In this document: in pieces, positions 1 to 29,358 of the stretch | Layout of the letters: the number at the start of each line of letters is the position of its first letter | How positions within the stretch are numbered: position 1 is the first letter of the stretch | NCBI GenBank assembly: GCA_050178385.1 | Contig: JBFXGD010000026.1 | Location: 1 to 29,358, forward strand | DNA length: 29,358 bases | Source: Calditrichaceae bacterium | Lineage (GTDB): Bacteria; Calditrichota; Calditrichia; Calditrichales; JBFXGD01 | Direction: 5' to 3' | The notes under the pieces: generated by a model | What the model was told of the DNA's origin: nothing | Seen by the model: only the letters and a program-made list of their open reading frames with translations | The model's database searches: none | Position numbers and translations under genes: made by a program

Positions 1-389
1 TGAGCAAGCTCTTTTAGCAAATTTATAGCGATCTGAGGATAATCATATAGAACAGTTAAAAAATCTTCACTTCGTATAATCAATAATTCGTTATCTTCCA
101 ATGTCAAAGCGTTTGCGCTTCGTGTTTGTCCGTCCAGAATGGACATTTCCCCAAAAAAATCCCCGTCACACAGAATAGACAGTATCACTTCCCTTCCTTC
201 GTCACTGATCCTGGATATTTTTACGCGCCCATTCAGAATAACAAACATGGTTGAGCCCACTTCTTCCTCGATCAGGACCATGTTATCTTTTTTATAATAT
301 TGGCGGACTGCAAATTTTGATATCTGACTTAATTCATCGTCATTAAGTTCGGAGAATAATGGAATTGTCCTCAGTACTGAAAGGTCCAT
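1..389 (-). CDS. CRP/FNR-family cyclic-nucleotide-binding transcriptional regulator (3' end runs off the window; missing from the ORF track)
   Basis: Hand translation from ATG at 389 is open to base 1: MDLSVLRTIPLFSELNDDEL...MFVILNGRVKISRISDEGREVILSIL..GDFFGEMSILDGQTRSANA...YPQIAINLLKELA. This has the cNMP-binding GE...RSA signature followed by the C-helix. AAGGA RBS overlaps the upstream stop codon. The HTH would lie outside the window. Confidence 0.9.
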   Translation of the reverse strand, partial: MDLSVLRTIPLFSELNDDELSQISKFAVRQYYKKDNMVLIEEEVGSTMFVILNGRVKISRISDEGREVILSILCDGDFFGEMSILDGQTRSANALTLEDNELLIIRSEDFLTVLYDYPQIAINLLKELA

Positions 390-398
390 AAGCATCCT

Positions 399-1076
399 TT
401 ACTTTTTGATAATACGGAAATCCAAATCATATTTTTCTTTTATTTCATTTGCAAATTTTAGCGTATCATCTAAATTTTCAAGTCCGTTGATCCATACGCA
501 AAATAATTTTTTATCGTTAATTTCTCTCTCTATAATCTTCGAGTCAATATTTTGCGTACTCAACATATCCATCAACTGTACAGCATTTTCTCTGTAACCA
601 AATGCTCCGACCTGAATAAAAACTTCATCCTTACCGTTTTCTGAAGGTGGCGAACCTGGATCTTTAGAATCCCCTTCCATATCGACATTTGTTACAGGAC
701 TAAATTCGTTGTCCAGTATATATTTTTGATAAGTTTCCGCCGTATTATAGTAACCGCGCGCGAAATAATAATCCATCATTTTGTATGCCGCAAGGTATTT
801 TATCCGGCCTTTTCCATAATCAAATACATATTTATACTCTTTCTGAGCTTCCTCTCCGTTTTCTATAAATACGGCCTTGAAGAATTTGTATTCGGGAGTC
901 TTGGTGTAACTGCCCTCTATCCCCCCAATATTCTCCTTTAACAGATCAAAATCATGCTGTTCGTACAATTCAGTAAGTTGGTTTGTATTCTGTGCGTGCC
1001 CGTCTACAAAGCCTGACAACAATAATATGAAAATGAATATTATTAATCTGAATTCAATTCGCTGCATTTCGGGCAT
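399..1076 (-). CDS. Secreted SPOR-domain protein (helical N-terminal region, C-terminal SPOR peptidoglycan-binding domain)
   Basis: Signal-peptide-like N-terminus ending GHA-Q. C-terminal FIQVGAFGYRENA...L motif is typical of SPOR. The start may be the ATG at 1067; either start overlaps the lapB 3' end. Confidence 0.8.
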   Translation of the reverse strand: MPEMQRIEFRLIIFIFILLLSGFVDGHAQNTNQLTELYEQHDFDLLKENIGGIEGSYTKTPEYKFFKAVFIENGEEAQKEYKYVFDYGKGRIKYLAAYKMMDYYFARGYYNTAETYQKYILDNEFSPVTNVDMEGDSKDPGSPPSENGKDEVFIQVGAFGYRENAVQLMDMLSTQNIDSKIIEREINDKKLFCVWINGLENLDDTLKFANEIKEKYDLDFRIIKK

Positions 1077-2194
1077 TTCCAGAATAATTCATCCGATTTA
1101 TAATCACAATATTGACATGAATACTTGATCGAAGAAGTTGCAAGATATCCATCAATTAACTCCAGCGCCTGCTTAGTTGCATCTTTAAACTGACCATTCT
1201 CAGTCAAAATGCGTACAATTTCGGCTTTTAGTATTTTGTCATCCATATCTTGTTTCAATCCTTCCTGAAGAAGATTCAGGGCTGATTGAAAATCACCTTT
1301 CTTTCTGTAAATACTCGAAAGGGATAATAAAGCCATTAAATTTTCGGGATCGCTTGCCAGAATTGATTCGTACAGTTCTTCGATTTTGCTAAACTGGCCT
1401 TTTTCATACCAGGCTTTTTCAAGTCTTGAAAACAGTATATAGGCTTCTTTGGGCTGCTTTTTACAGTAATCGGTCCATGTTGAAATAGCTTCATCAGGAC
1501 GGTTTTCCTGCATATAAGAATCACCAATATAAAGATACGCAGCCGCACACGAAGGATCTATTTTTATTGCTTCCTTAAAGATAATTCTTGAACTTTTACC
1601 TTCACCTTTGCTTCCGGTTTCCAAGCCTTTCAGGATCTTGTAAACCGCCATCCGGCGCTTGATTTTTTGAGAATCTCCTGATTTGCTGGTCTTCAACAAA
1701 TTGAATGCGCGTTCATAATCATTCCTGCTTTCATAAATTTTGGAAAGATAAGGAAGCACCGTTTCACGATACTGATCATTATTAAGCAGCTTTTGAAGAT
1801 AAGCTTCGGCGCTATCCGGTTTTTTAGAATCCAGATAATCCATCGCCAGACTATACCATACTTTCGGAAGTTCAGCCTGATTTATATCTCCTCTGAGAGT
1901 CAAATCTTTATGAATCCTCACGGCATTTGTAAAAAGACCCTCTTTTCGCAGAATATCACCTAACTTAAGGTACGCGTCTATATTTTCTGTATTATATCGG
2001 ACTGTTTCCTTAAATTTTTCGATTGCCCTGCGATTATCGTTTTCAGCCATATATTTTAAGGCAAGAAGGTAGGAGTCCTTATGAGGCGGAGCATCTTCCT
2101 CTCGTTTCCAATAATAAAAAATATAAATTAAAGCGGCTCCCGCAAGCAGCAGGGTTGTAATAATCCAAAACTGAGCAATAAAGTTCTCACCCAT
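1043..2194 (-). CDS. lapB: Lipopolysaccharide assembly protein B (LapB/YciM)-like TPR protein
   Basis: N-terminal TM helix, multiple TPRs (AYLKLGDILRKEG..AVRIH) and a C-terminal rubredoxin-type YSCQYC...WKCPKC. Lies directly downstream of a LapA-like gene. Confidence 0.85.
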   Translation of the reverse strand: MGENFIAQFWIITTLLLAGAALIYIFYYWKREEDAPPHKDSYLLALKYMAENDNRRAIEKFKETVRYNTENIDAYLKLGDILRKEGLFTNAVRIHKDLTLRGDINQAELPKVWYSLAMDYLDSKKPDSAEAYLQKLLNNDQYRETVLPYLSKIYESRNDYERAFNLLKTSKSGDSQKIKRRMAVYKILKGLETGSKGEGKSSRIIFKEAIKIDPSCAAAYLYIGDSYMQENRPDEAISTWTDYCKKQPKEAYILFSRLEKAWYEKGQFSKIEELYESILASDPENLMALLSLSSIYRKKGDFQSALNLLQEGLKQDMDDKILKAEIVRILTENGQFKDATKQALELIDGYLATSSIKYSCQYCDYKSDELFWKCPKCSELNSD

Positions 2195-2211
2195 ATCAAT
2201 GTCCCGCCATA

Positions 2212-2544
2212 TTAATTATCTTTATCCGGTCCAATTCTTGTATCCGTATCGGGAATCTCATCGATGGAAAGATTACGTAATCCCTCCAGTTCTTTAACAA
2301 GACGTTTATTTTCCTTACGAATACCTGATACCTGTCCTTTGGCTTTGAGCAGCTGAGTTGAAAGCAAAAGCGCGCCCAGGACAACTCCGACAAACACAGA
2401 TATGAATATCACCGTTACCATTGGTACATCCTGATATACAGCATTAAACAGATAAATTGTAACTCTCGCCTGGAGGTTAAGGGTAAAAAACCAGAGGATT
2501 ATTGCACCAAATATGATCCAGAAAAAAATACTGATTACACGCAT
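2212..2544 (-). CDS. lapA: LapA (DUF1049) family membrane protein
   Basis: 110 aa with two TM segments followed by a coiled-coil tail. Upstream of lapB; GAGG RBS. Confidence 0.8.
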   Translation of the reverse strand: MRVISIFFWIIFGAIILWFFTLNLQARVTIYLFNAVYQDVPMVTVIFISVFVGVVLGALLLSTQLLKAKGQVSGIRKENKRLVKELEGLRNLSIDEIPDTDTRIGPDKDN

Positions 2545-2662
2545 GCATGGCCTCGCAAAAAATATTTTGGATTTCGACTTTTCTGAAGTAAACCGAAATT
2601 AGTAAGCCAAAATAAACATTTTTACTTTTAATTACAAGAATTTTGAATACAATAATGAGGCA

Positions 2663-2702
2663 TTGATGATCTAAACATCAAGAGTTGATGATTTTACATA
2701 AA
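2663..2702. promoter_or_regulatory. Tandem imperfect palindromes TTGATG-N7-CATCAA and TTGATG-N6-CATAAA, candidate operator
   Basis: ttgatgatctaaacatcaa-gag-ttgatgattttacataaa in the intergenic region upstream of lapA. Confidence 0.35.
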
Positions 2703-2770
2703 TACTAACTTTATTTACTGGAAATCAAATCGGGTATTATCCTGCGCAGAGATCGCCAAATCTATTTTAA

Positions 2771-2786
2771 TGAGAATTTATTCACA
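2771..2786. promoter_or_regulatory. CRP/Rex-like box TGAGA-N6-TCACA
   Basis: 9/10 match to TGTGA-N6-TCACA, in the intergenic region upstream of the lapA-lapB-SPOR-CRP cluster. Confidence 0.35.
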
Positions 2787-2801
2787 GAATATTAATATCT
2801 G

Positions 2802-3779
2802 TCAGGAATGCATCATCGAATCAAAAACTCCCATGATTTCCGGATCCCAGAGCCCCTGCTGCGTTTCGTCCCGCATGATTCTAAAAGCTTCATCGTGACT
2901 CAGGGCCGCTCTGTAGGTTCTCTTTGTCGTCAAAGCATCATAACAATCCACAATTCCTATTATCCTGGCGTGGATTGGGATATCATTGCCGGCAAGCCCG
3001 TCCGGATATCCGCTTCCGTTAAAACGTTCCTGATGGTAGCGTATGGTCGGTAGAACCGGGCGGAGCGTCTTAAGCGGGGCACAAATTCTTTCACCGATTT
3101 CGGGGTGTTTCTTAATAATATCATATTCGCCGGTCGTAAGAGGTCCGGGTTTTAGCAGAATTGCGTCGCTGATAGCAATTTTTCCGATATCGTGCAGAAT
3201 ACCGCCTCTTCTCAGGATCGTCAGATCCTGCTCGGGCATATGAAGTTTCACACCTAATTTTTCCGCCAGTGTGGACAGCCTTTCGCAATGTCCCTCAGTA
3301 TAACGGTCCTTTGCCTCCACAGTCCTGGCCAGACTAAAGATCACCTGTTCCGCATGTTCCAGTTCATTTATATATTCACGTAGCCTAAGCAGATTATTAA
3401 TTCGGGCTCGTAGTTCAAAAATATTAACCGGTTTTGTAATAAAATCATCCACCCCGGCATTCAGTCCTTTTAACCTGTCCTGCTGTCCGTCCAGCGCCGT
3501 AACCATAATAATGGGTATTAATCTTGTATCCGGACGGCTTTTTATATGTCTCGCAACTTCAAATCCGCTCATACCTGGCATTACTACATCTAAAAGGATC
3601 AGATCCGGATTTATCTTATTTATTTTTTCCAGGGCTTCAGTGCCATTAAATGCTTCACTGATATCATAATTAAGATCTTCCAGAATATGTTCAATGATTT
3701 CAATATTTTCTGCGGAGTCATCCACAATGAGTATTTTCGGTCTTCCAGCCTCTGAAGCTAAGATGTAGTTATCATCCAT
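2802..3779 (-). CDS. Response regulator with HD-GYP c-di-GMP phosphodiesterase domain (RpfG family)
   Basis: Receiver motifs IVDD, LLDVVMP, T and ITKP. HD-GYP motifs EAKD..T.GH, HDIGK, HPEIG, HQERFNGSGYP and D.YDAL...R.YR. Confidence 0.93.
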   Translation of the reverse strand: MDDNYILASEAGRPKILIVDDSAENIEIIEHILEDLNYDISEAFNGTEALEKINKINPDLILLDVVMPGMSGFEVARHIKSRPDTRLIPIIMVTALDGQQDRLKGLNAGVDDFITKPVNIFELRARINNLLRLREYINELEHAEQVIFSLARTVEAKDRYTEGHCERLSTLAEKLGVKLHMPEQDLTILRRGGILHDIGKIAISDAILLKPGPLTTGEYDIIKKHPEIGERICAPLKTLRPVLPTIRYHQERFNGSGYPDGLAGNDIPIHARIIGIVDCYDALTTKRTYRAALSHDEAFRIMRDETQQGLWDPEIMGVFDSMMHS

Positions 3780-3875
3780 AATAATATGTCTTCTAATGTA
3801 TTAAACCCTGGTCTGATTAAAATTATAATTCATTTAACTTACATATCGGAAAAAATACAAAAATATTAACCAAAA

Positions 3876-3927
3876 ATAATTAAAAAAAAGGCAAGAATGA
3901 ATATTCCTGCCTTTTTTTATTAATTAT
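3876..3927. terminator. Rho-independent terminator downstream of korB (symmetrical, potentially bidirectional)
   Basis: aaaaaaaggcaagaat-loop-attcctgccttttttt inverted repeat with A/T tracts on both sides, just after the korB stop. Confidence 0.8.
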
Positions 3928-3943
3928 GATCAGAAACTGACTT

Positions 3944-4981
3944 CTATTTTACTTCAAAAGTACTTCCTGAGTACAACAAAGAATGCAGATCTCCTTCGCC
4001 TTTTTTGTCTTTGACGAACTGAATCTGACGTGTCAGCAGATCATCATAAGTATCGGCTTTGATATCCCTGAATACACCGATCGGCGTCGGATAAGAAGGA
4101 TCATATGTCAGGCTGGCAAGCATAAATTCCATTGCCGCGCGCCCCGCATGTTCATCATGTTTTAGCAAATCTTCCTGAGATTTAAGGTCACTCGTTTTGA
4201 CAGTCTCAAAATTTGTACCCATCCAGTTTAAGGCTTTCTCCGAATCATTCCCGAATACATAAGGCTTTCCATGTTCCATAACCAGAACAGTGTCCTTTTT
4301 TGTCTTAGCGTCCGTCATAGCACTAAAAGTACCGTTGTTAAATATATTACAATTTTGATAGACTTCGACAAAGCTGGTACCTTTATGATTTGCGGCTTTC
4401 ATCAGCATGTCTGCCAGGTGTTTTGGCTCCCTGTCGATCGATCGGGCCACAAAGGTGGCGCCGGCTGCAAGAGCCATCTGAACCGGATTAAACGGATTTT
4501 CCACCGTTCCGTACGGAGAAGATTTTGTAACCTTTCCTTTTTCCGAAGTCGGCGAATATTGTCCTTTGGTGAGACCGTAGATCTGATTATTAAATAAGAT
4601 TACCGTAATATCGATATTTCTTCGGCAGAGATGAATAAAATGATTACCGCCGATACTCAAGGCATCTCCGTCACCAGTGACAACAAATACTTTCAGATCG
4701 GGGTTAGCAAGTTTTAATCCTGATGCCATTACCGGGGCGCGTCCATGAATACTGTGTATGCCATAGGTATTTACGTAGTAAGGGAACCGGCTTGAACAAC
4801 CAATCCCTGAAACAAAAACAAACTTCTCTCTGGGAATCCCAAGTTCAGGCAACACTTTCTTCATTTGTGCCAGAATGGAATAGTCACCACAACCCGGACA
4901 CCAGCGTGTTTCCTGATCGGAAGAAAAATCTTCACGGGTAAGGCCCAGAGGTTTTATATCTTTTGAAAGATTCTCCGACAT
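3944..4981 (-). CDS. korB: 2-oxoacid:ferredoxin oxidoreductase beta subunit
   Basis: RWCPGCGD, SGIGCS, IHGR, TPP-binding GDGD...NN and YGLTKGQ.SPT motifs. TAATG overlap with the alpha subunit. Substrate (2-oxoglutarate versus other 2-oxoacids) is not established. Confidence 0.93.
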   Translation of the reverse strand: MSENLSKDIKPLGLTREDFSSDQETRWCPGCGDYSILAQMKKVLPELGIPREKFVFVSGIGCSSRFPYYVNTYGIHSIHGRAPVMASGLKLANPDLKVFVVTGDGDALSIGGNHFIHLCRRNIDITVILFNNQIYGLTKGQYSPTSEKGKVTKSSPYGTVENPFNPVQMALAAGATFVARSIDREPKHLADMLMKAANHKGTSFVEVYQNCNIFNNGTFSAMTDAKTKKDTVLVMEHGKPYVFGNDSEKALNWMGTNFETVKTSDLKSQEDLLKHDEHAGRAAMEFMLASLTYDPSYPTPIGVFRDIKADTYDDLLTRQIQFVKDKKGEGDLHSLLYSGSTFEVK

Positions 4982-6831
4982 TATTTATTCCCTTTCAGTT
5001 TTGATTCAATTCCTTCAACGATATCCGACGTTTTGAGTGGCAGGCCTCTCATAATATTCAACCCTTGCGCATCCACCAAATATTCCGAGCGAATTAATTT
5101 TACCAACTGTCCCATATTAATTTCGGGAACGAGAATCTGTTTAAAATTCTTTATATATTCGCCCAATTTCTCCGGAAACGGATTAACCCATCGTAGATGA
5201 TACCAGGAAACTTTGTGGCCTTTTTTCTGGATTTCTTCCATAGCTGTAAATATGGAACCATATGTACTGCCCCAGCTGATAACAAGTAAATCACCTTCAG
5301 GCTCACCGAAAATCTCCGGTTCTTCCACGAAGTTACCGACTCGTTTAACCTTTTCAGCTCTTATACTGATCATTTTATGATGGTTATCCGGATCATAGGA
5401 AACATTTCCGGTGCCTTCTTCTTTCTCAAGGCCGCCGATACGATGTTCTAATTCAGGCGTTCCGGGGAGCGCCAGCATTCTGGCCAAAGTCTCCGGATCA
5501 CGTTTGTATGGCATAAAAGTTTTTGGATCTGTCGCGAATTCCATTTTAATTTCAGGAATATCATCAATGTTCGGAATTAACCAGGGCTCTGTACCATTGG
5601 CTATATAACCGTCAGATAAAAGCATAACCGGAACAGTAAATTTAAGAGCAATCTGTGCTGCCTCAAATGCTGCCGCAAAACAATCAGACGGGCTTTCTGC
5701 CGCGATAACCGGTATGGGCGCTTCACCGTTTCTTCCATAAACAGCCTGAAGCAGATCGGCCTGTTCTGTTTTTGTCGGCAGTCCTGTACTCGGCCCTCCG
5801 CGCTGTACATTTATAATAACCAACGGAAGTTCGAGCATCACCGCAAGCCCTATGAACTCTGTTTTAAGGGCTACACCGGGACCGCTTGTAGTCGTAACCG
5901 CCAAGGAACCCGCGAATGCTGCTCCAAGAGCAGACCCGATTCCGGCGATTTCATCTTCAGCCTGAAAAGTTTTTACATCATAGTTACGATATTTTGACAA
6001 TTCATGAAGAATATCACTGGCGGGAGTTATGGGATAACTTCCCAGAAACAGCTCCAAATTGGACTTTTTGGCCGCAGTGATCAATCCAAGCGCAATAGCC
6101 TCATTACCGGTTATATTTCTGTAGGTACCGGGTGTTTTCTTAGCTTTTGATACTGTATATGAAGTTGTGAATATTTCAGTCGACAGAGCGTAGGAATAGC
6201 CTGCGTTTAGCGCCTTGGTGTTGGCGTCAACCAAATCCGGCTTTTTCTTGAATTTAGTATTTATCCAGTTTAGGGTATTATCCATGGATCGTGAAAACAT
6301 CCAGTATGCTATCCCCAAAGCAAAGAAATTTTTACAGCGGTCTTTTTCCTTTACGGTAAGAGAAGAATCCACCAACGCTTCTCTTGTCAGATTTGTGATA
6401 GGAACCTGGAATACCTGAAATCCTTTCAGAGAATCATCTTCAAGAGGATTTGATTTGTACCCGGCAAGTTCCAAATTCCGTCCCTGGAAAGCATCGGTAT
6501 TGACTATAATGATCCCATTGTCTTTTAATTGCTTGAGACTCACCTTCAATGCAGCGGGATTCATTGCAACCAGTACATCAGGGCTATCGCCCGGTGTGTG
6601 AACCTTTGCGCTGCTGAATTGTATCTGAAATCCGGAAACACCAAAAAGTGTACCGGCCGGTGCTCTGATTTCTGCCGGATAATCCGGTAGTGTGATCAGA
6701 TCATTACCTTCAAGTGCTGTTGTGTCTGTGAACTGGCCGCCGGTCAACTGCATCCCATCACCTGAATCACCGGCGAAACGAATAGTCACTCGTTCCAGTT
6801 CCTTGACTTCTTTGGTACTCATACTAGCCAT
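4981..6831 (-). CDS. korA: 2-oxoacid:acceptor oxidoreductase alpha subunit (gamma-alpha fusion)
   Basis: AGDSGDG N-terminal gamma domain, plus YPITP, EDE and QRGGPSTGLPT motifs; 616 aa. Confidence 0.93.
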   Translation of the reverse strand: MASMSTKEVKELERVTIRFAGDSGDGMQLTGGQFTDTTALEGNDLITLPDYPAEIRAPAGTLFGVSGFQIQFSSAKVHTPGDSPDVLVAMNPAALKVSLKQLKDNGIIIVNTDAFQGRNLELAGYKSNPLEDDSLKGFQVFQVPITNLTREALVDSSLTVKEKDRCKNFFALGIAYWMFSRSMDNTLNWINTKFKKKPDLVDANTKALNAGYSYALSTEIFTTSYTVSKAKKTPGTYRNITGNEAIALGLITAAKKSNLELFLGSYPITPASDILHELSKYRNYDVKTFQAEDEIAGIGSALGAAFAGSLAVTTTSGPGVALKTEFIGLAVMLELPLVIINVQRGGPSTGLPTKTEQADLLQAVYGRNGEAPIPVIAAESPSDCFAAAFEAAQIALKFTVPVMLLSDGYIANGTEPWLIPNIDDIPEIKMEFATDPKTFMPYKRDPETLARMLALPGTPELEHRIGGLEKEEGTGNVSYDPDNHHKMISIRAEKVKRVGNFVEEPEIFGEPEGDLLVISWGSTYGSIFTAMEEIQKKGHKVSWYHLRWVNPFPEKLGEYIKNFKQILVPEINMGQLVKLIRSEYLVDAQGLNIMRGLPLKTSDIVEGIESKLKGNK

Positions 6832-6852
6832 CCTATAAAAAATTAAGGGTTA

Positions 6853-6868
6853 TGTGATTTAATTCATT
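6853..6868. promoter_or_regulatory. CRP/Rex-like box TGTGA-N6-TCATT in the korA leader
   Basis: 8/10 match to TGTGA-N6-TCACA, between the putative -10 and the korA start codon. Confidence 0.3.
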
Positions 6869-6886
6869 AAGTTCTACATTTTATTA

Positions 6887-6915
6887 AATTTAACTAACTG
6901 AATTTTATAAAGCAA
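6887..6915 (-). promoter_or_regulatory. Putative sigma70 promoter of korAB
   Basis: Minus strand TTGCTT-N17-TAAATT, 56 nt upstream of the korA ATG. Confidence 0.45.
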
Positions 6916-6948
6916 CTAACAAACCGAAATTTTGACAATTGTCGTACT

Positions 6949-8490
6949 TTACTGCCAAAGCTCTCTGTCAAGACTTCTGTATTGGATGGCTTCACTGATG
7001 TGTTCGGGGAGTATGGAATTACTTCCGGCAAGATCTGCAATGGTGCGTGATACTTTTAAAATACGGTCATATGCCCGCGCAGATAAACCCAGGCGATTTA
7101 TCGCAATTTTCAGTAATTCCTGGCCGCTATCATCAATCCTGCAGTATTTTCTGATTTCTGACGGCTGCATACCGGCATTGCTGAAAATATGTTTCTCGGA
7201 CTGAAAACGGTCAAGCTGAATTTCTCTCGCCGCCTGAACACGATCCCTGATTGCCGCGCTTGATTCACCTTTTCTGTCAGATGAAAGCTCCTTAAAATTA
7301 ACGGCGGGAACATCCACGTGAATATCGATTCGATCAAGAAGCGGCCCGGAAATCCGGGTCAGATATTTTTGAATTTGCGGAGGCGCGCATGAGCATGACC
7401 TTCCCGGATCGCCAAAGTATCCGCAGGGACACGGATTCATCGCCGCCGTGAGCATAAAATTCGCGGGATATGTGAGTGACAGCGCGGCCCTGGAAATCGT
7501 CACACGCCCGTCTTCCATAGGTTGGCGCATTACTTCAAGCACATTTTTTTTGAATTCGGGAAGTTCATCGAGAAACAGGACCCCATGATGGGCAAGACTC
7601 ACCTCACCGGGTCTCGGGTATTTTCCACCGCCGACAAGCGCTGCATCGGAAATTGTGTGATGCGGAGAGCGAAAAGGACGTGTCGCAACAAGCCCGTGAT
7701 CCGGTGGAATCAGACCCGCGACAGAGTGTATTTTTGTAGTCTCAATCGCCTCTTCAAGGGTCATCAGCGGCAGTATCGTCGGAAATCGTTTCGCCAGCAT
7801 TGTTTTTCCAGAACCCGGAGGCCCGATCATAATTATATTGTGACCACCAGCCGCCGCGACTTCCAGTGCTCTTTTCACATGCTCTTGTCCGCGAACATCA
7901 CTAAAATCAAGTTTAGATTTCCGTTCCTGAAGAAATAACTCTCTTATATCCACTTTTATCGGATCAAAAGGAGCCAGATTATTCAGGAAATTTACCACAT
8001 CCACCAAATTACCCATGGCATATATATCGAGTTCGGGACTTCCCATTGCAGCTTCCCTGGCATTTTCTTCCGGTATAATCATGCCTTTAAAGCCCAATTC
8101 CTTTGCCTTTACGGCAATAGAGAGAGAACCGTGAATGGGGCGCAGGCTCCCGTCAAGGGCCAGCTCTCCCAGAATCAAATATTCGCTTATACGATCTACA
8201 GCCAGATCGCCCTGAGCGCTAAGAATCCCTATTGCAATCGGAAGGTCGTATGAAGAACCTTCCTTTTTGATATCTGCCGGAGCCAGATTGATGGTAATCC
8301 GTCTTTGATGTACAAACTTATAACCGGAATTTTTTATCGCCGCCACGACTCTTTCGCGGCTTTCCCGTACCGCATTGTCCGGTAATCCAACAATTCCGAA
8401 ATACGGGACATTCCCCTCCAGGTGAGTCTCAACCTCTACCTGATACGCATTAATACCCATCAGAGCAGCCGAATACACTTTTGAAATCAT
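6949..8490 (-). CDS. comM: YifB/ComM family Mg-chelatase-like AAA+ ATPase
   Basis: Lon-like N-terminal domain ([28 protein letters not shown]), Walker [24 protein letters not shown] and [10 protein letters not shown]. Confidence 0.93.
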
Positions 8491-8526
8491 TCTTTATCCG
8501 CCTTAATTTTCGTAATCGTTATCAAC

Positions 8527-9450
8527 CTATGTGTTCGATCCCGTAAGATCTGTCACTGCTTCTTTCAGATCAGGAAAATTAAATGTGAATCCCTCTTTCA
8601 ATAATGCTTTTGGCAAAACTTTCTGACCGCTTAGAATCATTTCTTCGGCCATCTCTCCAAACATAATTTTTAAAACAAATGATGGCACCGGCAGCCAGGA
8701 TGGCCGCTTCAATGCGTTCCCGAATATTTTTGTAAACTTTGACATGGTTACAGGATTCGGAGCGGTTAGATTGAATATACCCTTTTGATTTTTTGATTCA
8801 AGCAAAAATATAATCGCTCTTATTTCATCTTCGATGTGAATCCAGGAAAAACCCTGTTTTCCGCTTCCCGGGGGTCCGCCCATAAAGAGCTTAAACGGGA
8901 GCGTCATCTTTTTAATAATCCCGCCGTTTTTCCCGAGAACCACACCCGTACGTATGATGATCCGGCGAATTTGCATATTCTCAAGCTCTTTACTGCTTTC
9001 TTCCCAGCGCTTACAGACATCTGCCAAAAATCCTTCACCCGGATTGGTTTGTTCATCCAAAACAATATCCCGGGATGATCCATAAATACCAATCGCGGAT
9101 GCCTGAATCATAAATTCAGGTTTTTTTTTCGCCTGCCGAGCGGCATTTACTATGATTTCTCCTGCTTCTACCCTGCTCCGCAGAATCCTTTTCTTTCTTT
9201 CCGCGCTCCATCTTCCGGCAGCGATATTTTCCCCGGCAAGATTGATAATTCCGTAATCACCATTCAATTGATCAACCCAGGGAACGATGTCCTTTCCTGC
9301 CCACATCAGACAGGTAATTTCATTTCCCAAAATACGCTGAGCTTTTTCGGGATCACGCGAAAGAGCAATGACTGCATGACCGCTGTCAATCAATCTTTTT
9401 GATAACCGGGATCCAATAAAACCGGTTGCACCGGTGATGATGATTTTCAT
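8527..9450 (-). CDS. TIGR01777 family NAD(P)-dependent epimerase/oxidoreductase (YfcH-like)
   Basis: ITGATGFIG Rossmann motif, INLAGE, SAIG.YG, GFLA.VC..WE and WIHI.D. Confidence 0.92.
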   Translation of the reverse strand: MKIIITGATGFIGSRLSKRLIDSGHAVIALSRDPEKAQRILGNEITCLMWAGKDIVPWVDQLNGDYGIINLAGENIAAGRWSAERKKRILRSRVEAGEIIVNAARQAKKKPEFMIQASAIGIYGSSRDIVLDEQTNPGEGFLADVCKRWEESSKELENMQIRRIIIRTGVVLGKNGGIIKKMTLPFKLFMGGPPGSGKQGFSWIHIEDEIRAIIFLLESKNQKGIFNLTAPNPVTMSKFTKIFGNALKRPSWLPVPSFVLKIMFGEMAEEMILSGQKVLPKALLKEGFTFNFPDLKEAVTDLTGSNT

Positions 9451-9458
9451 TTTTTTTC

Positions 9459-10049
9459 CTATTTCATCATTTCAACTTCACGATGCCTGAAACAGTCTGT
9501 GGTATGATCATTTACCATTCCTGTCGCCTGCATATGCGCGTAACAGACGGTGGATCCGACAAATTTAAATCCCCTTTTTTTCAGATCCTTACTCATCGCG
9601 TCTGAATTATCTGTCATCGCGGGAACATCCTTCAGGGTTTTCCAGTGGTTTTGAATCGTTTTTCCATCAACAAATCGCCAGATATAGGCGTCAAATGAGC
9701 CGAATTCCTGCTGAATTTTTAAAAAAGACCGGGCGTTTGTCACCGCGGCGTTAATTTTAAGCCTGTTCCTTATAATCCCGGAATTTTTCATTAACTCTTC
9801 TAATTTTTGCTGATCATAGGATGCAATTTTTTCAGCGTCAAAGCCGTCAAAGGCCAATTCAAAATTTCTGCGTTTATTCAGGATGGTACTCCAGCTCAAT
9901 CCCGCCTGAAATCCTTCAAGGATTAGAAATTCGAATAATTTACGATCGTCATGTACCGGCACACCCCATTCGTAATCGTGATAATCAATATAGAGCCGGT
10001 TAGTCTCCGGAACCCAGCCGCAGCGTTTTTTCATCAGAGATATGTCCAA
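9459..10049 (-). CDS. tag: DNA-3-methyladenine glycosylase I
   Basis: RC.W, YHD.EWG.P, LEGFQAGLSW, IIRNRLKI, GFKFVG and NDH...C zinc ligands. The start may be the ATG at 10034. Confidence 0.96.
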   Translation of the reverse strand: MDISLMKKRCGWVPETNRLYIDYHDYEWGVPVHDDRKLFEFLILEGFQAGLSWSTILNKRRNFELAFDGFDAEKIASYDQQKLEELMKNSGIIRNRLKINAAVTNARSFLKIQQEFGSFDAYIWRFVDGKTIQNHWKTLKDVPAMTDNSDAMSKDLKKRGFKFVGSTVCYAHMQATGMVNDHTTDCFRHREVEMMK

Positions 10050-10052
10050 TTT

Positions 10053-10688
10053 TTATGAAACAAGCGCGACTGCTCTGACGGGAGAGCCATCGCCATGTTG
10101 AATTTTTAACGGTAAACAAATAAACGTAAATGTTTTACCTGTAAGTTGGCTGAGATTTGCAAGATTTTCAATGATAATAATATTTTTACTCAAAATTTTA
10201 TGGTGAGAGAAATATTGTGTAGACGAAATTTCGTCAACTGATATGGAGTCTATACCAATGCCTTTAATTTTCTCCAAACTTAACAGCTCAGCCAATTCAG
10301 GCGACAGGAACGGAGAATTTTCAAAATATTCCGGACTCCCCCATTTTTTTGAATGACCCGTATAAATAAGTACAAAATCGATATTCTTAAGCTGAATTGA
10401 ATTGTCAAAAGCAGATCGCGGAACCTCCCCCGTGCTGAATTTTGTGACATCTAAAACGATGCCGTTTCCCAAAAATTTATCCGTATCAAATTCATCCAGG
10501 GTTTTCCCGTTTTTAATCATATGAGCGGGAGCATCGAGATGCGTTCCCGTATGTGAACTGATATGCAGTAATTTTTCTCTGAATCCGTCACTTTCAAATT
10601 GGCCAATATCACTAAAATCGGGATCAGGCGAACCGGGAAAAACGGGCATGTGATTTGACATCGAATGTGATAAATCCAATACTCTCAT
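10053..10688 (-). CDS. Cyclase family metal-dependent hydrolase (kynurenine formamidase-like)
   Basis: HTGTHLDAPAH, GID..S.D, ENL and DGSPVRA motifs. Confidence 0.9.
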   Translation of the reverse strand: MRVLDLSHSMSNHMPVFPGSPDPDFSDIGQFESDGFREKLLHISSHTGTHLDAPAHMIKNGKTLDEFDTDKFLGNGIVLDVTKFSTGEVPRSAFDNSIQLKNIDFVLIYTGHSKKWGSPEYFENSPFLSPELAELLSLEKIKGIGIDSISVDEISSTQYFSHHKILSKNIIIIENLANLSQLTGKTFTFICLPLKIQHGDGSPVRAVALVS

Positions 10689-11563
10689 TACAGATCTACT
10701 CCAAATGTCTTTTTCATAATGACACCGACCAGGAAACTTATCAGCGCCACTGTTAAAGAAATGATCGCCATTTCAAGAAATCTTTTCCAGAACTTTAAAT
10801 TTTTTGCAGTTGTAATATAAAAAGTATATCCAAAGATGATCAAAATTCCAATAAAAAGCATTACCCATAAAGATACAAAAATATTATCGAAAATGAAATA
10901 CGGCGTGATCAGCAGTAATACTGTAATGACATATGCGATTCCGGTGTAAAGCGCTGCCTTAAGAGGACTTTTTGCCTCATTCTGATCCGCTTCTTCCTTA
11001 GATGAAAGATAACCTGATGCCGCCATCGAGAGTGATGCGGCTATACCGGTGACAAAACCGGTAATCGCCACAAGCTGCGCGTTTTGAAGCGCAAAAGTCA
11101 ACCCGGCCAGCGCGCCGGTCAGTTCAACAAGCGCATCATTCAAACCAAGCACCATTGCGCCCGCGTATTCCAGCCTCTCTTCTGAAAGTATATCAAGCAG
11201 TTCTTTTTCATGCCGCTGTTCTTCAATGCTTAAAGACGCTATATCAGGGATTTGGCTGGACAAGTCATTATAAATTTGGGAGGCCAGGTCTTCTCCTTTT
11301 TCCATGAGTTTCAGCCCGAAAGAAAGACCAAATATTTTGGATATAAGCACATACCAGAATATTTTAAACCGTCTCGGTTTGATATCTTCATTGGTGTATT
11401 TTTTTAAAAATTTAAAATGTTCAAGCTCGTCATTGGCAATACGCTCAAGGACTTCCCTGTTATGTTCATCTTTTAATTGACTCGCGAGTTTTTTATAAAC
11501 CAGATATTCTGATAACTCATTTTTTTGAAGTTTGAGCAATGACTTTTTCAATTGTTGATCCAT
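10688..11563 (-). CDS. Ferritin/rubrerythrin-like domain fused to a VIT1/CCC1 metal transporter
   Basis: Two ExxH motifs (DELEH, EEQRH) in the N-terminal helical bundle. C-terminal VLGLNDALVE...ASLSMAASGYLS VIT1 signature with about 5 TMs. Confidence 0.9.
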   Translation of the reverse strand: MDQQLKKSLLKLQKNELSEYLVYKKLASQLKDEHNREVLERIANDELEHFKFLKKYTNEDIKPRRFKIFWYVLISKIFGLSFGLKLMEKGEDLASQIYNDLSSQIPDIASLSIEEQRHEKELLDILSEERLEYAGAMVLGLNDALVELTGALAGLTFALQNAQLVAITGFVTGIAASLSMAASGYLSSKEEADQNEAKSPLKAALYTGIAYVITVLLLITPYFIFDNIFVSLWVMLFIGILIIFGYTFYITTAKNLKFWKRFLEMAIISLTVALISFLVGVIMKKTFGVDL

Positions 11564-11584
11564 GGGGTAGTTCCTCTCTTCCTG

Positions 11585-12229
11585 TCAGTTTATTGGATTC
11601 TGCGCAATAATAAGAAATACCGGAAAACTTTTCACTTTTCCTTCTTTTATTTCTTTTGTAATGGTATAAATCCTTTTATGAGATACGGATTTGTATCCGA
11701 TTTTTATTAAATTTTCTTTCAGGATTTCCTGATTGAATCCATCATGAACCGCGTCTGTAGCTGCATCATGAAAATCTCCGGCTTCTTTTTCCAGATCCGC
11801 AATACATATATATCCACCCGGATTTAACAGATGATACATTTCGGCAAGCAAATTATAGTAATCATTTATATGATGCAGTGTCAGACTGCTGATAATAAGA
11901 TCATATTTTTCATCAGGGAGAGATTTAATACTGTCCGTTATCAACGAAGGATAAACATTTTCTATTTTCATTTTATTAATCTTTTCGCGTAATACATTAA
12001 GCATACCCGCGGAATTATCTGCTGCCGTGACAGATTTTACGTATGGCTGAATCTGCATACTGACAAGCCCTGTCCCGCATCCAAAGTCCAGCACATCCAT
12101 ATTTCGCGTAACAGGTATAGATTTTATGATTGCCGTAAACACAGCTTTTGCCGTCTCAATTCTCCGCGGACTCTCGTCCCAGACCGAAGCAATCTCATCA
12201 AATTTATTCTGCCCGCTCTTTTTCGGCAT
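11585..12229 (-). CDS. Class I SAM-dependent methyltransferase
   Basis: VLDFGCGTG motif I, D.S..ML, YDLI.S..TLHH and LNPGG. Confidence 0.9.
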   Translation of the reverse strand: MPKKSGQNKFDEIASVWDESPRRIETAKAVFTAIIKSIPVTRNMDVLDFGCGTGLVSMQIQPYVKSVTAADNSAGMLNVLREKINKMKIENVYPSLITDSIKSLPDEKYDLIISSLTLHHINDYYNLLAEMYHLLNPGGYICIADLEKEAGDFHDAATDAVHDGFNQEILKENLIKIGYKSVSHKRIYTITKEIKEGKVKSFPVFLIIAQNPIN

Positions 12230-12246
12230 TTCTTTTTCCCTTTAGA

Positions 12247-14382
12247 TCATACCAATGAAAATTTCTTCCTTAATAGCCACTCCAGCACGATGACACCAAT
12301 AATGAGAAACAGTACAAAAGGTTTGTACCACAAATCTATTTCACGGTCATTCTTAACTACTTTAGGAGCTGTTTCTACAATGCTGAGAAGTGAGTCAATT
12401 TTCTCTGAAGGCGCATAAATCCCGTTTCCCATCTTTGACAATTTTCTTAAAAAATCAGCATTTTGTCCCGTTTTTACATATTCCTTTTCAAACGGGATCA
12501 CCTCAATTTCTATTTTGTCAGTACCGAGCTCCGCCCCGTTCAGATATCCGCTTCCTGTGATTGCATATCTCCCTTCCCCCGGCGGTATAAAGTGCGCTAA
12601 ATAGTTACCGGAGCTGTCATTTTCAGTTTCGATGGTAAAATCCTGTTTTTGCCATTCAATTTTTAAAGTCAGTCTTCCGTCTGTAATCGGCCTGTATTCC
12701 GGGTTGTACAAATGGCCGATGATATTAATTTTATTACCCAGATAAAATTCCTTCCCGGAAATTTCAAGATTAACAGGTTTAACCTTTTTCTTATTAGATG
12801 CCCAACGGATTAAATGTGACAAAAAATTCATGTACCCGTCTTTGATTTCCTCCCTGTCCTGAACCAGAAAATGCCATTTCCAGAATCCCGAACCGTTTAA
12901 AACGGCTGATTTGACAGGAGGATCATCCAGTGTTGCAAGAATTTTATATCCTGACTGGTTACCGGTCCCCTTGATGAGAATTTTTGATTTTGGCTTTAAT
13001 CCGGTAATGTACTTAGAAAGCGGAATCGGTGGAATTTTGTTCCAGAACAGACTGTTTTTATCCGGTTCCGGGAACACGTTTACTATGGGATCACTTAAAT
13101 TGACTGAGCTCTCACTTATAGTTATTGCGACGGAGCTTATATGCTCAGGCTTGCTGCTAAACGGAAGGTAGTCCGAAAACGAATCAAGGGAATTAATATT
13201 TGTGTTTTCTCCGACAAATACGATAAAAGCGGGCTGATTTTTTCTAATTGTTGATATAAGTTTTTCTATCGAAGGCGGCCGTGTAAATCTTCCCGGGTAG
13301 TCCTGAAACAGGATTACATCCAGACTGTCAATCATTTGATAACCGGGTGACTGAATATAATTTCCGTCAATATCTTCAACGAATAAATATGTTTCCATAT
13401 TAATCTGCCGCCCCAGCAACAACCTTATAAATTTACTTTCATATCCAGCGGTCCCGGCAAAAATACCAATTCGCAATTTACTCTTCAGGACATCCTGTAT
13501 AAATACAAAATGGTTGTTTACGGAGTTTTTCTCACCTTCAAACCCATCCAGCTCCAACTTAAACTTTTGAGATCCGCTCTTCCCTGGAGTATAATAAAAA
13601 ATCACACTCTGCTCAGTATTAGGATTATCGATTCTAATCGTTTTGGATGAAATTAATCCGCCGTCTGAACTGAATTTCAGATTAAGGTTCTGCCCGCTGA
13701 AATTGTTATTACTAATGATCACCTCAATTTCTTGCTCAGCATCCTGATAAACGACCGGTTTATAGATCACATCCGAGATAAGGACATCATCACCCGAATC
13801 TTCCCCGCCGATACCGATAGTATGTATTTTGACTGAACTTTTTCGGTTTCCGGAGAGCGGTGATTCTCCTTCGGTCATGTTGCCATCGCTGATGATGAAT
13901 ATCTGTCCACCGTTTAATCTGTCAATCAGATTCATTAAATTTGAAAAATTAGTCCCGGAGTTACTAATCGATAAAGTATCGGTAAGAACAGGATCCGTCT
14001 CTGAACTAAACCGGTACCAATGGAGCGAAGCATGGTCTTCCAAACGAGTTTTTAGCCGTTTAGCCGTGTCCAGCGTTTGCTTCCAGCGGTCAGGATCACT
14101 TTCTGAGCCCTGCATCGATGCCGAATTATCAATAAAGACAGAAATTTCTTCTTTTTTCGTTTCTGAATTTCGAATAAACAGACGGGGAGAAAAAAACAAC
14201 ATCAGAAGAAGAAACAGAACAGATGCCCGCAGTGAGCCCAGAATAAATTTTACTTTCGAGCTGCTTTGAGGCGTCGTTGTTCTGTACAACCACACCGCCG
14301 GAAGGACAGAAATGGCCAGCAAAAAAATCAGTATAATAAAAGGAATATTAAATCTGATAAGTTCAGGAAAAAAATTTTGCAT
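12247..14382 (-). CDS. VWA-domain membrane protein with Ig-like and GATase-like modules
   Basis: Two N-terminal TMs, MIDAS DNSAS...T...SDG, IHTIGIG, W.W motif, and a C-terminal TM ending EWLLRK. Confidence 0.7.
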   Translation of the reverse strand: MQNFFPELIRFNIPFIILIFLLAISVLPAVWLYRTTTPQSSSKVKFILGSLRASVLFLLLMLFFSPRLFIRNSETKKEEISVFIDNSASMQGSESDPDRWKQTLDTAKRLKTRLEDHASLHWYRFSSETDPVLTDTLSISNSGTNFSNLMNLIDRLNGGQIFIISDGNMTEGESPLSGNRKSSVKIHTIGIGGEDSGDDVLISDVIYKPVVYQDAEQEIEVIISNNNFSGQNLNLKFSSDGGLISSKTIRIDNPNTEQSVIFYYTPGKSGSQKFKLELDGFEGEKNSVNNHFVFIQDVLKSKLRIGIFAGTAGYESKFIRLLLGRQINMETYLFVEDIDGNYIQSPGYQMIDSLDVILFQDYPGRFTRPPSIEKLISTIRKNQPAFIVFVGENTNINSLDSFSDYLPFSSKPEHISSVAITISESSVNLSDPIVNVFPEPDKNSLFWNKIPPIPLSKYITGLKPKSKILIKGTGNQSGYKILATLDDPPVKSAVLNGSGFWKWHFLVQDREEIKDGYMNFLSHLIRWASNKKKVKPVNLEISGKEFYLGNKINIIGHLYNPEYRPITDGRLTLKIEWQKQDFTIETENDSSGNYLAHFIPPGEGRYAITGSGYLNGAELGTDKIEIEVIPFEKEYVKTGQNADFLRKLSKMGNGIYAPSEKIDSLLSIVETAPKVVKNDREIDLWYKPFVLFLIIGVIVLEWLLRKKFSLV

Positions 14383-14390
14383 TTTCGCAA

Positions 14391-15398
14391 TCAGGATAGA
14401 GATTTTAGTTTTAGCGCGGGATAAGCATTTAAAGTCTGCCCAGAATAAATATTTCTTTTTAAATATTCCAGCCCGGCCCTGGCAATCATCGCGGCATTAT
14501 CTGTGCAATATCTAAGTTCAGGCAGATAAAGATCGAACCCTGATTTTACACTTTCATCATTAAGCCATTTTCTTAACAAAGAATTCGCGGCCACACCGCC
14601 CGCAATACCAATTTGTTTTGCATTATGAATTTTTGCGGCCTTGATGGTTTTTTTTACAAGGACTTCAACCGCTGCCGCCTGATATGAAGCACAGATATCG
14701 TGAATGTTCGTGTTGACGAATTCGATACCGTTTTGTTCTATATAGGTCAGTAAAGAAGTTTTTAAACCGCTGTAACTAAAATCAAAATCCGTATTTTTTA
14801 AATATGCCCTCGGAAAATTAACTTTCTGCGGATCGCCATCTTTTGCCAGTTGATCGATTAACGGCCCGCCGGGATATCCGAGCCCAAGCATTTTCGCTCC
14901 CTTGTCAAACGCTTCACCAACCGCATCATCACGGGTTTTTCCGAGGATCTCATACTGCAAATGATCCCTCATGAGCACGATTTGCGTATGTCCCCCCGAA
15001 ACGATTAAAAAAATGATCGGAAAATGGACTTCCTTCTGAGAAAGGATGTTTCCGTAGATATGCCCTTCAATATGGTTAACCCCGATAAATGGTTTTTTTA
15101 ACGCAAGTGATAGTCCCTTGACAAAATTAACCCCGACAAGCAGCGCCCCGACGAGCCCCGGCCCGTAAGTCACCGCGAATCCATCGATCTCATCTTTCGG
15201 CAGACCTGACTCGGCCACCGCCTTTTCGACGATCGGAACAATCAGTCGAACATGCGCCCGCGACGCGAGTTCCGGTACGACTCCTCCAAATTGAGAATGT
15301 ATTTCCTGAGAGGAGATAACAGATGATAGTACACGGTTGTCTTCTATCAGCGCCGCTGAAGTTTCGTCACAGGATGTTTCGACACCCAAAACTATCAT
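14391..15398 (-). CDS. tsaD: tRNA N6-threonylcarbamoyltransferase subunit TsaD
   Basis: LGVETSCDET, GGVVPELASRAH, HIEGH, VSGGHT, DDAVGEAFDK and CTDNAAMI. Confidence 0.98.
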   Translation of the reverse strand: MIVLGVETSCDETSAALIEDNRVLSSVISSQEIHSQFGGVVPELASRAHVRLIVPIVEKAVAESGLPKDEIDGFAVTYGPGLVGALLVGVNFVKGLSLALKKPFIGVNHIEGHIYGNILSQKEVHFPIIFLIVSGGHTQIVLMRDHLQYEILGKTRDDAVGEAFDKGAKMLGLGYPGGPLIDQLAKDGDPQKVNFPRAYLKNTDFDFSYSGLKTSLLTYIEQNGIEFVNTNIHDICASYQAAAVEVLVKKTIKAAKIHNAKQIGIAGGVAANSLLRKWLNDESVKSGFDLYLPELRYCTDNAAMIARAGLEYLKRNIYSGQTLNAYPALKLKSLS

Positions 15399-16345
15399 AA
15401 AATGCTTTCTTTCTTTTTTAGCTTTAGCTCAAAAAATTGCGGACTGGCTTCCAGCCAGCTTACATTACCCGGTGTTTCGATTTCGACAGGATATTTTATC
15501 TTGCCGACTTTATAATTTTTTGTAAAATTGAATGTGGCGGAAATTTCATCTGGTGTTATTGCCGCGATTATACTTTCTCCGCCCTTTACTTTCAAAGATA
15601 TCATGGCCGGCGTCGATTCCGCGAGAAGGTTGTCCGGAAGCCCCACAAATTGAATGGGAATATTATAAATTTTTCTTTCAACTAACTGTTCGATAATATA
15701 GTTTACCTCAATCTCTGCCGGTTCCAGATGAACAACAGCCGGATTTGGAGATATAAGTTTCTGCTTTCTTTTAAAGGGATATTTTATATTTTCGACTGTA
15801 AAAGTATCGGTTGAAATTTCCTGTATTTGAGTGATCAGCGATATGGGCCCCGTAACAAGAACAGAGTCGATTGATGGAATTGTGCTCATCAAAATATAGC
15901 CCGGTTGTGTTTTAATGATGCTTCTGACATTGACATATTTTTTAAATTCCGCGACTTTGTCAACACGTATTTCGATATTCTTTGGTTCGATTACATCAAC
16001 GATATGCACACCGAATTCCATCGGTAAATTGAAATGATTGATGTAATCTTTCAGATGAATTGTGGTCGAATGATCCACCTCAGGCAGTTCAAGCTCAACT
16101 TCAGGATTATAGAAATAAAGACTAAATAATGACCGACCTTTACCGCGTACTTCAACAAGTGCTTTTTCCGGAGGAATTTCCATCAAAACTCTGTCTTTTG
16201 CCACACGGTTGATTTTCAGGGGGATTTCAATTTTATAGGTGTATTCCTTATCCGTAGTCACCGCAAACCAAAGAATGAATGACAGTATAAAGGACGACAT
16301 CAGCATCTTATAATTTTTTCTAAAATATTTAATCAGTCTGTTCAT
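15395..16345 (-). CDS. YbbR/CdaR-like domain protein
   Basis: N-terminal TM (SFILSFILWFAV) followed by three beta-rich repeats with V.V.G motifs (VEVRG, VLVTGP, LKVKG). ATGA overlap with tsaD. Confidence 0.75.
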   Translation of the reverse strand: MNRLIKYFRKNYKMLMSSFILSFILWFAVTTDKEYTYKIEIPLKINRVAKDRVLMEIPPEKALVEVRGKGRSLFSLYFYNPEVELELPEVDHSTTIHLKDYINHFNLPMEFGVHIVDVIEPKNIEIRVDKVAEFKKYVNVRSIIKTQPGYILMSTIPSIDSVLVTGPISLITQIQEISTDTFTVENIKYPFKRKQKLISPNPAVVHLEPAEIEVNYIIEQLVERKIYNIPIQFVGLPDNLLAESTPAMISLKVKGGESIIAAITPDEISATFNFTKNYKVGKIKYPVEIETPGNVSWLEASPQFFELKLKKKESIL

Positions 16346-16368
16346 AGCAGCTTTGAGATAAATCCTTG

Positions 16369-17163
16369 TTATTCGAATTTGATGAAAATTTTATCCTTGA
16401 GGGGATCGAATTCCAATTTTTCCCGGGCGTTTCCCCTGCAGACAGCAATTTCAAGATAATTTTGACTGTTCCATAAGGCCAGAATTTCTCCCGGCTCCTT
16501 TTCTGTATAGTACCTGTTGATCTCAGATGTTTTAAAATTTTTAGTCTTGATCGATGTTATTTTTTCTTTTTTTATTCTGAATAGATCCGTTTTCGAAAAT
16601 CCTGTAATAATATTTCCGAACCGATCGATAGCGATGGGTTCAACTGCAATCTCCCCGCCTACTTTGGCAAAAAAAGAATGGGGCATTTCCGTCCGGTTGT
16701 CCAGCTTTCTTCCAAGTTTGCTCATAGAAACGCCTTTTAGCAGTTTCGCCACAACGGGAGCGAAGATATCCCTGGCGTGAAAAGTCGAACTTTCAGAACC
16801 CCCGGATATTTTATCAGTGTCTATTTCGTAGGCTGTATAAGCCTCTCTGGAAAGGATATATTTAAAGATACCGTTGTCAGGACCGACAAAGGTATGATGT
16901 GCGGTCCGGATAATTAAAGCGCGACGGTTCCCGCCAACCCCGGGATCGACTACGGCAAGATGAATCGTATCCTTCGGGTAATAAGAGTAGAAGTTCAGCA
17001 GCGTGAATGCCGCCGCATTGATATCGAACGCGCCAATTTCGTGGGTAATGTCAATGATTTCAGCAGCCGGCGCGAGTGATTTTATGACACCTTTGACACT
17101 GCCGGCATAGCCATCCAGTGTTCCAAAATCACTCAAAAATGTTACAAGTTGTCTATCTTCCAT
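16369..17163 (-). CDS. SAM hydroxide adenosyltransferase (DUF62; SAM-dependent chlorinase/fluorinase family)
   Basis: LSDFG..D, IDITH, VVDPGVG..RR, GPDNG, STFHARD and IDRFGN. Start moved to ATG 17163 (MEDRQLVTF, GAGGG RBS) rather than 17253, which lies inside mutM. Confidence 0.92.
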   Translation of the reverse strand: MEDRQLVTFLSDFGTLDGYAGSVKGVIKSLAPAAEIIDITHEIGAFDINAAAFTLLNFYSYYPKDTIHLAVVDPGVGGNRRALIIRTAHHTFVGPDNGIFKYILSREAYTAYEIDTDKISGGSESSTFHARDIFAPVVAKLLKGVSMSKLGRKLDNRTEMPHSFFAKVGGEIAVEPIAIDRFGNIITGFSKTDLFRIKKEKITSIKTKNFKTSEINRYYTEKEPGEILALWNSQNYLEIAVCRGNAREKLEFDPLKDKIFIKFE

Positions 17164-17180
17164 TTTATTTACCCTCATTT

Positions 17181-17981
17181 TCAGGTTTGACACATGGGAC
17201 AAAAATGAGTTCCTCTTCCCGCAAATTTGATTTTCTTTACCGGGGTGCCACATACACCACAGGGCAAGCCCTGTCTTCCGTAGACCTTCAAAAAACGCTG
17301 ATTATTACCTGAATTACCGAAGGCGTCCCGGTAATCGGATATTGTCGTTCCCATGTTCTTAACAGCTGATCTCAATACTTGCTGAAGGACCAAAAACAGT
17401 TCTCCGGCGCGCCGATCAGGTATCGCCGCCGCAGATGTCCCGGGATGTATCCCCGCCCGGAAAAGAGATTCGTCAACGTAAATATTGCCAAGTCCCGAAA
17501 TATATTTCTGAGAAAGAAGAAAAGCTTTTATACTCATCCTGCTGAGCGACAATAAATTTTTAAATATTTTCATGTCCATTTTCGGATCGAGAGCATCACG
17601 ACCTACATTCTCCAGAAACGATTCATCGTGATCCACATGATAAATCCGACCGAATTTACGTGTGTCTTTGAAATTCAATGAACTCCCGTCATCAAAATGG
17701 ATTTTAACCCGAAGATGATTTTCTGACAAATTATTTGTATCGTTTTGATAGACAAGCTGACCGGTCATGCGCAAATGAATAATTAAAAACGTATTTGAAA
17801 GCCTGAATATAAGGTATTTACCTTTGCGTCCGATTGATTTAATCCTTTGTCCAGTCAACGGTTGGAAAGACATGTTTTGGAATGATTTTTCCCAAAACGG
17901 CCTCACAGTTTCAATCACTTTTCCTGTAACAAGGGATCTAAGCTCAACCGCTACTGTTTCGACTTCCGGTAATTCTGGCAT
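17181..17981 (-). CDS. mutM: Formamidopyrimidine-DNA glycosylase/AP lyase
   Basis: MPELPEVE, RKGKY, HLRMTG, D.RKFG, H2TH GLGNIY.DE and C-terminal zinc finger CGVC...CPMCQ. Confidence 0.98.
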   Translation of the reverse strand: MPELPEVETVAVELRSLVTGKVIETVRPFWEKSFQNMSFQPLTGQRIKSIGRKGKYLIFRLSNTFLIIHLRMTGQLVYQNDTNNLSENHLRVKIHFDDGSSLNFKDTRKFGRIYHVDHDESFLENVGRDALDPKMDMKIFKNLLSLSRMSIKAFLLSQKYISGLGNIYVDESLFRAGIHPGTSAAAIPDRRAGELFLVLQQVLRSAVKNMGTTISDYRDAFGNSGNNQRFLKVYGRQGLPCGVCGTPVKKIKFAGRGTHFCPMCQT

Positions 17982-18152
17982 AGCAATATCGTAATAATTT
18001 CTGTTAAATCAACCATTCATAAAAATATAATCTAAAAATATTTAAACAATATTCCAAGTACTTCCTGACAGAATAAAAAATGACATATAAAGTGAAATGA
18101 TTATACGTTTTAAATGAAATCCGCGGAGTGTAACCGATCGTGAAATTCTCAA

Positions 18153-19124
18153 TTAAATATTAACACTGAACTCATCATTCCATGAATCTGATCCGCTTAT
18201 CTTTTTATAGGCATCAATCATGGCTTCCGAATCAGCCGTTTTCCCGATTTTCAGGTAGGTTTTGGCAAGGTAAAGATAGACTTTATTGATTTCGGTTTTT
18301 TTTTGAAGAGCGAGTTCCAGCTGGGTCTGCGCGTCTTTGTAATTCTGTATATTATAATAGTATAATCCTCTGAATAAATGGATATCAGCTTCCGGCAGGT
18401 TCTCCGGCTTCAGCCGCAGAAGATAATTATAGGCTTTCTCATACTGTTTTAAACCAAAATAAGAAAACATATATTTTTTATTGTCGCCGGGTTCCACACT
18501 GTATCCTGCCTGAACTGCTTTTGAATAAAAATCAATAGCGTTTTCATAATCAATTTTTGCATAATAAATGCGGCCCATAATCTGGAAATATCTTCCGCTG
18601 AGTATTAATTTTTTTTCCGTTATTTCTTTTTTATAGAGCCCCGCGGAATTCATGGCAAAATCTGATTGATTGAGTTTTAAGTAGAGTTCGGCTATATCAA
18701 GATACTGATCATATTTTTCCGGTCTGTTGACAAGAACTTTTTTCTTGCTTTGTATGGCGTCGGCAAACTTACCTTTTTCGATATAAATCTGTGCCATCTT
18801 TTCTAAAATTTCAGGACTGAAAGACCTCATCGAAACCGCTTGTTCATACGCTGTCAGCGCCTTATCCGGATCCTTTTTTGCTATGAATATATCACCTTTA
18901 AGATGAAAAAATTTGGCGATATACCTGTTTAGACGGATCGCTTTATCGATTTGCTCCAGGGCTTTGTCATATTCACCGGCCTGGTAGGAAGCATAAGCCA
19001 TTGAATAAAACTGATAGCCGGTATCTTCCGTTTTAGGCGGCTCTTTTTCCCCCGGCATCTGATAACAGGAGACGAAAATTGATACTGATATAATAAGTAT
19101 GGTTTTTTTGGTAATTGAATTCAT
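18153..19124 (-). CDS. TPR-repeat putative lipoprotein
   Basis: Basic N-terminus, hydrophobic stretch and lipobox-like FVSC, then tandem TPR-pattern helices. Confidence 0.75.
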   Translation of the reverse strand: MNSITKKTILIISVSIFVSCYQMPGEKEPPKTEDTGYQFYSMAYASYQAGEYDKALEQIDKAIRLNRYIAKFFHLKGDIFIAKKDPDKALTAYEQAVSMRSFSPEILEKMAQIYIEKGKFADAIQSKKKVLVNRPEKYDQYLDIAELYLKLNQSDFAMNSAGLYKKEITEKKLILSGRYFQIMGRIYYAKIDYENAIDFYSKAVQAGYSVEPGDNKKYMFSYFGLKQYEKAYNYLLRLKPENLPEADIHLFRGLYYYNIQNYKDAQTQLELALQKKTEINKVYLYLAKTYLKIGKTADSEAMIDAYKKISGSDSWNDEFSVNI

Positions 19125-19158
19125 CGCGATACCGGTTGAACTTCTTTATAATGATGAG

Positions 19159-19779
19159 TTATTTAGTATTATCATAAAACATGATCCGGAACCACTCGCC
19201 AATATCTGTGCTGCAGACATTCTCATTTCGGCTGAGCTGATTATCCAGAAATCTTCCTACATTATCTATAAATTCCCGATCACCGTTTTGCGCCCATTCT
19301 TCTAACTTTCTCTTCAAGGGTTCAGAATCTTCCGAACATAACAGCTTTCCCACAAGATTGGCAGTAACGTCTTTAATGAGCGGATTTTCAGAGTTTTTAT
19401 ACCTTTCTATATACGGAATAATCGCTTCGGTATGTGACTCTCCGTAAAACTGCAGGGCTGACAATGTGAACTGCCGTAGATTTTCATCGGGATCATTGAG
19501 CAGGTCATCAAAGGGCTTTTCCCAACCGTCCCTTGGGCCGTAATGACCGATCATTTCCGCAAGTACGCTTTTATCATGCAGCGCTTTTCCCGGTGAAGAC
19601 TGATAAAATTCGTCTATGGCGCGTGGTATTTCTTCGAATAAATCGACTGATACTTCTTCAGGAGCATTTACATTAAGCGCTTTACATACATGAATAAGCA
19701 TTGTCGTTGCTGTTTTGACTTTACCTGACGATGGCTGCGTTTGAATATAGAATTCGTATAAGTCTAAAAGATTTTCCAT
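19159..19779 (-). CDS. Hypothetical all-helical protein with C-terminal HEAT-like repeats
   Basis: LLNDPDENLRQF..SAL and YKNSENPLIKD..ANL fit the HEAT pattern. Strong GGGGAG RBS. Confidence 0.6.
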   Translation of the reverse strand: MENLLDLYEFYIQTQPSSGKVKTATTMLIHVCKALNVNAPEEVSVDLFEEIPRAIDEFYQSSPGKALHDKSVLAEMIGHYGPRDGWEKPFDDLLNDPDENLRQFTLSALQFYGESHTEAIIPYIERYKNSENPLIKDVTANLVGKLLCSEDSEPLKRKLEEWAQNGDREFIDNVGRFLDNQLSRNENVCSTDIGEWFRIMFYDNTK

Positions 19780-19808
19780 TTACTCCCCGGAATTACCGTG
19801 CCGTGTAC

Positions 19809-20291
19809 TCAAAATTTATAACCGATCATTCGCAGGAAATCTTTTCTTTTTTTAATATCTTTTTCCTGTTCAACGCCTTTTGTCTTAATACCGTCAACTA
19901 CACCCAAAATACCTCTTCCCTGTTCAGTCTCAGCCAAAATTACTTCGACCGGATTGGCCGTCGCGCAAAATATTCTCGTTACTTCCGGAACCATTTTGAT
20001 GGAATTTAGAACATTGACCGGGAAAGCATTGCCGAGAAATATTATAAAACTGTGACCGGCGCTTAAATTAAGCGCGTTTTTCTTGGCCAGCTCGATTAAA
20101 TCATCATCCGTCCCGCTAAACCGCACAAGCGCGTCCTGTGATGCCTCACAAAACGCCAGACCGAATTTAATCGTAGGATTAATATTCATTATAGCTTCAT
20201 GAATATCTTCAACGGTTTTTATAAAGTGGGAATGCCCTAATATGAAGTTCATATCTTCAGGTTTGTCAATTTTTACAATTTTTAAATCCAT
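19809..20291 (-). CDS. DUF355 adenosine-specific kinase family protein
   Basis: N.ILGHSHFIKTVED, FGLAFCEAS, GHSF, CATANP, GRGILGVVDG and C-terminal IGYK. Confidence 0.9.
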   Translation of the reverse strand: MDLKIVKIDKPEDMNFILGHSHFIKTVEDIHEAIMNINPTIKFGLAFCEASQDALVRFSGTDDDLIELAKKNALNLSAGHSFIIFLGNAFPVNVLNSIKMVPEVTRIFCATANPVEVILAETEQGRGILGVVDGIKTKGVEQEKDIKKRKDFLRMIGYKF

Positions 20292-20492
20292 AAATACGAT
20301 ACCTCATCAATATTTGCGGTTCTACAAATATAAAAAAAAATGATTATGAAACAATCTATTTTATGATTACTATTTATTTTTGGCCGTTTAATTGTCAAAC
20401 CTGTGACTTTAAAGCCGTCATATCAGAAGGTGAATTTTTATGATAAAAAAAATCAATGTATGTCACAGACTTCTAATATGATTGTGTCTGTT

Positions 20493-21317
20493 TTATCCTT
20501 TAACCGATCCTGATAGCAAACCCGAAATTATATATTTCTGCAATATAATCACTAATACTATCAATGGCAGTGTTACAACAATGGACGCGGCAGCAATATC
20601 GCCCCATGGAACCTCATAGATACCGGGAAAAAGCGCGATCCCCACCGGGATGGTCTGAGCCGATGGTGTGGATGTGAATGTCAGTGCGAAAATAAACTCA
20701 TTCCATGAAAAAATAAATACAAGAATTCCGGTTGTAAATATGGCCGGACGTGTAAGCGGCATAATTATTTTCGTGTATAATTGTCCCGTGCTGCATCCGT
20801 CAATTTTACCCGCATCAAGAATTTCATCCGGTATTTCCCGAAAAAAATTATGGAGAGTCCAGACCATAAATGGTAATGCAAATGATGTGTACGGTAAAAT
20901 CAGCGCCAGATATGTATCTCTTAGCTGCGCGTACCGGATCATCAGATACAACGGACTCACAATGGCAATCGGAGGAAACATTGATACTGCGAGAATAATA
21001 CTGAGAACTATCGGTTTAAATCTGAATCTGAGTTTTGACGTCGCGAAGGATGCCATGGAACCTAAAACAATTGAGAACAAAGCGGTGCTTATGGCAACTA
21101 TAAAACTGTTTAGGATAAAATGCCTGAAGTTTATATCATTTAGAACAGCCGCATAGTGCGAAATATCTAACCGTGAAGGCATTAGCGGAGGCAGTTTGGC
21201 AATTTCTGATGTAGGTGTGAAAGATGTCAGCAACTGCCATAAATATGGCGCGGTAACCCAGATACAGATCAGAAGAATTATAAAATAAAGGCCGATTTTT
21301 TTTATCAATGATTTCAT
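20493..21317 (-). CDS. Carbohydrate ABC transporter permease (MalG-type)
   Basis: Six TMs, EAA-loop variant IPDEILDAGKIDG, SWNEF and C-terminal GL.SGSVKG. Start is ATG 21317 or GTG 21329. Confidence 0.9.
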   Translation of the reverse strand: MKSLIKKIGLYFIILLICIWVTAPYLWQLLTSFTPTSEIAKLPPLMPSRLDISHYAAVLNDINFRHFILNSFIVAISTALFSIVLGSMASFATSKLRFRFKPIVLSIILAVSMFPPIAIVSPLYLMIRYAQLRDTYLALILPYTSFALPFMVWTLHNFFREIPDEILDAGKIDGCSTGQLYTKIIMPLTRPAIFTTGILVFIFSWNEFIFALTFTSTPSAQTIPVGIALFPGIYEVPWGDIAAASIVVTLPLIVLVIILQKYIISGLLSGSVKG

Positions 21318-21389
21318 CGACAACAACACCGATTCTAATTTTTGTTACGCCTGATAGCTTTAAAATTTAACTGTCTGCTTTTAAATTTA

Positions 21390-23300
21390 CTATCCCGGAA
21401 GAACGCCTTTTACCCTGTTGTTTCCTTTTCTCACAGTATAACCCGCTCTGTCACAATATTCGATCAGGGGAATGACATATTTTCTGCTGCTGTTTAAAAA
21501 ATCTTTTAGATGGGTGACTTCCAATTCCTCATTTTTTTCGAAATATTGTTTCAGAAATGTAATCAGTTCTCCAAGCGATTCTTTGTGCAGATAAAACTGG
21601 CCGTTAATTGAAACAAGAATACCCTCTTTTGCCAAATCACCGGAGATTGTTTTGGCGTCTTTTTCGGAAATATTGAAATCTTTTGCCAAAGCCGGCAGAT
21701 CAGGCACTGTAAACCGATCACGCCTGAAGCGATCTTCAACATTTCTCCTGATCTGATCCATTTCATTTGATTTTTTTATATTTTCAGTGAAATATACTTC
21801 CCCGTTAAAATATATGGATTCTGTATTCACGCCTCTCCCCAAAGAACGTTCAAGAAATACTTCACTCATCTGCATTTTTTTTGCGATGTTATAAATTTCT
21901 TTAAAATTCATTCCGATTTTATATTTTTTTTCTGACAGCTCTTTTCCGACCATTTCAATAATCTGATTCTGTCCCTGCTCCAGTTTCTTTGTTGAAATAT
22001 AATGGAGGATATTCTTATGCTCGAAGACAATGAGCGCATTTTGTTTTACGAGCTTCTGTAAAATATCATCAATTTTTTCAGGTTTTTCGAACCATGCCTG
22101 CTGAATTTCTTTATTTGTGATTGATCTGTAACCCGAAAATCGAAACATTTGTTTTAGTTTGTCATTCAGACTGCCATTTTTTAGAATCTCAAAATATGAT
22201 TCCCAGGTTTCTGTATCACGTTTTAATTTTGGCGGATTTATCTCAAGTACCCGCCCGCCCGCAATCGTTGTGACCGGCGAGAAACTCCTTATCAGAACAG
22301 GATCCCCCGGCGCCGTGACAGCTGTCTCATTTACTTTAATCCGGACATGCAGCAGTTCATTGGCTCCGGGTGAACGCTGGTTATCAAACCAGAATATTTT
22401 ACCCGAATGTTCGGCGGTACCCAGATGTACCCGGACAGCCATATGTTTTTTTAATTTTAATTTTAGATTTGAGACCGTTGTTATGAAGGCATGAAATTCC
22501 GACGTTGTGGTTATCATACCCGATTCCGCCAATACAACTCCTCGCTGTAATTCATCTTTATTTACGTTGGCCAGGTTGACAGCGGCCCGCTGACCCGAAT
22601 GCGCCTCCGTCACTTCATGCTGATGGATTTGCACACCTTTTACTCGCGTTTCTAAGCGTGCCGGAAAAATCTCGGCCCGGTCACCGGTTTTGATTACAGA
22701 CGATAATATTGTTCCGGTCACAACTGATCCAAAGCCTTTCGCGGAAAAACTGCGGTCAACATTCAACCTGAATGGCCTCTCATTTTCAACGTGGTTTAAT
22801 CCTTCTATCTTCCCGGTGAGCGCCAATTCCAGTTCACTGATCCCTTCGCCTTTGACCGCAGATACCGGGATAACAGGGACATTCTGAAATCCGTGCGAGA
22901 AAAGAAATTGATCAATTTCATCCTTCACTAAAGACAGCCATTCTTCATCCACCAGATCTGACTTGTTCAGGGCGACAACACCGTTCCGAACGCCAAAAAA
23001 TTTCAGAATTTCCAGATGTTCTATAGTCTGCGGCATTATTCCGTCATCGGCAGCTATTACAAGCAGAAACAAATTGACGGTACTGACTCCTGCTATCATA
23101 TTTCTTACAAAACGTTCATGACCGGGCACATCAATAATCGTTACATTGTTTTTCCAATATGCAAATCCTATATCGATTGTAATTCCCCGTTCGATTTCAT
23201 CCTTCAGGCGATCGGTTTCGATTCCGCTTAAAGCCCTGATAATAGCGGTTTTGCCATGGTCGATATGACCGGCCATACCTATTATTGTATGTTCATCCAT
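21390..23300 (-). CDS. selB: Selenocysteine-specific translation elongation factor
   Basis: [38 protein letters not shown]...GFG.VVTGT, GQR.AVN and C-terminal winged-helix SRKY.IPL.EY.D; 636 aa. Confidence 0.96.
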
Positions 23301-23390
23301 ATTGTCGAACTTTATTATAAATGATGGTTGTTTTAATATTTAAATTGGATTTAAAATCGAAAGAAATGAAACAATTGTCAAGGCAATGGT

Positions 23391-23807
23391 TTATTTAAAA
23401 ATTTCTGTTCCTTTAAAAAAATAATTAATCTCGAATGAAGCGGATTCCCGTGAATCGGAACCGTGAACAACGTTTCTTTCAATGCTGGTGCCCATATCAC
23501 CCCTGATGGTTCCCCTTGCCGCTTTTGCCGGGTCTGTCACACCGGTCAGGCTCCTCCAGCTTCTGACAGCATCGTTATTTTCCAGTATCATCAGGACACA
23601 CGGCCCCGAAATCATGTAGTCTATTAGAGAATTAAAAAACGGTTTTTGGCGATGTATATAATAAAATCCCTCCGCTTTTCGCCGGTCCAGGCGCTCCAGC
23701 CTCATCCCTATAATATTAATTCCTTCTTTTTCTATTCTGCTGATGATTTCACCGATAAGTCCGGCGGTAACACCATCCGGCTTAATAATCGCTAACGTTC
23801 TCTCCAT
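23391..23807 (-). CDS. ndk: Nucleoside-diphosphate kinase
   Basis: ERTLAIIKPDGV, FY..H..KPFF, GTIR and catalytic N.VHGSDS. Confidence 0.98.
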   Translation of the reverse strand: MERTLAIIKPDGVTAGLIGEIISRIEKEGINIIGMRLERLDRRKAEGFYYIHRQKPFFNSLIDYMISGPCVLMILENNDAVRSWRSLTGVTDPAKAARGTIRGDMGTSIERNVVHGSDSRESASFEINYFFKGTEIFK

Positions 23808-23878
23808 CGATCATCCCTGTTTGCTTTTCTCAGTCAAAATCTTTCTCATGTTATTGTTAAAATCTAATGTCAAACGAA

Positions 23879-25720
23879 TCAGCGCCAGCGCCAGCTACCG
23901 GGTTTCCTTGGCCGGGTAACGGGTTCATCTGATTTTATCAGCACCACAGGCTCTTTTTCTTTCCCGGTTGAAAACGGTACGGTGAACATCTCTTTGCGTT
24001 TTGATGGATCGATGCGGAAGGACTTTTCCGCGGCCCTGATAATCTCCGGTTTCAATCCTTCGGATGCGATAAGATCCGTGTATTTTTTTCGACCATCCAC
24101 AAGATCTTTAATATAATAATCCACCTGCTCAGGTGTATAAAAATTGCTGACATCATATTCCGGAATCGGTCTGCCTTCTACCGCGACAATTGATTTTGTG
24201 CCCAGAATTCCGTATTCGTAGGTATTGGTGCCTCTTAAATCTCCTCTTTGAATGGCAGCCATGAGACTCAGCGGTACCCTGTCCGTTTTTCTAATCATTT
24301 TTTTTCTGATGATTCCGTTTTCTTCCACGTCTTCTATAATCTCACCCATGCCGCCGGTGTTGTACATCATAAAACGGATCTTGCCGGGATACTTATCAAC
24401 AAGCATCATAATGATATCATGGAAGCGGTTAACCTTTTTACCGCGGGATCCGATGATAAACGGATCGGTTCCCACAATTCTGACCGATTCTCCCGCTTTT
24501 TCAGGGCTGGAGGCGTAGCTGTGCGTCGATTCACCCCAGAGGTACGCAAGAACTCCTTGTTCCGGCGTTAATTCCTGAGCATATGGCATGATCGTATTTC
24601 TGCGTGTAATGAACGCGAATATCAATCCGTCCATTTCATCGAGAGTCGGCAGATTGATGGTCGGAGCGCTGATGCTGATCAGCTTGCTGCCTCTTTTTAC
24701 ACGTAATTTATCTCTAAAAACAACCGCGCGGCCGTTTCCGCAAAGGCTTTCGTCAAGGAAATCAAGATCGCCTTTAGCATTCAGCATAACATTTTCGATC
24801 AGCGCGGACTTATCTATCAACGCGTTATACATTGCTTCCTGCTGATCAGGCATAACATCCGTTTTGACATAGAAATTATTTTCAGAACCGAGCGCGGAGC
24901 CGTCCGGAACAAGAAATGTGATGTCATCCTGCCCGACCTCTGTTGTCTCGCCACGCTCATGATCCAGTCCCAACTGGTGACAGGACCAGGTTGATTTACC
25001 TGTAGCGGTCATTCCGAACAAAAATACACCATACTTTTTTAATCTGCCTTCGCGCGGATCGCGCACCTTTACGATTTTGCTGCCGGAATGCAATCCGAGC
25101 ATCCCCTGTTCATCTGCTCTCCACATTGCCTGCCGTAAAAAGCCCTTTTTATCCTCGCCGAGATAATCAGATCCAAGGGCAATATTAAGATTATACTCCG
25201 GAAGCGAAAGGATCTGAGATCTTAGCATATGTTCTTCAGGAATATGAATCATAATAAAATTAGGCCCGGGCCTGGATGAGACATCAAACATGGTGCTTCC
25301 CCACATATAGGCCAGCCGGACATTCTTCGGATCAACAGTGCTGATATAAAAATCACAGACGGGATTAAATTTATCATTATTGCCCATTTGGCGGCGAACA
25401 TGGACAAACGGCAGGGTTTTAAGGAGATGCAGTACTTTTTCAAGCTGTTCGGGCGCATTTTCGATCAGTTTAAGCTGCTCGGCCGATGGTTTTGGCAGAC
25501 GAATTTTTGCACCGCCAAGATAGACCGTTTTGGCCGCGAGGCGATTTGAAATTTTTGACGACCATACATATGAGCCGTAATTTGTTTTATTCGCGAAACT
25601 TCTGGCCTGCCGCTCGAGCCAGCCCATATCAACCGTTCGTATATTTTTGCCGTTGAGAACTGGAATAAGTTCATCATAAAATTTTTTGTAATAGGCTTCG
25701 TTATATACATCTTTTGACAT
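23879..25720 (-). CDS. pckA: Phosphoenolpyruvate carboxykinase (ATP), divergent
   Basis: Motifs in the E. coli PckA order: NR (substrate Arg), YLGEDKKG, LHSG, FGMTATGKST, QDD, E..FYVKT, ENV, NGR and YNTG. Confidence 0.85.
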   Translation of the reverse strand: MSKDVYNEAYYKKFYDELIPVLNGKNIRTVDMGWLERQARSFANKTNYGSYVWSSKISNRLAAKTVYLGGAKIRLPKPSAEQLKLIENAPEQLEKVLHLLKTLPFVHVRRQMGNNDKFNPVCDFYISTVDPKNVRLAYMWGSTMFDVSSRPGPNFIMIHIPEEHMLRSQILSLPEYNLNIALGSDYLGEDKKGFLRQAMWRADEQGMLGLHSGSKIVKVRDPREGRLKKYGVFLFGMTATGKSTWSCHQLGLDHERGETTEVGQDDITFLVPDGSALGSENNFYVKTDVMPDQQEAMYNALIDKSALIENVMLNAKGDLDFLDESLCGNGRAVVFRDKLRVKRGSKLISISAPTINLPTLDEMDGLIFAFITRRNTIMPYAQELTPEQGVLAYLWGESTHSYASSPEKAGESVRIVGTDPFIIGSRGKKVNRFHDIIMMLVDKYPGKIRFMMYNTGGMGEIIEDVEENGIIRKKMIRKTDRVPLSLMAAIQRGDLRGTNTYEYGILGTKSIVAVEGRPIPEYDVSNFYTPEQVDYYIKDLVDGRKKYTDLIASEGLKPEIIRAAEKSFRIDPSKRKEMFTVPFSTGKEKEPVVLIKSDEPVTRPRKPGSWRWR

Positions 25721-25777
25721 ATCAGACTTCCCGTTAAATGATCAAAATTTCAGATTCATACTTCTCTTGCGACTAAT

Positions 25778-28123
25778 TCATTTTGATAAAATTTCTATCA
25801 TACGGTTTTGAATTTCCGGCAAGTTTCCGGCTCCGGTATTTACTGAATAACACACGGCGGACTTAAACAGTTTTCGGAATGATTTTTTCTGTAATTCCAG
25901 CCGTTCTGTTGTTTTCAGCAACAAATGCGGATTATAGAACGGCAGGTTTCCCCGTCCTTCTTCCATTATGGAACCGCTTGAAAATCCGCCTTCCAGAATC
26001 TGGAGCGCTTCATCAGGATCCATCACTGAAATTGCATTTCCGATTGGATCATTTTTTAAGATGAATACTGTGCTGATGTCAATGCGCTTCACATGTTTAC
26101 GCATACCACCTATCCAGTAGGGATCGAGCATCGCCGCTGAAGTTTTTGACGCTTCATAACAATACGGATAGCCACGGTCAAGGGAGCATTCTTCCATTGC
26201 CTGGCATTTTTGATTTTTACAATCTTCTTTGTTCATTACCACATTTTCACATTTACTGCGATCAAATAATTCACCGAGTCTTTGAAACACAGATGCGGAA
26301 TTTGTCGGGATGTATAATTTCCGTTCCGGGTTATCTGCTGCCGCGTATCCTCCCCCATAGCGCACAAAAACTATATCGTTTGAATGAAGGGCAATATTTT
26401 CATTCTGCAAAAGCTGATAAAAGAGCTCTGTTTTATGGGTTCCCTTCGGTCCCATCACAACGAATCCGGACCCGGAATAATCCGCCGACATGGCGCGCAA
26501 CGCATGCAAATCAAACAACCGCTCTCCCACATCTGTGACGAGGCCCAATGCCAGACTTCTAAGGGATCCGTAATAATCGGTATTGAACAGAATCCCTGTT
26601 TTTGTTTCTGAATTGTAAAATCCGTAAGGCTCCCGTCCGATGGCCCCTTCGACGGCATAAATAATTCCGTGCGGTTCTATATCCGCTTCAAGCTGTGCCG
26701 GATACCAGTTCTCCATCCAGAAATCATATAAATGCCCGTTATTAGTCCTTAACTGCACAATAACACCGTTTATATTGGCGTTCCACTCAAAATACCGATC
26801 GTATTTGAGCTGAGCCTCTGCCTCAGCGACAAGCGCGTCACGTTTTTCAATATTCAGAGTTGAATCGACAGAAACCGGTTTTTTGAGACTGGTGACCATA
26901 TTATTGAGTTTTGTATGTTTTACCCTGGCGGGTGTTTTCAGCTTCATAAGAGCTTCTGTAATGCGCTCCATACCCTTTTCAATACTTTTCATGGATGTGG
27001 CGTATGAAATGCGGATATAATCATCTGCGCCGAAAGCGGCACCAGGAATTAATGCAACTTTTGCTTCTCTTAAAAGGTAGTAAGCCAGCCCGTAAGAATT
27101 GCGTATATAAGTGCCGTTAAATTCTTTCCCGAAGTAAGAAGAGATATTCGGAAAAACATAGAACGCGCCTTCGGGATTATGGCATGACACACCGGGGATT
27201 GTACCGAGTTTATACATGATATAATTGCGCCGCTTCTGAAATTCGCTTGTCATCCGTGAGATTTCATACTGCGGGCCGTTCAGCGCTTCCATACTCGCGT
27301 ATTGGGAAATTGTTGAAGCATTCGATGTACTGTGGCTCTGAATTTTCTCCGAACCGTTTATGATTTCAGCCGGTCCGGCCGCGTATCCAATCCGCCAGCC
27401 GGTCATGGCATACGCTTTTGAAACACCATTGATTAAGATCGTCTTTTGTTTGATTTTATTATTAAGTGAGGCAAAACTGATAAATTTAAAATCATCATAG
27501 ACCAGCTTTTCATATATTTCATCAGAAATGACAAAAATATCTTCACTTTCAACAACTTCAGCCAGGGCTTCCAGTTCACTCCGTTTATACGCAGCGCCGG
27601 TCGGATTTGAAGGATTGCAGAGAATGACCGCTCTTGTGTTTGCGGAAATTGACTTGCGGAGCTGATCGGGAGTCACTTTAAAGCCGTTTTCTTCCTTTGT
27701 TGAAATGATGACCGGTTTACCCTGCGCAAGCAGCACCATTTCCGGATATGACACCCAATACGGCGCGGGGACAATGACTTCATCACCCGGATTTACTACT
27801 GAGAGAATTGCATTATACAAAGCCTGTTTTGCGCCGTTGGAAACAATGATTTCAGACATATCATAATCAAGATTATTATCTTCCTTTAGTTTTTTTGCGA
27901 TCGCTTTCCGCAATGGGACGATGCCCCTGTTGATCGTATATTTCGTCAGATCCTGGTCGATCGCTTTCTTTGCGGCGTCTTTGATAAACTGCGGCGTGGC
28001 AAAATCAGGTTCGCCGACACTGAAATCGACCACATCAATTCCTTCTGATTTCATCGCGATAGCTTTTGCCGCGATTTTTATAGTAGGCGAGATACTGATA
28101 TTCTTTATCCGTTCGGAGATCAC
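25778..28123 (-). CDS. Class I PLP aspartate aminotransferase fused to a C-terminal degenerate PEPCK/HPr-kinase-like P-loop domain
   Basis: Residues ~1-395: VGEPDF, NPSNPTG, SDEIY, SKAYAMTGWRIG (PLP lysine), GAFY and RISYA. Residues ~400-781: YYG, GPKGTHKT, SND, E..LY.PT, ENV and VNTG. GTG start with AAGGGG RBS. Confidence 0.88.
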   Translation of the reverse strand: MISERIKNISISPTIKIAAKAIAMKSEGIDVVDFSVGEPDFATPQFIKDAAKKAIDQDLTKYTINRGIVPLRKAIAKKLKEDNNLDYDMSEIIVSNGAKQALYNAILSVVNPGDEVIVPAPYWVSYPEMVLLAQGKPVIISTKEENGFKVTPDQLRKSISANTRAVILCNPSNPTGAAYKRSELEALAEVVESEDIFVISDEIYEKLVYDDFKFISFASLNNKIKQKTILINGVSKAYAMTGWRIGYAAGPAEIINGSEKIQSHSTSNASTISQYASMEALNGPQYEISRMTSEFQKRRNYIMYKLGTIPGVSCHNPEGAFYVFPNISSYFGKEFNGTYIRNSYGLAYYLLREAKVALIPGAAFGADDYIRISYATSMKSIEKGMERITEALMKLKTPARVKHTKLNNMVTSLKKPVSVDSTLNIEKRDALVAEAEAQLKYDRYFEWNANINGVIVQLRTNNGHLYDFWMENWYPAQLEADIEPHGIIYAVEGAIGREPYGFYNSETKTGILFNTDYYGSLRSLALGLVTDVGERLFDLHALRAMSADYSGSGFVVMGPKGTHKTELFYQLLQNENIALHSNDIVFVRYGGGYAAADNPERKLYIPTNSASVFQRLGELFDRSKCENVVMNKEDCKNQKCQAMEECSLDRGYPYCYEASKTSAAMLDPYWIGGMRKHVKRIDISTVFILKNDPIGNAISVMDPDEALQILEGGFSSGSIMEEGRGNLPFYNPHLLLKTTERLELQKKSFRKLFKSAVCYSVNTGAGNLPEIQNRMIEILSK

Positions 28124-28229
28124 TCTTTTCCCCTTGTCAAAAATTATTCCTTAACTTAGAACCCGTATATCAATCACAGAGCCGGGCGTTTAAAAATTAT
28201 ATTACCTAAAAGAGAGATTATTGTCCTGC

Positions 28230-29358
28230 TTATCCTTCATCTGATGTTTTTTTCTTTATAATCTTTCTGATATCCGCCCCGGTAAGAGCTTCTACGACTT
28301 CCGGCAGCTGAGCAATTATATCGGTTATCTGTCCGGTAATCTTCGATGTTCCCAGTTTGCCGTCATTTTGGATCATTACAATTTTATCAAGCTTTGACAG
28401 AGGCTCCGAAACCGCTCTGGCTATCTCCGGCATCTTCTCCATGATCATTTCATACATAGCCGCCTGATTATAAGATTCATAAGCTTTTGATTTCTTTGTC
28501 ATAGATTCCGCTTCTGCGCTACCGATCATTTTAATCCGGTCCGCGTCGGCGGCATCTTCCTGTTTTCTGACTTCAAGTTTTCCTTTGGATTCAGTTTCAA
28601 TCCTGTAGCGCTCAGCATCCGCTTCGGTTTTAACCTGAAATTTTCTTGCTTCCGCGGGTTTTATTATATTCGCTTCCAGCTCTTTTTGTTTTTTCCGGAT
28701 ACTCAATTCTTCGAGCTTGGTCGATTCTTCCATTTCAATTTTTTTGACACCGTATTCTTCTTTTTTAAGATTTTGCTGAATTTTAAACCGCTCAAGTTCA
28801 TAAGCCATATCCGCGCGTGCCTTTTTCTGGTTCACATCCACCTGCGATTCTGCCTTTTTTGCCTCATTATTCCACGAAGCTTTTGCCACTTCGGCCTCGG
28901 CTGCAAGTCTGGCGATTTCACCTTCTTTTTTGGCCTGCGCTGATTTAATCGTTATTTCCTTATCCTTCTCGGCACGGTCAACTTCCGCCTGATATTTTGC
29001 AGCCGTGATATGCGGCTTACTCAGCGCTTCGATATATCCCTGTGAATCGCTGATTTCTTTTAGACCAAAAGACATGAGAACCAGACCCATTTTTGAAAAA
29101 TCCGTGCGAAGGGCTTCGTTTACTCTTTTTGAGAATTCATTCCGCTTTGTAAAAATATCCTCAACCGTGAAAGTGCCGATCACTTCACGCACCATGCTAT
29201 CAAGAACGGTTGTGGAGACTTCCAGAATACCCTCGGTTCCTCGGCTTAAAAAGTTGGTTATGGCGAGATATAATGAATAATCACCGGTATCAATATTTAC
29301 CTGTGCTGTAAATTCCGCCGTGATAGGAATACCGTTCCGGGACAGTACTTCGGGAATT
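28230..29358 (-). CDS. Flotillin/SPFH family protein (5' end outside the window)
   Basis: Frame stays open past 29195 to the window edge (IPEVLSRNGIPITAEFTAQVNI...). SPFH pattern R..IG..TVE.I...R, D..GYIEAL, then EA-rich coiled coil and PEIARAVSEPL tail. Confidence 0.9.
   Translation of the reverse strand, partial: IPEVLSRNGIPITAEFTAQVNIDTGDYSLYLAITNFLSRGTEGILEVSTTVLDSMVREVIGTFTVEDIFTKRNEFSKRVNEALRTDFSKMGLVLMSFGLKEISDSQGYIEALSKPHITAAKYQAEVDRAEKDKEITIKSAQAKKEGEIARLAAEAEVAKASWNNEAKKAESQVDVNQKKARADMAYELERFKIQQNLKKEEYGVKKIEMEESTKLEELSIRKKQKELEANIIKPAEARKFQVKTEADAERYRIETESKGKLEVRKQEDAADADRIKMIGSAEAESMTKKSKAYESYNQAAMYEMIMEKMPEIARAVSEPLSKLDKIVMIQNDGKLGTSKITGQITDIIAQLPEVVEALTGADIRKIIKKKTSDEG

Follow-up and report, generated by a model that had tools for sequence, protein, structure and literature searches.

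The 29,358-nucleotide stretch of DNA analyzed here (the window) raises the question of why a protein that begins as an aspartate aminotransferase continues into a second half with no Pfam match, and how this 781-residue fusion relates to the phosphoenolpyruvate carboxykinase (PEPCK) encoded beside it. PEPCK and aspartate aminotransferase are textbook enzymes. The original prediction placed the fusion, the PEPCK, and a nucleoside-diphosphate kinase (ndk) in one operon, proposed that a dead PEPCK-like domain on the aminotransferase pairs with the active PEPCK, and assigned a supporting role to korAB. The pseudo-PEPCK domain, the intact PEPCK, and a functional link between them are upheld by our analysis, but the involvement of ndk and korAB and an obligate heteromer are not. 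The features of the locus are collected in Table 1.

Table 1. Features of the locus, with positions in the window and the basis of each assignment
Feature	Position	Strand	Description and basis
Flotillin (SPFH), 3' part	28230..29358	-	gene ~465 aa, N-terminal hydrophobic anchor; start on contig C17
Fusion gene, aspartate aminotransferase + pseudo-PEPCK	25778..28123	-	781 aa, GTG start
Subgroup-Iβ aspartate aminotransferase domain, residues 1-395	26939..28123	-	profile and PDB matches
Compact PEPCK-fold domain, residues ~405-781	25778..26911	-	predicted structure and profiles; remodelled active site
Altered P-loop GPKGTHKT, residues 558-565	26429..26452	-	Lys and Thr/Ser retained, Gly before Lys replaced
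Cys-rich insert (C625, C635, C640, C646, C655)	26159..26251	-	alignment of 90 fused rows
Divergent PEPCK, 613 aa	23879..25720	-	NF006821 (PRK09344.1-3) group, full catalytic set
Basic/aromatic C-terminal tail of 613-aa PEPCK (RPRKPGSWRWR)	23882..23917	-	alignment of 35 rows
ndk, nucleoside-diphosphate kinase, 138 aa	23391..23807	-	NDK above NCBIfam cut-off
selB, downstream flank, outside cassette	21390..23300	-	profile match and neighbourhood

A PEPCK-fold domain fused to an aspartate aminotransferase

The N-terminal half of the fusion matches Aminotran_1_2 at residues 30 to 388, and its best PDB matches are aspartate aminotransferases (E 1e-114). The residues expected of a fold type I PLP enzyme are invariant in 88 of 88 aligned rows (K236, the PLP lysine, with N173, D201, Y204, R244, and R371), as is K99, which we take to be the lysine for acidic substrates in subgroup-Iβ aspartate aminotransferases. 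The domain scores under the NCBIfam equivalog cut-offs (461.8 versus 617). We conclude that this half is an intact subgroup-Iβ aspartate aminotransferase with a predicted specificity; the genome has no other close copy of this phylum-wide housekeeping enzyme.

A frameshift or assembly artefact as the source of the fusion was ruled out by the 935 homologues of the C-terminal half; among the 120 matches listed, most are proteins of 750 to 792 residues with PF00155. Single-sequence searches with the C-terminal domain returned nothing in the PDB or Pfam, and BLASTP found no similarity to the neighboring PEPCK, so profiles and folds were needed to establish its identity. The predicted structure of the domain has a pLDDT of 91.9, and hhalign relates the domain to the neighboring PEPCK with a probability of 94%. 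Foldseek matches the model to ATP-PEPCKs (E 6e-18, TMq 0.73-0.75), and structural comparison (VIA) to 1ii2 gives Z 27.8 over 343 aligned residues with an rmsd of 3.2, compared to Z 11-12 for HPr kinases. By these TMq and Z values the domain has the two-lobed PEPCK fold. It ends soon after the NTG motif, and its lid loop is unconserved. The only clusters retrieved from the ESM Atlas were unnamed or HprK-tagged.

A remodelled active site

The active site was compared between 90 fused rows and 40 standalone relatives of the domain, using E. coli numbering. The positions considered were the manganese ligands K213, H232, and D269 and the substrate residues R65, K212, and R333; the numbers of R65, K212, K213, and D269 appear in PDB titles. 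D268 and K288 were compared as well. The standalone relatives have a near-complete active site, whereas most of these residues are replaced in the fused domain. Arginine occupies the Lys212 position in 86 of 90 fused rows (lysine in 35/40 standalone) and the His232 position in 87 of 90 (histidine in 35/40). Serine replaces Lys213 in 83 of the 90, and little remains of R65 (6/90 versus 27/40), D268 (3/90 versus 34/40), R333 (9/90 versus 36/40), and K288 (2/90). The glycine before the P-loop lysine survives in only 4 of 90 fused rows, compared to 35 of 40 standalone relatives. Only D269 is retained among the manganese ligands and substrate residues of an ATP-PEPCK (84/90), and with the glycine and the first aspartate gone the domain has no canonical GxxxxGKT/S P-loop with an Asp-Asp pair. 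Together, the fold matches and residue swaps agree with the original view of a PEPCK-like domain without catalytic ligands.

Other positions are kept, including the P-loop lysine K254 (87/90) and the P-loop Thr/Ser (86/90). Because K254 and D269 persist, the domain may have a changed catalytic activity, but the loss of the P-loop glycine speaks against normal nucleotide binding. Judged from the alignment, the active-site changes are fixed rather than random, and the domain is still under selection, with a distance ratio to the aminotransferase of 1.4-1.7. Each cysteine of the Cys-rich insert is found in 87 to 90 of the 90 fused rows, and the insert, which is likely a metal site, is absent from archaeal PEPCK-fused forms.

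The archaeal-type proteins that join the domain to an NF006821 PEPCK show the Lys-to-Arg and His-to-Arg swaps as well (5/5). A clade made up solely of the two remodelled groups, bacterial fusion and archaeal-type, is rejected (p-AU 0.003), which suggests a parallel origin for the His-to-Arg change at least. However, a single clade of all fused forms is not rejected (p-AU 0.19), which weakens the argument for convergence.

The neighboring PEPCK

The 613-residue neighbor had been predicted to be an intact PEPCK, and its residues bear this out. It matches PEPCK_ATP (E 4.7e-20) and exceeds the PF01293 cut-off (72.2 versus 26.5 bits), and the catalytic residues R60, Y186, K191, K192, H211, K242, D265, D266, K286, and R331 are each present in 35 of 35 rows. 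This protein is therefore a divergent PEPCK with a complete catalytic set and a predicted activity. It is the second PEPCK of the genome, which encodes a canonical PckA on contig C22. A passage of PMC2684135 describes the PCKs of A. pernix and Kuenenia as lacking a clear nucleotide motif. The C-terminal tail carries the motif R[PE][RK][RK] in 35 of 35 PEPCKs, with a column identity of 0.76 compared to 0.38 in the variable linker, and may serve in docking or membrane binding. Database records of both the fusion and the PEPCK proteins carry the name of Caldithrix abyssi, which offers a testable system.

Flotillin is the most constant neighbor of the fusion

The gaps of 57 and 71 nt between the fusion, PEPCK, and ndk genes proved exact when the open reading frames were checked, and the three genes are co-oriented as had been stated. 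These properties say little here because every one of the window's 27 genes is encoded on the minus strand and most gaps are short (median 26 nt; 19 of 26 gaps at most 71 nt). The claim that no terminator is evident roughly holds, except for one weak 5-bp terminator-like match at the PEPCK stop (23893-23880); such matches number 15 in the window, versus 10.1±2.9 in shuffles. A promoter-like site scoring 9/12 precedes ndk (23837-23810), and none of four intergenic regions folds better than its own shuffles.

The boundaries originally given to the unit were wrong, since the conserved unit is flotillin–fusion–PEPCK. The flotillin gene, which the original prediction did not mention, lies 106 nt upstream of the fusion. 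Flotillin precedes the fusion in 50 of 53 loci and in every one of 39 additional loci from Aminicenantia (89/92 together), whereas PEPCK follows it in 39 of 54, making flotillin the more constant neighbor. Flotillin is not obligatory, because two (L038 and L042) of the three Ignavibacteriales genomes that keep the fusion have enough upstream DNA and show no adjoining flotillin. In this lineage, the cassette is flanked by selA, upstream on contig C17, and by selB, downstream.

The fusion–PEPCK–ndk order is not conserved: among 34 loci with the PEPCK and 2.3 kb or more of downstream sequence, ndk adjoins in only 3. A second ndk is present on contig C1, and the ndk of this locus is a local passenger rather than part of a conserved cassette. 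Likewise, a partnership with korAB finds no support, as this pair lies ~17 kb away and is absent from every bacterial fusion locus fetched (flanks up to 8 kb). A korAB-like pair is found near the standalone gene in two Thermoplasmata loci, both from one lineage.

Of 78 Calditrichota genomes, the same 21 contain the domain, the 613-aa-type PEPCK, and this flotillin. This partner-PEPCK subgroup was never found without the fusion (21/21 in Calditrichota, 14/14 in Aminicenantia), and all 14 Aminicenantia copies are directly behind it. The reverse does not hold. Among 53 Aminicenantia fusion genomes, 39 gave no partner-PEPCK match while retaining flotillin and a conserved domain, so an obligate metabolon is not supported and an obligate heteromer is contradicted. 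A quick tree places two separate PEPCK losses. The linkage of fusion homologues to this PEPCK clade, whose absence the original prediction named as evidence against itself, fails in two lineages and persists in the rest. A GTP-PEPCK was considered as a replacement neighbor in PEPCK-less Aminicenantia and was found in 5 of 7 genomes checked, but neither the fusion nor its flotillin lay within the 3-8 kb fetched around it, and this replacement was rejected.

A functional link between the domain and PEPCK goes beyond chance, given the co-occurrence, the archaeal-type fusions of the dead domain to a related PEPCK (L067, L073-L075, and P0252), and an independent operon in fusion-less relatives, although the co-occurrence overstates independence because the counted genomes are related to one another and the genes sit together in a single cassette. 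This operon, which pairs an aminotransferase with a canonical PEPCK, was detected by its aminotransferase in 5 of 57 fusion-less versus 0 of 21 fusion-bearing Calditrichota genomes. The adjacency was read in G038, G039, G053, and G002-G004, and a search of 201 genomes of the phylum of G002 returned only the two cases already known. In L042, the fusion lies directly 3' of such an operon. Because aminotransferase and PEPCK genes pair without a pseudo-domain, the pathway link does not need one.

Possible roles of the pseudo-PEPCK domain

The reading that we favor, which we hold to be plausible though short of probable, is that flotillin, fusion, and PEPCK form a conserved unit in which the extra domain is a noncatalytic ligand-sensing and docking module on the main aminotransferase, joining the metabolism of amino acids to that of sugars. 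The fold, the residue swaps, the gene order, the co-occurrence, and the retention of fusion and flotillin after PEPCK loss are direct observations. The two fixed arginines at the Lys212 and His232 positions, with the retained P-loop lysine, may bind a polyanion without manganese, and this ligand could be PEP, oxaloacetate, or a nucleotide. Binding would then modulate the aminotransferase, or proteins that partner it, where aspartate, oxaloacetate, and PEP metabolism meet. Flotillin may gather the fusion at the membrane, where the divergent PEPCK would be an optional client, perhaps recruited via its basic tail; ndk and korAB would lie outside this assembly.

A more elaborate version appears somewhat unlikely. 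It holds that a flotillin-anchored assembly, itself undescribed, operates at this junction, and that an arginine-remodelled pseudo-PEPCK from an equally undescribed ~350-residue family of minimal PEPCK-like enzymes docks the active PEPCK, senses PEP or oxaloacetate, and sets the direction of flux. Docking of this kind is likened to the archaeal fusion, which holds both proteins in one chain. A complex prediction for the 613-aa PEPCK and the pseudo-domain, using alignments of 35 rows each and with controls not folded, scored 0.01 against a mark of 0.32 and counts neither for nor against docking.

We find it rather improbable that the dead domain and the active PEPCK instead make up a stable heteromer through which oxaloacetate is channelled from the aminotransferase while NDK supplies nucleotide. 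The archaeal-type fusions and the absence of the partner PEPCK from genomes without the fusion would fit such a complex. So would the modest relaxation of the domain after PEPCK loss (distance ratio 1.73 versus 1.40; 12 of 112 conserved columns falling below 70%, compared to 5 of 149 in the aminotransferase), but this relaxation rests on one clade and 100 of the 112 columns stay conserved. The many Aminicenantia genomes without the PEPCK, its repeated loss, its placement elsewhere or on the other strand in L048 and L052-L055, and the rarity of an adjoining ndk all argue against a stable complex. A passage of PMC5976638 provides a precedent in the channelling of oxaloacetate between malate dehydrogenase and citrate synthase, but the same review states that channelling does not raise the steady-state rate of most enzymes.

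Equally doubtful is the proposal that the genes are merely co-expressed, with aminotransferase and PEPCK adjoining for pathway reasons and the dead domain performing a separate structural task, for example with flotillin, unrelated to PEPCK or sensing. The steadier association with flotillin than with PEPCK and the plain aminotransferase–PckA operon favor this proposal, as does the second structural match to the model (Z 21.4), the PEPCK-like subunit NDUEG2 of Euglena complex I, which its authors, in a passage of PMC10884005, judge unlikely to be functional and regard as structural. However, it leaves unexplained both the pocket arginines fixed in 86 to 87 of 90 rows and the archaeal-type proteins in which the domain is joined directly to PEPCK.

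Least probable is a remodelled phosphotransferase of new, HPr-kinase-like specificity with flotillin, the PEPCK tail, or a small molecule as its substrate: the retained P-loop lysine, Thr/Ser, and D269 (in HPr kinase, the catalytic base is the second Asp of this pair), the near-complete active site of standalone relatives, and best PDB sequence matches of the profile to HPr kinases (E 0.0014-0.007) count in its favor, but the P-loop glycine, D268, K288, and R333 are mostly lost, and the fold spans both PEPCK lobes (Z 27.8 over 343 residues, versus Z 11.7 over 133 for HPr kinase).

In hundreds of genomes, the main aminotransferase bears a PEPCK-fold pseudoenzyme that has escaped annotation and is linked to a flotillin gene. 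If the domain indeed serves metabolite sensing or membrane organization, it would represent a new regulation of the PEP-oxaloacetate node and a rare link of bacterial flotillins to central metabolism. The standalone relatives are candidates for a minimal PEPCK.

Comparison with known systems

No description of an aspartate aminotransferase–pseudo-PEPCK fusion was found in the literature searched. The aminotransferase half resembles subgroup-Iβ enzymes (1j32, 6f35, 6f77, 1bkg; NF004769) over its full length (E 1e-114 to 1e-89), with all PLP and substrate residues invariant, but none of the bacterial and archaeal PDB matches (370-431 residues) has a C-terminal domain as large as that of the fusion.

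With PckA (PF01293; 1ii2, 1aq2, 1ayl, 1yvy, 2pc9), the fused domain shares both lobes (model residues 4-382 on 1ii2 29-444), the P-loop lysine, and the ENV and NTG motifs. In contrast, it is ~150 residues shorter, shows 15-16% identity, has lost most of the metal and PEP ligands, and differs further in its Cys-rich insert and its fusion to an aminotransferase. The 613-aa PEPCK has every catalytic residue of PckA but is distant from the solved structures (phmmer E 2e-5 at best) and bears the conserved basic tail. Its best family is NF006821 (PRK09344.1-3), in which it scores 271.6 bits, under the cut-off of 369 that the archaeal-type fusions pass with 429 and 437 bits; its own subgroup is bacterial and was found solely alongside the fusion.

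HPr kinase/phosphorylase (PF07475; 1ko7, 1jb1, 1knx) has a P-loop/beta-hairpin core in common with the fused domain (Z 11-12, ~135 residues), but it matches the C-terminal lobe only; the canonical P-loop and Asp pair of these enzymes are altered in the fused domain, and that of the window has no PF07475 match. NDUEG2 (8j9h; PMC10884005) is also a truncated PEPCK-fold component of a larger assembly, although it is eukaryotic, 11% identical, located in respiratory complex I, and not fused to an aminotransferase.

Finally, the flotillin of the window has the N-terminal anchor, SPFH domain, coiled coil, and Flot domain of bacterial flotillin (SPFH2) operons such as yuaF-yuaG (PMC2636767). Those operons usually include an NfeD gene, whereas here the 450-nt gap upstream is without an NfeD-sized ORF and a metabolic fusion enzyme takes the place of constant partner.

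Anatomy of the fusion protein

The 781-aa fusion is real and common: its C-terminal half is matched by 935 proteins of similar length, the best 120 of which, the window's own excepted, are 54-74% identical to it. For the aminotransferase half, the best PDB match is 1j32 (E 1e-114), and the PLP and substrate residues are invariant in 88/88 rows; this half is predicted to be an intact subgroup-Iβ aspartate aminotransferase. One close match to it occurs in 58 of 78 Calditrichota genomes, 21 of which bear the extra domain, and it is the housekeeping copy of the phylum.

Neither Pfam nor a single-sequence search of PDB gives a match for the C-terminal 382 residues. The model of this domain (pLDDT 91.9, pTM 0.90) matches ATP-PEPCKs along its whole length in Foldseek (E 6e-18, TMq 0.73-0.75) and aligns with 1ii2 (VIA; Z 27.8, rmsd 3.2, 343 aligned). 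Profile comparison with the neighboring PEPCK gave a probability of 94%. One distant relative of the domain, P0304 (754 aa), contains an intein (PF14890).

Active-site residues were tallied in an alignment of three sets: 90 aminotransferase-fused domains, 40 standalone relatives chosen by hand, and 5 forms fused to PEPCK. The 90 comprise the window's domain, 76 of 119 database matches (those passing a filter on length and motifs), 11 from loci, and 2 representatives. In E. coli numbering, R65, Y207, K212, K213, K254, and D269 were taken from PDB titles; H232, D268, K288, and R333 are likewise active-site positions. The 40 standalone relatives keep R65 in 27 cases, D268 in 34, R333 in 36, and K212, H232, D269, and the P-loop Gly and Lys in 35 each. 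Among the 90 fused domains, arginine replaces K212 in 86 and H232 in 87, and few retain the P-loop Gly (4), Asp268 (3), K288 (2), or R333 (9); K254 (87) and D269 (84) are still present, and a five-cysteine insert is common to 87-90 of the rows. These tallies make PEPCK catalysis by the fused domain very unlikely, and show a pocket remodeled in a fixed manner.

The standalone PEPCK-fold proteins (~320-400 aa; L078-L102, L056/L058/L059, P0206, P0222, P0240, P0243, P0250) occur in Thermoplasmata, Dehalococcoidia, and probably Bathyarchaeia. They keep nearly the whole PEPCK active site, K213 excepted, and may represent either a minimal PEPCK or a kinase related to it; the sources give them no name, and the one member tested has no NCBIfam family.

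A flotillin–aminotransferase::pseudo-PEPCK–PEPCK cassette

Features of the locus in the window and on contig C17 of the same genome (G000)
Feature	Coordinates	Strand	Annotation or position
selA	G000:C17:991-2397		flotillin start 450 nt below it
Flotillin gene, window part	28230-29358	-	3' end 106 nt upstream of fusion; start on C17
Flotillin gene, C17 part	G000:C17:1-539		~98% amino-acid identity to window part
Fusion gene, 781 aa	25778-28123	-	Pfam/NCBIfam: class I/II aminotransferase, residues 30-388 only
Partner PEPCK gene, 613 aa	23879-25720	-	Pfam/NCBIfam: PEPCK_ATP
ndk, 138 aa	23391-23807	-	Pfam/NCBIfam: NDK
selB	21390-23300	-	next after ndk
Adenosine-specific kinase family gene	19809-20291	-	
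SAM hydroxide adenosyltransferase family gene	16369-17253	-	
711-aa ORF	12247-14382	-	directly after tsaD; no Pfam or NCBIfam match

The original prediction was of an operon comprising the fusion, PEPCK, and ndk genes. The three minus-strand ORFs and their spacings of 57 and 71 nt are confirmed; because all 27 genes in the window are co-oriented, with gaps that have a median of 26 nt and in 19 of 26 cases do not exceed 71 nt, this layout carries little information. In a consensus scan, the PEPCK stop showed a single weak hairpin of terminator type, and ndk was preceded by a promoter-like site scoring 9/12. The window's 15 terminator-like matches are not far above the 10.1±2.9 in shuffles, and none of the intergenic regions outdoes its shuffled versions in folding.

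Membership of ndk was not borne out by 61 GTDB loci (58 bacterial), since, of 34 loci with the partner PEPCK and 2.3 kb or more of downstream DNA, it appears in 3. Flotillin lies directly upstream of the fusion in 50 of 53 loci with at least 1.5 kb of upstream DNA (one of the three misses, L016, is too short to contain it), and the partner PEPCK immediately follows in 39 of 54 testable loci. The actual unit is thus the flotillin–fusion–PEPCK cassette rather than a PEPCK-ndk operon, and the original interpretation is borne out in part.

The best-matching named locus is from a Calditrichaceae genome (96% identity); G000 is 94% complete. The flotillin-fusion-PEPCK-ndk block sits between selA and selB, as in L001 and, without ndk, L024. 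The overlapping flotillin parts suggest a strain-variant assembly break. Some cassette copies elsewhere have a gene that is split or carries a frameshift, whether by assembly error or by decay: the fusion gene in L060 and L140, and the PEPCK gene in L003 (9178-11051) and L055. The SAM hydroxide adenosyltransferase and adenosine-specific kinase family genes sit near each other, a hint of adenosine/SAM salvage.

The partner PEPCK keeps every tallied catalytic residue in 35/35 orthologues. At its C-terminus, a variable linker leads into a conserved tail that is basic and rich in tryptophan. It is a second PEPCK, since canonical PckA is present on contig C22 of G000.

Of 78 Calditrichota genomes, the 21 with the domain are also those with the PEPCK subgroup and the orthologous flotillin; they are kin with one common cassette rather than 21 independent events. 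Beyond these, 12 genomes have distant flotillins only and two have weak canonical PckA matches. Among 121 sampled genomes of the Aminicenantia class, the domain occurs in 53. The partner PEPCK is present in 14 of them, each time immediately after the domain, and 39 gave no match. Flotillin is upstream in all 39 Aminicenantia loci checked (28 of the 39 PEPCK-less and 11 of the 14 PEPCK-bearing). A quick tree of 100 loci, whose fused set omits three Thermoplasmata rows and 11 rows that are short or broken, requires two PEPCK losses: one in a large clade of Aminicenantia, the other in a clade of Ignavibacteriales type. After loss the domain drifts slightly faster (ratio 1.73 vs. 1.40), and 100 of 112 conserved columns hold.

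Because PEPCK was lost where the fusion and its conserved columns stay, the dependence is one-way: the partner PEPCK is unseen without the fusion, and the fusion does well without PEPCK. As most of these genomes are incomplete, a lone absence says little; the argument rests on the pattern across the clade together with one single-contig genome, L049. In six other Aminicenantia genomes the domain is absent and the PEPCK is a more distant member of the group. Such distant, fusion-less PEPCKs in the small genomes G102, G108, G114, and G119 have one in-match TGA, which may simply be a true stop before the tail region.

Aminotransferase-PEPCK links beyond the cassette

Archaeal-type proteins of 835-912 aa (P0252, L067, L073-L075) carry a remodeled copy of the domain and an NF006821 PEPCK in one chain, with the same two arginines in 5/5; their archaeal origin is presumed from ESM Atlas cluster taxa. 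A tree uniting them with the remodeled bacterial forms is rejected (p-AU 0.003), and one uniting all fused forms is compatible with the data (p-AU 0.19). L068, L069, and L071 have a related PEPCK and no domain within the DNA fetched, which counts against fixed pairing.

One lineage is represented by 25 metagenome loci (L078-L102), and in 20 of them an intact standalone relative lies near an aminotransferase gene, on the opposite strand. In G038, G039, G053, and G002-G004, the canonical PckA start is overlapped by a different aminotransferase (35% identical); this aminotransferase is present in 5 of 57 fusion-less vs. 0 of 21 fusion-bearing Calditrichota genomes, with G059 and G060 assessed for the aminotransferase gene only. 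In this two-gene operon (L146-L149, L038:3-1948, L042:3821-6687), a 405-aa aminotransferase overlaps the start of a 550-aa canonical PckA; L146 and L147 have it behind a selA-like gene, the flotillin cassette's position. The fusion directly follows it in L042, and in G039 an unfused housekeeping aminotransferase takes that place. The recurring pairing supports a pathway link, and because it recurs without the domain, that link needs no pseudo-domain.

Possible roles and known systems

Our best, tentative reading is that the domain equips the main aminotransferase with a noncatalytic module for sensing and docking; what is shown of it is the anatomy and the genomic pattern only. In place of manganese, the two arginines would bind a polyanion; localizing the fusion would fall to flotillin, and the divergent PEPCK would be an optional client. 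The originally proposed heteromer, in which the domain pairs with the active PEPCK and so tethers the aminotransferase to channel oxaloacetate, is unlikely: the partner PEPCK is unseen without the fusion, but 39 of 53 domain-bearing Aminicenantia genomes gave no match to it. We are equally doubtful that the genes are merely co-expressed, with the domain serving a separate structural role. A remodeled kinase is less probable still, since HPr kinases match the domain model in its C-terminal lobe only (Z 11-12). PEPCK operates near equilibrium and can run both ways (PMC8100219), so flux in either direction would fit.

A full-text literature search, with thin coverage of subscription papers, found no description of the fusion, a bacterial pseudo-PEPCK, or the cassette. 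The fusion belongs to an already known kind, the pseudoenzyme fusion. As described in PMC10884005, NDUEG2 of Euglena, a complex I subunit, resembles the domain in being a truncated PEPCK-like protein thought unlikely to be functional.
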